A stretch of DNA of 64,000 nucleotides from contig CAVPPB010000003.1 of the NCBI GenBank assembly GCA_963707215.1, positions 896,001 through 960,000 of the forward strand, written 5' to 3'. The stretch comes from an uncultured Chloroflexia bacterium (GTDB lineage Bacteria; Chloroflexota; Limnocylindria; Limnocylindrales; CSP1-4). Positions within the stretch are counted from its first letter, which is position 1. Each line of letters starts with the position of its first letter. This document shows, one piece after another, positions 1 to 64,000 of this stretch. The position numbers were made by a program, and so were the translations under genes. Below the pieces are notes generated by a model that was given only the letters and a program-made list of their open reading frames with translations, was not told the DNA's origin and did not search any database.

Positions 1-17
1 GCGAGGGGACGACGACG

Positions 18-1364
18 ATGATCTTCACCGCCGTCGCGATGGACGAGACGCTCCGCCGGCTGCGCGAGGACTACGCGGCCGCGCTGGACTCGCTGGTCGC
101 GGCGATCGAGTCGGCTGGCGCCGGCACGGACGAGGCAGCGATGCGTGCGGCCATGCGTGCAGCCATCGACCGGCTCGAAGTGGACCCGGGCATCTCTGAT
201 GGCCAGGCCCAAGTGCTCGAGCAGGCCGCCGACGCGCTGGCCAGCGAGCGCCTTGAGGGCCGACGGCTGGCGGCGCTGGTCGCGCTCGGTCGGGAGACCC
301 GCATCGTCCTAGACGAGCCCGCGCTCCTGGCGGCGGCAGAAGCGCGTCTGCGCGACGCCTTCCCGGCCGTCGGAGTGACGATCCTCCGGGTCGGCGAGCG
401 GTCGGTCGAGCCGCTGGACGACGGGGCGGAGCCGCCCGACCCGGCGGTCCTCAGCCTCGCCGAGCGGGCCATCGCCGAGGGCTCGACCGTTCGCGACGAC
501 GCCGACGAGACGCATCGACTGGCCATCCCCCTGCGCTCGGCCGAGCGGTCGCTCGGCGTCATCGTCGCCCGGCGGCCCGGTCGGCCGTTCGGCCCTCGGG
601 CAGAGGGGGTGCTCGAGTCGGCCGCAAACCAGCTGACGGTCGCCCTCGAGAACATCCGTCTCTACCGCCAGGTGGATCGGCTCTTCCGCTCCTATCTCTC
701 GCCCGACGTCGTCCGGACGCTGCTCGCCGAGCCGTCCATGGCCCGGCTGGGCGGCGAGGCCACGGAGGCCACGATGCTCTTCGCCGACCTGCGCGGCTAC
801 ACGTCATTCTCGGCGGGCACCGACCCGGCCGAGGTCGTCCGACTGCTCAACCGCTACTTCGGGGCGATCGTGCCGCTGATCCTGGCCGAGGGCGGGACGG
901 TGGCTCAGTTCGTGGGCGACGCGATCTTCGCGATGTTCAACGCGCCCGTTCCGCAGCCCGACCACCCGCTCCGGGCTGCCCGGGTCGCGCTGGCCATGCA
1001 GCGTCGGGTCGACGAGCTGGCCGAGGGGCGCCCGGACTGGCCGCGATTCCGGGTCGGGATCGAGACCGGCCCGGTGGTCGTGGGCAACATCGGGGCCGCA
1101 GAGGTCCGGACCTACACCGCCATCGGCGAAACGACGAACCTGGCGGCCCGGCTCCAGACCTTCGCAGAGGTCGGCCGGATCGTCGTCGGACCCGAGACGG
1201 CCCGCCGCCTGGGGCGCGTGGCCGAGGTCCGGCCGCTCGGCTCGATCGAGCTCAAGGGCTTCCCCGCGCCCATCCCGGCATTCGAGCTCGTCGGGCTGCG
1301 CGAGGATCCGACGCCCGGAGCCGCTCATCGGGCAGGCGATCCGGGGGCGACGAGGGAAGGCTAG
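18..1364 (+). CDS. GAF-domain class III adenylate/guanylate cyclase
   Basis: GAF end motif ANQLTVALENIRLY; cyclase motifs FADLRGYT, FVGDAI, GETTNLAARLQ, LKG. Confidence 0.9.
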   Translation: MIFTAVAMDETLRRLREDYAAALDSLVAAIESAGAGTDEAAMRAAMRAAIDRLEVDPGISDGQAQVLEQAADALASERLEGRRLAALVALGRETRIVLDEPALLAAAEARLRDAFPAVGVTILRVGERSVEPLDDGAEPPDPAVLSLAERAIAEGSTVRDDADETHRLAIPLRSAERSLGVIVARRPGRPFGPRAEGVLESAANQLTVALENIRLYRQVDRLFRSYLSPDVVRTLLAEPSMARLGGEATEATMLFADLRGYTSFSAGTDPAEVVRLLNRYFGAIVPLILAEGGTVAQFVGDAIFAMFNAPVPQPDHPLRAARVALAMQRRVDELAEGRPDWPRFRVGIETGPVVVGNIGAAEVRTYTAIGETTNLAARLQTFAEVGRIVVGPETARRLGRVAEVRPLGSIELKGFPAPIPAFELVGLREDPTPGAAHRAGDPGATREG

Positions 1365-1951
1365 GGCGCCTTGAAGGTCTTGCCCTCGGCCTTGAGCTGG
1401 GCCTTGTAGGCCCGCTTCTTGGCCTGGTAGTCGGCGAGCGCCTCGGGCGAGTCGACGTCGCCCAGGGTCGGGTACGTCGGGGCGACGTCCTCCCAGCCCG
1501 GCGGCTGGACGCCGTACCGACGACCCAGGATGGCGATGAGCGCCTTGACCTTCATGGCGCCGATCCCCGGCAAGGCGAGGAGCCGGCGCTCGAGGTCGGC
1601 CCCGTCGGCGGCATCGCTCCAGGTCCGACCGGCATCGCCCCCATAGGTCTCGGCGACGTACGCAGCGAGGGCCTGGGTCCGCTCGGCCATCGTGCCCGGG
1701 AAGCGGTGGAGCGCGGGTCGCTCCTTGAAGGCGGCGGCCAGCGCCTCGGGGTCCATCGCGGCGATCGTCGCGGCGTCCAGCGTGCCGATGCGCTTGCGAA
1801 GCTCCAGGGGGCCGCTGAAGGCCTTCTGGAGGGGCACCTGCTGGTCCAGGACGAAGCCGATGAGCAGGGCCATCGGGTCCTCGGCGATCAGCCGATCGGC
1901 GTCGGCGTCGCCGGTGAAGGGAAGGTGGTCGGGTGGGACGGGCAGACTCAT
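1361..1951 (-). CDS. HhH-GPD-type base excision repair family protein
   Basis: ALLIGFVLDQQV, LHRFPG, HhH-like ALPGIGAMK; -10 TAGCAT 6 nt before ATG. Confidence 0.85.
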   Translation of the reverse strand: MSLPVPPDHLPFTGDADADRLIAEDPMALLIGFVLDQQVPLQKAFSGPLELRKRIGTLDAATIAAMDPEALAAAFKERPALHRFPGTMAERTQALAAYVAETYGGDAGRTWSDAADGADLERRLLALPGIGAMKVKALIAILGRRYGVQPPGWEDVAPTYPTLGDVDSPEALADYQAKKRAYKAQLKAEGKTFKAP

Positions 1952-2066
1952 GGCCCGATGCTACACCGGCCATCCGGCCGGAGCCGATGCGGCGTCAGCG
2001 GCCGACCGCGCTGCGCGACGCTGCGGTCCAGCGGACACGATGCGCTCGTCATGCGACACTGGGAGC

Positions 2067-3023
2067 ATGACCGAGACCCCCAAGACCCCGGACGAGCAGC
2101 CGTCGATCCCGCCCCCGGCGATCGAGCCGGCAGCCGCCGCCGATCACCCGACCGCCCCGCACGACGCAGCCCCGACGGCCCCGGTCGAGCCGGTCGCGGT
2201 CGCGCCCACGTCATCCGGCAGCGGCGGACGGATCGTCGGCTACCTGGCCGCCGGGCTCGTCGGGGTCGCCCTGACGGTCGCTGCGCTGCTGGCGACCGGC
2301 TCGCTCGAGCTCGGGTTCGCCGCGTCGGGCACCCCGGCACCGACCGATCCAGCGGCGGCCTCCGCCGATCCGTCGTCATCGGCGGACCCCGGGAACCCGA
2401 CGCCGGCCACCGAGGGCCGGGTCCAGGGCGACCCGGATGCCGCGGTGACGATCGAGATCTGGGCCGACTTCCAGTGCCCGTTCTGTGCGCTGTCGGCGAA
2501 GGGCGTCGAGCCCGAGGTCGTCCGCCAGTACGCCGGGACCGGGCAGGCCCAGGTCGTCTTCCGTGACTTCGCCTTCCTCGGCGAGGAGTCCTTCGACTCG
2601 GCCGTGGCGGCCCGCTGCGCCGGCGACCAGGGCCGCTTCTGGCACTACCACGACCTCCTCTTCGCGTCGCAACAGGGCGAGAACCAGGGTGCCTTCGCCC
2701 GGGATCGCCTGCTCAACCTCGCCGACTTCGCCGGCCTGGAGCCCGAGGCCTTCGAGGCATGCCTCGACGATCCGCTGGTCCGGACCGAGGTCGAGACCGA
2801 GACCGCCGAGGGCCGGGAGGTCGGGATCGTCTCGACGCCGACCTGGCGGCTGGTCGGGCCGGGCGGCGCCGTGATCGTCACCGGGCTCAAGCCGATCACC
2901 GACGTCGAGGCGGCCTTCGAGCAGGCGTCCGACCCGAACTTCTCGCCCGAGCCGTCCCCGAGCCCGTCGCCCGAGCCGTCCCCGAGCCCGTCGCCCGAGC
3001 CGTCCCCGAGCCCGTCCTCCTAG
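2067..3023 (+). CDS. Membrane-anchored DsbA/thioredoxin-fold protein
   Basis: TM helix, DFQCPFC CxxC motif, GIVSTPT cis-Pro loop; start moved to ATG 2067. Confidence 0.88.
   Translation: MTETPKTPDEQPSIPPPAIEPAAAADHPTAPHDAAPTAPVEPVAVAPTSSGSGGRIVGYLAAGLVGVALTVAALLATGSLELGFAASGTPAPTDPAAASADPSSSADPGNPTPATEGRVQGDPDAAVTIEIWADFQCPFCALSAKGVEPEVVRQYAGTGQAQVVFRDFAFLGEESFDSAVAARCAGDQGRFWHYHDLLFASQQGENQGAFARDRLLNLADFAGLEPEAFEACLDDPLVRTEVETETAEGREVGIVSTPTWRLVGPGGAVIVTGLKPITDVEAAFEQASDPNFSPEPSPSPSPEPSPSPSPEPSPSPSS
2943..3014 (+). repeat. Perfect 24-bp tandem repeat x3 (TCGCCCGAGCCGTCCCCGAGCCCG) encoding the SPEPSPSP tail
   Basis: Units read directly at 2943, 2967 and 2991. Confidence 0.95.
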
Positions 3024-3031
3024 CGCGTCGG

Positions 3032-3817
3032 ATGTCGGCCGAGCCGCGCGTCCGGTTCCTGGGCCACTCGACGCTCGTCATCGAGATCGACGGGCTGCGC
3101 ATCCTGACCGACCCTGCCCTTCGCGACCGGATCGGGCCGCTCGTCCGGCAGGGCCCGGTGCCCGATCCCGACGCCGTGCGCGACATCGATGCGGTGCTGA
3201 TCTCGCACCTCCACCTTGACCACCTCGACATCCCCTCGCTGCGGATGCTCGAGCGACGCCCGACCCTGATCGTGCCCCGCGGGGCCGAGCCGCTCATGCG
3301 GCGGAGCCGGCTCCACAACTACGTGGAGATGTCCCCCGGCGAGGCGATCGCCTTCGGGGGGATCACCATCCGCACGACCAAGGCCGAGCACGGCGGCGCC
3401 CGCCCGCCGGCCGGCCCGGTCGCTGACGCCATGGGCTTCCTGCTCGAGGGAGACCGGCACAGCGTCTACTTCGCCGGCGACACCGACATCTTCCCCGAGA
3501 TGGCCGACATCCCCGACCCGGACATCGCCCTGCTGCCCGTCAGCGGCTGGGGCCTCACCCGCGGCCCCGGGCACCTCGATCCCAGCGAGGCCGCACGAGC
3601 GCTCGGACTGATCCGACCGCGGCTGGCGATCCCGATCCATTGGGGCACGTTCTGGCCACAGGGCCTGGGGATGATCGGCAAGGACCGGCGGACCGGGGCT
3701 GCGGATCTCTTCCGACGCCATGCCGACGAGGTCGCACCCGAGGTCCGGGTGGCCGTCGCCCAGCCCGGCGACCGCGTCGGGCTGCCCCGCCACGGGCACG
3801 ACCCTGTGGATCGATGA
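3032..3817 (+). CDS. MBL-fold metallo-hydrolase (UlaG/NAPE-PLD-like)
   Basis: LGHST, SHLHLDHLD, YFAGDT, IPIHWGT. Confidence 0.88.
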   Translation: MSAEPRVRFLGHSTLVIEIDGLRILTDPALRDRIGPLVRQGPVPDPDAVRDIDAVLISHLHLDHLDIPSLRMLERRPTLIVPRGAEPLMRRSRLHNYVEMSPGEAIAFGGITIRTTKAEHGGARPPAGPVADAMGFLLEGDRHSVYFAGDTDIFPEMADIPDPDIALLPVSGWGLTRGPGHLDPSEAARALGLIRPRLAIPIHWGTFWPQGLGMIGKDRRTGAADLFRRHADEVAPEVRVAVAQPGDRVGLPRHGHDPVDR

Positions 3818-4587
3818 GGCACGTCACCCGCAAGTCGGCTCGCGAGCTGGCCGCGATGCGCCGGGCAGGCCGGGTCGTCGCCGAGGTGCTCGCGCTCGTC
3901 GAGGAGCAGCTCCGGCCGGGGGTGACGGCCGCCGACCTCGACGCGACCGCGGAGGGCCACATCCGGGCGTCCGGTGGGACGCCCTCGTTCAAGGGCTACC
4001 GGCTCGACCGCTCCAGCCCGCCATTCCCCGGCTCCATCTGCGTCTCGATCGACGACGAGGTGGTCCACGGCCTCCCGGACCGGACCACGCCGATCCCGGC
4101 TGGTTCGCTGGTCTCGATCGACGCCGGGGCGATCGTCGACGGCTACCACGGGGACGCGGCCCGGACCTTCTACGTCGGGGAACCCCCGGCCGAGGTCGCC
4201 GAGCTGATGGAGACGACCCGGGCGGCCCTGCTCGCCGGCATCGCGGCCGCCCGCCCGGGAGCGCGGATCCGGGACATCTCCGCGGCGATCGAGGACGTTG
4301 CGGTGCTCGGCGGCTTCGGCATCGTCCGGGAGTGCGTGGGCCACGGCATCGGCACGGAGATGCACGAGCCGCCGGACGTGCCGAACTACCGCACCCGCTC
4401 GGCGGGTATGCGTCTCGATCCCGGCCACGCCCTGGCGATCGAACCGATGCTGACGATCGGGAGCCCGGCGGTGGGCCTGCTCGCCGACGGCTGGACGATC
4501 GTCACCCGCGACGGCTCGCTGGCCTGCCACTTCGAGCACACGATCGCCGTCACCGACACCGGGCCGGAGATCCTGACCGTCCCCTGA
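3814..4587 (+). CDS. map: Type I methionine aminopeptidase
   Basis: CVSIDDEVVHG, DGYHGDAART, GHGIG..HE, AIEPM, HFEHT; ATGA overlap with upstream gene. Confidence 0.95.
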   Translation: MRHVTRKSARELAAMRRAGRVVAEVLALVEEQLRPGVTAADLDATAEGHIRASGGTPSFKGYRLDRSSPPFPGSICVSIDDEVVHGLPDRTTPIPAGSLVSIDAGAIVDGYHGDAARTFYVGEPPAEVAELMETTRAALLAGIAAARPGARIRDISAAIEDVAVLGGFGIVRECVGHGIGTEMHEPPDVPNYRTRSAGMRLDPGHALAIEPMLTIGSPAVGLLADGWTIVTRDGSLACHFEHTIAVTDTGPEILTVP

Positions 4588-4794
4588 CGACGGCCGGCGA
4601 GGAATCGGCGTTCGTCGGCTCGCCAGCTACGTCGTTCGTCCGGGCGATCTTCCGTCACCCGCCGATGGGTCCGAGCGCCCTGCCATCACAGGATGAGGAC
4701 CGCCGGACACCACCGGCGACCGACCCGGGAGTCCCGGGGCACTCACGACGGGATCCGACCGATGATCGCTCGAACCTGGACAAGTGACACCGAG

Positions 4795-4884
4795 ATGGTG
4801 ACGGACGGCCTCCCGGCCATCCTGATCGCCATCCTGGCCATCCTCCTCGCGCTCGGCATCGCGGCCCACGTGGCCGTCGCCTGA
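4795..4884 (+). CDS. Putative 29-aa single-TM small protein
   Basis: MVTDGLPAILIAILAILLALGIAAHVAVA; GC3-biased codons; fills the intergenic gap. Confidence 0.45.
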   Translation: MVTDGLPAILIAILAILLALGIAAHVAVA

Positions 4885-4891
4885 TCGGCCC

Positions 4892-5383
4892 TCAGGGGCG
4901 CGCGATCCGGGCGACCGTGGCGGCGGTGAGCTCGATCAGCGAGCCGGGTTCGAGCTCGACCTGGAGGCCACGGCGTCCGGCCGAGACCAGCATCGAGTCG
5001 AGCTCGAGCGCTCGCTCGTCGACGAAGGTCGGCAAGGACCGCCGCTGCCCCAGGGGCGAGATGCCGCCAACGACGTAGCCGGTGGCGCGTTCTGCCTCGG
5101 CGACATCGGCCAGGACGGCTCGGCGTCCCCCGGCCACGCCGGCCAGGGCCTTGAGATCCAGCTCGTGGTCGACCGACACGACGGCGAGGACGAGCCGCTC
5201 GTCCACCCGGACGACCAGCGTCTTGAAGATGCGGTCCGGGTCGATCGCCAGGACGGCCGCGGCCTCGCGTCCATAGGCGTGGCGACCGTCGAGCGAACGC
5301 TCCTGGGGCTCGTACTCGTGAACGGTGAATGGCGCGCCGGCTGCGGCAAGCGCCCGGAGCGCGGGCGTTCCCCTGCTGCCCAT
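4892..5383 (-). CDS. ybaK: Cys-tRNA(Pro) deacylase YbaK/EbsC
   Basis: IFKTLV, TGYVVGGISPLGQ, SAGRRGL. Confidence 0.93.
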   Translation of the reverse strand: MGSRGTPALRALAAAGAPFTVHEYEPQERSLDGRHAYGREAAAVLAIDPDRIFKTLVVRVDERLVLAVVSVDHELDLKALAGVAGGRRAVLADVAEAERATGYVVGGISPLGQRRSLPTFVDERALELDSMLVSAGRRGLQVELEPGSLIELTAATVARIARP

Positions 5384-5448
5384 CGACCGATGCTAGCTCC
5401 CGGACGTGCTGTCGACGTGTGACGCGAGGCGGCCCCGGGCCGCCTGGG

Positions 5449-5964
5449 TCACGGGGCGGTCGTCGCGGGCTCGCCGACCTCGAGGGCGGCCCCCGGGAAG
5501 AAGTAGCCGAGCATCATCGCTGCGGTCGCCGACTCGACCGTGTACCGGTTCACCAGGAGGCGCTCGTGTGACGCCAGGACCCGCCCGGGATCGTCACGGT
5601 GGGCGACGCGGACCTCGCCCAGCAGGAGGAACGTGCCGCCCGGTCGGCTCAGGGCTCGTCCGGGGTCGAAGCCGGGCTGGGTCGGCAGCAGGGCGTTCAC
5701 CAGCCACGGCCCCAGGGCGAGCCGGACATCGTGCCAGGTGGCGTGGACCGGGACCTCGGCCTCGTCGGGGACGGCCAGCAGCACGTCGTCGATCGGGAGG
5801 TCCGACGCCGGCAGATCGACGGCCGATCCGTCGACGAAGGTCATCCGGCCCGAGAGCAACTGCAGGCGTTCGCCGCCCTCGAGCCGATCGGCGAGCGGCG
5901 GCGAGCCGTCGAGGAGGCCGGTCACCACGCCATCGGTCGTGTACAGCTCGGTGGGGATCGCCAT
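5449..5964 (-). CDS. Hypothetical protein with tandem beta-domain; paralog of 46932..47582
   Basis: RBS GGAGG before ATG; shares PGxxPxRxLxR...F and LVNR motifs with 46932..47582. Confidence 0.75.
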   Translation of the reverse strand: MAIPTELYTTDGVVTGLLDGSPPLADRLEGGERLQLLSGRMTFVDGSAVDLPASDLPIDDVLLAVPDEAEVPVHATWHDVRLALGPWLVNALLPTQPGFDPGRALSRPGGTFLLLGEVRVAHRDDPGRVLASHERLLVNRYTVESATAAMMLGYFFPGAALEVGEPATTAP

Positions 5965-6120
5965 GACGGTCCTCCGTGCGGTCGGCTCATCGTCGCGGCC
6001 CGGCCGCTCCCCTGCCAGACCCGGGTCGTACCGGTCGCCGTGGACGGAGGTACAGGGCGCGTCCGCGCACCGGCCGGGACCCGTCTGGGCCCGTGGCGCG
6101 GGCGCAACCCTCCGGTCGGC

Positions 6121-6126
6121 TATGCT
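6121..6126 (+). promoter_or_regulatory. -10 element (TATGCT) of the helicase gene, followed by RBS AGGAG at 6141-6145
   Basis: TANNNT hexamer; RBS lies 7 nt before the in-frame ATA at 6153. Confidence 0.55.
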
Positions 6127-6152
6127 TCGAGCGTCACAGCAGGAGCCAAGAG

Positions 6153-7448
6153 ATACCCGAAACCTTCGACCAGCTCGGCCTGTCGGCCGAGATCCTCCGA
6201 GCCGTAGCCGACGAGGGCTACACCGAGCCCACGCCCATCCAGCGACAGGCGATCCCCCTGGTCCTCGCCGGCCGGGACGTCCTCGCCACCGCCCAGACCG
6301 GGACCGGGAAGACGGCGGCCTTCGTGCTGCCGATCCTGGAGTTGCTCCGACCCGACGCGAACGCGAGCTTCTCGCCGGCTCGCCATCCGGTCCGGGCGCT
6401 CATCGTGACGCCGACCCGGGAGCTGGCGGTCCAGGTCCAGGAGATGGCCGCCGCCTACGGGCGTCACCTGGCCCTCCGCTCGACGGTCGTCTACGGCGGT
6501 GTGCCGATCGAGCCGCAGACGAAGACCCTCCTCGCCGGCGTCGAGATCGTCGTGGCCACGCCCGGCCGACTCCTCGACCACATGGGCAGCCGCACGGTCA
6601 ACCTCGGTCAGGTCCGCATCCTCGTCCTCGACGAGGCCGACCGGATGCTCGACATGGGCTTCCTGCCCGACATCCGGCGGATCCTCGACGCCGTGCCCAG
6701 CCGGCGCCAGAACCTCCTGTTCTCGGCCACCTTCTCCGACGACGTGCGAGGCCTGGCGAACCAGCTTCTCGACCATCCGGAGCGCGTCTCCGTCGCCCCG
6801 GCCTACGCCACGGCCGAGCGGGTCCGCCAGCTCGTCTACCCGGTCGACCGGGATCGCAAGGAGGAGCTGCTGCTCCACCTGATCCGGACCCACGACCTGC
6901 GCCAGGCCCTCGTCTTCACCCGGACGAAGCTGGCCGCCGCCCGGCTGGCCAGCTGGCTCGACCGGCGCGGCGTCGAGGCGACCGCGATCCACGGGGACCG
7001 CAGCCAGGCCGAGCGCAGCCGGGCCCTCGAGATGTTCAAGTCGGGCGAGGCGCGGATCCTCGTCGCGACCGACGTGGCCGCCCGCGGTCTCGACATCGAG
7101 GACCTCCCCCACGTCATCAACTTCGAGCTGCCCTTCGACCCCGAGGACTACATCCATCGGATCGGCCGGACCGCCCGGGCGGGCGCCGATGGGGACGCCA
7201 TCAGCCTGGTCTGCATCGACGAGACGGACCTCCTCCGGGCCGTCCAGCGCCTGCTCCGGATGGCCATCCCGTGGACCGTGGAGGAGGGCTTCGTGCCCGA
7301 CCGCAACGTCGAGCCCCGCCCCATCCGCGTGCCCGGGGCCCCGCCCCGAGGCTCCAGCGGTCGGGCGGTCGGCGAGGCGACGGCCCGAAAGCGACGCCAC
7401 CGGCACGGACGACCCACCCCGGCTCCGGGGGGTCGTCGGGCGGGCTGA
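6153..7448 (+). CDS. DEAD-box RNA helicase (RhlE-like); probable ATA start
   Basis: Q motif FDQLGL..PTPIQ, AQTGTGKT, PTRELA, DEAD, SAT, ARGLD, HRIGRT; start uncertain. Confidence 0.93.
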   Translation: MPETFDQLGLSAEILRAVADEGYTEPTPIQRQAIPLVLAGRDVLATAQTGTGKTAAFVLPILELLRPDANASFSPARHPVRALIVTPTRELAVQVQEMAAAYGRHLALRSTVVYGGVPIEPQTKTLLAGVEIVVATPGRLLDHMGSRTVNLGQVRILVLDEADRMLDMGFLPDIRRILDAVPSRRQNLLFSATFSDDVRGLANQLLDHPERVSVAPAYATAERVRQLVYPVDRDRKEELLLHLIRTHDLRQALVFTRTKLAAARLASWLDRRGVEATAIHGDRSQAERSRALEMFKSGEARILVATDVAARGLDIEDLPHVINFELPFDPEDYIHRIGRTARAGADGDAISLVCIDETDLLRAVQRLLRMAIPWTVEEGFVPDRNVEPRPIRVPGAPPRGSSGRAVGEATARKRRHRHGRPTPAPGGRRAG

Positions 7449-7460
7449 GGCCGCGGATCG

Positions 7461-8117
7461 ATGGACCACGGAGCCTACGAGCCGGAGCGCCCCGACGACG
7501 CGTTCCCGACGCAGCGGTTCACGACCCTGCTCAAGCGCCTGCCACGCTACGCGCGCCTGTCCTGGGGCCTGGCCGGTGAGCCACGCCTCTCGCGATCGCG
7601 ACGGGCAGCCCTGCTGGGGGCCGCCGCCTACCTCGTCTCGCCGGTGGACCTCGTGCCCGGGATCGTCCCGGTCGTCGGCCAGGTCGACGACATCGCGATC
7701 GCCCTGCTGGCCCTGCGGGCGGCCCTGCGCGCCCTCGACGAACCGACCCGGATGCGCCAGCTGGCGGCCGCCGGGCTCCAGCCCGGTGATCTCGACGAGG
7801 ACACCCGGACCCTCGGGCTCGTCGCGCTATGGCTCGGACGCCGAGGCGTCCGACTGGGACGACGACTCCTCGCCCTGGCAGCGGTAGCAGCCGGGCACGC
7901 CGCTCGGGCCGGCGGTCGCCTGGCCCTTCGGGCCGGCGAGGCTGGAGCCCGAACGAGCGCATCGGCCGGTGGCCGGGCGGTCCGCGCGACGGGCCAGCGG
8001 GTCCGGGACAGCGCAGTTGCCGGCGGCTCGGCCGCCCGATCCGCCGCCGCCGGGCTCGGTCGTCGGATCACCCGACGAGGCCGCCCGGACCCGGGCCCGA
8101 CCGAGCGCGCCGACTGA
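7461..8117 (+). CDS. YkvA/DUF1232 family membrane protein
   Basis: YLVSPVDLVPGIVPVVGQVDD. Confidence 0.85.
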   Translation: MDHGAYEPERPDDAFPTQRFTTLLKRLPRYARLSWGLAGEPRLSRSRRAALLGAAAYLVSPVDLVPGIVPVVGQVDDIAIALLALRAALRALDEPTRMRQLAAAGLQPGDLDEDTRTLGLVALWLGRRGVRLGRRLLALAAVAAGHAARAGGRLALRAGEAGARTSASAGGRAVRATGQRVRDSAVAGGSAARSAAAGLGRRITRRGRPDPGPTERAD

Positions 8118-9464
8118 TCAGTCGCATCCGGGGCAGGCCGGCTCGATGGGAGAGGCAGTGACGATGCGAGCGATCTCCCGGGTGAGGGCGGCAGCATCGT
8201 AGCGGCTCTGGTTGGTCAGGACGGCGATCGCGATGCGCTGCTCGGGCAGCCAGCGGACGGCGTTCCGGATGCCGACGAACGAGCCGGTGTGCCCCCACAC
8301 GATCCGGCCGTTGTAGGGGACCGCCTGGACCCCCAGGCCGTAGGGGATGCGAGGGTGGAACCGGGCCGTCCGCTGGACGTCCGCGACGGCTTCCACGACG
8401 AGGTCGGTCGAGATCACGGTGCCGCCGTATAGCGCTGCCGTCCAGCGAGCCGCGTCGACCGCGTTCCCGGCGATGGCCCCGGCCGCGCCGGCCGCGGTCA
8501 CGACGGACGTGAACGGCGTCAGCGGATCGTTCGGCCAGATGGCCTTGGCGGTCGAGGACGCACCCTGGCCGCTGACCCGGTGGGCGCGGGCCAGGGGTGA
8601 TGCTGGTTCCTCCGCGCCCTGGACGAAGACGGTGTCGAGATCGAGCGGGTCGAGCAGGCGCTCGCGCACCAGCTGGGCCCAGGGCACCCCGGTGATCCGC
8701 TCGGCCAGCAGGCCGAGGTAGACGTAGCCCGTGTTCGAATAGCGCCAGAACGTGTCCGGGGGGACGCGGTCCTTCTGACCGAAGGCGAGCGTGTCCTCCA
8801 CCGTCCAGACCTTGCGGGTGTCGGCGTTGAGCGCCGGCTCGATCCCGGTGACCCGGAAGAAGTCCGGCAGGCCGCTGGTGTGGTCCAGCAGGTGCCGGAC
8901 GGTCATCCTCGGGTGGAGGCCGGCGTCCGGCAGTAGCGGGGCGACGAGCTCGTCGAGGTACAGGCGTCCCTCGTCGACCAGCTGCAGGATGATCGCCGCC
9001 GTGAAGGTCTTGGTGACCGACGCGTAAGGGAAGGCCGTCCGGTCGGTGACCGGGCGATCGTGGTAGGCGTCGGCGATGCCGATCGACCGGTGCCAGATCC
9101 TCCCGCCGGGCCAAAGCACGGCGACGCTGACCGCCGGACTGCCGGTCCGGGAGCGCCAGTCGGCGACGGCCTTCTCGAGCTCGGCGCTGGTGACCTCGGT
9201 GCGGGGTGGAGCGAGACGGGGCGTCGGTGCCGGGCCGAGCGGAGGCGGGGTCGACGAGGCAAGCGGCGTCGCCATCGGCGTGGGCGTGCTCGTCGGCCTC
9301 GGGGTGGGCGACGGGCTGGCCGAGCTCGCAGGTTCACCGGACGGCGGGGCGAGACTCGCCTGGGCCTGGGCGCCGGGATCCACGCTCGGCAGCGCAGCTC
9401 CGGTCAGCACCAGGGCGCCCGACGCGACGACAAGCAGCAGGCCGAAGATGACGAGGCGACGCAC
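8118..9464 (-). CDS. Secreted serine hydrolase (beta-lactamase/D-Ala-D-Ala carboxypeptidase family)
   Basis: SVTK (SxxK), YSN, HTG; signal/TM segment plus P/S/T linker; GTG 9464 is 7 nt after -10 TACACT. Confidence 0.88.
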   Translation of the reverse strand: MRRLVIFGLLLVVASGALVLTGAALPSVDPGAQAQASLAPPSGEPASSASPSPTPRPTSTPTPMATPLASSTPPPLGPAPTPRLAPPRTEVTSAELEKAVADWRSRTGSPAVSVAVLWPGGRIWHRSIGIADAYHDRPVTDRTAFPYASVTKTFTAAIILQLVDEGRLYLDELVAPLLPDAGLHPRMTVRHLLDHTSGLPDFFRVTGIEPALNADTRKVWTVEDTLAFGQKDRVPPDTFWRYSNTGYVYLGLLAERITGVPWAQLVRERLLDPLDLDTVFVQGAEEPASPLARAHRVSGQGASSTAKAIWPNDPLTPFTSVVTAAGAAGAIAGNAVDAARWTAALYGGTVISTDLVVEAVADVQRTARFHPRIPYGLGVQAVPYNGRIVWGHTGSFVGIRNAVRWLPEQRIAIAVLTNQSRYDAAALTREIARIVTASPIEPACPGCD

Positions 9465-9562
9465 CGGGCGAAGTGTAGCCGCCCGGCGGGGTACCCTCTG
9501 CCGATGGAACGACACATGCTCCCGGTCGGGCCGGCCGGACCCTCGCTCGGGATCGTCCCCCG

Positions 9563-10750
9563 ATGACGCCCGCGGGCGCCCTCGGCGCTGCCGAGCTCAT
9601 CCGTTCCGTCGGCCTCATGGCCGATGGACCCGCGCCATGGGGCCGGCCGATCGCCGCGCCCGGCCCAGGTGTCTACGTCATCGAGTTGCCGTCACCGCCC
9701 GACGCCGCGCCGCTCGAGCTGGCGACCGTCGGCAAGTGGCTCGAGCGCGCCGTCGACCTCCGTCTCGATGGCCGGCGCCCGACCTCCCGCGAGCTGCGCG
9801 AGCGGCTCGCGGCGTTCTGGCTGCCCGGCCAGCGGGTCCTCTTCGTCGGCTCGAGCGGCGGATCCGTCGCGGGACGGGTCCTGGCCCTCGCGCGCACCGT
9901 GCCAGGCGCTCGACGACCTTATGCGGCCGGCGTCTGGCTGAACCTGCTGCGCGATCTCGATCGCTGCCGGGTCTGGTGGGCGGCGACCGAGGCCCCCGAC
10001 GAGTACGAGGACGCTCTCCTCGACGCCTTCCGTGCCGCCGTGCCCCGGGAGCTGGCGGCAGCCACTCCCCAGCCGGACGTGGTGATGCCGTGGGGCGTGC
10101 TCAGGCGTCCGACCGGCGAGCGACGAGCCCACGGCCTGACGGGGATGCTGGTCCCCGAGGGCACTGAGCCTGAGGCGACGGCGGCCGACCCGACGGCCCC
10201 TCGGCCGCGGGGCCGGCCCGCCGGCGGTTCGAAGGCGCCAGCGCAGCGTCGGGCCACGAAGCCGCCGCCCGGCCCCGCGGCACCCACCGCGCCCGCGAGC
10301 GACGGGGACATCTCCGCCGAGGGCCTCGAGCGTCTCGAGCGCGAGCTCGCCGACCTGCGGACCGTTCGGCGGCCAGCGGTCGTCAAGCGGGTGGCGACGG
10401 CCCGTGAGCATGGAGATCTCAAGGAGAACGCGGAGTACCACGCCGCCCGCGAGGAGCTCGGTTTCGTCGATGGCCGGATCCACGCCCTCGAGGACCGGAT
10501 CCGCCGCGCCGTCGTCGTCGAGAGAAGCGGCGGTGACGTCGCGGCGATCGGCAGCGAGCTGCTCGTGGAGTCTGACGGCGAGCGGCTGACCCTTCGGCTC
10601 GTCGGCTCCTCCGAGGCGGACGTGGCCGCCGGCCGGATCTCGGTCGCGTCGCCGGTCGGGAAGGCCCTGGTGGGGTCCAGGGCGGGCGACGAGGTCGCGG
10701 TCGCGACCCCCGGCGGCGAGATCCACTACACCGTCATCGAGGTCGGCTGA
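9563..10750 (+). CDS. greA: Transcription elongation factor GreA with N-terminal GIY-YIG-like domain
   Basis: C-terminal ~150 aa with AREHGDLKENAEYHAA and ISVASPVGKALVG; N-terminal ~200 aa with GVY...LFVG...R...E. Confidence 0.88.
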   Translation: MTPAGALGAAELIRSVGLMADGPAPWGRPIAAPGPGVYVIELPSPPDAAPLELATVGKWLERAVDLRLDGRRPTSRELRERLAAFWLPGQRVLFVGSSGGSVAGRVLALARTVPGARRPYAAGVWLNLLRDLDRCRVWWAATEAPDEYEDALLDAFRAAVPRELAAATPQPDVVMPWGVLRRPTGERRAHGLTGMLVPEGTEPEATAADPTAPRPRGRPAGGSKAPAQRRATKPPPGPAAPTAPASDGDISAEGLERLERELADLRTVRRPAVVKRVATAREHGDLKENAEYHAAREELGFVDGRIHALEDRIRRAVVVERSGGDVAAIGSELLVESDGERLTLRLVGSSEADVAAGRISVASPVGKALVGSRAGDEVAVATPGGEIHYTVIEVG

Positions 10751-10788
10751 GCGACCGGGGACCGGCGACCGAGGGGACCGGGGCCGGT

Positions 10789-11535
10789 TCAGCCGACGGA
10801 CGGGGCGGCTCCGGCGACGCCATGCTCCACGGCCCAAAGGGCGGCCTGGGTGCGGCTCTGGAGGCCGAGCTTGCCGAGGATGTTGCTGACGTACGTCCGG
10901 GCCGTCCGCTCGGTGATCCCGAGCTCGTAGGCGATCTCCTTGTTCGCCAGGCCCCGCCCGACTAGGGCCAGGACTTCGCGCTCGCGCTCGGTCAGCGGCT
11001 CGACCGGCTCGTCGCGGTCGCGGCGGGCGCGCATCCGCTGGGCCAGCAGCCGGGCCACCGCCGGGTCGAGGTGGACCTCGCCGGCGTGGGCGGCCCGGAC
11101 CGCGGCGGCCACTTCCTCTGCGGAGGCGTCCTTGAGGACGTACCCGGCCGCTCCGGCCTCGAGCGCCGCTGTGACCTTCGACTCCTCGACGAACGAGGTC
11201 ATGGTCACGATCTCGATCTCGGGCGCCTCGGCCTTGATCCGGCCGATCGCCGTGACGCCGTCCATGACCGGCATGAGCAGATCCATCAGGATCACGTCCG
11301 GCCGGAGCCTCCGGGCCATGGCCACGCCCTGGCTGCCATCCTCGGCTTCGCCGACGACCTCGAAGTCAGCCTGTAGCTCGAAGAAGACCCGCAGCCCCGT
11401 CCGGACGACGGCATGGTCGTCGACGAGGAGGATCCGGATGCGGTCCTCCAGGTCGACCCCGTGGGTCGATCCGGATCCCGGGTCGGCGGCCACCTGGGGG
11501 GCGGCTGTCCCGCCCGTTCGCTGGGAGACGCTCAT
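10789..11535 (-). CDS. NarL/LuxR-family response regulator
   Basis: VDDH, DVILMDLLMP, YVLKD; HTH LTEREREVL...NKEIA...SRTQAA. Confidence 0.95.
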   Translation of the reverse strand: MSVSQRTGGTAAPQVAADPGSGSTHGVDLEDRIRILLVDDHAVVRTGLRVFFELQADFEVVGEAEDGSQGVAMARRLRPDVILMDLLMPVMDGVTAIGRIKAEAPEIEIVTMTSFVEESKVTAALEAGAAGYVLKDASAEEVAAAVRAAHAGEVHLDPAVARLLAQRMRARRDRDEPVEPLTEREREVLALVGRGLANKEIAYELGITERTARTYVSNILGKLGLQSRTQAALWAVEHGVAGAAPSVG

Positions 11536-11700
11536 CGCTCGGCCTCCTGCCGGGTCGCGGTCCGGGCCGAGAGCGCCGCCGGCACGTCCGGGACGGCGTC
11601 CGGGATGACCGAACCCTGGGCATCGTCCGCCCGGCGCTCGGGCCTGGGAACGGCCGCCCGTCCGACGGCCGAGTGGGACACTGGTCCCGCGGCCCTTACG

Positions 11701-14700
11701 TCATCCGTCCGCACCGTCCACTCGGGCACCGGGGGCGCCTTCCGCCGGGGGATGGAACGGCAGGCTGAGCTCGAGCGAGGTCCCCCGACCAGGCGCCGAC
11801 TCGACGCGGAGCGAGCCGCCCGCCCGCTCGGCCCGCTGGCGCATCCCGACGAGTCCGACGTGGCCCGGGCCTACCTCGTTCGGGTCAAAGCCCACACCGT
11901 CGTCCTGGAGGGTCATCCAGAGCCGGTCGGCATCACGCCCGACGAGGACCCTGACCTGCCGGGCCGCGGCATGCTTGACGACGTTGTGGAGGCCCTCCTG
12001 GGCGATCCGGTAGAGCGCCTCCTCGAGGGCGATCGGCGGACGGTCATCGCCGAGATCGTCGATCCGGAGGTCGATCGGCAGGCCGACGCGACCCTGGACG
12101 GCGGCGCAGTGCGTCCGCAGCGCATGCGCCAGGCCGTCCTGCTCCAGACTGCCCGGGCGCAGCTCGAAGATCAGCGAACGCATCTCGGCGAGGGCATCCC
12201 GCTGGAGCTCGCGGAGGAGGGCCAGCTGCTCGCCGGCCCGGGATGGATCGCGTTCCAGCAGGAGCTCCAGGCTGCGGGTCACGAGCGTCATCGAGAAGAG
12301 CGCCTGGGTCACCGAGTCGTGGAGCTCGCGAGCCAGATGGGCCCGCTCCTCGCCGGCCGCCAGCTCGGCCGCCTTGAGCTGGAGGTCGCGCTCCAGACGG
12401 TCGCGCTCGCGAAGGTCTCGCACCGACCCGTGCGCCCCCTCGAGGTTTCCCGGCTGCCCGGTCCCCACGGCGTGGATCTCCACCGGCACGCGGGTGCCGT
12501 CGGCCGCCACGATCCCGGACCTGAGCTCCTGGACGCGATCGGGCGCGGCCGTCAGGCGCTGCCAGACGCCGTGGGAGCCCTGGCGGATCGCCGGATCGAG
12601 GAGATCCGAGTAGGGACGTCCCAGGAGCGAGCCGGGCTCGATGCCGGCCATGTCACGGATGCGGTCCGACACGAAGGTGAAGCGGCCGGCAGCGTCCACG
12701 GCGAAGATGACGTCCGGGGACGCGGAGACCAGGTTGCGGTAGCGGGCCTCCGACTCGCGGATGCGTTCGAGCAGGCGGCCGTTCGTGAGGGCGATCGCGG
12801 CATGATCGGCGAGCCCCTGGAGGAGGTCGAGCTCGTCGTCGCCGACCCTGCGCGGGCTCCGGTGGCTGATCGCCAGCGTTCCGATGACCGCCCCGTCGGG
12901 GGCTCGCAGCGGCGCGGCCGCCATCCCGCGGATGCCCATCCGTTGGGCAGTGGCGACGTCGTCCGCCTCCAGGGGGATCCGCTCGTCGGCGAGGTAGTCC
13001 TCGGTCCGGATCGTCTCGTTGCGCCCGGCCGCCAGGCCGTTGATCCCATCGTCGATCGGGAAGTCCTGGGTGAGCAGCCAGGCCCGGGTGTCGTCGTCGA
13101 GCACGCCTGCCATGACGACCGGCCGCAGGACCGTCCGATCCTCCGACATCAGGGTCAGGTGGGCGCCGTCCGACCCGAGCAGACGCCTCGTCTCCTCGAC
13201 GATCGACCCGAGGACGGCCTCGGGTTCGCGCAGCACCGCGATCCGCGCCGCGATGTCCCGAAGGCCTCGCTCCGCCTCGGCTCGTCGGGCGACCTCGGCC
13301 CGGGATCGCTCCAGCTGGGTGATCAGCCGGGCGTTGGCGATCGCGACGGCGGCCTGGTCCGCCAGCCCCTGGAGCATGGCGCCATCCTCGTCGTCGAACG
13401 CGTCGGGACGCCGGCTCAGGACGGTCATCGCCCCGAAGGCCCGTCCCTCCACCACGAGCGGGGCCGCGATCGCCGATCGGAGGCCGTGCTCGGCAAGGAA
13501 CCGGTCGACCCCGGGGCCGTGCTGGAACCGCCGGTCGGCGGCGTAGTCGCCCGACCGGACGGCCCGCCCCTCGCTGAAGGCCAGGCCCGACACGCCGACA
13601 CCAGGGATGATCCGGGGGGCGTCGGCCGTCGGCTGCTGGACCGGCAGCGTCGTCGCCCCCAGGATGACCCCCAGGCCGTCCTCGGAGTCAGCCACACCGA
13701 TCTCGGCGAAGTCGCCCCGGAGCAGGGCCACGGCTGCATCGATGGTGCGCTGGATCACTTCGCCGGGATCCCGCAGGGCGGTGACCGTGGCGGCGATCTC
13801 GCGGAGGGTGCGCTCCGCCTCGGCCCGCCTGGCCAACTCCTCGCGGGAGGTGTCGAGGTCGGCGATGAGCCGGGCGTTGGCGATCGCGATGGCCGCCTGG
13901 CTCGCCAGGCCCTCCAGGAGGGCAGCGTCCTTCCCGGTGTACACGCCGGCCCGCGTCGTGCCGAGCTGGATGATCCCGAGGAGCTCGCGATCGACCCGCA
14001 GCGGGGCGGCGATGGCCGCCCGGATGCCGGCTCCGCTGATGAATGCATCGGCGGTCGGCGTGTGTTCGAAACGCGCCTCGGCCAGGTAGTCGTCCGTGAA
14101 GACAGCTCCGTCGCTGCGCATCGCCCAGCCGGACATGCCGCCGACCTCGCGGTCGGTGGGCTTGGCCGAGACGTCGGCCTCGGGCGGGAATGCCCACTGG
14201 GCCCGACCGGCCAACGGCGCGACGAGATCGATCTGGGCACGCTCAGCGCCGAAGAGGCGAGCCGCCTCGTCGAGGATCCCCTGGAGCAGCTCCGCCGGGT
14301 CCCGGATGGCGGTGATCCTGGCGGCCAACTCTCGCAGCGTGCGCTCCGCATCGGCCAGCAGGGCGGTCTCGTGGCGCGTTCGACGAAGCTCGTCGATGAG
14401 GCGGGCGTTGGTCAGGGCGATCGAGGCCTGCTGGGCGAGGGCCTCGAGGATCGCCGCGTCGGCCTCGCCGAAGGCGTCCGGCCGGGCCGATTCCGCGAGC
14501 ATCGCGCCGAGGGGCGTGTCGCCGTCGAACATCGGCACCGCGATGGCCGACGGGAGGTCGAGGTCGGCCGTGTAGCGGTCCGGACCCGGTCGGTGGACGA
14601 AGCGCACGTCGTTCAGGTAGTCGCCGGTGATGAAGGTCCGTCGGTCGGCGATGGCCTTGCCAGTGACCCCCTCCCCGAGGGCGATGGCCTCGTGGGCCGG

Positions 14701-16086
14701 CCAGGCGTCGCGACCGACCTCGCTCGGCGAGTACCAGACCCAGCCCGAGCCCTCCTCGGCAGGCTCGATGAGGTTGATCCATACGCGGTCGGTCCGGAGC
14801 AGCCGAGCGGCGTCGGCGGCGATCCGATGGAGGACCTCCGCCGGCTCGTGAACGGCAGTGAGCGAGGTCGCGACCTCGCGGAGGGCCCGCTCGACATCGG
14901 CGCGCCGGGCCGATTCCTCGCGCGATCCGGCAAGGTCGCGGATGAGCGTCGCGTTGCGGAGGCCCACCCCGGCCTGGTTCGCGAGGGCCTCGATGAGGGC
15001 CGCGTCATCGGGTCCGTAGGCATCGACCTTCGACGTGTAGACGGTGAGCGTGCCGAGGGGGCCGGAGTCGCCCATGAGGGGGGCCGCGACCGCCGAGCGG
15101 ATGGCGTGTCGCCGGGCGTGCGCATCGGGCGCCGACGCGTGGCGAAAGCGGTCGTCGGCGAGGTAGTCGCCGGTGATGACGACCCGCCGCTCGGCGACGG
15201 CCCGGCCCGAGATCCCCTCGCCCGGCTGGGCCTCGCCGTCGCCCTGGATCGGCCCAAGGCCGGGCCTCCGACCGGTGGTGGCGTCGTGGGACCAGAGCAG
15301 TGCGCCGGACTCCGCGTCCAGTCGGTCGATCCTGGCCCCGTCGGCCTCCAGGAGCCGGGCCGCCTCGTCGACGATCCGCTGGAGCAGGTCGTCAGGATCG
15401 CGGATGGAGGTGATCCGGGTCGCGATCTCGCGGAGGGCTCGCTCCGAGGCGGCCCGGCGGGCCGTCTCGGCCCGCGAGGTCGCCAGCTGGGCGATCAGCA
15501 GCCGGTTGTCGATGGCCGTGGCGACGTGATCGGCCAGCGTCCGCACGAGGGCGACATCGGCGTCGTCGAACGCGTCGGGCCGCCCGTCGAAGACGCCCAT
15601 CGCACCCAGCACGGTGTCGCCGGCCACCAGCGGGGCCACGACCATCGAGCGCATCCCGACCTCGTCCACCACCCGGTCGGCGTCGGAGAAGTGGACGAAG
15701 CGGTCGTCGGTCGGGTAGTCCGTCGTCTGGGTGACCCGGCGCTCGGCCACCGCCCGGCCGAACATCCCGACCCCGACCGGCATCCGGAGCCCCCGGACCC
15801 AGGCCCGTCGTCGGTCGTCGGTGATGCCGGCATCGTGGGCGAAGCGCAACTCGCCGGTCGCCGCGTCGACCAGGTAGGCCATGGCCCCGTCGCAGCGGAC
15901 CAGCCGGGCCGCCTCGTGGACGGCCGCGGCGAGCAGGGCGGCGGCGGCCTGATCGTCAGCCAGCGGGGCGCCGGCGGCGGCCACGCCGACGACGGGCACG
16001 CTCGGCTCGACCGGGGCGATCGGCTCCACGTGCCCCTCCGCGGCCGGCGATCCCACCAGGGCGGGGCGAGGCTGCTTGGTCGTCAC
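11701..16086 (-). CDS. Cytoplasmic histidine kinase: 6x GAF + PAS + HisKA_3/HATPase
   Basis: Six GAF repeats each ending LAxxAxxxxxNxxL, PAS, ERAHLARELHDSVTQ, QEGLHNVVKH, DDGVGF; start 16086 (GTG) or 16125. Confidence 0.93.
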   Translation of the reverse strand: MTTKQPRPALVGSPAAEGHVEPIAPVEPSVPVVGVAAAGAPLADDQAAAALLAAAVHEAARLVRCDGAMAYLVDAATGELRFAHDAGITDDRRRAWVRGLRMPVGVGMFGRAVAERRVTQTTDYPTDDRFVHFSDADRVVDEVGMRSMVVAPLVAGDTVLGAMGVFDGRPDAFDDADVALVRTLADHVATAIDNRLLIAQLATSRAETARRAASERALREIATRITSIRDPDDLLQRIVDEAARLLEADGARIDRLDAESGALLWSHDATTGRRPGLGPIQGDGEAQPGEGISGRAVAERRVVITGDYLADDRFRHASAPDAHARRHAIRSAVAAPLMGDSGPLGTLTVYTSKVDAYGPDDAALIEALANQAGVGLRNATLIRDLAGSREESARRADVERALREVATSLTAVHEPAEVLHRIAADAARLLRTDRVWINLIEPAEEGSGWVWYSPSEVGRDAWPAHEAIALGEGVTGKAIADRRTFITGDYLNDVRFVHRPGPDRYTADLDLPSAIAVPMFDGDTPLGAMLAESARPDAFGEADAAILEALAQQASIALTNARLIDELRRTRHETALLADAERTLRELAARITAIRDPAELLQGILDEAARLFGAERAQIDLVAPLAGRAQWAFPPEADVSAKPTDREVGGMSGWAMRSDGAVFTDDYLAEARFEHTPTADAFISGAGIRAAIAAPLRVDRELLGIIQLGTTRAGVYTGKDAALLEGLASQAAIAIANARLIADLDTSREELARRAEAERTLREIAATVTALRDPGEVIQRTIDAAVALLRGDFAEIGVADSEDGLGVILGATTLPVQQPTADAPRIIPGVGVSGLAFSEGRAVRSGDYAADRRFQHGPGVDRFLAEHGLRSAIAAPLVVEGRAFGAMTVLSRRPDAFDDEDGAMLQGLADQAAVAIANARLITQLERSRAEVARRAEAERGLRDIAARIAVLREPEAVLGSIVEETRRLLGSDGAHLTLMSEDRTVLRPVVMAGVLDDDTRAWLLTQDFPIDDGINGLAAGRNETIRTEDYLADERIPLEADDVATAQRMGIRGMAAAPLRAPDGAVIGTLAISHRSPRRVGDDELDLLQGLADHAAIALTNGRLLERIRESEARYRNLVSASPDVIFAVDAAGRFTFVSDRIRDMAGIEPGSLLGRPYSDLLDPAIRQGSHGVWQRLTAAPDRVQELRSGIVAADGTRVPVEIHAVGTGQPGNLEGAHGSVRDLRERDRLERDLQLKAAELAAGEERAHLARELHDSVTQALFSMTLVTRSLELLLERDPSRAGEQLALLRELQRDALAEMRSLIFELRPGSLEQDGLAHALRTHCAAVQGRVGLPIDLRIDDLGDDRPPIALEEALYRIAQEGLHNVVKHAAARQVRVLVGRDADRLWMTLQDDGVGFDPNEVGPGHVGLVGMRQRAERAGGSLRVESAPGRGTSLELSLPFHPPAEGAPGARVDGADG

Positions 16087-16186
16087 GACCGAGCGAGGAT
16101 AGGCGCCACGGGTCCAGGCATCCATCGGTCCTGGGACGTGGCGGCTCCTACGTCATCCGTCGCAGACGCCCCATGCGGGATGTGGC

Positions 16187-16708
16187 CTAGGCATCGCCGA
16201 GTGCCGCCGCGAAGCGAGCGATCCGGTCGGCGGCATCGTCGATCACCGGCCGCAGCGAGTGACCGAGCTTCGGGTAGGTGACGAGGGTCGCGCTGGGCAG
16301 TCGCTCGATGGCGGCCTGGAGGAGATCGATCCTGGCGAAGGGATCCGACTCCCCCGACAGGAGCAGGACCGGGCACCGTATGGCCGGCCAGTGGGCGCTG
16401 CGGGCCTCGCCGTCCGGGTGGCCCGGCCGGTGCAACGGGTAGCTCAGGCAGACCAGGCCTCCGAACGAACGGTCGGACGTCGCCGCGGCCAGGCTGGCGA
16501 CCCGCCCTCCGTACGAGTGGCCACCGACGACCGCGACCGGCCCTTCCGGGACCTGGGCAAGGAAGGCGGGCACGGCATCCTCGGCGCGCCGGCGCGGCAG
16601 GCGGAGCGCCTGGGCCTCGATCCCGCGGGCGGCGAGGGCCTCGATCCACGGCGTCATCGTCTCGGGGCCGCCGCTGGCGCCGTGCCCCAGGTAGAGGCGA
16701 GTGGTCAT
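16187..16708 (-). CDS. Alpha/beta hydrolase (KANL3/Tex30-like)
   Basis: HGAS, GHSYGGR, SYPLH, GESDPF, GH. Confidence 0.88.
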   Translation of the reverse strand: MTTRLYLGHGASGGPETMTPWIEALAARGIEAQALRLPRRRAEDAVPAFLAQVPEGPVAVVGGHSYGGRVASLAAATSDRSFGGLVCLSYPLHRPGHPDGEARSAHWPAIRCPVLLLSGESDPFARIDLLQAAIERLPSATLVTYPKLGHSLRPVIDDAADRIARFAAALGDA

Positions 16709-16798
16709 GACCCCAGACTACGCCCCGGAAGGACCGGCCCGCCCTGGTACCCGAGGCACGCTTGCCCGGTGCCGGTGGTCAACGGTAGGCTCGGGTCG

Positions 16799-18343
16799 AT
16801 GCGCCGTACCGCCACGGCGTCGCTCGTCGCGCTGGTCGTGGCAGCGGCGCTGCTTCTCGTCCCGGGACCGACCCCGGTCCGGGCCGCCGACCCCTGCAGC
16901 CCCTGGCCGACGAGCTACGGCATGCCCGAGACGATCCGCGTCCTGCGGGTCGCCAGCGGGGTCGTCGAGACCGTGCCGTTCCGGACCTACGTGGAGAACG
17001 TCATGTCCTGGGAGTGGCCCGCCTCTTGGCCGAGCGAGGCCCTCCGGGCCGGCGCCGTCGCCGTCAAGCAATACGGGCTGTACTACCTGGTGAACCCGCG
17101 ATCCTGGTACAAGACCCCGGACGGACAGTGCTACCACGTCCGCGACGACACCAACGACCAGATCTACCGGCCCCAGAATTCGACCGGGACGCCGCGGATC
17201 CCGGCGGCCAGCCAGGTCGCCGCCGTCGAGGCGACATGGGACATGACGATGCGCCGGGGGACGTCGTTCTTCCTGCCCCACTACCAAGCCGGAGAGAGCA
17301 CCGTCTGCGGTGCCAAGATCCGCTACGGGGTCACCTGGCTGCCCCAGTGGGAGGTCAGGGCCTGCGCCCTGGGCGGCATGGACATGGCCACGATCCTTCA
17401 CCTGTACCTCGACCCCGGCCTGACGATCGCCGATGCCGTCCGTCGCTTCGGCGGCGACCGGTACGCGACTGCTGCGGCCATCAGCCGGGCCGACGTCGTC
17501 TCGTCGACGACGGTCTTCGTGGCCCGGGGCGCCGACTTCCCGGACGCGCTGGCCGCAGGACCCGTCGCCGCGGTGTCGGGAGCGCCGATCCTGCTCGTCG
17601 CCGACGACGGCGTCCCGGACGTCATCGCCGAGGAGCTGGCCAGGCTGGCACCGACCCGGATCGTGATCCTGGGGGGGATTGGCGCGGTCAGCGAAGCCGT
17701 CGAAGGGCAGCTGGCGTCGACGGGCGCCGAGATCGTCCGGCTCGCCGGCGCGGATCGCTACGAGACGGCGGTCGCCGTCTCGGCCTTCGCCTTCGCCCCG
17801 GGCGTGCCGATGGCCTTCGTTGCGACGGGCCGCGACTTCCCCGACGCCCTCGCGGGAGCGGCCGCCGGCGCCCACCTCGGAGCCCCGGTCCTCCTGGTCC
17901 CGGGGGATGCGATCCCGACGGTCGTGGCCGACGAGCTGACCCGGCTCGCACCCGCCGCGATCCGCGTCCTGGGCGGGACGAGCGTCGTCGCCGAAGAGGT
18001 CGAGGCTGCGCTCGCCGGATTCGCACCGGACGTGGCCCGGCTCGCAGGGAGTGACCGCTACCAGACCGCCGCCGCCGTCTCCGAGGCCGCCTTCGAGCCC
18101 GGCGTCGATCGCGTCCGGTTCGCGACCGGGGCCAACTTCCCGGACGCGCTCGCGGCTGCGCCAGCCGGCCTGCCGATCCTCCTCGTCGGCAGTGGGGCGC
18201 CGACGGCGACCATCGAGGAGACGATCCGTCTCGCGCCTGCGCACCTCGAGCCTGTCGGGGGTCCGGCCGTCGTCTCCGACGCGACCGTCACCTCCATCGT
18301 CCGATCGGTGGCCGGGAGCGGCGGCGTGCCCGCGGTCCGGTAG
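16799..18343 (+). CDS. Secreted SpoIID/LytB-like domain plus three CW_binding_2 repeats
   Basis: Signal peptide; YVENVMSWEWP..EALRAGAVA..DQIY; three GxDRYxTA / FPDALA repeats. Confidence 0.85.
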   Translation: MRRTATASLVALVVAAALLLVPGPTPVRAADPCSPWPTSYGMPETIRVLRVASGVVETVPFRTYVENVMSWEWPASWPSEALRAGAVAVKQYGLYYLVNPRSWYKTPDGQCYHVRDDTNDQIYRPQNSTGTPRIPAASQVAAVEATWDMTMRRGTSFFLPHYQAGESTVCGAKIRYGVTWLPQWEVRACALGGMDMATILHLYLDPGLTIADAVRRFGGDRYATAAAISRADVVSSTTVFVARGADFPDALAAGPVAAVSGAPILLVADDGVPDVIAEELARLAPTRIVILGGIGAVSEAVEGQLASTGAEIVRLAGADRYETAVAVSAFAFAPGVPMAFVATGRDFPDALAGAAAGAHLGAPVLLVPGDAIPTVVADELTRLAPAAIRVLGGTSVVAEEVEAALAGFAPDVARLAGSDRYQTAAAVSEAAFEPGVDRVRFATGANFPDALAAAPAGLPILLVGSGAPTATIEETIRLAPAHLEPVGGPAVVSDATVTSIVRSVAGSGGVPAVR

Positions 18344-18350
18344 CGGCCCG

Positions 18351-18986
18351 ATGGCCGATGCGACGACGCCCCGGGCCCTGCCGGACGGCTCCGGGCCGCC
18401 GACGCCCGATCCGACCCTGCCGCGATGCTGGTGGGCGGCCAGCGACGAGCGCCTCGACCCGCTCATGGCTGCCTACCACGATGCCGAATGGGGCGTCCCT
18501 GTGCATGACGACGTCGAGCTCTTCGAGCGCCTGGCCCTGGAGTCGTTCCAGGCCGGGCTCTCCTGGTCGACGATCCTCCGCAAGCGCGACGCGTTCCGGG
18601 TCGCCTTCCGGGGCTTCGACCCGGCAGTCGTGGCCGCGTTCGGTCCGGACGATGTCGAGCGCCTGATGGCCGACGCCGGGATCGTCCGGAACCGGGCCAA
18701 GATCGTGGCCACGGTCGGCAACGCCCAGGGGGTCCTCGACCTGGCCGAGCAGCATGGCTCGTTCGGCGCCTACCTCGCGACGATGGTGCCCGGGCCTCCC
18801 CTGCCGCGACCCCGGGGCTCGACCTGGCAGGACCTCGCGCCGACCACTCCGGCCTCGGATGCCCTGTCGGCCGACCTGAAGCGGCGCGGGTTCCGGTTCG
18901 TCGGGTCGACCATCGTCTACGCATTCATGGAGTCGGTGGGTCTCGTCGACGACCACCTGCCGGGCTGCTTCCGCTACCGGGGCTGA
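18351..18986 (+). CDS. tag: DNA-3-methyladenine glycosylase I
   Basis: RCWW, YHDAEWG, LESFQAGLSW, IVRNRAKI, DDHLPGC. Confidence 0.95.
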   Translation: MADATTPRALPDGSGPPTPDPTLPRCWWAASDERLDPLMAAYHDAEWGVPVHDDVELFERLALESFQAGLSWSTILRKRDAFRVAFRGFDPAVVAAFGPDDVERLMADAGIVRNRAKIVATVGNAQGVLDLAEQHGSFGAYLATMVPGPPLPRPRGSTWQDLAPTTPASDALSADLKRRGFRFVGSTIVYAFMESVGLVDDHLPGCFRYRG

Positions 18987-19057
18987 TCGACCAGTCGAGC
19001 GATACCGGCAGACCGTGTCGGTCGCTGGCTCCTCGACGCAGGTCGACGACCGATGCG

Positions 19058-19091
19058 TGACAGCGGAGCTGACACGGCCGGCTCCTAGGGT
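19058..19091 (+). promoter_or_regulatory. TGACA direct repeat (19058, 19070) plus -10 TAGGGT; leaderless promoter
   Basis: TAGGGT at 19086-19091 is 6 nt before ATG 19098. Confidence 0.5.
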
Positions 19092-19097
19092 CCGGAC

Positions 19098-19271
19098 ATG
19101 AAGGACCGCCTGCGACCCCTCCCCGACCCCGTCGTCGCCTGCCCCTGGTGCGCAGGTCCCGTCGAGCTCGGCGCCGCCAGCGTCCTGCGCTGCGAGGCCT
19201 GCCGGGTCGCCGTCGATGTGGATGAGCCACGCCCTGCTCGACGCCATGGAGGCGCTGCCCTGGCCGCCTGA
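19098..19271 (+). CDS. 57-aa zinc-ribbon small protein (not in ORF track)
   Basis: MKDRLRPLPDPVVACPWCAGPVELGAASVLRCEACRVAVDVDEPRPARRHGGAALAA; two CxxC pairs; leaderless -10. Confidence 0.7.
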   Translation: MKDRLRPLPDPVVACPWCAGPVELGAASVLRCEACRVAVDVDEPRPARRHGGAALAA

Positions 19272-19336
19272 CCGTCGGTCCCTCACGGGCCGACGGGACG
19301 GGACGCCCAGCGCCGCGTGGGTCTACGATGCCCGTC

Positions 19337-19960
19337 ATGGACCATCGTGACGCGATCGTCGCCGCCGGCGCCCGCCTCGGAGCGCGCGGGCTCGTCGCGG
19401 CCGCCGAGGGCAACCTCTCCATCCGCCTGGACCAGCAGACCCTGCTCGTCACGCCGAGCGGACGCCGGAAGGACGAGCTCGCCCCCTGGGATCTGGTCGA
19501 GGTGCCCCTCGACCCGGCGGACGGATCGACGGGCGAGACCGCCGGGCCTCGCCCCTCCTCGGACATCGCGATCCATCGGGCGATCTACCGGGCCCGGGCG
19601 GACGTCGTTGCGATCGCCCACGCCCATCTCGTCTCGACGATGGCGCTCACCCTCGTCGGCGAGATCCCCGACCCGGCGGTGCTGCCCGAGACCGCGCTCC
19701 TTCTTCCCGCCGTGCCGGTCGTGCCGTTCGGCGACCCGGGCAGCCCGGAGCTGGCTGCGCGGATCGCAGCCGCCCTCGCCCCGTCGTCCGCGACGCCGCC
19801 GCAGGCCGCCATCCTGGAGCGGCACGGTGCCATCGCGGTCGGCGCTGGGATCGACCAGGCCGTCGACCGGCTCGAGCTCGTCGACGTCCTCTGCCGGACC
19901 TGGCGTGATGCCCGCCTCCTCGCCCCGGACCGGCCGCCCCGCCCACCGACGACGGCCTAG
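19337..19960 (+). CDS. Class II aldolase/adducin family protein
   Basis: EGNLS, TPSG, PSSDIAIH, AHAH, ERHG; -10 TACGAT 7 nt before ATG 19337. Confidence 0.9.
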   Translation: MDHRDAIVAAGARLGARGLVAAAEGNLSIRLDQQTLLVTPSGRRKDELAPWDLVEVPLDPADGSTGETAGPRPSSDIAIHRAIYRARADVVAIAHAHLVSTMALTLVGEIPDPAVLPETALLLPAVPVVPFGDPGSPELAARIAAALAPSSATPPQAAILERHGAIAVGAGIDQAVDRLELVDVLCRTWRDARLLAPDRPPRPPTTA

Positions 19961-20026
19961 AATGGCGCCGCGCGGTCGGCCCTGGCCGGGGCGCGGAGGG
20001 ATGGGACCCGCAAACGGAGGTCTTGG

Positions 20027-20710
20027 ATGGACGCCCGAAAGTACCTGGCTGAGTTCCTGGGTACGTTCGTCTTCTTCGCGATCGGCTTCACCTCGGTGCA
20101 GGCGGCCGACGCCGCCGGCGTCGCACCGCTGCTCGTGGTGCCGTTCTCGTTCGGCCTTGGCCTGCTGACGGCGATCTATGCCTTCGGGCACGTCTCCGGG
20201 GGCCACTTCAATCCCGCGGTGACCGTGGCGATGGCCCTCGACCAGCGGACGACCCCGGTCGACGCGGTCGGCTACATCGTGGCCCAGGTCCTCGGCGCCA
20301 TCCTGGCCGCCGGCTTCGTCGTGATCCTCTTCAGCCAGGCGGCCGCCGAGGCGGTCATCACGGCCCCCGGCGGCGGTCTCGAGGGCAACGACCTCGGGGC
20401 CGTCCTCCTCGAAGGGGTCATGACCGCGGCCTTCCTCCTGGTCATCCTCGTGTCGACGAAGAGGAACGTGGCCGTTGCCGGGATCGTCATCCCGCTGACC
20501 CTGGTCGCGATCCACTTCGCCATCGCCACGCTGACCGGCGCCTCGGTGAACCCGGCTCGCTCCATCGGCCCGGCCGTCCTTGCCGCGGATCTCGGAGCCC
20601 TCTGGATCTACCTCGTCGGTCCGCTGGCGGGCGCCGTCGTCGCGTGGGCGGTCTACGCCTTCGCATTCGGCAGCGAGCAGGAGGAGGCGGAGGCCTCTAC
20701 CGCCGGCTAG
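20027..20710 (+). CDS. Aquaporin/MIP channel
   Basis: SGGHFNPAVT and SVNPARS; -10 TAGAAT at 19958 and RBS GGAGG. Confidence 0.95.
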   Translation: MDARKYLAEFLGTFVFFAIGFTSVQAADAAGVAPLLVVPFSFGLGLLTAIYAFGHVSGGHFNPAVTVAMALDQRTTPVDAVGYIVAQVLGAILAAGFVVILFSQAAAEAVITAPGGGLEGNDLGAVLLEGVMTAAFLLVILVSTKRNVAVAGIVIPLTLVAIHFAIATLTGASVNPARSIGPAVLAADLGALWIYLVGPLAGAVVAWAVYAFAFGSEQEEAEASTAG

Positions 20711-20732
20711 CCCGACCGGTCCGCGCCGCCAC

Positions 20733-20768
20733 CACGACCCCCTCGGCCCCGTCGGACCCGGGGGTCGT
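20733..20768. terminator. Hairpin between convergent aquaporin and oppF genes
   Basis: ACGACCCCC...GGGGGTCGT inverted repeat. Confidence 0.45.
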
Positions 20769-20836
20769 CCTATCCCCTCGAGGAACGGGACGACGTTGCC
20801 GGACTTGCCGGGCACCGGGCCTGGTGATGGCCCGGG

Positions 20837-21943
20837 TCAGCCGGGTGGGCCCGGATCGGCGCTCGGTGGAGCCACCTCGGGCAACGGAGCCGGAGAGGTG
20901 ACCGTTGGCATCGTCGGCAGCGGCTTGCCGGGTTCGGCGAGCCAGCAGGCGGCGGACTGGCCGTCGCCCATGTCCAGCAAGGGCGGCTCCTCTACCCGGC
21001 AACGGTCGAAGGCCAGCGGACAGCGCGGGTGGAACCGACAGCCCGGCGGGATCCGGGCTGCGTCGGGGGTCTCGCCCTCCAGGATCGTCCGCTTGGGTCC
21101 CTGGCCCGGCGCCGGTGGCTCGGGCGTTGGGGAGACGCTGACGAGCGCCTGGGTGTACGGGTGGCGGGGGCTTCGGATGACCCGGTCGGCCGGCCCGATC
21201 TCGACGATCTTGCCCAGGTACATGACGGCGATGCGGTCGGCCAGGACCCAGGCCAGCGAGAGGTCATGGGTGATGAACAGGTAGGTCAGGCTGCGCTGCT
21301 CACGGAGGTCGAGCATCAGCCGGAGCAGCTCGGTCCGGATCGACACGTCGAGCATCGAGACCGGCTCGTCGGCGACCACCAGCTCGGGCTCCAGGATCAT
21401 GGCCCCGGCGATGACGACGCGCTGCCGCTGGCCGCCCGAGAGCTCGTGCGGGTAGCGGAAGGCGAACTCCTTGGCCGGCATCAGGCCCACCGACTCGAGG
21501 GCCCCGAGGACCCGCTCCTCGCGCTCGGCGAGCGATCGCGCGATGCCGTTGACCTGGAGCGGCTCGGCCACGAAGTCATGGATCGTCTGCTTCGGGTTCA
21601 GCGTCTCGTAGGGGTCCTGGAAGATGATCTGGACGCGCCGCCGGTAGTCGCGCAGGCGTCGCTGACCCCACAGGGCGCTGACGTCCCGGCCCTCGAATTC
21701 GATCCGGCCGGCGGTCTGGCGGGTCAGCTTGACGATGACCCGACCCGTCGTGGTCTTGCCCGACCCCGACTCGCCGACCAGGGCCAGGATCTCGCCGCGG
21801 CGGATGGACAGGTCGATGCCGTCCACGGCCCGGACGAATCCGCGTGGACGGCGCAGGACGATGTCCTCGAGGTTGGCGTGCAGCGGGAAGTAGACCTGGA
21901 GGGCCTCCAGCCGGATCAGCTCGTCGGTCATGCCGCCGGTCAT
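20837..21943 (-). CDS. Oligopeptide ABC transporter ATP-binding subunit (OppF/DppF-like)
   Basis: GESGSGKT, LSGGQRQR, DEP, HPYT, GCRFHPRC. Confidence 0.95.
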   Translation of the reverse strand: MTGGMTDELIRLEALQVYFPLHANLEDIVLRRPRGFVRAVDGIDLSIRRGEILALVGESGSGKTTTGRVIVKLTRQTAGRIEFEGRDVSALWGQRRLRDYRRRVQIIFQDPYETLNPKQTIHDFVAEPLQVNGIARSLAEREERVLGALESVGLMPAKEFAFRYPHELSGGQRQRVVIAGAMILEPELVVADEPVSMLDVSIRTELLRLMLDLREQRSLTYLFITHDLSLAWVLADRIAVMYLGKIVEIGPADRVIRSPRHPYTQALVSVSPTPEPPAPGQGPKRTILEGETPDAARIPPGCRFHPRCPLAFDRCRVEEPPLLDMGDGQSAACWLAEPGKPLPTMPTVTSPAPLPEVAPPSADPGPPG

Positions 21944-23250
21944 GCCGCCGGACCCTGGTGCTCAGCTGCTGGCCGGTCGTCCTGGAGCGGGAGGACGGGT
22001 GCGGCGATCGGGGCCTTGTACGCGGCGACGTCCGCGGCCTCGACGAGCACGCCGCCGTCCTTGCCGGGCGGATGGAGGTGGCAGGCCACCCTGACCCCGT
22101 CGGGGAAGCGCACCTCCGGAGGGACCTCGGCCTCGCAGACGTCCATCTTGAACGGGCAGCGGGGATGGAACCGGCAGCCGCTCGGCGGCTCCCGGAGGTC
22201 AGGGGGCTGGCCGGGGATGACCTCGAGGGCTCGACGATCGGTGTGGATGTTCGGGAACGCCCCCAGCAGCTTCTGGGTGTAGGGATGCCGCGGGGCCGAG
22301 TAGAGACGACGGACCGGCCCCTCCTCGGCGACCTTGCCGGCGTACATCACCAGGATCCGGTCGCACGTCTCGGCCGTCACCGACAGGTCGTGGGTGATGA
22401 GGATCAGCGAGAGGCCCAGCTCGCGCCGGAGCCGCTCCAGGAGCTCCAGGATCTGGGCCTGGATCATGACGTCCAGGGCGGTCGTCGGCTCGTCGCCGAT
22501 GACGATCGCCGGGTCGCAGGCAAGGGCCATGGCGATCATCGCCCGCTGGCGCATCCCGCCCGAGAGCTCGTGCGGGTACGTCGAACCCCGCTTGGCCGGG
22601 ATGCCGACGAGCTCCAGGAGCTCGCTCGCTCGCTTGAGGGACCGGTCGCGCCCGACGCCCAGGCGCTGCTCGATGGGCTCGGCGATCTGCTCGCCGACCT
22701 TGCGGACCGGGTTGAGGGCATTCATGGCGCCCTGGAACACGATGCTGATCTCGCGCCAGCGGTAGCGCCGCATGGCGTTCTCCGATTTCGGCACGAGATC
22801 GACGTCGAAGAGCTTGACGCTGCTGCCCTTGCGGATCCGGGCGTTCGTCGGCAGCAGCTTCACGAGCGAGAGGGCCGTCGTCGTCTTGCCGCAGCCCGAT
22901 TCGCCCACCAGGCCGAGGGCCTCGCCGTCGTCGAGGCGGAAGCTGACCCCGTCGACCGCCTTCACCCAGCCCGATTCGAGCTTGAAGTGCGTCCGCAGGT
23001 CCTCGACCACGAGCAGGGGGGCCGTCGGGTCGGCCAGCTTCGGCATCGGCCAGGGTCGCTGACCCCGGATGCGGTCGCGAGCGGCCTCCGCCTCGCGCAT
23101 GGCGGTCGCCTGGTCGACGACCGACGTCACGCCGTCCGTCGGTCGGGAGGACGACCCGGCCTCGCGCTCGGCCTCGAGCTCGGCCTCCATCCGGGCCGCC
23201 TCGTCCATGTCGCCCCCAAGGGGGCCTCCGCCACCGCCGATGAACGTCAT
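21940..23250 (-). CDS. Oligopeptide ABC transporter ATP-binding subunit (OppD/DppD-like) with N-terminal extension
   Basis: GESGCGKT, LSGGMRQR, DEPTTALD; ATG 23250 overlaps the oppC stop. Confidence 0.93.
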   Translation of the reverse strand: MTFIGGGGGPLGGDMDEAARMEAELEAEREAGSSSRPTDGVTSVVDQATAMREAEAARDRIRGQRPWPMPKLADPTAPLLVVEDLRTHFKLESGWVKAVDGVSFRLDDGEALGLVGESGCGKTTTALSLVKLLPTNARIRKGSSVKLFDVDLVPKSENAMRRYRWREISIVFQGAMNALNPVRKVGEQIAEPIEQRLGVGRDRSLKRASELLELVGIPAKRGSTYPHELSGGMRQRAMIAMALACDPAIVIGDEPTTALDVMIQAQILELLERLRRELGLSLILITHDLSVTAETCDRILVMYAGKVAEEGPVRRLYSAPRHPYTQKLLGAFPNIHTDRRALEVIPGQPPDLREPPSGCRFHPRCPFKMDVCEAEVPPEVRFPDGVRVACHLHPPGKDGGVLVEAADVAAYKAPIAAPVLPLQDDRPAAEHQGPAA

Positions 23251-24194
23251 TTGCGGACCCTCGAGCGCGGATTGAGGACGTCGTCGAGCGCCGACCCGAG
23301 GAGGGTGAACGAGAGGACGACGAGGACGATCGAGAAGCCCGGCGGGACGAAGTACCACCAGGCACCCAGCACCGGGGCTCCGACCGTCTGCGACGCATTG
23401 AGGATCTGGCCCCAGGAGGGCGCGAATGGGTCGCCGAGGCCGATGAACGAGAGGAACGTCTCGGTCAGGATCGCCCCGGCGAAGATGAGGACCGCGTTGG
23501 CGACGATGAGGTTGACCGTGTTCGGGAGCAAGTGCCGCCACATGATCCGACCGGGGCCGGCCCCGATCGCCCGCGCCCGGGTGACGAAGGCCCGCTCCTT
23601 GATGGACAGGGTCTGCGAGCGGATGATCCGGGCGGTCGATGCCCAGCTGGTGATGCCGATGACGAAGATGATCACGAAGAGCTTGGCCCGTATCCCGAAC
23701 ACGACGGCCTCGTCGCCGACGACCTCCCGGATGAGCGGCACGAGGGCGATCGCCAGGACGAAGGTCGGCAGGACAAGGAAGAAGTCGGTGAACCGCATAA
23801 GGGACGTATCGATCAGCCCCCCGGCGTAGCCGGAGGCGATCCCGATGGTGGCCCCGATGACGATGGTGATGATCGTCGCCAGGAGGCCGATGACCATGCT
23901 GATACGGGCACCGTGGACCGTCAGGTTGAGGATGTCGCGGCCCAGTTCGTCGGTACCCAGCAGATGGTCGATCGAGGGAGGCTCGAGCCGGCCTCCGGTG
24001 GCGGTCGAGGCGGTCTGGAGAGGGCCGACCAGCAGGTCGGGGAACAGGGCCAGGGCCGAGAAGAAGACGAGGATGGCCAGCCCGACAAGCCCGTCCCGCC
24101 GCTTGGCAAAACGGCGGGCGAAGTCACGGGCGTTGCGGAGCCGGAGACGCCAGCGCTCGGTGCGCAGGTCGCGGGCGCTGACCGCGGTGGCCAT
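23247..24194 (-). CDS. Peptide ABC permease (OppC/DppC-like)
   Basis: LLGTDELGRD, EAA-like ARAIGA, HLLPN. Confidence 0.95.
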   Translation of the reverse strand: MATAVSARDLRTERWRLRLRNARDFARRFAKRRDGLVGLAILVFFSALALFPDLLVGPLQTASTATGGRLEPPSIDHLLGTDELGRDILNLTVHGARISMVIGLLATIITIVIGATIGIASGYAGGLIDTSLMRFTDFFLVLPTFVLAIALVPLIREVVGDEAVVFGIRAKLFVIIFVIGITSWASTARIIRSQTLSIKERAFVTRARAIGAGPGRIMWRHLLPNTVNLIVANAVLIFAGAILTETFLSFIGLGDPFAPSWGQILNASQTVGAPVLGAWWYFVPPGFSIVLVVLSFTLLGSALDDVLNPRSRVRK

Positions 24195-25168
24195 CAGACC
24201 CGCACCCGTGGGTCGAGGTAGCCGTAGACGATGTCGGCCAGGAGATTGGCCAGGACGACCGACACGGCGAGGATCAGGAAGACCCCCTGGAGGACCGGGT
24301 AGTCGCGTGAGTTGACGGCGATGACCGTCAGCGTCCCGAGCCCCGGCCAGTTGAAGACCTGCTCGAGGGTGATCGCGCCGCCGACCACGTACCCGAGGTT
24401 GATGGCGATCAGGGTCACCGAGGGCAGAAGGGCGTTCGGGACGGCGTGTGAGCGCAGGATCCGGCGATCACGGATGCCCTTGGCCCTGGCTGTCGTCACG
24501 TAGTCCTCGCCGAGGGTCTCGACGATCGACGCGCGCATCAGGATCGAGTACTGCCCGATGAGCCCGACAGCGGCGGCGGTCAGGGGCAGGACGAGGTGCC
24601 AGGCGAAGTCGCCGAGCTGCCCGAGGAAGGAGTCGTAGGTCTTGCCGATGGTGAACATCCCGGACGTGGGGAACCAGCCCAGGGTCGTGGCGAAGATGAC
24701 GAGCAGGATCATGCCGATGAGGAAGTACGGCATGGCATAGAAGATCAGCGATACGCCGTTGCCGATCTGGTCGGTCAGCCCTCCCTTCTTCCAGCCGCTG
24801 TACGCGCCCAGGGCCAGGCCGGCGAAGACCGCGATGAACTCGGCCAGCCCGAAGAGGATGAGGGTCGGCCAGACCCGGTCGCCGATGACCTCGCTGACCG
24901 GCTTGTTGTTGAACTTGAAGGACGTGCCCAGGTCGCCGGTCAGGGTGGCCCCGACGTAGGCGACGAGCTGGTTCGGGATGAGCGGCTGGTCGAGGCCCCA
25001 CCGCTCGCGGATCTGCTCGCGCTGCTCCTGGCTCATGAGCGGGTTCCGGAAAAGGATCCGCTCGGGCGATCCGGGCATCGCCCGGAAGAGCAGGAAGTTG
25101 AGCACGACGATCCCCAGGATCGTCACCATCGCCTGCAGCAGCTTGCGCCCGATGTAGCGGCCGCTCAT
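24194..25168 (-). CDS. Peptide ABC permease (OppB/DppB-like)
   Basis: GDLGTS, DYVTTARAKG, LDPRV. Confidence 0.95.
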   Translation of the reverse strand: MSGRYIGRKLLQAMVTILGIVVLNFLLFRAMPGSPERILFRNPLMSQEQREQIRERWGLDQPLIPNQLVAYVGATLTGDLGTSFKFNNKPVSEVIGDRVWPTLILFGLAEFIAVFAGLALGAYSGWKKGGLTDQIGNGVSLIFYAMPYFLIGMILLVIFATTLGWFPTSGMFTIGKTYDSFLGQLGDFAWHLVLPLTAAAVGLIGQYSILMRASIVETLGEDYVTTARAKGIRDRRILRSHAVPNALLPSVTLIAINLGYVVGGAITLEQVFNWPGLGTLTVIAVNSRDYPVLQGVFLILAVSVVLANLLADIVYGYLDPRVRV

Positions 25169-25188
25169 CTCGCCCCGTCCGCTGGTAC

Positions 25189-25220
25189 GCGAACGGGCCG
25201 CCTTGGGGCGGCCCGTTCGC
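25189..25220. terminator. Perfect 14-bp hairpin between oppA and oppB (mRNA stabiliser or attenuator)
   Basis: GCGAACGGGCCGCC-TTGG-GGCGGCCCGTTCGC. Confidence 0.75.
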
Positions 25221-25254
25221 GGTTCGGTCCGATCCGGTCGTCAGCGACCGGGCG

Positions 25255-27180
25255 CTATTCCTCCTCGTCCTCGCCCGCGGCCGAGCCCTTCGACCGCTGG
25301 CGGGCGACGTAGACGAGGCCGATGACGACGATCGCGGCGATCGCCACCAGGGCCACGATCAGGAGCGTGTTGTCCCCCTCGTCGCCGGTCGAGCCGCCGT
25401 CGTCGGGGCTTGCGCTCGGCGCGGCCGAGGCACCGGGCTCCGCCGAGGCGCCCGGCTCGGGGCTGGGTGTCTCGCCGGCCGCCGTCAACAGCGTGTAGCC
25501 CAGCGGACCGTAGCCGAAGAGCGGCGCGCCGTTGGCGGTGGGCTGGTTCTGCCAGCCGCCGAACCGGTCGGTCCGGTAGACGGCCAGGGTGGCGTCATAG
25601 AACAGGATGTGGTAGGGCGCCTCGTCGTAGTAGAGGTTCTGCATCTCGGCGATGATCGACTGGCGCTCCTCGTTCGAGGTCGCCTCGTTCTGCTGCTCGA
25701 AGAGCGCGTCGTACTCGGGATTGCACCAGAGGCTGTCAGAGCTGCCGCCGATCGAATCGCAGCGGAAGATGTCCAGCAGCGAGTTCGGGTCGACGTCGCC
25801 GGCCCAGCCCCAGATGAAGAGATCGTAGTCGGCCGTGTACTCGTCGCCGGCCTCCGGCGGGAGCATCAGGTCGACCAGGGTCCCGGAGTCGAAGACCTGG
25901 CTGGTGACGGAGATCCCAAGCTCGCCGAACCAGTCGGTGATGAACTGGGCCGAGTTCGGGTAGACCTCGTCGCTGTCGGGCATGACCAGCCGGAGCTGGA
26001 TCGGGTTGCCCTCCTTGTCGAGGCGGTTGCCGTTGGCGTCGAGGACGTAGCCGGCCTCCTCGAGCTTCTGCTTGGCCAGCTCGATGTCGAAGGTCCGGGG
26101 GTTGTCGGGCTCGACGTGCCAGGCGGTCTGGAACGGCGGCACGTTGGTCGTGCCCGGGGTGCCGTAGCCACCCAGGACCCGCTCGACGAGGAGCTCGGTG
26201 TCGACCGCGTAGCCGAGGGCGTCACGGAAGGCGGTGTCCTGGAGCGCCTTGGTCGACGGGCCGCCACCCTCGATGACATTGCCGGTCCCGGTGCCGTAGG
26301 CGTTGAAGCCCAGCTGGGTCCAGCCGTTCGCGTCCGCGGCGACGGTCTCGATGTCCTCCATCGTGGAGAGCTGGTCGAACTGGTCGGGGTTGACGGACGA
26401 CGCGTAGTCGAGCTCGCCGTTCTGGATGGCCGCGGCCATCGTGCCGCTATCGCCGAAGATCTGGATGACGACCGTCTCGGCCGCTCCGTTCGGCTTGACG
26501 TAGTCCGGGTTCTTGGAGAAGCGGATGAACTGGCCGGTCTGCCACTCCTGGGCCTGGTAGGGGCCGGAGCCGACGACCGGCGGATCGTTGGTGTATTCGC
26601 AGATCGTGTCGAGCGTCTGGGTCTCCCAGATGTGCTTCGGCAGGATCGGGATGTAGGTCTTGAGGATCTGGTCGTTGGGCCGATCGGTCACGACCTCGAC
26701 GGTCTCGGCGTCGACGGCCCGGACCTCGGTGACGCCGGCGTTCGAGAGGTAGTAGTCGAGGTAGCTGAGGCAGACCCCGCCGTACTCCTCGTTCGCGAAG
26801 GCGTCAAGGATGAGCTGGAACGTCCAGGCCACGTCCTCGGCGGTCGCCGGGGTGCCGTCGGACCAGACGTTGCCGGGCTGCATCTCGAAGGTCCAGGTCA
26901 GCCCGTCGTCCGACTGCGACCACGCCGAGGCGAAGTCCGGGACCGGCTCCAGGTCCGGCCCGAAGCCGACCAGGAGCTGGTAGTTCAGGGTGAAGACCTC
27001 GAACCCGACGACGAGGGCCGTCTGCCACGGGTTCATCGAGTCGAGGTCCTGGGTCGTCCCGACCCGCAGGGTCAGGTCATCCTGGGCGACCGCGGGGGCT
27101 GCTGCGGGGACGAGCAGGGCGCTCGCCAATCCGAGCGCCACCAGCGACCGCAAGCCGCGAGCACGCAGCGTCAACGCCAT
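25255..27180 (-). CDS. Family 5 peptide-binding protein (OppA-like) with C-terminal TM anchor
   Basis: WSDGTPATAEDVAWT, VGSGPY; type I signal peptide; C-terminal hydrophobic helix followed by RQRSK. Confidence 0.93.
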   Translation of the reverse strand: MALTLRARGLRSLVALGLASALLVPAAAPAVAQDDLTLRVGTTQDLDSMNPWQTALVVGFEVFTLNYQLLVGFGPDLEPVPDFASAWSQSDDGLTWTFEMQPGNVWSDGTPATAEDVAWTFQLILDAFANEEYGGVCLSYLDYYLSNAGVTEVRAVDAETVEVVTDRPNDQILKTYIPILPKHIWETQTLDTICEYTNDPPVVGSGPYQAQEWQTGQFIRFSKNPDYVKPNGAAETVVIQIFGDSGTMAAAIQNGELDYASSVNPDQFDQLSTMEDIETVAADANGWTQLGFNAYGTGTGNVIEGGGPSTKALQDTAFRDALGYAVDTELLVERVLGGYGTPGTTNVPPFQTAWHVEPDNPRTFDIELAKQKLEEAGYVLDANGNRLDKEGNPIQLRLVMPDSDEVYPNSAQFITDWFGELGISVTSQVFDSGTLVDLMLPPEAGDEYTADYDLFIWGWAGDVDPNSLLDIFRCDSIGGSSDSLWCNPEYDALFEQQNEATSNEERQSIIAEMQNLYYDEAPYHILFYDATLAVYRTDRFGGWQNQPTANGAPLFGYGPLGYTLLTAAGETPSPEPGASAEPGASAAPSASPDDGGSTGDEGDNTLLIVALVAIAAIVVIGLVYVARQRSKGSAAGEDEEE

Positions 27181-27338
27181 CAGGTCCCACCTCCAGGTGC
27201 GTCGGACGGCCGCACGGTCGTCCTTCAAGCCCAAGTACCGGCTCCCCTCCGGCACGAGGTGCGCGGCGGCAGCGTGGCACACCGGCCACCTGCGCGCAAC
27301 TCGGGAGCCCACGCCCCGTGTGGCGGGCATCGCCCGGG

Positions 27339-28283
27339 TCATGGGTCGGCGGTCACGACCTCCTCGACGACCAGTCGTCCGGCATCGGCGTCGAGGGTGG
27401 CCACGGCTCCCAGCGGGACCGTCGCGTGATGCTTGCCGTGGCCGACCGGCAGGCCGTAGATGACCGGGACGCCGAGCGGGCCCAGCAGCTCCTCCAGGAC
27501 GTCCTCCGTCGACAGCTCGGTGAGGTAGCCGCTCTTCTTGGTCCGGACGTCGCCGACGACGATGCCGGCGGCCTGCGAGAGCTTCCCCGCGTTCCGAAGG
27601 TGGGTCAGGATCGCGTCGAAGTCCTCGGTGTCGAGGGCGATCTCCTCCAGGACCAGGATCCGGCCCTCCGTCTCCATCTCGACCGCGGTGCCGATGCTCG
27701 TCGAGAGCAGGCCGGCGCACCCCCCGGCCAGACGGCCCCGGGCGGTCCCGCCGTGGATCGTCCGGACATAGGAGTCGTCCGGGCTTGGCGGGATCTCCCC
27801 ATACGGGTCACCGGAGAACAGCGCCCGGCGGAGCGTTTCGCGCGACCAGTCAGTGACCTCCGGCGAGCCCAGACCGGCCGCCCCGTTCGAGTAGAACGAG
27901 ATCGTGTCGTTCCAGCTGGCCAGGGCGAGATGGATCGTCGTCACGTCGGAGTAGCCGCATAGCGCCTTCGGCGGCCCGCCGAGGATCCCGGGATCCAGGA
28001 GCGGGATGAGGCGCGGTGAGCCGTACCCGCCCTGGAGACAGAAGACGGCCCGGATCCCGGGATCCGCCCAGGCCCGCTGGAGATCGGCGACGCGGTCCTG
28101 GTCGCGGCCGGCGAAGTAGCCGTGACGGTCGCTGACGTGTTCGCCAAGGACCACCCGGAGGCCCCACGACTCGAGCGCGGAGACGGCCCGCAGCAGCTCG
28201 GAGCGGTTCTCCCAGGGGCTGGCGGTGGCGACGACGGCGACCGTGTCGCCCTGTCGCAGGCGGGGTGGCTTGCGCACTGCCAT
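27339..28283 (-). CDS. S66 LD-carboxypeptidase/MccF-family peptidase
   Basis: GGYG, GYSDVT (Ser), LEE (Glu), PVGHG (His). Confidence 0.92.
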   Translation of the reverse strand: MAVRKPPRLRQGDTVAVVATASPWENRSELLRAVSALESWGLRVVLGEHVSDRHGYFAGRDQDRVADLQRAWADPGIRAVFCLQGGYGSPRLIPLLDPGILGGPPKALCGYSDVTTIHLALASWNDTISFYSNGAAGLGSPEVTDWSRETLRRALFSGDPYGEIPPSPDDSYVRTIHGGTARGRLAGGCAGLLSTSIGTAVEMETEGRILVLEEIALDTEDFDAILTHLRNAGKLSQAAGIVVGDVRTKKSGYLTELSTEDVLEELLGPLGVPVIYGLPVGHGKHHATVPLGAVATLDADAGRLVVEEVVTADP

Positions 28284-29482
28284 CAGACGAGGAACCTCCG
28301 TGGCGGGTCGAGGTCAACGAGGGCCGGCCGGTCGATCCGGAAGGCGCCGATCTCACCGATCGAGGGAGTCGCGCCATCGATGGCGAGCTCGGCCGCGATG
28401 CGCCCCAGGACCGAGGCGAACTTGAAGCCGTGGGCTGCGCCCTGGAGGACCACGACCCCCGGCGAGCCTGGCAGCTGGTCCACGATGAGGTCGCGATCGG
28501 GGGTCATCGTGTAGAGGCAGGTCCGGGTCAGGAGCGGCGGCCCGACGGCGGTCGGCAGGTGGTCGCGCAGGAACGCCTCCAGGCGGGCTGCGGCGGCGGG
28601 GTCGGGGTCGAAGGTCCGCGTGTCCGGGGTGACCTCCCGACCGCCGACATCCTGGGCGGCCTTCGGCCCCATTTCCCCGTAGGTCGGGAAGCCATAGAAC
28701 GAGGGATCGTCCATCCAGATCCAGATCGGGAAGCGGTCCGGAGCGAAGGCCGCGGGGTCCGGCGCTGCGAAGTAGGTCACCTGCTCCTGGGTGACCGTCA
28801 GCGGCAGGTGAAGGTCGAACGAGGCAAGCACCTCGTTGGTCCAGGCGTCGGCTGCCACGATGACCCGGGCCGCCTCGTGAACGGTGCCGTCGGCGAGGGT
28901 CAACCGGTACGCGCCACCGAGATCGCGGATAGCGACCACCGGCGACGCCCCGACCAGGGTGGCTCCGCGTCGGAGCGCCAGCTCGCGGTGGGCAGCGTTG
29001 CCCCGGTACGGATCGGCCAGCCCCGAGCGAGCCTGATAGAGCGCGACGGTATCGTCGTCCAGGTGCCACTGCGGCCAGCGCCGCATCACCTCGGCCGCAT
29101 CCAGCCGTTCGAACGGGACCTCCTCGGCGGCCATGCTGGCCGCGTAGTCCGCCTCGGGGATGGCGCAGCCATGGGGGAAGAGGTCGAGCCCCCCCGTGAC
29201 GGTGACGACCTGGCTCCCCGTCTCGACCTCGACCTCGGCCCAGGTCTCGTAGGCCCGCTCGGCCAGGCGAACGTAGTCGGGTCGGTGGTAGCTGAGGCGG
29301 ATGATCCGGCTGTGGTCAGCCGACGCCCCGTTCGCGTGGCCGATCTCGAAGCGCTCGAAGGCGACGACCCGGGCGCCGACCCGGCCGGCCAGCCAACAGG
29401 CGGCCGCCGACCCGAGCGCGCCCAGCCCGACGACCGCAGCCTCCCAGGTCCGGCCGACCCTGGCGGCTCCCCCGGGGCTCAT
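28283..29482 (-). CDS. solA: Monomeric sarcosine/N-methyltryptophan oxidase family
   Basis: VVGLGALGS, GASADHSRIIR, CLYTMTPD (covalent-FAD Cys), HGFKF. Confidence 0.88.
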   Translation of the reverse strand: MSPGGAARVGRTWEAAVVGLGALGSAAACWLAGRVGARVVAFERFEIGHANGASADHSRIIRLSYHRPDYVRLAERAYETWAEVEVETGSQVVTVTGGLDLFPHGCAIPEADYAASMAAEEVPFERLDAAEVMRRWPQWHLDDDTVALYQARSGLADPYRGNAAHRELALRRGATLVGASPVVAIRDLGGAYRLTLADGTVHEAARVIVAADAWTNEVLASFDLHLPLTVTQEQVTYFAAPDPAAFAPDRFPIWIWMDDPSFYGFPTYGEMGPKAAQDVGGREVTPDTRTFDPDPAAAARLEAFLRDHLPTAVGPPLLTRTCLYTMTPDRDLIVDQLPGSPGVVVLQGAAHGFKFASVLGRIAAELAIDGATPSIGEIGAFRIDRPALVDLDPPRRFLV

Positions 29483-29588
29483 GGCGGATCCCCGGGCAAC
29501 GCGATCGCCTCGGGCCCGAGCCGTTCCTCGAGGTAGCGCCGGATGTCCCGCGCAGGGCACGCCGCGCGGTCGCTGGCCCGGCGCATGC

Positions 29589-30143
29589 TCAACACCCGGA
29601 TCCGTCGAGTGCATAGCGCAGCAGCCCGATCTGGGTCATCGCGTCGGTGATCTCACCGCGGTCGATCATCGCCAGCGCCTCGTCGAGCTCGACCCAGCGA
29701 AGCTCCAGCTCCTCCGTCCCCTCGGGCTCGGCCGCGCCGGGCTCCAGGTCGGTCGCCACGTAGAGGATGCCGGCTTCGTCGGTGACCGAGTTCGAGGTGT
29801 GGAACCGGACGAGCTCTCGCCAATCGGCGGCCCGGAACCCGGTCTCTTCGGCCAGCTCTCGGCGAGCACCCTCCAACGGGTCCTCGTCGAGCGGGGCGCC
29901 GCCCTCCGGGAGCTCCCACGACCAGGCGTCGAGCGTGTACCGGTGCTGCCCGACGAGGAGGATCCGACCAGCGAGGTCCACCGCTACGATCCCGACCGCG
30001 AGGTTGCGGAACTGGACGACGCCATAGACACCGGGCGTGCCATCCGGCCGCGTCACCTCGTCATGGACGACCCGGATCCAGGCGTTCTCGTAGGCGACCT
30101 GCCTGTCGTGACGGGTCCAGGGGTTCCGGCGGTCCGCGGGCAT
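29589..30143 (-). CDS. NUDIX hydrolase (ADP-ribose pyrophosphatase-like)
   Basis: ELPEGG...ARRELAEETG; -10 TACCAT 7 nt before ATG. Confidence 0.92.
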   Translation of the reverse strand: MPADRRNPWTRHDRQVAYENAWIRVVHDEVTRPDGTPGVYGVVQFRNLAVGIVAVDLAGRILLVGQHRYTLDAWSWELPEGGAPLDEDPLEGARRELAEETGFRAADWRELVRFHTSNSVTDEAGILYVATDLEPGAAEPEGTEELELRWVELDEALAMIDRGEITDAMTQIGLLRYALDGSGC

Positions 30144-30194
30144 GCGCGGAATGGTAGCGGTCGTCGTCGGCCGGGCGGCGTAGACTCCGGCCCC

Positions 30195-32297
30195 ATGACC
30201 GCCCAGGAGCGCCCCGCGTCCGGCCCCCGATACGACGTCGAGGCCCGCTGGGACGTCCGGATCCCGGTCCGCGACGGCCTCGAGCTGTCCTCCAACATCT
30301 GGCTGCCGGTGCCGGACCCCGAGCGGCCCGACGAGCGCTTCCCGGTCGTCCTCGAGATGATCCCCTACGGCAAGGACAGCTGGCGGCGCAATGGCGACGT
30401 CATGCGGGGGACCTGGCTCGCCCGCCGCGGGTACGCGCTCTGCCGGCTCGACGTCCGGGGGACGGGCAGCTCGCCGGGCGTCGCGGTCGACGAGTATGCG
30501 GAGGCGGAGACGCTCGACGGCTACGACGCCGTCGAGTGGCTGGCCGCCCGACCCTGGTGCGACGGCAACGTGGCGATGTGGGGGATCAGCTACGGTGGCT
30601 TCACCGCGATCCAGGTCGCCAAGCTGCGGCCGCCCCACCTCCGGGCGATCGTGCCGGTCTACGCGACCGACGACCGCTACCTCGACGACGTCCACTATCG
30701 CGGCGGCTGCCTGACGGCCAGCGAGCTCTCGCAGTACGCCGTCAGCCAGGTCGCCATGAACGCCATGCCGCCGGATCCGTCGTTCCGTGGGCCCGACTGG
30801 CGGACCGAGTGGCGCGATCGCCTGGAGCGGACTCCCGTGTGGCTGTTCGAGTGGCTCCGCCGGCCGACCGATGGACCGTACTGGCGCCAGGGATCGCTGG
30901 CACCCGAGTACGAAGCGCTCGACTGCGCCGTCTACCAGGTCGGTGGCTGGAATGACAGCTACGTGGACCCGGTCTTCCGGATGCAGGCTCGCTGCACGAG
31001 TGCCGACGTGCGCTCCCTCGTCGGGCCGTGGGGCCACAGCTGGCCCGACGACGCCACGCCCGGCCCGAACGTCGACTGGCTCCACGAGGTCATCCGATTC
31101 TTCGACCGCCACCTCCGGGGGCTCGCCAGCGACGTCGACGCGGAGCCCCGCCTCGTCTGGTTCGAGCGGGACTTCTCGCCGCCCGAGCCGTTCCCGGCTG
31201 CCTGGACCGGGCGCTGGCGGGCCACCGACCGGTTCCCTCACCCGGCGACCGTGGACCACGCCTGGAAGCTGGTCGGCGGCGAGCTGCCGGGCATCGGTCG
31301 CCTGGTCGACGCGCGATCGGCGGCCCCTGCCAGGGACCCGGCGGGCGACGACCGGGGGCCCGACCGGCTGCCCCACCGGGCGACCGTGGGGACGACCGGG
31401 GCGCTGTCGTGGGGAGCCGGCGGTGAGCCGAACGGGCTCGGGCGCGATCCGCGACCGGACGAGGCACGGTCGCTGACCTGGACCAGCGAGCCCCTCGACA
31501 CCGCTGTGGCGATCCTGGGCTTCCCGGCCCTGGTCCTTCATCTCGCCGTCGACGCGCCGGTGGCCACCATCGTCTGTCGGCTCATGGACGTCGCCCCGGA
31601 CGGGATCTCCTCGCAGGTCTCGCTGGGGGCCCTCAACCTGACCCATCGACGCTCGCACCAGGCGCCGGAGCCGCTCGAGCCGGGTCGGGTCGAGGAGGCC
31701 CGGGTGCTCCTCCGTGCGGCCGGCTATCGGTTCGCCCCCGGCCACCGCATCCGCGTGAGCATCGCATCGCAGTACTGGCCGGTCCTCTGGCCGTCGCCGT
31801 ACCCGGCCACGATCGAGGTCCACCGAGACGCCGCGCATCCGTCGAGGCTCGAGCTGCCGACCGTCCCGGAGGCAGGCGGCATCGGCGATCGGCCCGTGCC
31901 GGCGTTCGGGACGACAGCTCCTGGCGACCTGGTGCCCGTCGGCGGCGGCGACGAGGAGCCGGCCGCCTGGCGGGTCGTCGAAGACGTCCTGGCAGGGACC
32001 ATCTCGGTCGAGACCTCGGAGGGCGGCACAACGGTCCTCGAGGACGGCCGCTCGCTCTACACCCGGGAGCGCTTCCGGCTGACCGGGCGGGACGCCGACC
32101 CGGCCCGGGCCGAGATGCACGCGGACGTCGTCTACCGCTGGCGCGAGCACGCGTTCGAGGCCGAGATCAGGGCGACCGCCGGGCTCATCTCCGACAGCGA
32201 GGCGTTCGACCTCGAAGTCCAGCTCGAGGTCGACGTCGACGGCGAGCGCTTCTTCGACCGGAAGACTGCCGAGCGGGTGCCCCGGCACCTGGTCTGA
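30195..32297 (+). CDS. CocE/NonD (peptidase S15) hydrolase
   Basis: DVRGTGSS, WGISYGG, GGWND, GPWGH; C-terminal jelly-roll. Confidence 0.93.
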   Translation: MTAQERPASGPRYDVEARWDVRIPVRDGLELSSNIWLPVPDPERPDERFPVVLEMIPYGKDSWRRNGDVMRGTWLARRGYALCRLDVRGTGSSPGVAVDEYAEAETLDGYDAVEWLAARPWCDGNVAMWGISYGGFTAIQVAKLRPPHLRAIVPVYATDDRYLDDVHYRGGCLTASELSQYAVSQVAMNAMPPDPSFRGPDWRTEWRDRLERTPVWLFEWLRRPTDGPYWRQGSLAPEYEALDCAVYQVGGWNDSYVDPVFRMQARCTSADVRSLVGPWGHSWPDDATPGPNVDWLHEVIRFFDRHLRGLASDVDAEPRLVWFERDFSPPEPFPAAWTGRWRATDRFPHPATVDHAWKLVGGELPGIGRLVDARSAAPARDPAGDDRGPDRLPHRATVGTTGALSWGAGGEPNGLGRDPRPDEARSLTWTSEPLDTAVAILGFPALVLHLAVDAPVATIVCRLMDVAPDGISSQVSLGALNLTHRRSHQAPEPLEPGRVEEARVLLRAAGYRFAPGHRIRVSIASQYWPVLWPSPYPATIEVHRDAAHPSRLELPTVPEAGGIGDRPVPAFGTTAPGDLVPVGGGDEEPAAWRVVEDVLAGTISVETSEGGTTVLEDGRSLYTRERFRLTGRDADPARAEMHADVVYRWREHAFEAEIRATAGLISDSEAFDLEVQLEVDVDGERFFDRKTAERVPRHLV

Positions 32298-32364
32298 TCG
32301 GGCCCGGGGCGGTGCCCGGTTGTCCGGCAAGGCCCGGCCGGCACCTGGCCCGGGCGGCTGCTGC

Positions 32365-33036
32365 CTAGCCCACCAGCAGGTCTGCCGCGATGACGGCGGC
32401 GAAGCCGACGATGACGGCGTTGCCCACCAGGCTGGTCCAGCGGCGCAGCGAGGGAGCGGCATGGCGGTGGAGCGCCGACCCGACGGCGGCGAGGAGAAGC
32501 TGCCACGACGCCGAGGCGGCGAAGGCCGAGATGGCGAAGCCGAGCCGCTCGACGGGACCGTCGCCCAGGGCCGGCAGACCAAGGACCAGCGCGGCGAAGT
32601 AGGTCACCGTCATCGGGTTCAGGAGGGTCAACCCCAGGAAGGCGAGGTAGGTCCGGGCGTTCCCGCGACGGCCCCGGAGGTCGCCGTGCGGCGCCGGATC
32701 GAGGCCGGGGCGCGGTGGAGGGTCGGCCACCGCGCGGGCCGGTGTCCGGAGGCCTCGTCGGAGGCCGATCGCGGCGATGGCGAGCAGGGCGAGGACCGAG
32801 GCCCAGCGAAGCGGCGTCTCCCATGGCGCGAGCGCCAGCGCCACGGCGGCCCCGAAGAGCGCGGCGGCGGCGGCGTAGACGCCGTCCGCTGTCGCAGCGC
32901 CCAGGCCGGCGGCCGCACCAGCACGGAACCCGTCACGTGAGCCCAGATCGACGATGAGGACCGCGATCGCCCCGACCGGGATGGCGATGCCGTAGCCCGC
33001 GACGAGACCGGCGACGACGGCGTCGGCGAGCGGCAC
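32365..33036 (-). CDS. LysE family exporter
   Basis: AIPVGAIA, GAATADG, LTLLNP. Confidence 0.88.
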   Translation of the reverse strand: MPLADAVVAGLVAGYGIAIPVGAIAVLIVDLGSRDGFRAGAAAGLGAATADGVYAAAAALFGAAVALALAPWETPLRWASVLALLAIAAIGLRRGLRTPARAVADPPPRPGLDPAPHGDLRGRRGNARTYLAFLGLTLLNPMTVTYFAALVLGLPALGDGPVERLGFAISAFAASASWQLLLAAVGSALHRHAAPSLRRWTSLVGNAVIVGFAAVIAADLLVG

Positions 33037-33051
33037 GACGGCCCGGGGAGC

Positions 33052-34575
33052 CTAGCTGCCGAGGCCGAGCGGCTCGAGCGCAGCGGCCAGAGCCGCCCGG
33101 TGCTCCGGGGTCGAGAAGTCCAGGATCGGGTGACCCGGCAGGATCCGCTCGGTCACGGCGCCGCGGATCCGGACGTAGGCGACCGGGTAGATGGCGCCGG
33201 TCCCGTCGGCCTCGAGGGTCATCGCGGCGCCGTCCACGCCGGACTCGTCGTCCACGAAGGCGGCCAGCGGGACGATGCCCTCGTCGCGAAGCCCGCGGTC
33301 GGGATCGACCGAGATCGCATGGGCCAGGAACGCCTTCTGATGGAGCAGCTCGGGGCCGTTCGTCGCCTCATCGAGGAGCAGGTCGGCGACGGCCGACGGC
33401 TGGATCGTCGGTCGCTCGACAGCCATCCCGAACCGGGTCTCGGCCAATCGCTGGGCGAGGAGCCGGGAGTTGTACCGGTGGCCGTGGACCGCCCCCGAGT
33501 TCGGTGGGATACCGTGCTTCTTGAGTCCGGTGACGGCCTGGGTGATCGTCCCCGCGAAGTGGATGCCCGGGACGGTCGCGCTCTCCCACCAGGTGGTCTG
33601 AGCCGGCAGGGCGCTCAGGCCGAAGGTCGCCACGCCGAGCGACGGCAGGTCGCGGAGCGGACACATGAAGCCGGTCGCCTCGATGACGTCGTCCGCGGCG
33701 ACCGCCAGCTCCTCGCCGGTATCGGTCCGGCGGACCCGGACGATCAGCTCACCTCCCGAGGATTCGATCCGATCGATCTTGGCGTCGAGGATGCCGACGC
33801 CACCGCCCAGGGCGTTGTCCTCGAAGGGCTGGGCGTACCGAGCCCGGACCCCGACGAGCGACCGGGTGACCACCGACAGCTTCGCCGGCGACGGCGAGGC
33901 GAGGACGATGGAGCCCGCCCACGCGAGCAGGCCGTTGGCCAGCTCGAAACCCGAGTTCCGCTTCCCGATCACGAACACCCGCCGCCCGGCGTACGTCTCC
34001 ACCGGTCGGACGTCGGCGTAGTGATGGGCCAGCTCGATCCCCGGGATGGACGCGCTGTATGGCTCGGCGACTCCGACCGCGAAGATCGCCTCCCGGCAGC
34101 GGTACTCGCCGTCGCTGGTGACGATGACGACGCGCCGACCGTCGGGACCGTCATCGAGCCTCGTGGATTCCCAGCTGCAGCCGTAGCGGACCTCGAGGCC
34201 GGTCCGCTCGACGAAGGTGACGAGGCTGTCCTCCATCTCGGGACGAGACGGAAACTCCGACGTCCCGTCCATGAGTCCGGGCTGCAGGTTCCTGGCCGAT
34301 GGCTCGTCGGCAAGGAGGCTGTTCCAGTCGTAGCGCTCGTAGGCTCGGCTCTCGCGCGGCACCGGCGCGTAGGGCTTGGTCCACGAGAGCAGGCGCTGGA
34401 AGTGGGGCCACTTCAGGAACATACCGCCCGGCCCCGGGTCCGCCGAGATGACCGCCACCTCGATCCCCAGACGGCGCAACGAGTAGGCGACCTGGAGGCC
34501 GCCCGGGCCGCTGCCCACGACGACGACCGGGTAGTCGCCCGGGGGGAAGGGCCGCTCGTCGCTCGTCGCAGCCAC
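33052..34575 (-). CDS. FAD/NAD(P)-dependent oxidoreductase (FOXRED2-like)
   Basis: VVVGSGPGG, YDWNSLL, IGKRNSGFE, ATGF, GAVHGHRY; GTG start just after the upstream stop. Confidence 0.85.
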   Translation of the reverse strand: MAATSDERPFPPGDYPVVVVGSGPGGLQVAYSLRRLGIEVAVISADPGPGGMFLKWPHFQRLLSWTKPYAPVPRESRAYERYDWNSLLADEPSARNLQPGLMDGTSEFPSRPEMEDSLVTFVERTGLEVRYGCSWESTRLDDGPDGRRVVIVTSDGEYRCREAIFAVGVAEPYSASIPGIELAHHYADVRPVETYAGRRVFVIGKRNSGFELANGLLAWAGSIVLASPSPAKLSVVTRSLVGVRARYAQPFEDNALGGGVGILDAKIDRIESSGGELIVRVRRTDTGEELAVAADDVIEATGFMCPLRDLPSLGVATFGLSALPAQTTWWESATVPGIHFAGTITQAVTGLKKHGIPPNSGAVHGHRYNSRLLAQRLAETRFGMAVERPTIQPSAVADLLLDEATNGPELLHQKAFLAHAISVDPDRGLRDEGIVPLAAFVDDESGVDGAAMTLEADGTGAIYPVAYVRIRGAVTERILPGHPILDFSTPEHRAALAAALEPLGLGS

Positions 34576-34586
34576 GTCCACCGCCC

Positions 34587-35009
34587 TCAGGGCCGCCAGC
34601 GAGTGGCGTTCCGGAGTCGCCGCCCGAGAGCCTGGAGCATCCGGTACATGACCTTGGGGTGGGCGAGGAGGAAGGGCTCCACCGCCGGTCCCGGCAGGAT
34701 GAGCACCCGGACCGGTCCCACCGCGACGATGTCGGCGATGGGCGATTCGCCCAGGAGGATCGAGACCTCGCCGAAGAAGTCGCCGCGACCCAGGGTCGTC
34801 CGCTCCTCGCCGTCGACACGGACCGAGCAGTCGCCCTCCAGGATCACGTAGAAGCCGCTCCCCGACAGGCCCTGGCGGAGGATCCGTTCGCCGGCCGGGA
34901 ACCAGGCCTCCTCGAAGTGGCTGACGACGGCCTCGAGCTGGGGGGTCGTCAGGTCGGCGAACAGGGCGAACCCGGCGAGCTTCTCGGCGATCTCCTCGCG
35001 GCTGGCCAT
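34587..35009 (-). CDS. Stand-alone cyclic nucleotide-binding domain protein (degenerate phosphate-binding cassette)
   Basis: LF..L, ILRQG, FYVILEG, GDFFGEVSIL; Arg absent (SPIAD); RBS GAGGAGG. Confidence 0.88.
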   Translation of the reverse strand: MASREEIAEKLAGFALFADLTTPQLEAVVSHFEEAWFPAGERILRQGLSGSGFYVILEGDCSVRVDGEERTTLGRGDFFGEVSILLGESPIADIVAVGPVRVLILPGPAVEPFLLAHPKVMYRMLQALGRRLRNATRWRP

Positions 35010-35201
35010 GGCCCCTCCTCATCGCGGCAGCGTCCGTCCACGCGGCGACCCGCACCACGGAAGACGATCGTGCCACCCCGGACCGGCATCGGCAAGCCGG
35101 GACCTGCCCCGGAGGGGCGGGAGCCGCGCTCGGGCCGACCCGTCAGCATTGACGGGGCAGGTGGCGGGGTCGCACGATGCGGTCGAGCCAGAGGAGACCC
35201 G

Positions 35202-35624
35202 ATGACGACCCAGGCCCACCACGACCTGCTCCGGAGCATCCCGCTGTTCGCCGGCGCCGACCCGGGCGATCTTGCGGCCCTGGCCGCGGTAGCGACGGAG
35301 GCCGATTTCCCGGCCGGCCGCTCGGTGGTCCGCCAGGGCGACCCCGGCTCTGGCCTGTTCGTCGTCCTCGAGGGGTCGGTCCGCGTCGTCCGCGACGGCG
35401 AGACCCTCGCCGAGCTCGGTCCGGGCCAGTGGTTCGGCGAGCTGGCCGTGCTCGACCGCGGACCGCGGACCGCGGCCGTGCTCACGACCGTCCCGACCCG
35501 CTGCCTGGCGGTGGCAGCGTGGGACGCCGAGCGGCTCATGATCGAGCGCCCGACCCTTGCCGTCGCGGTGGCCCGGGCCATGGCCGAGCGGCTCCGCGAC
35601 GTCCTGGAGGACCATCACGGCTGA
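35202..35624 (+). CDS. Stand-alone cyclic nucleotide-binding domain protein
   Basis: IPLF, VRQGDPG, WFGELAVLDRGPRTA; RBS GAGGAG. Confidence 0.9.
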   Translation: MTTQAHHDLLRSIPLFAGADPGDLAALAAVATEADFPAGRSVVRQGDPGSGLFVVLEGSVRVVRDGETLAELGPGQWFGELAVLDRGPRTAAVLTTVPTRCLAVAAWDAERLMIERPTLAVAVARAMAERLRDVLEDHHG

Positions 35625-35654
35625 TCAGCATCGCCGATCAGCCCCCGAGCGACC

Positions 35655-38450
35655 ATGAGCAGCGTCCCGAGCCAACTGCCACTCCCCACGGGGACCGTGA
35701 CCTTCCCGTTCACGGACATCGAGGGTTCCACCCGCCTCGTCCAGGCCCTCGGCGCCGACCGTTGGGGGCCGCTCCTCGAGCGCCACCGCGAGATCGTCCG
35801 GACAGCCCTCGCGGCATCGGACGGGATCGAGATCCAGACCGAGGGCGACGCCTTCTTCGCGGTCTTCGCCCGTCCCGCCGACGCCATCCGAGCGGTCGTG
35901 GCGGCCCAGCGCGGGCTGGCGGCCGAGCCATGGCCGGAGGACGCCCCGGTCCGGGTCAGGATGGGCCTCCACACCGGGGACGGCGAGCTCGACGCCGACG
36001 GGGCCTACGTCGGAGCCGACGTCCACCGCGCAGCCCGGGTCGGCGGCGCCGGCCACGGCGGCCAGGTGGTCCTCTCGGCCGCGACCGCCGCCCTCCTGTC
36101 GACGAGCCTCCCCGACGGCGTGGCCCTCCGGGACCTCGGCGAGCACCGCCTCAAGGATCTCCGACCGGAGCGCCTCTGGCAGCTCGATGCGGATGGCCTG
36201 CCGCACGACTTCCCGGCCGTCCGCTCGCTCGACGCGCGGCCGAACAACCTGCCGACCCAGCTGACGAGCTTCGTGGGGCGGCACCGGGAGCTGGCCGAGA
36301 CCGGCGCGCTCCTCCGGGGGACCCGGCTCCTGACGCTCACCGGACCGGGCGGGACCGGCAAGACCCGCCTCTCGCTGCAGCTGGCGGCGGCGGCGGCCGA
36401 CGCCTACCCGGCGGGGACCTGGTTCGTACCCCTGGAGCCGATCCGGGACCCGACGCTGGTCCTGCCCACGATCGCCCGGACGCTGGGGATCGCCGAGCGG
36501 GCCGAGCGAACGCCGCTCGACATGCTCACCGAGACGATCGGCGAGGATCGGATCCTCTTCGTGCTCGACAACTTCGAGCAGGTCATCGATGCCGCCCCGG
36601 ACGTCGCCGCGCTCCTCAGGGCGTGTCCTGGGATCGCCGTGATCACAACCAGCCGGGCCGTGCTCCGCGTCTCCGGCGAGCAGGAGTACGTCGTCCCAGG
36701 GCTGCCCAGCCCGCCCGACACCAGCCGCCTCTCCCGGGTCGAGCTGGAGAACCTCCCCCCGGCGGTCCGACGGCCCGATGCGGCGACCCTGTGCCAGTAC
36801 GAGGCCGTCCGGCTCTTCATCGCCCGTGCCGTCGCCGTCCGCCCCGGCTTCCAGGTGACCAACGACAACGCGCCCGCCGTCGCCGCCATCTGCGCCCGCC
36901 TCCAGGGCATGCCCCTGGCGATCGAGCTGGCCGCGGCCCGCGTCAGGATCCTCTCGCCGGAGCAGATCCTGGCTCGGCTCGAGGACCAGCTCGCACTCCT
37001 GACCTCGACCGCCCGCGACCTCCCGGAGCGCCAGCGGACGCTGCGCGGGGCGATCGCCTGGAGCTGTGACCTCCTCGACGAGCCGCACCGCCGGCTCCTG
37101 GCCCGCTTGTCGGTCTTCCGCGGCGGCTGGGATCTGGGCATGGCCGAGGCGGTCCTGGACGCCGGCGACGGGACCGGGTCGGAGGGCCCGGGCCTCGACA
37201 TCCTCGAGGGCCTGACGACGCTCGTCGACCAGAGCCTCGCCCGGAGCGTCGACATCGGCGATGAGCCGCGCTTCGACCTCTTGGAATCGATCCGCGAGTT
37301 CGCCGCCGAGCTGCTCGCCGAGGCCGGGGTGACGGAGGTCGTCCGCGAGCGCCATGCCGGGGCCTTCCTCGCCCTGGCCGAGGAGGCCGCGCCGCACCTG
37401 TCGGGCGAGGATCAGCGCGCCTGGCTGGAGCGACTGGAGCGCGATCACGACAACCTGCGGGCCGCGCTCTCGTGGGCCGTCGAGCGACCGGATCCCGAGG
37501 TGGCGGTCCGCCTGGCGTTCGCCCTGTGGCGCTTCTGGCAGCAGCGCGGCTACCTCCGCGAGGCCCGGCGCGAGCTCGAGGAGCTCGCCGCCGTGGGCTG
37601 GGAGCTGTCGCCGGTGCTGCGGGCCCGTCTTGCCGAGGCTGCCGGCGGGGTCGCCTACTGGCAGGCCGACCTGGACGCGGCCGCCCACTGGTACGACGAC
37701 GCGCTCGCGGAGTGGGAGCGCCTCGGAGACGAGCGGGAGATCGCCAACGCGCTCTACAACCGCGGCTACATCGAGGTCGCATCGATGCAGACGATCATGG
37801 CGGAGAAGGACAGCGAGGAGGCCCGGCGCCTGTGCCAGGAGCAGGCCGCCGACGCCCGCCGTCGCTTCGACCTGGCGCTGACCATCTACCGGGGGATCGG
37901 AGATCGGGTAGGCGAGGCCAACGTCCTGTGGGGTCTGGGCGGGCTCGAGGCCTTCCTGGGCGACCAGGTGGCCGCCGAGCCGTGGTTCCGGCGATCGCTC
38001 GAGCTGCACCTGGCCGCCGGGCACCGGACCATGGAAGCGTGGTCGCTCCACATGCTGAGCCTGGCGCTGGTGGACCAACGTCGGCTCGACGAGGCGCTCG
38101 AGATGTCCCGCCAGGCCCTTCGGCTCTTCCACCGGTCCGGGGACATCTCCGGCATCACCCTCTGCCTCGACGCGCTCGCCGCCATCGCGCTTGGTGACGA
38201 CGACACGGCTCGATCCGGGCGACTCTGGGGAGCAGCCCGGGCGCTCCAGCTGGCCAGCGGCGCCGACCTCGCCCAGTGGGACGAGGGCCTGTTCGAGACG
38301 CTCAAGGACCTGAGTCCCCGCACCCGGATCCCGGGGGACGAGCTCGAGCGACTGGCTGCCGAGGGGCGAGCCATGGCCCTGGACGAGACGGTCGCCTACG
38401 CCATGGGCGAGCGGCCGCCGAACGCGACCGAAGGACCGCCGACCGCGTAG
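35655..38450 (+). CDS. Class III cyclase - STAND ATPase - TPR protein
   Basis: FTDIEGST, EGDAF, DVHRAARV; Walker A GPGGTGKT, VLDNFE, GMPLAIELAA; helical repeats. Confidence 0.93.
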   Translation: MSSVPSQLPLPTGTVTFPFTDIEGSTRLVQALGADRWGPLLERHREIVRTALAASDGIEIQTEGDAFFAVFARPADAIRAVVAAQRGLAAEPWPEDAPVRVRMGLHTGDGELDADGAYVGADVHRAARVGGAGHGGQVVLSAATAALLSTSLPDGVALRDLGEHRLKDLRPERLWQLDADGLPHDFPAVRSLDARPNNLPTQLTSFVGRHRELAETGALLRGTRLLTLTGPGGTGKTRLSLQLAAAAADAYPAGTWFVPLEPIRDPTLVLPTIARTLGIAERAERTPLDMLTETIGEDRILFVLDNFEQVIDAAPDVAALLRACPGIAVITTSRAVLRVSGEQEYVVPGLPSPPDTSRLSRVELENLPPAVRRPDAATLCQYEAVRLFIARAVAVRPGFQVTNDNAPAVAAICARLQGMPLAIELAAARVRILSPEQILARLEDQLALLTSTARDLPERQRTLRGAIAWSCDLLDEPHRRLLARLSVFRGGWDLGMAEAVLDAGDGTGSEGPGLDILEGLTTLVDQSLARSVDIGDEPRFDLLESIREFAAELLAEAGVTEVVRERHAGAFLALAEEAAPHLSGEDQRAWLERLERDHDNLRAALSWAVERPDPEVAVRLAFALWRFWQQRGYLREARRELEELAAVGWELSPVLRARLAEAAGGVAYWQADLDAAAHWYDDALAEWERLGDEREIANALYNRGYIEVASMQTIMAEKDSEEARRLCQEQAADARRRFDLALTIYRGIGDRVGEANVLWGLGGLEAFLGDQVAAEPWFRRSLELHLAAGHRTMEAWSLHMLSLALVDQRRLDEALEMSRQALRLFHRSGDISGITLCLDALAAIALGDDDTARSGRLWGAARALQLASGADLAQWDEGLFETLKDLSPRTRIPGDELERLAAEGRAMALDETVAYAMGERPPNATEGPPTA

Positions 38451-38570
38451 CATTGGGCCCGACCCGCCCCGGGCCCCGCTCACGCTGACCGGGCGGCGGC
38501 TACCGGGCGCGGACGACCGGGCCGGCACACCGGCGCGAGTCGGGCCGACCTCCCAGACAGGCGGTCCACG

Positions 38571-39914
38571 ATGATGTCACGGCTCCGTGCCCTGGCCCGC
38601 AGCTACACCGGCTTCGAGCGTGACGCCCGACTGTTCCTCGTCGCGACCTTCGTGTCCGGGGCCGCCTTCAACCTCTACTGGATCGACTTCAACCTCTACC
38701 TCCGGGCCCTCGGCTTCGAGCCGTCCACGATCGGGCTGGTCGCGGCCGCCGGGTCGCTGGCGGCGGCACTGGCGGCCTTCCCCGCGTCCATCGCCTCGGA
38801 CCGGCTGGGACGCCGCCGCGTCATGCTGGCCGGGATCTGGATCATGGGCCTCGCCACGGCGGGCTACCTGCTCACCGACGGAGCGCTGGCGATCGCCCTC
38901 CTGACGGCGGCCTACGGCGCGGGCCAGCAGACGTTCTTCGTGCTGACCGCCCCCTACCTGACCGAGCACAGCCGGGCCGACCAGCGCAACGAGCTGTTCG
39001 CCCTCCAGTTCGCCATCGGGACCGTGTCGGGCTTCCTCATCGCCCCGATCGCCGGCGTGCTGGCAACGGCGGTCGCGGGCTGGGCCGGGCTCGACCCGAC
39101 CGGCGCGGACCCGTACCGGCTCATCATCCTGGGCATCGTGGCCTGCGTCGCGGTGACCTTCCTGCTCGTCGCCCGCCTGAGCGACGATCGGCCGCGACCG
39201 GTCCCACCGCCGCAGCCACGGGACCTCGGCGAGCCGGCGGCCTTCCCGATCGTCCGCCGGCGGCGACGGTCCCCCCTGCGGACCGGCCTGGCGGTCCGCG
39301 ACCGCGGTCGCTTCTTCCGGCTCCTGCTGCCCGGCTTCCTGATCGCCCTGGGGGCCGGCCAGGTCATCCCCTACCTGAACGTCTTCGTCCAGGGCAAGTT
39401 CGGGCTCGACCTCAGCCAGCTCAACCTCATCTTCGCGTTGACCCAGCTGGGCACGACCGCTGCTGTGCTGGCCCAGCCGATCGTCGCCCGTCGTCTCGGC
39501 AAGATCGGCTCCGTGGTGGCCGTCCAGGGGGTCAGCATCCCGTTCCTGATCGTGCTCGGCTTCTCCCCGATCCTCTGGCCGGTCATCCTGGCCCTGGCCG
39601 TCCGGAACGCCCTGATGAACGCCGGCAATCCCATCTTCACCGCCTTCGCGATGGAGCACGTCGATCCGTCCGAGCGGGCGACCCTCTCGGCGGCGATGAG
39701 CGTGCTCTGGTCGGTCGCCTGGGTCATCGCAGCGCCCTGGTACAGCCTGCTCCAGGCGACCCTCGGCTTCGAGGCCGGCTACGCGGTCTCGTTCGTCACG
39801 ATCATCACCCTGTACTCGACCGCGACGGCGCTGACCTGGGTCTGGTTCCACGGCGTGGAGCGGCGCCCGTCCGGCGGACTCGGGACCACGTCCGTCGCCG
39901 ACCCGACCGGGTAG
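38571..39914 (+). CDS. MFS transporter
   Basis: SDRLGRR motif A; about 12 TM segments. Confidence 0.9.
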   Translation: MMSRLRALARSYTGFERDARLFLVATFVSGAAFNLYWIDFNLYLRALGFEPSTIGLVAAAGSLAAALAAFPASIASDRLGRRRVMLAGIWIMGLATAGYLLTDGALAIALLTAAYGAGQQTFFVLTAPYLTEHSRADQRNELFALQFAIGTVSGFLIAPIAGVLATAVAGWAGLDPTGADPYRLIILGIVACVAVTFLLVARLSDDRPRPVPPPQPRDLGEPAAFPIVRRRRRSPLRTGLAVRDRGRFFRLLLPGFLIALGAGQVIPYLNVFVQGKFGLDLSQLNLIFALTQLGTTAAVLAQPIVARRLGKIGSVVAVQGVSIPFLIVLGFSPILWPVILALAVRNALMNAGNPIFTAFAMEHVDPSERATLSAAMSVLWSVAWVIAAPWYSLLQATLGFEAGYAVSFVTIITLYSTATALTWVWFHGVERRPSGGLGTTSVADPTG

Positions 39915-39923
39915 ACTCGAGTC

Positions 39924-40829
39924 ATGACCGTCGAGCCGAATCCCCCGGTCCCAGGGACGTCGGGCTCCGGGTCCGCGCAGCTCGCGGGCCCGGCTCGGGA
40001 GCGGACCGGGATCCCCCGCAACCCGGGCCGCCACGACCTCAGCATGAAGGCGACCCTGCTCTTCCCCGACCGCGAGATCGTCGAGCGCTACTACGTGCCG
40101 CTCGTCTACACGGCCTGCCGGACCTGCTACTCGGAGCTGCCGCCCGAAGAGATCTTCCGCCGGGCCGCCGGGGGCGAGGTCGACCTCGCCAAGATGCAGA
40201 AGCTCATCTCCGGGGTCATCGAATCCGGGCACGGCAGCACGATCGAGCACATCGTCTTCACCTTCGGCATCACCGGTGTCAGCCGGACCCTCTCGCACCA
40301 GCTGGTCCGCCATCGGGCCGGCGTCGCCTTCGACCAGCAGAGCCAGCGCTACGTGACCTTCAAGCGGGCGGCGACGATGCTGCCGGCCACCATCGCCGAG
40401 TCCGACGAAGGCCTGCGGGATCGCTACGAGGCCCACATCGACGAGGCGCTCGAGCTGTACGGGGAGCTTGCGGGGGCCGGGATCCCCGGCGAGGACGCCC
40501 GCTTCGTCTTCCCCAACGCGACCCGGACCAACCTCGTCATGACGACGAACCTGCGGGCCCTCATCCACATGTCCGGCCTTCGGCTCTGCACCATGGCCCA
40601 ATGGGAGATCCGACGGCTGTTCCAGTTGATCCGCCACGAGATCTTCTCGGTCAGCCCGTTCCTGGGCGCCTTCCTGGCTCCCAAGTGCGTCCCGCTCGGC
40701 TATTGCGACGAGATGGCCAACCGCGACGAGCACTGTCCCATCCGGCCCCACAAGGACAACGTCCTGGCGGCCTGGGCGGAGAAGCAGCGGGCCGCGAAGG
40801 CCGCCGGACGAGAGCTGCCGGTCCGCTGA
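39924..40829 (+). CDS. thyX: FAD-dependent thymidylate synthase
   Basis: GHGSTIEH, HQLVRHR..FDQQSQRY, EDARF, AQWEIR; -10 TAGACT 6 nt before ATG. Confidence 0.95.
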   Translation: MTVEPNPPVPGTSGSGSAQLAGPARERTGIPRNPGRHDLSMKATLLFPDREIVERYYVPLVYTACRTCYSELPPEEIFRRAAGGEVDLAKMQKLISGVIESGHGSTIEHIVFTFGITGVSRTLSHQLVRHRAGVAFDQQSQRYVTFKRAATMLPATIAESDEGLRDRYEAHIDEALELYGELAGAGIPGEDARFVFPNATRTNLVMTTNLRALIHMSGLRLCTMAQWEIRRLFQLIRHEIFSVSPFLGAFLAPKCVPLGYCDEMANRDEHCPIRPHKDNVLAAWAEKQRAAKAAGRELPVR

Positions 40830-40833
40830 TCGG

Positions 40834-41511
40834 ATGACGATCCATCTCCAGTTCGACCGGATCGCCCCGGGGGTCGAGGTCGGACCGCACCGGCACGGCG
40901 TCGAGACGATCGTCTACCTTGCCGGCGGGGAGCTGGTCTTCGAGCACGGCGAGGACCTCGAGCGCCGGTCGGTGCTGCGAGTCGGCGACGTCCTCTACGA
41001 GGCCCCCGCCGAGTACCACCTCATCCGCAACGAGGGCACCGTCGATGCGCTGGCCCTGCTCGCCGTCACCGACCCGGATCCGCGCCAGCCAGGCACGATC
41101 CTCCGGCGCTGGGATTCCGATCAGGAGCCGGTCCTGCGCGGTGATGCCGCCACCGTCGTCGACGACGACGGGATCCGCCGACGCCTCATCGTCCGACCCG
41201 GGGACTTCGGCTCGGCCACGTTCACGATCACCGAGGTGACGATGGCGGCCGGCCGAGCCGATGCCTGGCACCGGCACCCCGGGGCCGAGCACGCCGTCGT
41301 CGTCTTCGAGGGTCGTGGGGTGGTCACCGTCGGGACGGCCACCGAGACGCTCGAACCGCTCGTCGGCATCCGCGTCGAGGCGGGCCTGGTCCACCGGATC
41401 GAGAACGTCGGCCGGACCGAGCTGCGCTACTACGTCTGCGCCGTCCCCGGTCTCGACCCTACCGTGGACCGCCAGCCCGCCGAACCGCCAGCGCGCCGGC
41501 TCGACGCCTGA
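40834..41511 (+). CDS. Bicupin protein
   Basis: PHRHGVE...YH and WHRHPGAEH...VHRIEN. Confidence 0.85.
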   Translation: MTIHLQFDRIAPGVEVGPHRHGVETIVYLAGGELVFEHGEDLERRSVLRVGDVLYEAPAEYHLIRNEGTVDALALLAVTDPDPRQPGTILRRWDSDQEPVLRGDAATVVDDDGIRRRLIVRPGDFGSATFTITEVTMAAGRADAWHRHPGAEHAVVVFEGRGVVTVGTATETLEPLVGIRVEAGLVHRIENVGRTELRYYVCAVPGLDPTVDRQPAEPPARRLDA

Positions 41512-41548
41512 CCGCCGATCCCCTGCCGGTCGCGACGACGGCCCCTGG

Positions 41549-42436
41549 TCAATGCGTCGCCAGCTCAGGGCCCAGGTCGGCCACGAAGCGCCGGATGACC
41601 TGCGCGAGCCGGGGCCCTGCCTCTGCGCCGGCCGCGAGGACCTCCTCGTGACTGAGCGGCGCGCCCGTGTACCCGGCGGCCGCGTTGGTGACGAGCGAGA
41701 CGCCGACGACCCGGACCCCGGCCCAGCGGAGGGCGATCGCTTCGAGGACCGTCGACATCCCGACCGCATCGGCTCCCAGCGTTCGGAGCATCCGGATCTC
41801 GGCCGGGGTCTCGTAGGACGGTCCGACCAGTCCCACGTACACGCCTTCCCTGAGCTTCACGCCCTCGGTCTCGCCGGCGGCGCGCATGCGTTCGCGCAGG
41901 CGATCGTCGTAGACCTCCGAGAGATCGGGGAAGCGAGGTCCGATCGTGTCCGCGTTGGGGCCCAGCAGCGGGGTCCGGCCGGTCAGGTTCAGGTGATCGC
42001 TGATCACCATGATCGTTCCAGGTCGCAGGAGCGGATTGATGCCGCCGGCCGCATTCGTCAGGACGACCGCCCCGGCCCCCAGCCGGGCCATGAGGAGCAC
42101 CGGCTGGACCACCAGACCCGGATCGTTGCCCTCGTAGAGGTGCAGGCGGCCCTGGAGCATGACGACCGGGACGCCCGCCAGGCGTCCGAGGAGGACCTGC
42201 CCGACATGTCCCGGGGCCGTCGCGGCCGGCCATCCCGGCAGGTCGTCGAAGGAGATGGCGACGGGGTCCGCCAGGTCGTCGGCGAGCCCACCAAGGCCCG
42301 AGCCGAGGACGATGCCGACCTCGGGTCGGAGGTCGGTCCGGGCCCGGACGGCTCGCTCGAGCGCGTCGAGCTGCTCGGGCAGCTCCGATGGCGGGACGTG
42401 GCGCGACGGGTCCAGGGGCTGGGGCTCGGCGGGCAT
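41549..42436 (-). CDS. punA: Purine-nucleoside phosphorylase (trimeric type)
   Basis: GSGLG, GRLHLYEG, TNAAGG, GPSYETPAE, GMST, LSHEEV; RBS GGAGG. Confidence 0.95.
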   Translation of the reverse strand: MPAEPQPLDPSRHVPPSELPEQLDALERAVRARTDLRPEVGIVLGSGLGGLADDLADPVAISFDDLPGWPAATAPGHVGQVLLGRLAGVPVVMLQGRLHLYEGNDPGLVVQPVLLMARLGAGAVVLTNAAGGINPLLRPGTIMVISDHLNLTGRTPLLGPNADTIGPRFPDLSEVYDDRLRERMRAAGETEGVKLREGVYVGLVGPSYETPAEIRMLRTLGADAVGMSTVLEAIALRWAGVRVVGVSLVTNAAAGYTGAPLSHEEVLAAGAEAGPRLAQVIRRFVADLGPELATH

Positions 42437-42488
42437 GCGGAACCTCCGGTGTACCGGTCGGGAAGGCGGGCGGTCCCGCGGCTTCGCC

Positions 42489-42560
42489 CGCTCGACGGGA
42501 GTACCGACACCGGGATGCCGGTCGCGTCCCGTCGAGCGAGGCCCCGCGGGCGAGCCTCGC
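42489..42560. other. Two strong GC hairpins downstream of the candidate ncRNA
   Basis: CGCTCGACGGGA/TCCCGTCGAGCG (42489-42538); GCGAGGC/GCCTCGC (42536-42560). Confidence 0.6.
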
Positions 42561-42584
42561 GGCCGCCCGGGCGGGCAAGGAAGC

Positions 42585-42741
42585 GCCCGAAGGAACCTTC
42601 GGTCACGGAGACCATTGATGTGATCGCAGGCCGTTCCGATATCCGCGACGCGCTTGAGGCGATCTCCTGCGTCCCGGGTCCCACGTCCCTTCCCTTGATG
42701 TGATCTCGGGTCGGTCCGGGTGTCCGCTGGCCCCTTCGGGC
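42585..42741 (-). ncRNA. Candidate structured ncRNA (~157 nt), family unknown
   Basis: -10 TACTGT 7 nt upstream; 5' GCCCGAAGGGGCC pairs with 3' GGUUCCUUCGGGC using G-U pairs only possible on the minus strand; second stem; internal GCAGG/CCUGC hairpin; GAUCACAUCAA twice. Confidence 0.6.
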
Positions 42742-42748
42742 AAGACCT

Positions 42749-42754
42749 ACAGTA
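42749..42754 (-). promoter_or_regulatory. -10 element TACTGT for the candidate ncRNA
   Basis: Same TANNNT plus 6-7 nt spacing as other promoters in the window. Confidence 0.55.
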
Positions 42755-42783
42755 GTCGGCCGGCCACCATCGACACAACACGG

Positions 42784-42857
42784 TTATCCACGAACTTCCG
42801 GGAATTGCGGGCCGACTGTCCACGGATGCGGGGCCGATGTGGACGGGCGGTGGATAA
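42784..42857. promoter_or_regulatory. Cluster of four DnaA-box-like sites
   Basis: TTATCCACG (42784,+), CTGTCCACG (42816,+), CCGTCCACA (42838-46,-), TTATCCACC (42849-57,-); consensus TTWTNCACA. Confidence 0.65.
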
Positions 42858-42899
42858 CGGCCGGCCGCCCTGCGCCTGGGCCGAGCCTGCCGAGCGGGC

Positions 42900-43994
42900 T
42901 CAGCCGCCGATGGCGTACATCTCCACCTTGGGCAGCGACGCCGTCGCCTCCGTCCTGAGGTCGGAGTAGCGGTCGTCACGAGCACGCCAGGCGGCCGCCA
43001 GGAAGGCCAGCAGCTCGTCGTCGGTGGCCCCGGCACGGATCCGGCCACGGATGTCGCGACCGCGGGTCGCGAACAGGCAGGTGAAGAGCTGGCCGTCGGC
43101 GGACAGGCGGGCCCGGGTGCAGTCGCCGCAGAACGGCTCGCTGACCGAGGTGATGACGCCGATCTCGTCCGAGCCGTCGGCGTACCGCCAGCGGTTCGCA
43201 ACCTCGCCCCGGTACGACGACGGCAGGGCCTCGAGCGGCAGCTCGGCCGCGATCCGGGCAACGATCTCCGCGCCGGTGACCACGTCGTCGAGACGCCAGC
43301 CGTTGGAGTTGCCGACGTCCATGTACTCGATGAAGCGCAACACGAGGCCTTCGTCGCGAGCCCAGCGGGCCATCGGCAGGATGCCGTCGTCGTTCACGCC
43401 CCGCTTCACGACCATGTTCACCTTGACGGGGGCGAGGCCTTCCTGCCGGGCGGCGGCGATCCCATCGAGCACCCGCTTCACCGGGAAGTCGACGCCGTTC
43501 ATCGCCCGGAAGGTGGCGTCGTCGAGCGAGTCGAGGCTGACCGTCACCCGGCGGAGACCGGCGTCCGCCAGCGGGCGGGCCAGGGCCCGGAGGCCGGCGC
43601 CGTTGGTGGTGAGGGTGAGATCGAGCGGCGACCCGTCCGACGTCCGGAGGACCGCGAGCTGGGCGATGAGCTCCGGCAGATCGCGGCGCACGAGCGGCTC
43701 ACCTCCGGTGATGCGGAGCTTCTCGACCCCGAGCTCGGTGAACAGTCGGGCGACCCGGGCCAGCTCCTCGAAGGTCAGGATCTCGGCTCGCGGCAGGAAC
43801 GGGAAGTCGCGGCCGTAGACCTCGCGGGGCATGCAGTAGACGCATCGGAAGTTGCAGCGATCGGTCACCGAGAGGCGGAGGTCCCGGATCGGCCGATCGA
43901 GACGGTCGCGCGGCAGCTCGCCCGGGACGACGGCTCGCTCGTCGAGCCCGTTGTCCCCGGAGGCCGGAGGGGTCGGCAGAACGGGCAGCTCCAT
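42900..43994 (-). CDS. moaA: GTP 3',8-cyclase MoaA
   Basis: DRCNFRCVYCMP, PFCGDCTRARL...C, C-terminal IGG; leaderless -10 TACCAT. Confidence 0.97.
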   Translation of the reverse strand: MELPVLPTPPASGDNGLDERAVVPGELPRDRLDRPIRDLRLSVTDRCNFRCVYCMPREVYGRDFPFLPRAEILTFEELARVARLFTELGVEKLRITGGEPLVRRDLPELIAQLAVLRTSDGSPLDLTLTTNGAGLRALARPLADAGLRRVTVSLDSLDDATFRAMNGVDFPVKRVLDGIAAARQEGLAPVKVNMVVKRGVNDDGILPMARWARDEGLVLRFIEYMDVGNSNGWRLDDVVTGAEIVARIAAELPLEALPSSYRGEVANRWRYADGSDEIGVITSVSEPFCGDCTRARLSADGQLFTCLFATRGRDIRGRIRAGATDDELLAFLAAAWRARDDRYSDLRTEATASLPKVEMYAIGG

Positions 43995-44161
43995 GGCGGC
44001 ATGGTAGCGCGGACCCGCCGCGACCCCACCGCTCCGGTCTGCGGTACCTCCGGTCCGCCGCACTGGTACCACCGGACGACTGCACCGCACCGGACCCCCA
44101 CCTAGCATGCGGAAAGGTCCCGGGGGACCGTTCAGAGACATCGCGCAGAGGGATACCCCAG

Positions 44162-45646
44162 ATGGCGACGACCGAGACGCGCTCCGGATTCCGGCTCCCG
44201 TGGACCGGCGGGGACGACGCCCACCACGACGATCAGCTCGGCGCCCCGAACGCGCGGACCGTCGAGCCCCAGGCGACCCCGGACATCGAGCCGGCGGTCG
44301 TGACCACGACCGAGGACCATGTCGAGCAGCAGCCTGTGGCCGAGGCCCCGGTCGACACCGGCGGAGCGCCGGAGCCGGTAGCCGAGGCGCCCGGCGGCCG
44401 AGCCGCCGGCCGTGCCCGAGCCGATCGCCATCCAGATCCCGATCCGCCGACGACCTCGCAGGCGCCCGAGAGCCCCCGGCCCAAGGAGTTCCTGGCCGGC
44501 CTGACCCGGGCGATGCGGACCGCCGCCGAGGCCGAGCGGGAGCAGATCCTCGCCCGCTTCGAGGAGGACGCCCGCGCCTACATGTCGTCCATCCGCGAGC
44601 ACTCGGCCGACCAGGCCGACGCCCTCCGGCAGCGGGCGGACGACGACATCGAGGGGATCCACTCCTGGTCCGAGCGTGAGCTGGCCCGGATCCGAGAGGA
44701 GACCGAGCGACGCATCGAGCGGCGGCGGACGCGGCTCGACGAAGAGCTCGAAGGCAACACCGCCGAGACCGACCAGCGGGTCGAGCGGGTCGAGGCGACG
44801 ATCGGCAGCTTCGGCGACCAGATGGCACACTTCTTCGAGGGCCTTCTGGCCGAGGAGGACCCGGCCCGCTTCGCCGCCCTGGCGGCCAGCCTGCCGGTTC
44901 CCCCGTCGCTCGAGGCCGAGGCGACCCGGACCGATCCGGTCCCGGCTCCCGCCCCGGAGCCGACGGTGGTCGCCGACCCGGGCGGCCCCGCCGCGGCGAG
45001 TGACGTCACCGCTCCGGCTCCGACCGACGCGGCCGCCACGGATCCCTGGCGCGACATGCCGATGAGCGCCCCGCAGGCCGAGTCGGCTGATGAGAGCGAC
45101 GAGGCAGCTGCCGAGGCGGTCGAGGCCGCCCTTGAGCAGACCGATGACGACAGCACCCCGACGGACGCCGCGCCGGTCGATCCCCGGGTCGCCATGCTCG
45201 GTCTCACCCCGGACTTCGCCGCGGCCGAGGCCGAGGCGGCCGAGGCGGCCGAGGCCGAGCCCGGCCACGACGCGACCGAGGCCGAGCCCGGCCACGACGA
45301 GACCGCGGTCCCGGCGATGGACGGCGAGAACGTCGCGGCACGACTGGCCGGCCTGACCGGCCCGAGCGACGACGAGGGCGGGGCGACGACTCGCCTGGTC
45401 GTCGTGGGCCTGGTGAGCGTGGCCAGCATCGCCGGCTTCAAGCGCCAGCTCGGCCGGGTTCCGGGCGTCGCCAAGGTCGGCGTCTCGTCCGGGCCGGACG
45501 GCGAGTTCGTGTTCACCGTCGCCCATACGGAGGGGCTCGACCTTCGCGATCCCATCACGACCCTGCCCGGCTACGGTGCCCGCGTCGTCGGGACGGACGG
45601 CGACGACCTTCGCGTGGAGTGCACGGACCCCGAGTCCAACGGCTGA
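44162..45646 (+). CDS. Hypothetical coiled-coil scaffold-like protein with C-terminal alpha/beta domain
   Basis: ~130-aa E/R/A-rich helical core between acidic/Pro-rich linkers; -10 TAGCAT at 44103. Confidence 0.8.
   Translation: MATTETRSGFRLPWTGGDDAHHDDQLGAPNARTVEPQATPDIEPAVVTTTEDHVEQQPVAEAPVDTGGAPEPVAEAPGGRAAGRARADRHPDPDPPTTSQAPESPRPKEFLAGLTRAMRTAAEAEREQILARFEEDARAYMSSIREHSADQADALRQRADDDIEGIHSWSERELARIREETERRIERRRTRLDEELEGNTAETDQRVERVEATIGSFGDQMAHFFEGLLAEEDPARFAALAASLPVPPSLEAEATRTDPVPAPAPEPTVVADPGGPAAASDVTAPAPTDAAATDPWRDMPMSAPQAESADESDEAAAEAVEAALEQTDDDSTPTDAAPVDPRVAMLGLTPDFAAAEAEAAEAAEAEPGHDATEAEPGHDETAVPAMDGENVAARLAGLTGPSDDEGGATTRLVVVGLVSVASIAGFKRQLGRVPGVAKVGVSSGPDGEFVFTVAHTEGLDLRDPITTLPGYGARVVGTDGDDLRVECTDPESNG
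45251..45298 (+). repeat. 21-bp direct repeat with 27-bp period (EAEPGHD x2)
   Basis: GAGGCCGAGCCCGGCCACGAC at 45251 and 45278. Confidence 0.85.
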
Positions 45647-45659
45647 CGGAACGCGACGG

Positions 45660-46901
45660 ATGCCACGCCCCACCATCGCCATCGCTCTGCCGGTCGCCGA
45701 GGCGGCCGCCGTCTCGGCCGAGCTTGCCGAGGCCGGCTTCGAACCCGTCGCGGTCGAGGACGCGACCCAACTGGCAGGGCTGCTCGCGGAGCGCCGGTCC
45801 GTAGCCGTCGCCATCCTCGACGGCGAGCAGGACCTCGACACGGCCCTGGAGCAGTACGGGGTCCTACAGGAGCGTCAGCCCCCGGTCCCCGCGCTGATGG
45901 TCGTGTCGCCCTCGAGCTTCGATCGACTGGCTGGGGCGGGCGGCGGCGGGGCCGACGACGAGTATCTCGTTCGGCCGTACTCGACCGAGGCGGTCCGCTG
46001 GCGGGTCGAGGCGATGTGCATCCGCTCGGCCACCGTCGACGACGGCAGCGGCGATGCCGTCCTGGCCGGCGGCCTCGGGGACGGCCTGGACTGGGCCAAC
46101 CTTGGGACGGTCCTGGTCGTCTTCAATCCGAAGGGCGGGGTCGGCAAGACCACGGTCGCGACCAACCTCGCGGCCGCCATCCAGGCCCGCGGCGACCAGC
46201 AGGTGCTCCTGGTGGATGCCGACACGGTGACCGGGCACATCCTCGTGTCCCTGGGGCTCGAGACAGCGCCGACGCTGGCCGACGCCTGGCGTGACGAGGC
46301 CGAGGGAGGTCCGACCCAGACGTTGACCGATCTCGCGGCGCCGCACACCAGCGGGATGCGGGTCATGGCCCTCACGGGCAGCCCCATCCACGTCGACGTC
46401 CTCGCGCCGGACCGCGTGGCCGCGACCATCGAGGCCGCCCGGCGCGCCTTCGACGTCGTCGTCGTCGACCTGCATCCCTCGTACAGCGCCCTCAATCGAG
46501 CGATCTTCCGGGCCGCCGACCGGGTCCTGGTCCCGGTGACCCCGGACGTCCCGGCCCTGCGGGCCACGGTCCAGTTCATCGACGTCTCCGAGGACCTCGG
46601 CATCCGCGACCGACTCACCGTGCTGGTGAACCGGGCCAATAGCGGGATCTCGGTCCCGGACGTCGAGAGCGCCCTCGGGTCGACCGTCTTCGCGCAGGTC
46701 CGTTCCGGCGGGATGGTCTTCGTGACGGCGGCCAACGAGGGTCGCACGGCGATCGACCGGTTCCCCAGGGAGAAGGTCACGGGCGACTTCCACGAGCTCG
46801 CCCGGAAGCTCTTCACCTCGGTGCCCCGCGAGGTCGGAGCGGCAAGCCCGGCCAAGGGCGGGCTGCGGCTCCTGGGCCGCAGGATCTCCGCTGGGACCTG
46901 A
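45660..46901 (+). CDS. MinD/ParA/CpaE-family ATPase with N-terminal pseudo-receiver domain
   Basis: VAILD..ADDEYLVRPY receiver remnants; deviant Walker A KGGVGKTT, VDAD, VVDL, VNR; amphipathic C-terminus. Confidence 0.88.
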   Translation: MPRPTIAIALPVAEAAAVSAELAEAGFEPVAVEDATQLAGLLAERRSVAVAILDGEQDLDTALEQYGVLQERQPPVPALMVVSPSSFDRLAGAGGGGADDEYLVRPYSTEAVRWRVEAMCIRSATVDDGSGDAVLAGGLGDGLDWANLGTVLVVFNPKGGVGKTTVATNLAAAIQARGDQQVLLVDADTVTGHILVSLGLETAPTLADAWRDEAEGGPTQTLTDLAAPHTSGMRVMALTGSPIHVDVLAPDRVAATIEAARRAFDVVVVDLHPSYSALNRAIFRAADRVLVPVTPDVPALRATVQFIDVSEDLGIRDRLTVLVNRANSGISVPDVESALGSTVFAQVRSGGMVFVTAANEGRTAIDRFPREKVTGDFHELARKLFTSVPREVGAASPAKGGLRLLGRRISAGT

Positions 46902-46931
46902 TCCCGGCCGACCTGTGCCAGCGCGCGGCCC

Positions 46932-47582
46932 CTAGCGGCTGCGATCCCGCCAGCTCGTGCCGCCGAGCGGCTGTCCTGGTAGCGGCTGGACCCGCTGGCC
47001 CGTCCGTCGGTCGACCTGCTCGATCCCCCGCAGGTAGAAGCGGTTGACCAGGACGGTGTCGACGGAGTCGTCGGTCAGCCGCTCATCGCCGTAGAAGGCG
47101 ACGGCGTCCGTCGCAGCGATGAACATCTCCGTGGACCGATCGAGCAAACGCTCCGGCTCCGAGCCCGGGTAGAGGTAGACGGTCCCGACGACCCGGAAGG
47201 GCGGCGCCTCCAGGGCAAGGTCGTAGGCGATCTTGTGGACCTTGAAGGCCGCCTTCTCGGACTCGCTGAGGTCCGGCAGCGAATCGCCGCCCGTCATCAC
47301 CACGATGAGATCGTAGGGATCGACCGCCTCCAGGCCCGGCGCCGCTTCCAGCGGCCCGCGTCCGTCGGCCGATCCCCAGCTGACCCCCGAGATGGCGATG
47401 GGCTCGCGACGATTGAGGACGTCCGAGAGTCGACCCTCGATGTGCATCGTCCCGACCAGGTGCCACTCCTCCGTCAGGCCGTCGAACGGGACCGGGCGAC
47501 CGGGCAGCTCGCGGGCGTGCGGGACGGCCGGGACCTCGACGGCCTCGGTCTTCGGCTTCCGCTTGAACGGGTTGAAGGGCAC
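46932..47582 (-). CDS. Hypothetical tandem beta-domain protein; paralog of 5449..5964
   Basis: RBS GAGGAG within the acs end; GRLSDVLN, VLVNR. Confidence 0.8.
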   Translation of the reverse strand: MPFNPFKRKPKTEAVEVPAVPHARELPGRPVPFDGLTEEWHLVGTMHIEGRLSDVLNRREPIAISGVSWGSADGRGPLEAAPGLEAVDPYDLIVVMTGGDSLPDLSESEKAAFKVHKIAYDLALEAPPFRVVGTVYLYPGSEPERLLDRSTEMFIAATDAVAFYGDERLTDDSVDTVLVNRFYLRGIEQVDRRTGQRVQPLPGQPLGGTSWRDRSR

Positions 47583-47586
47583 GCCC

Positions 47587-49557
47587 TCACTCCTCCTCGG
47601 CCGCGCCGGTCCGTTCGCGGATCGTGTCCACGACGGTCGCGTCGGCCAGGGTGGTCGTGTCGCCGAGCGTCCGTCCCTCGGCGATGTCGCGGAGCAGCCG
47701 CCGCATGATCTTGCCCGACCGGGTCTTGGGCAGGTCGGGCACGAACATCAGGTACTTGGGCCGGGCGATCGGGCCGATGACGTAGGCGACGTGCTCGCGG
47801 AGCTGGAGGGCGAGGGCATCGGTCGGCTCCTGGCCCGATTTGAGGATGACGTAGGCGAAGATGGCCTGTCCGGTGACCTCGTCGGTCCGGCCGACGACCG
47901 CTGCCTCGGCGACCGACCGATGGTCGACCAGCGCGGACTCGACCTCGGTGGTGCTGATCCGGTGCCCGGCGACGTTCATGACGTCGTCGACGCGCCCGAG
48001 CAGCCAGAAGTAGCCCTCCTCGTCGCGCTTGGCGCCGTCGCCGGCGAAGTACATCCCGGGGAAGCGGCTCCAGTACGTCTGCCGATAACGCTCCGGGTCA
48101 CCGTAGATGCCCCGCAGCATGCCCGGCCACGGTCGCTTGAGGACCAGGTACCCACCGCCACCGAAGGGAACGCTCCGCCCCTCGGCGTCGACGATGTCGG
48201 CTTCGATCCCCGGCAGAGGGAACGTCGCCGAGCCGGGCTTTGTGATCGTCACGCCGGGTAGCGGGCTGATGAGGATCTGCCCGGTCTCGGTCTGCCACCA
48301 CGTATCGACGACCGGAGCCCGCCCGCCACCGACGTGCTCGTGGTACCAGAGCCAGGCCTCCGGATTGATGGGCTCGCCGACCGATCCCAGCAGCCGGAGC
48401 GACGAGAGGTCGTGGGCGGCCGGGAACTGCGGGCCCTGCTTCATGAAGGCCCGGATGGCCGTCGGCGCGGTATACAGGATGGAGACCTTGTACTCCTCGA
48501 CGATCTCCCACCAGCGGTCCCAGGTCGGCGTGTCCGGCGAGCCCTCGTACAGGATCCCGGTCGACCCGTTGGCGAGCGGTCCGTAGACGATGTAGCTGTG
48601 GCCGGTGACCCAGCCGATGTCAGCCGCGCACCAGTAGACGTCGTCGGGCTTGAGGTCGAAGACCATCTCGTGGGTGAACGAGGCGCCCAGGAGGTAGCCG
48701 GCGGTCGTGTGGAGGATGCCCTTCGGCTTGGCCGTCGTCCCCGACGTGTAGAGGAGGTAGAGCATGTGTTCCGATTCCACCGGGACGGCCGGGCAGTCCG
48801 GGCGCTGGCGATCGACCAGCTCGTGCCACCAGTGGTCCCGGCGAGGCACCATGTGGACACCTTCGCCGAAGCGATCGACGACGAGGACGTGCTCGATCGT
48901 CGGCGTCCCGGTCACCGCCTCGTCAGCGTGCCGCTTCAGCCCGACCTTGTTCCCGCGTCGCCAGCCGCCGTCAGCGGTGATCAGGACCTTGGCCCCACAG
49001 TCGTTGATGCGGTCGGCCAGCGCTTCAGCCGAGAAGCCCCCGAAGACGACGGTATGGGGGGCGCCGATGCGGGCGCAGGCGAGCATCGCGATCGGCAGTT
49101 CAGGGATCATCGGCAGGTAGATGGCGACCCGGTCGCCCTTGCGGACACCCAGCTCCGACAGGGCGTTGGCGCACTTGCCGACCTCCGTGTGGAGCTCCGC
49201 GTAGGTCAGCGTCCGGGTATCGCCGGGCTCGCCGATCCAGTGGTAGGCGACCTTCTCGCCGAGGCCTCGCTCCAGGTGGCGGTCGAGACAGTTGTAGGCG
49301 ACGTTGAGCTCGCCCCCGTCGAACCAGCGAGCGAACGGCAGGTCCCACTCCAGCGTCGAGGAGAACGGCGTGAACCAGGAGATCCGCTCGCGCGCCTGGC
49401 GGGCCCAGAACGCCTCCGGGTCGCGGACCGCCTCGTCGTAGAGCTCCGGGCCAGCGTTCGCGGCGGCCGCGAACCCGGCGGGCGGGGCGAACGTCCGTCG
49501 CTCGGCGAGGAGGTTCTCGATCTCCGGCTGGGTCGGATCCTTCGGGTCGACGCTCAC
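47587..49557 (-). CDS. acs: Acetyl-CoA synthetase
   Basis: YTSGTTAKPKG, DTWWQTET, PKTRSGKIMRR; GTG with RBS GGAGGAGG. Confidence 0.97.
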   Translation of the reverse strand: MSVDPKDPTQPEIENLLAERRTFAPPAGFAAAANAGPELYDEAVRDPEAFWARQARERISWFTPFSSTLEWDLPFARWFDGGELNVAYNCLDRHLERGLGEKVAYHWIGEPGDTRTLTYAELHTEVGKCANALSELGVRKGDRVAIYLPMIPELPIAMLACARIGAPHTVVFGGFSAEALADRINDCGAKVLITADGGWRRGNKVGLKRHADEAVTGTPTIEHVLVVDRFGEGVHMVPRRDHWWHELVDRQRPDCPAVPVESEHMLYLLYTSGTTAKPKGILHTTAGYLLGASFTHEMVFDLKPDDVYWCAADIGWVTGHSYIVYGPLANGSTGILYEGSPDTPTWDRWWEIVEEYKVSILYTAPTAIRAFMKQGPQFPAAHDLSSLRLLGSVGEPINPEAWLWYHEHVGGGRAPVVDTWWQTETGQILISPLPGVTITKPGSATFPLPGIEADIVDAEGRSVPFGGGGYLVLKRPWPGMLRGIYGDPERYRQTYWSRFPGMYFAGDGAKRDEEGYFWLLGRVDDVMNVAGHRISTTEVESALVDHRSVAEAAVVGRTDEVTGQAIFAYVILKSGQEPTDALALQLREHVAYVIGPIARPKYLMFVPDLPKTRSGKIMRRLLRDIAEGRTLGDTTTLADATVVDTIRERTGAAEEE

Positions 49558-49651
49558 GGGTCCTCCTCCCTGGGAACGGCGGTGTCGAACGGCCGCGATC
49601 CCAAGCATTCTACGGGTGACCGTTACCCCCGGACACCGCAGGGAGGACACG

Positions 49652-50899
49652 ATGGACGTGCCGGCTCGAACGACCATCCGCCTGGGCCGCTGGCTCGACC
49701 CGTCGGCCGGGGCGTGGCGGGAGCCGGCCGACCTCATCGTCGACGACGGGCGCATCACCGCCATCCTCCCGACGGGGGGCGGCAAGCCGGGCGACCTCGA
49801 CACGACGAGCCCGTCGCTCGACCTGTCCGGTCTTGTCGTCGTGCCCGGGCTCATCGACGTGCACACCCATCTCGTGGGCGGGACCGAGTGGGCCGGCGTG
49901 CCGGCCACGACGACGTCGGCGGCACAGGAGGCGATGCTGGGGGTCCGGAACGCCCGAACCACGCTGGAGGCCGGCTTCACGTCGGTCCGCGACGTCGGCA
50001 CGTACCGGGCCTTCGTCGACGTGGCGCTCCGCGACGCGATCGATGCCGGCGACGTGGTGGGGCCGCGGATGCAGTGCGCGGGCGCCTACATCACCAGCCC
50101 GGGCGGAGGTGGTGACGTCACCGGGCTGGCCCGCGACATCGCCCTCCCTGAGGATCTTCGCTTCGGGGTCGTCCGGGACGTCGCCGACGTCCGCGAGCGG
50201 GTCCGGGCGCTCGTCGCCGGTGGCGCCGACGTCATCAAGCTCATCGTCACCGGAGCCGTCCTGACCCGGGGCACCCGCCCCGGGGTCGTCGAGCTGAGCG
50301 AGGCCCAGGTCAGGACCGCCGTCGAGGAGGCCGCCGTCCTGGGCGTCCGGGTGGCCGCCCACGCCCATGGGGCCGAGGGCATCGTCGTGGCAGCCCGGGC
50401 CGGGGTCGCCTCGATCGAGCACGGATCGCTCATCGACGAGGCCGGCATCGAGGCGCTCCAGGCCAAGGGGACGTTCCTCGTCGCCGACGTCTACGACGGC
50501 GACTGGATCGCCGAGGAGGGCACGCGACAGGGCTGGCCCCAGGAGACCCTTCGCAAGAACGAGGAGACGACGCAGGCCCAGCGGGACGGCTTCCGGAGGG
50601 CTCTCGCGGCGGGGGTCCGGATGGCCTTCGGGACCGACAGCGGCGTCTATCCGCACGGCCGCAACGCGATCCAGCTCGGGATCATGACCGGTCTCGGGAT
50701 GGCCCCGCTCGATGCCCTCCGTTCCGCTACCACCTGGGCGGCGGAGCTGATGGGCCGGACCGACGTCGGCACGCTCGAGGTCGGGTGCTGGGCAGACCTG
50801 GTCGGAGTGGCCGGTGATCCTCTCGCCGACATCGGCGAGCTCGAGCGTCCCGTCGTCGTCGTCAAGGGGGGTCGGGTCGTCCGCGACGACCGCCGCTAG
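49652..50899 (+). CDS. Amidohydrolase (prolidase-like metal-dependent hydrolase)
   Basis: PGLIDVHTH, VIK, AHAHG, IEHG, FGTDSG. Confidence 0.92.
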   Translation: MDVPARTTIRLGRWLDPSAGAWREPADLIVDDGRITAILPTGGGKPGDLDTTSPSLDLSGLVVVPGLIDVHTHLVGGTEWAGVPATTTSAAQEAMLGVRNARTTLEAGFTSVRDVGTYRAFVDVALRDAIDAGDVVGPRMQCAGAYITSPGGGGDVTGLARDIALPEDLRFGVVRDVADVRERVRALVAGGADVIKLIVTGAVLTRGTRPGVVELSEAQVRTAVEEAAVLGVRVAAHAHGAEGIVVAARAGVASIEHGSLIDEAGIEALQAKGTFLVADVYDGDWIAEEGTRQGWPQETLRKNEETTQAQRDGFRRALAAGVRMAFGTDSGVYPHGRNAIQLGIMTGLGMAPLDALRSATTWAAELMGRTDVGTLEVGCWADLVGVAGDPLADIGELERPVVVVKGGRVVRDDRR

Positions 50900-51873
50900 G
50901 CCGGGTCCTCGACGTCGGGAGCCCCTTCGACGGCCGCCTCGGCGACCCCGGGTTCGGCGACCGCGCCCGCGGCGAGCGCCTCCTCGGCGACCGTCCCGTC
51001 GGGGTCCTCGGTCCGAGAGATGACGACTCGGTGCGGGAACGGGATCTCGATGCCGGCAGTGGCGAAGCCCCTCAGGATCCGCCGACGAAGCTCGCCCGTG
51101 GCGGCCCACTGGTCGCCAGCCCGGACCCGTCCGACGACCTTGATGTCCACGCCCGAATCGCCGAGCAGATCGACGCGGAGGGAGGCCGGTGCGTCGAGGA
51201 TCCGGTCCTTCCAGACCTCGTCGGAGGCCATCTCGAGCCCGATCGCATCGATGACGGCCATCGCCTGGTCGGTGTCCGTCCCGTAGGCGACCGAGACGTC
51301 GAGGTTGATGCCGGCATAGATGCGGGTCAGGTTTGAGGCGACCCGGATCTCGCCGTTGGGGACGATGTGGACGGTACCGCTCAGGTCGCGCAGCTCGGTC
51401 CGGCGCAGGCCGAGGTCCTCGACCGTGCCCGAGACCCCGCCGATCCGGACGATGTCGCCCTCGGCGAACTGGTTCTCCAGGACGATGAGCGCACCGTTGA
51501 GGTAGTCGCGGATGATGTCCTGGCCGGCGAAGGCGATCGCCGCTCCGATGAGACCAAGGGCCGCGATGATCGACAGCAGGTCCAGGACCGCCAGGACGAC
51601 CAGGACCAGGATGCCGATGACCGCCAGGCGGAGGAGCGAATTGAGCAGACCCTCCAGGGTCCTGGCCCGCTTCGCGGCTTCGGCCTCGGCCAGGTCGGGC
51701 GGCAGCCCGGCCTTGATCGCGCTCCGCAGGAGCGTCCGCTCGAGCGCCCGGTGGATGAAGCCACGGCCGAGGCGGAGGACGATCAAGCCGACGACGACCG
51801 CGAGCAGCAGGACCGCCGCGTTGGCGGCGAACCAGCGCAGCATCTCCTCGATCTGGGGCGTGACGTCAGGCAC
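50896..51873 (-). CDS. Small-conductance mechanosensitive channel (MscS family)
   Basis: FAGQDIIRDYLNG, GTVEDLGLRRT, VPNG, GIEIPFP. Confidence 0.92.
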   Translation of the reverse strand: MPDVTPQIEEMLRWFAANAAVLLLAVVVGLIVLRLGRGFIHRALERTLLRSAIKAGLPPDLAEAEAAKRARTLEGLLNSLLRLAVIGILVLVVLAVLDLLSIIAALGLIGAAIAFAGQDIIRDYLNGALIVLENQFAEGDIVRIGGVSGTVEDLGLRRTELRDLSGTVHIVPNGEIRVASNLTRIYAGINLDVSVAYGTDTDQAMAVIDAIGLEMASDEVWKDRILDAPASLRVDLLGDSGVDIKVVGRVRAGDQWAATGELRRRILRGFATAGIEIPFPHRVVISRTEDPDGTVAEEALAAGAVAEPGVAEAAVEGAPDVEDPA

Positions 51874-51906
51874 GGAGCCGCTCCCGGGTACTCGGCATGA
51901 CGGGGA

Positions 51907-52677
51907 TCAGGCGACCACCCCGCCCAGACGGCGACTGATCGCCGCCGCTGCCTCGCGGACGTGGGCAGCCAGCTCGGGGATACGCCGCGGAGTGAGCCGG
52001 AAGGCCGGCCCCCAGACATCGACCGCGGCGATGACCTGCCCGCGGGCATCGTGGACCGGCGCCGCGACAGCGTTCAGGCCGGCCTCGTACTCGCCCATCG
52101 CCGTGGCGTAGCCGCGACGCCGGACCCGGGCCAGCTCCTCGAGGAGCGGCTCGAGGTCGGTGATCGTCCGGTCGGTGTAGCGGGGCAGGCCGTGACGGAC
52201 GATCCGAACGACCTCGCGCTCGGCGAGGGCGGCCATCAGGACCTTGCCGGAGGCGATGCAGTGGAGCGGGGCGGACCGCCCGGTCCAGTCACCGACCGCC
52301 ACGAGGTTCGGACCGTCGACGTGGGCGACGGCCAGGCAGTCGTCGCCATCGAGGATGGCGAGCCCGGTCGTCTCGTGGGTCAGGCGGGCGAGCCGCTCCA
52401 GCTCGGGCAGGGCGAGGCCTCGAAGGTCGAGGGTCCGCTCGGCCCGCTCGGCCAGGCGGATGACGACCAGGCCGAGCCGGTACTTGCCCGTCTCGTCGTC
52501 CTGCTCCACCAGGCCGCGACGCTCCAGGGTCGCCAGCAGCCGGGACGCCGTCGACTTGTGGAGGCCGAGCCGTCGCGCCAGCTCGGTCACACCGGAGGGG
52601 CCCGGGCTGTCGCCGAGGGCCAGCAGGAGGGCGGCGGCCCGGTCGACCGACCGGACCGCGTTGCCGTCGACGCTCAT
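51907..52677 (-). CDS. IclR family transcriptional regulator
   Basis: SVDRA, LGLHKSTASRLL, PLHCIASGK, AVAAPV. Confidence 0.95.
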   Translation of the reverse strand: MSVDGNAVRSVDRAAALLLALGDSPGPSGVTELARRLGLHKSTASRLLATLERRGLVEQDDETGKYRLGLVVIRLAERAERTLDLRGLALPELERLARLTHETTGLAILDGDDCLAVAHVDGPNLVAVGDWTGRSAPLHCIASGKVLMAALAEREVVRIVRHGLPRYTDRTITDLEPLLEELARVRRRGYATAMGEYEAGLNAVAAPVHDARGQVIAAVDVWGPAFRLTPRRIPELAAHVREAAAAISRRLGGVVA

Positions 52678-52687
52678 ATGAGGGCGA

Positions 52688-54091
52688 TCACCCGCCGCCT
52701 TCGTGGCCCATGGCGCCGTACGCCGCCTCGGCCTCGTGCGGCAGCGGCTTGCCCTGGGCCCGCAGCTCGAGAGCGGACCTGAACGACTCCTCGAAGGCGG
52801 TCACGACCCGGTCGACGATGTCGCCCTGGGCGTGCGCCTCGCAGACGAACCATGGCTCCCGCGAGTCCGGCTCCGGCATCGCGCCGCGGGCGTGCATGCC
52901 GACCGCGACGGCGTCGTACAGCTCGTGGTCGGTCTCGGCCCAGTCGCGGTACTCGGAGGCGACCTTGTCGGTGAACATGATCCCGAACATCGATGGGTGG
53001 CCGGTGAAGTTGTAGGGCAGCCCGCTGGGGTTGAGGATCTCCCGCAGGCCGTCCTGGATCCGCAGGCCGGTCGCATGGATGGTGTCCAGCGCGTCGGTGT
53101 CGCGGAGGATCTCCAGGGTCTTCACGGCCGCCGCGGCTGCGACCCGGTTGCCGGCGTACGTGCCGCCGTGGCTGACCTTGTCCGGCAGGACGCTCATGAC
53201 CTCGCGCCGTCCGCCGAACGCCGCGGCCGGGTAGCCATTGCCCATCGCCTTGGCGTAGGTCGCCAGGTCGGGGGTGATCCCGAAGTACTCGGCCGCACCG
53301 CCCCTGGCGAAGCGGAAGCCGGTCTTGACCTCGTCGAAGATGAGCAGGATGCCGAACTCCTCGGTCAGCTCGCGCATCGCCTTGTGGAAGCCGGGCTTCG
53401 GCAGGATGCCCTGCGCGTTGCCCAGGACCGGCTCGACGATGATCGCCGCGATCTCCTCCCCCTGGCGCTCGAAGAGGCGCCGCAGGAAGTCGATGTCGTT
53501 GTAGCGGGCCGGGATGATCGTGTCGGCGACCGGCCCCGGGATGCCCCGGCCCCAGGCCAGGCCGACCGGGTTGTCGGCGTCGCCGAGGGTGGCGACGTCG
53601 TTGGGGGCCACGCTGATCAGGGCGTAGTCGTGGACGCCGTGGTACTGGCCCTCGAACTTCACGATCTTGTCGCGACCGGTGTAGGCCCGGGCGACCCGCA
53701 TCGCGTGCATCGTGGCCTCGGTCCCCGAGACGGTCATCCGGGCCATCTCGACCCAACCGTTGAGCTCGCAGACCAGCTCCATCGCCCGGACCTCGTCCTC
53801 CGAGGTCAGGCTGAAGCTCACGCCCTTGCGCATCCGCTCGTTGACGTAGTCGTCGACCCGCTCGTCGTTGTGGCCGAGGATGACCGGTCCGTAGCCCATC
53901 CGGAGGTCGACGTACTCGTTCTGGTCGAGGTCCCAGACCATGCCGCCCTGACCTCGGTCGACGTAGATCGTGTCCTCCCCCCAGGCGCGGAAGTTGGAGT
54001 CGGTGCCGCCCGGGAGCGTCTGCAGGGCCCGCCGGTACATCGTCGCCTGGGCGTCGCGCTTCAAGGTCGGCTTCGCGGGCTCGGTGGCCAT
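52688..54091 (-). CDS. Class III PLP aminotransferase (HemL-like)
   Basis: SGTEA, KFEGQYHG, FDEVKTGFR, YAKAMGNG, HGGTY; RBS AGGAG. Confidence 0.9.
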   Translation of the reverse strand: MATEPAKPTLKRDAQATMYRRALQTLPGGTDSNFRAWGEDTIYVDRGQGGMVWDLDQNEYVDLRMGYGPVILGHNDERVDDYVNERMRKGVSFSLTSEDEVRAMELVCELNGWVEMARMTVSGTEATMHAMRVARAYTGRDKIVKFEGQYHGVHDYALISVAPNDVATLGDADNPVGLAWGRGIPGPVADTIIPARYNDIDFLRRLFERQGEEIAAIIVEPVLGNAQGILPKPGFHKAMRELTEEFGILLIFDEVKTGFRFARGGAAEYFGITPDLATYAKAMGNGYPAAAFGGRREVMSVLPDKVSHGGTYAGNRVAAAAAVKTLEILRDTDALDTIHATGLRIQDGLREILNPSGLPYNFTGHPSMFGIMFTDKVASEYRDWAETDHELYDAVAVGMHARGAMPEPDSREPWFVCEAHAQGDIVDRVVTAFEESFRSALELRAQGKPLPHEAEAAYGAMGHEGGG

Positions 54092-54292
54092 GTCGCTCCT
54101 CGGCTGCGTGGTCCGCATGACGGGACCGCTCCGCGGCCGACGCAACCCGGGATCGATGGTTGCATGGAGCGGAACGGTGGTCGCCGCCATGCTGCCACAC
54201 GGCCCAGGAGGGGTCAACGACCTCGCGGACCCTCGCGGCATCGCGATCCGGCAGAGCGTGCGAGCGGACGGCCCACCCGCGACACTTGCGCC

Positions 54293-54610
54293 ATGCCCGC
54301 CGGCGCCTACCTGCTCGCCATCCTCTTCTCGCTCGCCGGGATGCTGGTGATCGACCGCACCCAGCGGCTCGGGATCCTCGGTCGGCGGTTGCTCGTGGCG
54401 GTCGTGGTCGTCGAGGCTGCGTTCCTCCTCGTCTTCGACGTCGTCGGGGCCGGCCGCGGCTGGTTCGCCTCGAACCCGGACTACGTGGTGGCGATCGTCC
54501 CACCGGGCATCCCGCCCGAGGAACCCCTGCTGCTGGCCTTCCTCGCCTACTTCACGCTCGTCGTCCAGGGTCTCGCCCGTCGCTGGCTCGGCGAGGGCGG
54601 CGATGCCTGA
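54293..54610 (+). CDS. Heterodimeric lycopene/C50 cyclase subunit (CrtYe/Yg-like)
   Basis: AYLLAILFSLAGMLVID..FLLVFDVVG..GIPPEE; -10 GACACT 6 nt before ATG. Confidence 0.82.
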   Translation: MPAGAYLLAILFSLAGMLVIDRTQRLGILGRRLLVAVVVVEAAFLLVFDVVGAGRGWFASNPDYVVAIVPPGIPPEEPLLLAFLAYFTLVVQGLARRWLGEGGDA

Positions 54611-54896
54611 GTACACCCTCGCCGCGATCGTCTTCCTGGCCGTCGGGGCGGCCGCGGCGGCGGCGGTCGGGCTGCTGCGCCGGCGCTCGACCTGGCTGAC
54701 GCTGGGGGTCTTCGCCGGCTTCACCGTCGTCTTCGACGTCATCCTGACCGGCCTGCCGATCGTGACCTACGGCGACGGCTTCACGACCGGGATCGCCCTC
54801 GGGCCGATGCCCATCGAGGACCTCCTGTACGGCCTAGCGCTGGCCCTGGCGGCCATGGTCGGATCCACCGCTGCAGGACGATGGTGGCGCCGCTGA
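54603..54896 (+). CDS. Heterodimeric lycopene/C50 cyclase subunit (CrtYf/Yh-like)
   Basis: TVVFD..IVTY..G..PIEDLLY. Confidence 0.82.
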   Translation: MPEYTLAAIVFLAVGAAAAAAVGLLRRRSTWLTLGVFAGFTVVFDVILTGLPIVTYGDGFTTGIALGPMPIEDLLYGLALALAAMVGSTAAGRWWRR

Positions 54897-56986
54897 CCGG
54901 CGGGGCGGAGGTCGGTCCGCCGACGACCGCGGCCCCCGGGAGCGCGCTTCTCGCGATGCTGCGCGAGCTCCTCCTGGCCAGCCGACCGCTGTCCTGGATC
55001 AACACGGCCCTGCCCTTCCTGGCGGCCGGCTACGAGATCGAGCGGACCGTGACGCCGCTGCTGGTGCTCGGGACGGTCTACTTCCTCGTCCCGTACAACC
55101 TGCTGATGTACGGGATCAACGACATCTTCGACTACGCCTCGGACCTGGCGAACCCAAGGAAGCGTTCGCTCGAGGGCGGCCTGGTCCCGCCGGACCGTCG
55201 GCGGGCGACCTGGGTCGCCATCGCGGTGTCGAACCTGCCCTTCCTACTCGCTCTCGTGGCGCTGGCCCCGACCGCCGGCTGGCTGGCGGTCCTCGTCGCG
55301 GCCGTGGCCGCGGTCATCTACTCGGCGCCGCCACTGCGCACCAAGACCCGACCCGTCCTCGACTCGCTGACGTCGTCGTCGCACTTCGTCCTGCCGGCCG
55401 TAGCCGGCTTCCTCGTGGCGGGCGTGCCCTTCGACGGACTACCGTGGGTCGTCCTGGGCGGCTTCTTCTCCTGGGGCATCGCCAGCCACGCCCTGGGGGC
55501 CATCCAGGACGTCGAGTACGACCGCTCGGCCGGCATCGGGTCGATCGCGACCGCGTTCGGGGCGCGCCCGACCGCCGCCGTCGCCCTGGTCGGGTACGGG
55601 CTCGCGGCCCTGGCCGCCGCCTCACTCAGCGGCTCTGGCCTCGTCGCCGGGGCGGCCCTGGCGACGTATCTGCTCCTCCCGCTGGCGGTCCTGCTCGACC
55701 CGTCCGAGGCCCAGGCACGACGCGCCTGGCGGTCATTCCTGGGCCTCAACCTGCTCGTCGGGTTCGTGGTCACCCAGCTCCTGCTCATCCACTGGGGCAT
55801 CGTCCCGGACCGGCCGGCGGCGCTCCTCGTCATCCTGGCAGTGACCGGCAGCGCCTTCGCCCTGGGGTCGCTGGTGGCCAACGAGCTGGCGCTGCGACGG
55901 TCGCGGCGTGTGGCGCTCGCGGGACACCCGCGCGGGACTCCATTGCCTCGCTTGTCGGTCGTCGTCCCCTGTCGTGACGAGGCCGCCAACATCCCCGGGG
56001 TCATCGAGGCGCTCGCCGCCCAGGACCACCACGACCTCGTGATCGTGATCGTGGACGATGGGTCCTCTGACGAGACGGCCGAGCGAGCCCGCCGGGAGCT
56101 CGCCCGCCTGGCCCTGGGTCCGGAGCGCGCCTTCGTCGTCGAGGCGGGGCCGAAGCCTGCTGGCTGGGCCGGCAAGAGTTGGGCCTGTGCCCGGGGTGCC
56201 GAGGCGATGACGACCGATCACGTGCTCTTCCTCGACGCCGACACACTGCCCCGGCGGAACGCCCTCCGCATCCTCCACGAGGTGGCCCTGGGCTCCGGGG
56301 CCGGGCTCGTCTCCGGGGTCTCGGCCTATGCGATGCCGACGGCCCTGGAGCAGGCCTTCGTCCCCGGTTTCCCGATGACGATCTTCGGCTGGCTGCCGCT
56401 CTGGGCCCACGTGGCCACCGGCGGCCGCCGGCGCCGGCTGGCGTTCGCCTACGGACCGCTGCTCCTGGTGGAGACACGGGCCTACCGCGCGAGTGGCGGT
56501 CATGCCGCGGACCCGGCCAGCCAGCGCGAGGACCTCGACCTGGCCAAGGCCGTGGCGGACGCCGGCTTCCAGGTCCGCCTGGTCGCCGCCGCCGACCTGG
56601 CCGCGACCCGCCACTACCCGGGTGGTCTCGACGCGGTCCAGGCCTGGCGGCGGGTGGGTCTCTCGTACGTCGGCGACACCTTCACCGGGGTCCTGGCGAC
56701 GGTGGCCATGGGCATCGTCTGCTGGGTCCTGCCGCTGCTGGCCGTTCCGGTGGCCATCGGCAGCGGCGAGGCTGACCTGGTGCCCGCCGCCTGGGCCAGC
56801 CTCGCGGCCCTGATCGGCTTCCGGCTGGTCCTTGCCGTCCTCGAGCAGCAGCCGCTGGCAAGCATCCTCTGGCACCCGCTGACCGTCGGTGCGACCATGC
56901 TCGGACAGCTTGCCTCGCTCGCGGACGGCGTGCGGGGCGCCTCGCCGATCTGGCGCGGCCGGCCGTACGAACCAAGGACGTCATGA
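54881..56986 (+). CDS. Lycopene elongase (CrtEb/LyeJ, UbiA family) fused to GT2 carotenoid glycosyltransferase
   Basis: SRPLSWINTA, YGINDIFDYASD..NPRK, AIQDVEYD; then VVPCRDE, DDGSSD, WAGK, FLDADT, ED; uninterrupted frame. Confidence 0.88.
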   Translation: MVAPLTGGAEVGPPTTAAPGSALLAMLRELLLASRPLSWINTALPFLAAGYEIERTVTPLLVLGTVYFLVPYNLLMYGINDIFDYASDLANPRKRSLEGGLVPPDRRRATWVAIAVSNLPFLLALVALAPTAGWLAVLVAAVAAVIYSAPPLRTKTRPVLDSLTSSSHFVLPAVAGFLVAGVPFDGLPWVVLGGFFSWGIASHALGAIQDVEYDRSAGIGSIATAFGARPTAAVALVGYGLAALAAASLSGSGLVAGAALATYLLLPLAVLLDPSEAQARRAWRSFLGLNLLVGFVVTQLLLIHWGIVPDRPAALLVILAVTGSAFALGSLVANELALRRSRRVALAGHPRGTPLPRLSVVVPCRDEAANIPGVIEALAAQDHHDLVIVIVDDGSSDETAERARRELARLALGPERAFVVEAGPKPAGWAGKSWACARGAEAMTTDHVLFLDADTLPRRNALRILHEVALGSGAGLVSGVSAYAMPTALEQAFVPGFPMTIFGWLPLWAHVATGGRRRRLAFAYGPLLLVETRAYRASGGHAADPASQREDLDLAKAVADAGFQVRLVAAADLAATRHYPGGLDAVQAWRRVGLSYVGDTFTGVLATVAMGIVCWVLPLLAVPVAIGSGEADLVPAAWASLAALIGFRLVLAVLEQQPLASILWHPLTVGATMLGQLASLADGVRGASPIWRGRPYEPRTS

Positions 56987-58554
56987 GCCTGACCATCGAT
57001 CCTCCGCGCTCCTCCCCGACCCTCGTCCCGCGCGGCTCGCCGGGCCGCTCCCGGGCCGTCGTCGTCGGCGCCGGGATCGGTGGCCTCGCGATCGCGATCC
57101 GGCTGCTCGCCGACGGTCACGACGTCACCGTCCTCGAGGGCCGGCCGACGGTCGGAGGGCGGGCCTCGCGCATCCGCGACGGCGGGTTCACGTTCGACAC
57201 GGGTCCATCGCTCATCACCATGCCCTGGCTCTTCGACGAGCTGTTCGGCCTGGCTTCCTCGAGCCTCGCGCGGGAGGTCCGCCTCCACCGCCTGGAGCCC
57301 GGCTACCGCATCTACTGGACGGACGTCGACGGCGCCCCCCGGCCGCGCTCCTTCGACTTCGCGACCGACCGTGACCTACTGAGGGCCGAGGTCGCCAAGT
57401 TCTCGACCGTCGACGCCAGGCGCCTGGACGCGTTCCTGGAGGCGAGTCGCGAGATCCACGAGGAGGGGGTCCTGGTGGCAGGCCGGAAGGCGTTCCAACG
57501 CCTCGGCGACTTCGTCGGACTGGTCCCCCGGATGGTCGGGATGAACGCGATCCGGTCGCTCGACTCGTTCGTCGGGAGCTACTTCCACGACCCCCGGGTC
57601 CGCCAGGTGTTCGACTTCCACTCGCTGTTCATCGGCGGCGACCCGCGCCGCGTGCCCGGCATCTACGCCGCGCTCGTCTGGCTCCAGGTCGCGGACGGGA
57701 TCTGGTACGCGGAGGACGGGGTCTACAGCGTCATCGAGGCCATGGCGCGACTCGTTGAGGGCGGCGGTGGCCGGATCATCACCGAGGCCCCGGTCGAGCG
57801 GATCGCCCATCGGGACGGCCGCGTCCGGGCGGTCCTCCTCGCGTCCGGCGACGAGGTCCCAGCCGACATCGTGGTCTCGAACGCGGACGTGACGAGCCGT
57901 CGGTCGCTCCTCGCCGACGCTCCGGAGCCGCTGCCCTGGCGGGCCCGGTCGTTCCGGACCACGATGAGCGCCTACCTGCTGTACCTCGGCACGACGCGCC
58001 GCTTCCCGCAACTCCGCCACCACACGCTACTGGTCGGGTCGGACTACCACGGCTTCATCGACGACGTGACCCGGCATCGAAGGGAGCCCCGGACCCTGTC
58101 CTTCTACATCCATGCCCCGGCCCACACCCAGCCGTCCATGGCCGTCCCGGGCGGCGAAGCGCTCTCGGTCCTGCTGCCGGTCCCGAACCTGCTAGCCGGC
58201 ATCGACTGGGAGGAGGCCGGGCCGCGGATCCGCGACCGGATCGTTCTCGCCCTCGAGCGGTTCGGCCTCGAGGGGCTCGGGGAGTCGATCGCGGTCGAGC
58301 ACAGCTGGACGCCGCTGACGTTCCGCGATGAACTCGGCGCTCCCGACGGCAACGCCTTCGCCATCGAGCCGTCCCTCCACCAGTCCGCCTACTTCCGCCA
58401 GCCGAACCGCGACCGTTCGGTGGCCGGCGTCTACTGGGTCGGGGGCGGGACGCACCCGGGGGCGGGCATGCCAGGCACCCTGCTCACCGCCGAGGTGACC
58501 GCCGGGCTGGTCCGGGCGGATGGCGGGAGCCGGCCGTCGGGAGTCCGGGTGTGA
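56983..58554 (+). CDS. crtI: Phytoene desaturase
   Basis: VVGAGIGGL, FTFDTGPS, GGTHPGAGMP. Confidence 0.92.
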   Translation: MSLTIDPPRSSPTLVPRGSPGRSRAVVVGAGIGGLAIAIRLLADGHDVTVLEGRPTVGGRASRIRDGGFTFDTGPSLITMPWLFDELFGLASSSLAREVRLHRLEPGYRIYWTDVDGAPRPRSFDFATDRDLLRAEVAKFSTVDARRLDAFLEASREIHEEGVLVAGRKAFQRLGDFVGLVPRMVGMNAIRSLDSFVGSYFHDPRVRQVFDFHSLFIGGDPRRVPGIYAALVWLQVADGIWYAEDGVYSVIEAMARLVEGGGGRIITEAPVERIAHRDGRVRAVLLASGDEVPADIVVSNADVTSRRSLLADAPEPLPWRARSFRTTMSAYLLYLGTTRRFPQLRHHTLLVGSDYHGFIDDVTRHRREPRTLSFYIHAPAHTQPSMAVPGGEALSVLLPVPNLLAGIDWEEAGPRIRDRIVLALERFGLEGLGESIAVEHSWTPLTFRDELGAPDGNAFAIEPSLHQSAYFRQPNRDRSVAGVYWVGGGTHPGAGMPGTLLTAEVTAGLVRADGGSRPSGVRV

Positions 58555-59530
58555 CGCTGGGCCTCGGAAACCCCGTGGCCAGCGGCGTCCCGCATCGCCC
58601 GGGCCCCGCCCGGTGACCGGGCGAGCCGAGCCGACGGAGGCGCCCTCCGCCGACCGCCCGGTCCCCCACGACCCGGCCGTCGCGGCCCTGCTCCCCGAGG
58701 CCCGCCGGACCATCGAGCGGGTCGCCCGGACATTCGCGCTGGCCGCCCGGTTGCTGCCGCCCACCGTGCGGGAGGACGTCGACCTCCTGTATCTGGTCCT
58801 GCGGACGCTCGACGACCTCGTCGACCTCGAGGCCCAGGGCTCCGACGACCCCACCGTCGCGGGCCGGCTGGCCGCCGTCGAGGCCTGGGCTGCCGGCCGA
58901 CCGCCGGTCGAGCCCACTCGCGAGACGCGGATCCTGGACGACCTTGCCCGTCGCCACCCCGACCTGCCCCGGGAGGCCGTTGCCGACTTCACGGCCGGCA
59001 TGCGCCAGGATCTCGCCGGTCCGGACATCGCGACCGAGGATGACCTGGACCTGTACGCCTACCGGGTCGCCGGGACGGTGGGCCGGCTGATGGCGGCGAT
59101 CCTGGGCACGAAAGGACCGGAGGCCGACGCGGCGGCCCGCTCGCTGGGCATCGCGATGCAGCGGACGAACATCCTGCGGGATCTCGACGAGGACCTGGCC
59201 CGCGGCCGCTGCTACGTTCCGCGGGAGACCCTGGCGAGACACGGGATCGCCGATGCCGAGGCGCTGCTGTCGGCGGACCGGAGCACCCTCCTCCGCGAGG
59301 CGATCGGCCGGGCCGACGCGGCGTACGACCTCGGGCTCGCCGGGACGCCGCTGCTGCTCCATGGTCGACGGTCGATAACGGCGGCAGGCCGTCTCTACCG
59401 GGAGATCCTCCGCCAGATCGAGCGCGACGGCCTCGGCAGCCGACGGCCCCACCGGGCCGTGGTCCCGCGCTGGCGCAAGGCAGCCATCGTGGCGGCGGTC
59501 CTCGCGAGCCCGACCCCCAGGGCCGGCTGA
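58520..59530 (+). CDS. crtB: Phytoene synthase (start uncertain; alternative GTG 58613)
   Basis: RTF, RTLDDLVD, YRVAGTVG, TNILRDLDED, YVP. Confidence 0.92.
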   Translation: MAGAGRRESGCDAGPRKPRGQRRPASPGPRPVTGRAEPTEAPSADRPVPHDPAVAALLPEARRTIERVARTFALAARLLPPTVREDVDLLYLVLRTLDDLVDLEAQGSDDPTVAGRLAAVEAWAAGRPPVEPTRETRILDDLARRHPDLPREAVADFTAGMRQDLAGPDIATEDDLDLYAYRVAGTVGRLMAAILGTKGPEADAAARSLGIAMQRTNILRDLDEDLARGRCYVPRETLARHGIADAEALLSADRSTLLREAIGRADAAYDLGLAGTPLLLHGRRSITAAGRLYREILRQIERDGLGSRRPHRAVVPRWRKAAIVAAVLASPTPRAG

Positions 59531-59538
59531 GCGCATCG

Positions 59539-60222
59539 GTGGACGCGCTCAGCGACCTCGCCTCGCTCGACCTCGGGGTCGGCATGCCGGACCTGGGGCT
59601 GCCTCTCTCGCTGGGCCTTCTCGCCCTCGGCTGGATCGTCGGCTCGTTCCCCAGCGCGGTGGTCATCGGTCGGCTGTTCGGCGTGGATCCGCGACACCAG
59701 GGTGACCGGAACCCCGGCTCGGCGAACGTCTGGAAGCTGGCGGGCCCGGTCGCCGGGATGGCCGTGTTCACGCTCGACCTCGCGAAGGTGATCGCTCCGG
59801 GCGTCGTCGGCTGGCTGGTCGGCGGCTTCTGGGGCGCCTGGTGCGGGGCGATGGGTGGCGTCCTGGGGGCGATGCGGCCGGTCATCCCCGGGATGCCCGG
59901 TGGCCGGGGCGTCAACGCGGGTGCCGGGGCGGCCCTGGTCCTCCATCCCGCAGCTGCTGCGATCGCGATCGCTCTCTTCGCCGGCGCCTGGCTGCTCACG
60001 CGCCGACGGATCGTCGCCATCGCCGTGGGGTTCACCGCCTATCCGCTGGCGGCGCTGCTCCTGAGCGTCCGCTCCCTCGCGGACGCCTGGCTGCTGGCCG
60101 GCATCGGGACGCTCTACCTCGTCCTGGTGGCCCGCTACGTCGCCACGGCCGGTCGATCACGGCCGGGCGGTGCGGAGCCGCACCCGGAGCCCGGCGTCAG
60201 CGGGTCGACGCCCCGGACGTGA
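59539..60222 (+). CDS. Divergent PlsY-like acyltransferase
   Basis: GSFPS..D.RHQGDRNPGSANV, DLAK, GGRGV; last gene of the crt operon. Confidence 0.8.
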   Translation: MDALSDLASLDLGVGMPDLGLPLSLGLLALGWIVGSFPSAVVIGRLFGVDPRHQGDRNPGSANVWKLAGPVAGMAVFTLDLAKVIAPGVVGWLVGGFWGAWCGAMGGVLGAMRPVIPGMPGGRGVNAGAGAALVLHPAAAAIAIALFAGAWLLTRRRIVAIAVGFTAYPLAALLLSVRSLADAWLLAGIGTLYLVLVARYVATAGRSRPGGAEPHPEPGVSGSTPRT

Positions 60223-60252
60223 CGGGGCCCCGTCCGCGCGGACGAGGCCCCG
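60223..60252. terminator. Hairpin between convergent crt operon and phoX
   Basis: CGGGGCC-C-CGTCCG / CGGACG-A-GGCCCCG. Confidence 0.6.
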
Positions 60253-60276
60253 ATCGGATCGGCGCAGCGAGAGGGG

Positions 60277-61773
60277 TCAGGCCCCGTCGATGCGGACGAG
60301 GAGCAGCTGGCCGCCCTCGCGCTTCTGGATGGCCCCCGGGATCCACGGCGACTCGACCTGGTCGCCGACGAAGACCGTGTGGGCCTGGACGGTGATCAGG
60401 AACGCCCCGTTGCCGAAGTACTGCGAGGCATCGACGACGCCGCTGATCTCCCAGGCGCCGAGGTTGGCGGCCGGGTCGAGGGCCTGGTCGGCCCGGAGGA
60501 CGACCTCGAGCTCGCCGCTGTGCAGGTCGTACCGCCAGACGCGGGCGGTCGTCGAGTCGGGCGAGCCGGGGGCGTAGTTGTTGCCGGAGCTCGGATCCTC
60601 GGTGATGAGCAGGCTGTTCGCCGTCGTCTCGAGGTTGTCGGGCTGGTGGATGGCGCCGAGGGCCTTGAGGCCGAGGGCGTCATGGTCGAAGAGGAAGCGC
60701 AGGCTCAGGACCTGGGACGGATCCTCGGGATCGAGCTCCATCCGCCAGACACGCCCGTTCGGGGCCCCGCCGGAGCCTCGGCCGGAGTCGGCCAGGTAGA
60801 CGACGTTCGGCGTGATCCGGTCGTAGGCGATGTCCTCGATCCGGATGAAGTCGAAGACGCCATTGGCCTGGGACCAGGTCTCGAGGGCCGTCTGGTCGCC
60901 GTCCGCTACCGTGTCCGGGACCGCGATGAACTCGCCGCTCAGCTCCTCGCCGAAGGTGACGTCGTAGTAGTCGTCGTCGGCGCCGTCGGCCTTGAAGGCC
61001 CACAGGCTGCCGCCGTCGTCCCACATGGTCTGGGTATCGGGGGCCGTGTAGAGGTAGAGCTGCGACTGCGGCGGGTTGCTGACGAACGTGTCGTCGCCGG
61101 ACAGGACGGCGATCGTGTCGTAGCCCGGCAGGGCGACGCTGTTCTCGTGGTTGTGGCGGCCCATCCGGTGGATGCTGCGGTACTCGCCGCTGTCCACGTC
61201 GTAGGCGACCACGACGCCGGCCTGCTCCGGGTCGGAGCCGCCCGCGTCCAGCGGGAAGCTCGGCGTACCCGTACGGTTGAAGGTCTGGACCGCCTCCTCG
61301 TTGGTGAGCACGAGGTAGCGATCGAGGCCCTGCTCGGGTCCGGCCATGAAGTTCGAGCAGAAGCGCTGGTAGTTGGCGCTCGACGGGATGGCGTGCGAGG
61401 CCTCGAGGACCTTCCCGTTGCCACGCTTGAGCGTCAGCTTGCTGAGCAGGGAGTTGGTGTAGTCGACCTTGGTCGCCGGGAACGGCTCGAGCGAGGTCTC
61501 GTGGTGGACGTAGATGTCGAGCGTGTTGGTGCCGCGCGGATCGATGGCGATCCCGTCGGGGATGGCCTCCAAGACGTAGTCGCCGACCATGTCGCCGACG
61601 CTGATGAGGGCGCGGATCTCGACGTCGTCGCGGGCCGCCTCCACCATCGGGTCGCCCGACGTCCGGAAGCCGGGGTCCGCGCTGACGGTCGACGCCGTCG
61701 TCGCCAGGATCGCGGCAGCCGCGAACAGCGCGGTCAGCCGGCGACCACTCGCTGGCATGGGGAGCTGTGCCAT
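60277..61773 (-). CDS. Secreted PhoX/DUF839-family alkaline phosphatase-like protein
   Basis: Signal peptide, HHE, RFCS, TNEE, MGRHNHEN, RIED, PDN, ED, WEISG, QAH. Confidence 0.82.
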   Translation of the reverse strand: MAQLPMPASGRRLTALFAAAAILATTASTVSADPGFRTSGDPMVEAARDDVEIRALISVGDMVGDYVLEAIPDGIAIDPRGTNTLDIYVHHETSLEPFPATKVDYTNSLLSKLTLKRGNGKVLEASHAIPSSANYQRFCSNFMAGPEQGLDRYLVLTNEEAVQTFNRTGTPSFPLDAGGSDPEQAGVVVAYDVDSGEYRSIHRMGRHNHENSVALPGYDTIAVLSGDDTFVSNPPQSQLYLYTAPDTQTMWDDGGSLWAFKADGADDDYYDVTFGEELSGEFIAVPDTVADGDQTALETWSQANGVFDFIRIEDIAYDRITPNVVYLADSGRGSGGAPNGRVWRMELDPEDPSQVLSLRFLFDHDALGLKALGAIHQPDNLETTANSLLITEDPSSGNNYAPGSPDSTTARVWRYDLHSGELEVVLRADQALDPAANLGAWEISGVVDASQYFGNGAFLITVQAHTVFVGDQVESPWIPGAIQKREGGQLLLVRIDGA

Positions 61774-61887
61774 GCGGAGCCACCTCCAGGGCACTCGGGG
61801 TGGACGGCCATCGTGCCGTGCCCGGACCCGCATGGGCACGAGCGCTGGTGACCCGTCGGCGGCGGTGCGTCCACGCACCACCGCGGG

Positions 61888-63570
61888 TCAGGATCGAGGC
61901 GCCACCCAGTCCGGCAGCCGGCGCGCCAACGTCGCCAGGGGCAGCGAACCGTGCCCCAGGACCTCGTCGTGGAAGCCCTTGAGGTCGAAACGATCGCCGT
62001 CGCGCTCCTCCAGCTGGCGACGCAGCCGCTGGATCTCGAGCTGGCCCAGCATGTAGGTCAGCGCCTGGCCGGGCCAGACGATGTAGCGGTCGGTCTCGAT
62101 GACGGCATCGGTCATCGTCAGACCGGCCTCGAAGAGGAAGTCGATCGACTGCTGGCGCGTCCAGCGAAGCGCATGGATGCCGCTGTCGACGACCAGGCGG
62201 GCCGCCCGCCAGGCCTGGGCGGTCAGCATCCCGTAGCGCTCCTGGTCGTTGCGGAAGAGGCCAAGCTCGTCGGCCAGCCGCTCCGAGTAGAGGCCCCACC
62301 CCTCGACGTAGGCCCCGCCCGCCATGCGGGCGCCGAACCGCCGGAAGGTTCCCAGGCGGTCGTTCTCCATCTCGAGAGCGATCTGGAAGTGGTGGCCCGG
62401 CACGGCCTCGTGGTAGGTCGTCGTGGCGAGGCTGGAGTACATCCGCGACGGCAGGTCGTAGGTGTTGGCGTAGTAGATGCCGTCGCGGGTCCCGGCGATG
62501 TCCGGCGGGCTGTAGTAGGCGAAGGGTGCGTCCTTCTCCTTGAAGGTCTCGACGGCCCGGACCTCGCAGCCGGCTCGCGGCAGGCGCCCGAAGTAGCGAG
62601 GCGCCAGCGCCATCGCCCGCTCGATATCCTCGCGAGCCCGGCTGAGCATCTCCTCGGCCGTGGCCGGGTGGTTGCCGGGATCGTCGACGAGTTGCCGGCG
62701 GTAGGCGGCCAGGTCGCTGCCGAAGCCGGCCGCCTCCGAGATCGCCCGCTGCTCGGCACGGATCGACTCCAGCTGCTGGAGGCCGATCCGGTGGACCTCG
62801 GCGGGGTCGATGTCGAGGGTGGTCCAGGCCAGGACCTGGGTCCGGTAGAGCACGTCGCCGCGCGGCAGCGACCAGATCCCCGGGTCCTCGCGCGTGGATG
62901 GGTACGACTCCTTGATGGCCCGGAGGAAGGCCGCGTCGGCCGGGTAGACGACATCCCGGACGACCTCCCTGACCCGCTCCCGGGTCTCGGCCGAGGCGTC
63001 GCGGAGGAGCGACGGGATGACCGCCTCGGCGATCGGGACGGCCAGGAGCCCCTCGAGCTGGGCGATGGTCCGGTCAGCGGCCACGCGGGCCGGGGTCAGG
63101 CCGAGCGCGACGCCCTCCCGGATGAGCTCGACGTTGGCGGCCATGTACGGACCGTAGGCCCGCAGCCTGGTGAGGAGCCGCTCAGCCCGCTCCGGCGTGT
63201 CGGCACGCTGGAACTGGACCAGCTGGGGCAGCACCGTCTGGGGCCCTTCGATCTGGTCGACGAGGCGAAGCAGGTCGGCCCGCTGGTCGTCCTGGGCGAT
63301 CGCGAGGCCGGCGATGGTCAGCAGCAGGTCCCGGGTGATCGTGTCCTCGACGGACAGGCCCTCCGGGTCGATCGCCCGGGCCTCCCGAAGGACGTCCTCG
63401 TTGACCGTCCGGGCCCGGGCGCGGCCCGCTCCGGAGGGATCCTCGAGACGGTCGTCGTAGCGCTCGTCGCCGTACATGGTGGCCACGGTCGGGTGCAGCT
63501 CCAGGAGCGACTCCCAGTACCGATCGGCAAGGGCATCGACGGGCGAGGTGGTTTCGGCGGACATGGTCAC
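61888..63570 (-). CDS. DUF885 family protein
   Basis: YHEAVPGHHFQ, YVEGWGLYSE, RLVVDSGIH, PGQALTY. Confidence 0.92.
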   Translation of the reverse strand: MTMSAETTSPVDALADRYWESLLELHPTVATMYGDERYDDRLEDPSGAGRARARTVNEDVLREARAIDPEGLSVEDTITRDLLLTIAGLAIAQDDQRADLLRLVDQIEGPQTVLPQLVQFQRADTPERAERLLTRLRAYGPYMAANVELIREGVALGLTPARVAADRTIAQLEGLLAVPIAEAVIPSLLRDASAETRERVREVVRDVVYPADAAFLRAIKESYPSTREDPGIWSLPRGDVLYRTQVLAWTTLDIDPAEVHRIGLQQLESIRAEQRAISEAAGFGSDLAAYRRQLVDDPGNHPATAEEMLSRAREDIERAMALAPRYFGRLPRAGCEVRAVETFKEKDAPFAYYSPPDIAGTRDGIYYANTYDLPSRMYSSLATTTYHEAVPGHHFQIALEMENDRLGTFRRFGARMAGGAYVEGWGLYSERLADELGLFRNDQERYGMLTAQAWRAARLVVDSGIHALRWTRQQSIDFLFEAGLTMTDAVIETDRYIVWPGQALTYMLGQLEIQRLRRQLEERDGDRFDLKGFHDEVLGHGSLPLATLARRLPDWVAPRS

Positions 63571-63636
63571 TCCCGTGCGGCGCGTCGCGGACGCGGCTCT
63601 TGGACGGCAAGCGTAGCGCTCCGGCTCGACCGGGAC

Positions 63637-63999
63637 TCAGCCGTTGAAGAGCGGGAGCTGCTCCCCTCCCCGCTCGACGATCGGATCGAGTCCGAGGTAC
63701 GGCTCGAGCCCATCGAGGGTCGGGGCCTCGAGCTCGGCGAAGGCGCGGAGGTGGTGGGCCTTGAGGAAGTGCCAGTTGTCGACGGTCAGGGCGGCCCGCA
63801 GGATCGGCGAGCGCTCGAGCTTGTGGCGGATGAGCTCGGCCCGCTCGGGCGGCACGACCATGATCCGGACGATCCGATCGTCCGGCGGGACCCGGCCACC
63901 CCGGCGGATGACCGGCTCATCGAGCATGGCCGTCCACTGGACCGTGAACAGCACCGTGAGTCTGCGGCGGGCGTACCAGATGGCGTCCGTCTCGGCGAG
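63637..63999 (-). CDS. C-terminal part of a hypothetical protein (truncated by window edge)
   Basis: Frame open to the window edge (LAETDAIWY...); ends EQLPLFNG. Confidence 0.7.
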   Translation of the reverse strand, partial: LAETDAIWYARRRLTVLFTVQWTAMLDEPVIRRGGRVPPDDRIVRIMVVPPERAELIRHKLERSPILRAALTVDNWHFLKAHHLRAFAELEAPTLDGLEPYLGLDPIVERGGEQLPLFNG

Positions 64000-64000
64000 C

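Follow-up and report, generated by a model that had tools for sequence, protein, structure and literature searches.

Positions 42741–42585 of the window, the whole stretch of 64,000 nucleotides of DNA analysed here, hold on the minus strand a genuine small RNA gene, and the family to which it belongs has not been described before. The RNA is 157 nt long, is closed at its ends by a 13-bp stem, and displays three hairpins, each with a conserved 13-nt loop; the 11-mer GAUCACAUCAA is found in two of these loops, and the third is degenerate. The 157-nt RNA gene is expressed and is one of three paralogues in this genome. As far as searched, the family is confined to one class of Chloroflexota, Ca. 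Limnocylindria.

Architecture of the locus

The elements of the locus are listed below in the order in which they are met along the minus strand.

42850–42857, minus strand: DnaA-box-like site in reverse orientation (the minus strand reads TTATCCAC), at about −110 to −116; reverse box in the −120 to −101 bin at 60 of 126 loci
42838–42844, minus strand: weaker box core GTCCACA, reverse; read from the sequence only and outside the position count
42817–42823, minus strand: box core GTGGACA, forward, at about −80; forward boxes in the −100 to −81 bin at 47 of 126 loci
42784–42791, minus strand: DnaA-box-like site GTGGATAA, abutting the −35 hexamer, at about −50 to −43; forward box in the −60 to −41 bin at 109 of 126 loci
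42773–42778, minus strand: −35 hexamer TTGTGT (family consensus TTGnCC), with an 18-nt spacer to the −10 hexamer
42749–42754, minus strand: −10 hexamer TACTGT (family consensus TAnnGT), from the alignment of upstream regions
42742–42748, minus strand: conserved AGGTCTT between the −10 hexamer and the start, seen at BLAST-identified loci, whose selection did not depend on AGGTCTT
42585–42741, minus strand: core RNA of 157 nt with closing stem, short continuation and three loop hairpins, from the fold, the consensus of five orthologues, and the family model with its covariation
42729–42741, minus strand: 5' strand of the closing stem, GCCCGAAGGGGCC, whose partner is 42597–42585
42695–42707, minus strand: loop 1, GAGAUCACAUCAA, closed by CCC/GGG (fold, five-orthologue consensus, loop logo)
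42654–42666, minus strand: loop 2, GAGAUCGCCUCAA, degenerate, on the stem GACGC/GCGUC (fold, five-orthologue consensus)
42615–42627, minus strand: loop 3, GCGAUCACAUCAA (fold, five-orthologue consensus)
42585–42597, minus strand: 3' strand of the closing stem, GGUUCCUUCGGGC (fold, orthologue consensus, family alignment)
42576–42584, minus strand: GCUUCCUUG, a pyrimidine/U-rich tail behind the closing stem that resembles a terminator, though a weak one at this locus (family tails GYUUYSUUG)
42536–42560, minus strand: downstream hairpin GCGAGGCUCGCCCGCGGGGCCUCGC, probably in the 3' extension of the transcript; covered by all four long RNA contigs
42491–42536, minus strand: second conserved hairpin-like element before punA, with the core GAYCGGCAUCCCGGUGUCGRUAC
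42517–42731, strand not shown: extent of the small whole contigs (192–206 nt) from RNA libraries

The 157-mer folds with an energy of −73.5 kcal/mol, as compared with −59.1 ± 3.9 kcal/mol for 200 shuffles (z −3.7; 0 of 200 as low), and the fold of the plus strand has a z of −2.2. An earlier note on this DNA had described a −10 hexamer TACTGT (42754–42749) followed 7 nt later by G42741, with the first 13 nt pairing with the last 13. These elements are found where it placed them, the 7 nt being AGGTCTT (42748–42742), and all 13 positions of the closing stem pair, two of them as G–U pairs that are valid only on the minus strand. The second stem proposed to continue the closing stem is kept in part: CGG/CCG is present in the five closest orthologues, but the remainder is not. 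By comparison, the proposed GCAGG/CCUGC hairpin is absent from the minimum-energy fold and is not conserved, the conserved interior consisting of the three hairpins. The 11-mer GAUCACAUCAA occurs at 42705–42695 and 42625–42615 as reported before, and GAUCGCCUCAA at 42664–42654 is a third, degenerate repeat. These repeats are apical rather than simply unpaired, because each conserved hairpin presents one repeat in its apical loop. In addition, the count of about nine GGA triplets is correct, nine being located at RNA positions 17, 25, 49, 54, 61, 68, 75, 98 and 105; the one at 75 alone touches a loop (loop 2, positions 76–88), and the conserved loop contains no GGA. The 10-mer TTGATGTGAT, the complement of the loop, occurs twice in the 3.26-Mb genome (72% G+C), both times as the opposite strand of the gene itself.

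A covarying family of one class of Chloroflexota

Among 151 Ca. Limnocylindria genomes, the covariance model R1 identified the RNA family in 90, distributed over the families of the class as 40 of 44 (f1), 44 of 50 (f4), 5 of 49 (f3) and 0 of 6 (f2); it identified the RNA in none of 136 Chloroflexota genomes outside the class. The earlier note had implied an actinobacterial setting, which is not where the relatives lie. BLAST detected the element in 20 of 41 relatives, and the 11-mer, taken on either strand, occurs at 64 places in 34 of these 41 genomes, against 0 for a reversed control pattern. The repeated 11-mer is the best-conserved part of the family. Members contain one to three hairpins, and most are single rods of 59–80 nt with small internal loops and without a central bubble. 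A 46-aa ORF at 42603–42743, without a Pfam match, was rejected as a coding explanation, since members as short as 59–80 nt leave no room for an ORF.

In the alignment of 66 distinct sequences, which was fitted to the model and in which 2 of 69 rows are reverse-strand matches, 92.4% of cells pair (helix 1, 100%; helix 2, 97%), both partners change in 12 of the 21 pairs, and the observed covariation score is reached by 0 of 500 shuffles, whereas a control with the partners slid gives 23%–51% pairing. Compensatory changes in the closing stem are found, for instance, at pair 6 (A–U 40, G–C 18, G–U 8) and pair 1 (G–C 50, U–A 11), and in other families of the class the closing stem differs in sequence yet remains paired. 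Conservation and covariation in relatives, which had been put forward as a check on the RNA, are thus both present. Furthermore, GAU, AUC and C of the loop are invariant or nearly so in the 66 sequences, and changes are limited to two central positions and one flank, a pattern that fits a small structured hairpin.

The models of Rfam 15 gave no match at the gathering score on the whole window, on 13 related loci or near the rsmG promoter, the outcome of another check that had been proposed. At E up to 10, positions 42350–42950 returned only six weak chance matches (best E 0.07), the best being SNORD23 at 20.5 bits as compared with a gathering score of 64. Chloroflexi-1 (RF01698), which the accessible part of its description lists for Chloroflexus aggregans only (PMC2864571), does not match the RNA. 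With a covarying family, no Rfam match and RNA contigs confined to the gene, the earlier view of a discrete, structured and novel non-coding RNA with its own promoter holds.

Three members occur in MAGs labelled as other phyla (L045, L048 and L110). Seven further matches in such MAGs (L049, L060, L062, L084, L088, L095 and L105) were set aside as chance 18-mer matches with no adjoining family promoter or consensus 3' end; five have no 3' partner of any kind, and L084 and L095 have a loose 3' pattern only 224–288 nt off. A mobile repeat (MITE/REP-like) was likewise rejected, the copies being few and syntenic: exact copies of the 5' stem number 1–3 per genome in five genomes, with 3 in this genome, and their positions (before punA, after hflX) are syntenic across genera. 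Viral contigs, searched for a phage origin, gave 0 matches. Ca. Limnocylindria is known in this analysis from MAG records only. As far as our searches reached, there is little literature on RNA regulators in this class and nothing that joins 'Limnocylindria' with 'small RNA'.

Expression and the 3' end of the transcript

Whole contigs of 192–206 nt in four metatranscriptome runs (X1–X4), with 0–4 mismatches, span positions 42517–42731 only; they come from one study and show neither strand, true ends nor level. No RNA-library cover exists at 42200–42516 or 42732–43064, and neither punA nor moaA is covered. DNA carry-over is formally conceivable for such contigs, but would not stop at gene borders. 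The four long contigs end at 42517, 42523, 42530 and 42536, so that the transcript probably extends beyond 42585, as had been suggested before.

The closing stem with its U-rich tail is conserved in the family, and clearer runs of four to five U are found in f4. At this locus, the stem is followed by the tail GCUUCCUUG, and the contigs continue for 50–68 nt past it. Because the RNA contigs pass the closing stem, stem and tail are probably not an efficient terminator here. Within the downstream hairpin, GGCCGCGAGG is kept in four related loci (L002–L005). The core of the second element is found in 13 of 14 punA-linked loci, with Y/R covariation, and occurs once in this genome.

A sigma-70-type promoter with positioned DnaA-box-like sites

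Alignment of 147 upstream regions reveals a conserved −10 element, with T at −13 in 124, A at −12 in 135 and T at −8 in 136 regions; AGGTCTT is not conserved in other families of the class. Upstream of the promoter, several sites of the DnaA-box consensus occupy fixed positions. DnaA boxes are of the TTATCCACA type, and the consensus of the sites found here is GTGGAYAA. Over 126 family loci, the boxes cluster at −50 (109 loci), at about −95 (47) and, in reverse, at about −115 (60), with 0–5 in each of the other bins. A sigma-70-type promoter downstream of positioned boxes is common to the family, and each of the 18 f4/f3 loci contains one box or more, again at fixed positions. The same boxes are present in the dnaA–dnaN spacer of a relative and upstream of rsmG in this genome, in which the box-plus-promoter design occurs at five sites: three sRNA genes, rsmG/gidB and one probable coding region. 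No box cluster was found upstream of dnaA itself.

From this positioned array we infer that synthesis of the RNA probably responds to the state of DnaA, binding of DnaA being suggested by the likeness of the sites to its boxes. The A-rich box at −50 could equally be an UP-like element or bind another factor. Control of genes by DnaA boxes has precedents in sda of Bacillus subtilis and nrdAB of Escherichia coli, where the boxes are located, as here, just upstream of the promoter and the gene product reports the state of the initiator; those products, however, are proteins, whereas here it is an RNA. No small RNA controlled by DnaA boxes is known to us, and none was found in the accessible parts of the literature on DnaA boxes and small RNAs. 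If control by DnaA holds, the family would provide a new link from replication initiation to post-transcriptional control.

A parallel in this regard is CcnA of Caulobacter crescentus, whose own promoter reportedly depends on CtrA and which is said to pair with the ctrA and gcrA leaders. CcnA is described, in the accessible part of its publication, as a cell-cycle-controlled non-coding RNA that modulates the master regulators CtrA and GcrA (PMC8959179). Judged on that part, the two share transcription of a non-coding RNA tied to a master regulator of replication or the cell cycle, here suggested by the DnaA boxes, but differ in that the sites found here resemble DnaA boxes, that the sequences are unrelated and that the organisms belong to different phyla.

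Proposed mode of action and alternatives

We consider it an even call that the gene is a stand-alone sRNA gene, with a sigma-70-type promoter and a DnaA-box-like array, whose product acts in trans through its loop hairpins on a partner. Transcription would start at about G42741 from the sigma-70-type promoter and would depend on the state of the replication initiator DnaA. The first 13 nt would pair with 42597–42585 to form a blunt closing stem, followed by the U-rich tail; this stem would protect the ends and in most members would also serve as the terminator hairpin, while at this locus transcripts would continue for about 50–70 nt through a further hairpin. The working parts would be the apical hairpins, in which a covarying stem ending in CC/GG presents G-A-GAU-YRC-AUC-A-A, with one such hairpin in the ancestral RNA and three in the 42741–42585 RNA. 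As no partner of any kind was found, we infer the mode of action, including trans action and the kind of partner, and incline to a protein over an RNA. Several copies of such a protein, held as on a decoy or in a small RNP, would be likelier than a long antisense target. Independently of its partner, the family is well defined: its structure has strong support, its 13-nt recognition loop is sharply conserved, and there is evidence that it is expressed. The genome encodes KhpA and KhpB/Jag, neither of which any observation links to the RNA.

A different trans action, which we regard as possible though clearly less probable, would be base pairing, in which the loops are mRNA seeds, three loops making three seeds, and the promoter, closing stem and DnaA boxes are as above. 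Seed-presenting sRNAs of bacteria that lack Hfq typically carry repeated conserved loops on covarying stems. Such loops are found here, no Hfq gene was found, and the loop is richer in A/U than the 72% G+C genome. In addition, a 9-nt complement, GAUGUGAUC, is located where the parA (soj) leader begins, both in this genome and in the second genome of the genus; of 29 orthologous leaders, however, only 2 retain this match. The 10-mer complement of the loop is found nowhere else in the genome, and of 20 further 11-mer sites in relatives, 9 belong to additional sRNA genes and 11 are ordinary coding sites or unrelated, with no shared target. When the loop is paired with the beginnings of dnaA, dnaN, parA, the second parA and punA, the duplex energies do not surpass those of random windows (fractions 0.30–0.99). 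An extended antisense target was thus not found by exact complement, 11-mer sites, parA leaders or duplex energies, searches that seeds of 6–8 nt would escape. Furthermore, a folded hairpin fits better than a linear seed, because variation is confined to the loop centre between two invariant, mutually complementary triplets. Mimicry of the 3' tail of 16S rRNA was also considered, the tail of this genome, GGAUCACCUCCUUUCU, sharing GAUCAC-UC with the loop; the likeness was treated as chance, because the anti-SD core has not been retained and the positions in common are variable (GAUUGC forms).

The earlier note had named a cis-acting leader of punA as one option. On this reading, read-through or translation of punA, the purine nucleoside phosphorylase gene 149 nt downstream, would be governed by the RNA together with the hairpins that follow it. 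In f1, the RNA is in every case directly upstream of and co-oriented with punA (the window, 12 f1 loci and L236), leaving room for a local role, and this linkage holds where the upstream gene is not moaA (L007, L012 and L015). The RNA contigs pass the closing stem, and a second conserved element is located between the RNA and punA. We nonetheless hold a leader to be improbable: the same type of RNA occurs without punA at the C2 copy in this genome, at L010, L011, L017, L023 and L026, and at 11 of 11 f4/f3 loci; it is convergent with its neighbour thyX at L010, L011 and L026; paralogues with the same promoter and stem follow hflX; and no riboswitch family matches. That no RNA contig reaches punA points the same way, with little weight. 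It is very unlikely that the selected feature is instead the DNA, a site that titrates or reactivates DnaA in the manner of datA or DARS with the transcript as a by-product. Three to four DnaA-box-like sites of good consensus do lie in about 80 bp, and the box array is the feature common to all interiors, but the boxes stand at fixed distances to the conserved −35 and −10, which argues for control of the promoter by the boxes. A titration site would, moreover, need neither the RNA-type covariation, nor G–U pairs valid on one strand only, nor an invariant loop, and it is the transcribed part, without the boxes, that the RNA-library contigs span. A divergent 6S/Ms1-type RNA that binds RNA polymerase, likewise raised before, appears the most improbable of these explanations. 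Both that type and the RNA described here have 5' and 3' ends paired, here into the closing stem, in a discrete, stable-looking transcript, and the RNA described here appears as isolated contigs in the RNA libraries. However, even with E allowed up to 10 neither the 6S nor the Ms1 model gave a match, the majority of members are 59–80-nt single rods without a bubble rather than a rod of about 180–300 nt with a large central bubble, and the conserved part is the apical loop and not a mimic of an open promoter.

The proposed trans-acting sRNA can be compared with the protein-sponge RNAs CsrB, RsmY and RsmZ, which expose GGA motifs in the loops of several hairpins. As in these RNAs, a variable number of hairpins presents the same short motif, the genes stand alone, and copy and repeat numbers differ between relatives. 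By comparison, the motif here is GAGAUYRCAUCAA instead of GGA, the GGA triplets lie outside the conserved loops and are themselves not conserved, and there is no sequence or Rfam relation to that family. No gene for CsrA (PF02599), Hfq or Ro/TROVE was found in this genome (G000), although for CsrA its absence is not proven, since the genome is 84.8% complete. The CsrB-like sponge of the earlier note does not fit these observations, whereas a sponge-like mode of action as such is possible. The RNA also resembles 6C RNA, an sRNA of Actinobacteria with C-rich loops, and other repeated-loop sRNAs in belonging to high-G+C bacteria without Hfq and in combining a repeatable motif with covarying stems, but is distinguished from 6C RNA by its end-joining closing stem, its DnaA-box promoter and the lack of an Rfam match.

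Paralogues on a shared chassis

The same promoter and closing stem also surround other interiors, of 73–275 nt, and two such paralogues are present in this genome; paralogues of this kind are located after hflX. We tentatively suggest, as a reading that we do not favour strongly, that the DnaA regulon of the class may include an RNA arm, in which small RNAs built on one fixed chassis with exchangeable heads broadcast the state of the initiator post-transcriptionally. The chassis would comprise the DnaA-box array, the promoter, the blunt closing stem, which also terminates, and the U-rich tail. Among the heads, the GAGAUYRCAUCAA hairpin would be the commonest, in one to three copies, and others would be a CUUG-capped hairpin and several interiors of 82–275 nt, each catching its own protein or RNA connected with replication, nucleotide supply or the ribosome. 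A fixed chassis with swappable interiors is an unusual gene architecture and could help to find more sRNAs in these genomes. Arrays of fixed stems with variable loops have been described in Chloroflexota (preprint 10.64898/2026.10.21.760802); going by the accessible part of that preprint, their architecture is different from that of the sRNA family.

Sequence and predicted fold of the window RNA

On the minus strand of the window, the –10 hexamer TACTGT (42754–42749) is followed by AGGTCTT and then by G42741, exactly as the earlier note had read them. The first 13 nucleotides of the RNA, GCCCGAAGGGGCC (42741–42729), pair with the last 13, GGUUCCUUCGGGC (42597–42585), at all 13 positions, two of them as G–U pairs. 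The 11-mer GAUCACAUCAA occurs at 42705–42695 and 42625–42615 and nine GGA triplets are present, again as described earlier; a third, degenerate repeat, GAUCGCCUCAA, occupies 42664–42654. Folding of the 157-mer yields –73.5 kcal/mol (z –3.7), a stability that 0 of 200 shuffles equal, and its opposite strand gives a z of –2.2. Aligned with its four closest orthologues, the window RNA has a consensus in which a short CGG/CCG continuation follows the closing stem and leads to three loop hairpins. That continuation is what survives of the second stem proposed earlier, most of which is not kept in these five sequences, and the proposed GCAGG/CCUGC pairing is likewise absent from their consensus. The flanking features are as follows.

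42778–42773, minus strand: –35 element TTGTGT, from sequence
41549–42436, minus strand: punA (PNP_UDP_1), flanking gene
Ending at 42900, minus strand: moaA, flanking gene

Novelty and distribution

A search of Rfam 15 over the whole window returned no match at the gathering score, in agreement with the novelty proposed earlier, and at E values up to 10 the region of the window RNA gave chance-level matches only. The RNA is very unlikely to belong to the 6S/Ms1 type, a membership that had been suggested. The literature searched contains no description of this RNA family or of a DnaA-box-driven sRNA. We rate the window RNA as a member of a new sRNA family, whose unusual features are a promoter array of DnaA-box-like sites and a chassis (box array, promoter, closing stem and U-rich tail) shared by different interiors.

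BLAST with 42560–42770 found matches in 20 of 41 relatives. A scan of a single genome for each species with an 18-mer that covers the start and the 5' stem matched at least 118 stretches; viral contigs gave no match. The MAGs behind nearly all matches listed bear the labels Chloroflexota, Candidatus Limnocylindrales or Limnocylindria, so the host is not an actinobacterium. Ten listed matches carry labels of other phyla; seven are read as chance matches, adjoined by neither the family promoter nor the consensus 3' end, and three are true members. The latter (L045, L048 and L110) lie in MAGs labelled Deferrimicrobiaceae, Sulfomarinibacteraceae and Dormiibacterota; these contigs may have been binned wrongly, given the near-identity of L045 to L068, a contig labelled Chloroflexi.

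The covariance model R1, built from 12 single-hairpin sequences (alignment A2), finds three copies in the window's own genome, namely the window RNA, C2:284269–284341 and C3:42728–42811. Within the class Ca. Limnocylindria, it matches 90 of 151 genomes, distributed over families f1 (40/44), f4 (44/50), f3 (5/49), the small-genome f2 (0/6) and f5 (0/1); these tallies include three unpublished genomes (G118, G142 and G153), all matching, without which the count is 87 of 148 and on which no other result depends. Over a phylum sample, 13 of 151 genomes match, all of them inside the class, and none of the 136 outside it does at the sensitivity of a one-family model.

Common plan, covariation and loop

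The aligned loci share a –35 element TTGnCC, a spacer of 17–18 nt, a –10 element TAnnGT, 7 nt, the 13-nt 5' strand, one to three hairpins with loops GAGAUCACAUCAA, the 3' strand and a tail GYUUYSUUG. Most members carry one hairpin and fold into a single rod of 73–80 nt. Covariation is present in A4, an alignment of 69 matches to the model (66 distinct) that is fitted to the model and includes two reverse-strand rows: paired cells make up 92.4%, and in 12 of the 21 pairs both partners change. The observed covariation score of 0.263 compares with 0.117 ± 0.007 in shuffles, 0 of 500 of which attain it, and sliding the partners by 1–3 columns lowers pairing to 23–51%. The closing stem is 97–100% paired, with exchanges at pair 1 (G–C in 50 sequences, U–A in 11), pair 6 (A–U 40, G–C 18, G–U 8) and pair 13 (G–C 42, G–U 14, A–U 10); in f4 and f3 it has another sequence with pairing retained.

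Over the 66 sequences, the loop reads G, A (56/66), G, A, U, C/U (53/11), A/G (39/26), C, A, U, C, A, A, and the triplets GAU and AUC are invariant. The 11-mer, whose conservation the earlier note proposed to examine, is almost exclusive to these genes, with 64 places in 34 of 41 genomes (reversed control, 0); 20 further sites comprise nine more sRNA genes and 11 unrelated sequences. That the loop hairpin is the selected surface of the RNA is well supported. Because the invariant triplets are complementary, the centre is variable and the flanks are purines, a small folded cap is favoured over a linear seed, and the alignment suggests a cap in which GAU/AUC carries a triloop and sits on a GA/AA internal loop. 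The absence of any variation makes the data neutral, neither for nor against, on GAU/AUC pairing itself.

One chassis with different interiors

The 18-mer matches listed yield 110 distinct complete elements with the same promoter, 3' partner strand and tail and with differing interiors; their common 5' strand follows from the construction of the search, the other shared parts do not.

Interior classes and representative loci
60–79 nt: rods with one loop (n = 36 among the 110 elements)
120–159 nt: two or three loops (among the 110 elements)
80–120 nt: GCUUGC-capped hairpins, the type of the C3:42728 paralogue
About 180 nt: L069, L120, L131
About 185 nt: one loop; L051, L071, L111, L149
82 nt and 274–275 nt: two classes; L074, L121, L130

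The larger RNAs (L074, L121, L130 and the ~180-nt and ~185-nt classes) combine the family promoter and closing stem with unrelated interiors. No interior class has an Rfam match, the larger loci scanned being L074, L121, L130, L051, L069, L120 and L071. On the contigs that carry both, ~1.2 kb separates the 274-nt gene from the 82-nt gene.

The paralogue C3:42728–42811 (L032) has the family promoter, boxes and closing stem around a single hairpin whose cap, GGGGCUUGCUC, is a loop of the CUUG type. This paralogue follows hflX (with the domains GTP-bdg_N, GTP-bdg_M and MMR_HSR1), and its type follows an MMR_HSR1 GTPase in three relatives (L025, L029, L016). The paralogue C2:284269–284341 (L031; orthologues L159, L172) measures 73 nt, has one loop, GCGAUCGCAUCAA, and is preceded by three boxes, TGTGGATGA, GGTGGAAAA and CGTGGATGA. 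Two or three family genes also occur in tandem within 0.4–1.5 kb of one contig (L104, L067, L083, L094, L113).

Promoter and DnaA-box-like sites

The 147 distinct upstream regions conserve the –10 and –35 elements and an A-rich block with the consensus tcGTGGATAA at –52 to –43; positions –5 to +12 are set by how most of these loci were found and are excluded as evidence. Among 126 loci, GTGGA[TCA][ACG]A occurs 109 times in the –60 to –41 bin and 47 times in the –100 to –81 bin, its reverse form 60 times in the –120 to –101 bin, and the remaining 20-nt bins from –400 to +700 hold 0–5 sites each. Each of the three paralogues in the own genome has three or four sites. In f4/f3, all 18 loci have at least one, at –82, –51 or –93, and 12 have two or more, compared with three in total in the 150 nt downstream of these loci.

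These sites match the DnaA-box consensus. The dnaA–dnaN spacer, the likely location of oriC, has three well-formed boxes in succession in a relative (L224 in G022), separated by 14 and 12 nt, and in the own genome (C4:101090–101640) no fewer than nine GTGGAC/GTCCAC cores together with an AT-rich stretch. A box with –35 and –10 elements at family spacing occurs five times in the own genome, at the three sRNA genes, at the rsmG/gidB promoter and at one site within what is probably a coding region. Classically counted among the origin-side genes, rsmG/gidB (Pfam GidB, E 3.5e-31) has a promoter that follows the sRNA-gene design.

C3:1679645–1679720: rsmG/gidB promoter (L243), with a reverse TTATCCACA box, GTGGATAA, TTGACG, 17 nt and TAGCGT

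It is well supported that the RNA is made from its own promoter, and this promoter is probably regulated. DnaA is a candidate regulator on the strength of the box motifs; the lack of a box cluster upstream of dnaA counts against it, and the A-rich box may possibly be an UP-like element or a site for another factor. Separately, a second ParA-like gene, whose product is 47% identical to the origin-side ParA, has three boxes (TTATCCACA, GTGGATGA, GTGGATAA) ~100 nt upstream (C1:241456–241500).

Expression and transcript end

Part of 42300–43000 is contained in 20 sequencing runs, among which four metatranscriptome runs of one study contain 20–25% of its words. Compared against 42200–43100, each of the four gave one whole contig of 192–206 nt with 0–4 mismatches (42523–42728, 42517–42708, 42536–42731 and 42530–42722), together counting as one observation and showing neither strand, ends nor level. 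A fifth contig (run X2) matches partially, over 42659–42727 with four mismatches, and then departs from the window. Over 42200–43100, no RNA-library contig lies on punA or the boxes, and the other pieces are short and lie beyond 43065 only; DNA carry-over would not stop at the borders of the window RNA gene. The contigs extend 50–68 nt past the closing stem, through the hairpin 42560–42536, which gives a transcript of no less than about 215 nt at this locus. The closing stem with its weak tail GCUUCCUUG does not end all transcripts here. In f4, the tails contain U4–5 runs, so that the closing stem there looks like a true intrinsic terminator.

Mode of action and partner

We lean towards a protein partner, which the RNA would hold in one to three copies; this is favoured by the conservation of a folded cap, the variable hairpin number and the absence of CsrA and Hfq, neither of which was found in the own genome (84.8% complete). 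KhpA and KhpB/Jag genes are present, Jag ~2.3 kb from dnaA, and no tie between them and the RNA was found. The loops may possibly be seeds with short pairing instead, although the searches made found no antisense partner; the loop complement occurs in the own genome only opposite the sRNA gene itself, and pairing of the loop with the starts of five genes, replication-related or neighbouring, is no better than random. The RNA would work most like CsrB/Rsm-type multi-hairpin decoys or the loop-seed sRNAs of bacteria without Hfq, and it is a member of neither group. Conceptually closest, as an ncRNA linked to a cell-cycle regulator, is CcnA of Caulobacter (PMC8959179), and a related preprint on Chloroflexota arrays of fixed stems with variable loops describes another architecture (10.64898/2026.10.21.760802).

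The parA (soj) gene has a TAGAAT promoter (C4:67668–67712) and a short leader that starts with GAUGUGAUC, complementary to the sRNA loop. The promoter is widely conserved and the loop complement is kept within the genus only; as an antisense target the leader was rejected, the 9-nt match being kept in only 2 of 29 orthologous leaders.

Genomic context and the punA-linked element

In f1, punA directly follows the RNA in the same orientation (the window, 12 loci and L236), with moaA usually upstream of the RNA and an RDD-family gene or a glycosyl hydrolase instead in three loci. Other members adjoin thyX (convergent), PRC-barrel genes or other genes. In f4/f3, punA is absent at 11 of 11 loci, and the neighbours include Lhr, UvrD, a beta-CASP nuclease, UPRTase and CbiQ. 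The sRNA gene is thus autonomous, and only in one family is it linked to punA.

The stretch separating the RNA from punA contains another conserved element, CUCGACGGGA-CGCGACCGGCAUCCCGGUGUCGGUAC-UCCCGUCGAG (42491–42536, minus strand), which occurs once in the own genome and is without a match in Rfam. Its core is kept in 13 of 14 punA-linked loci; its Y/R pair covaries (C..G in six loci, U..A in seven), as does the outer stem. The element may be either a palindrome in the DNA, ATCGRCA-N6-TGYCGAT, or a hairpin in the RNA that serves punA as a leader.
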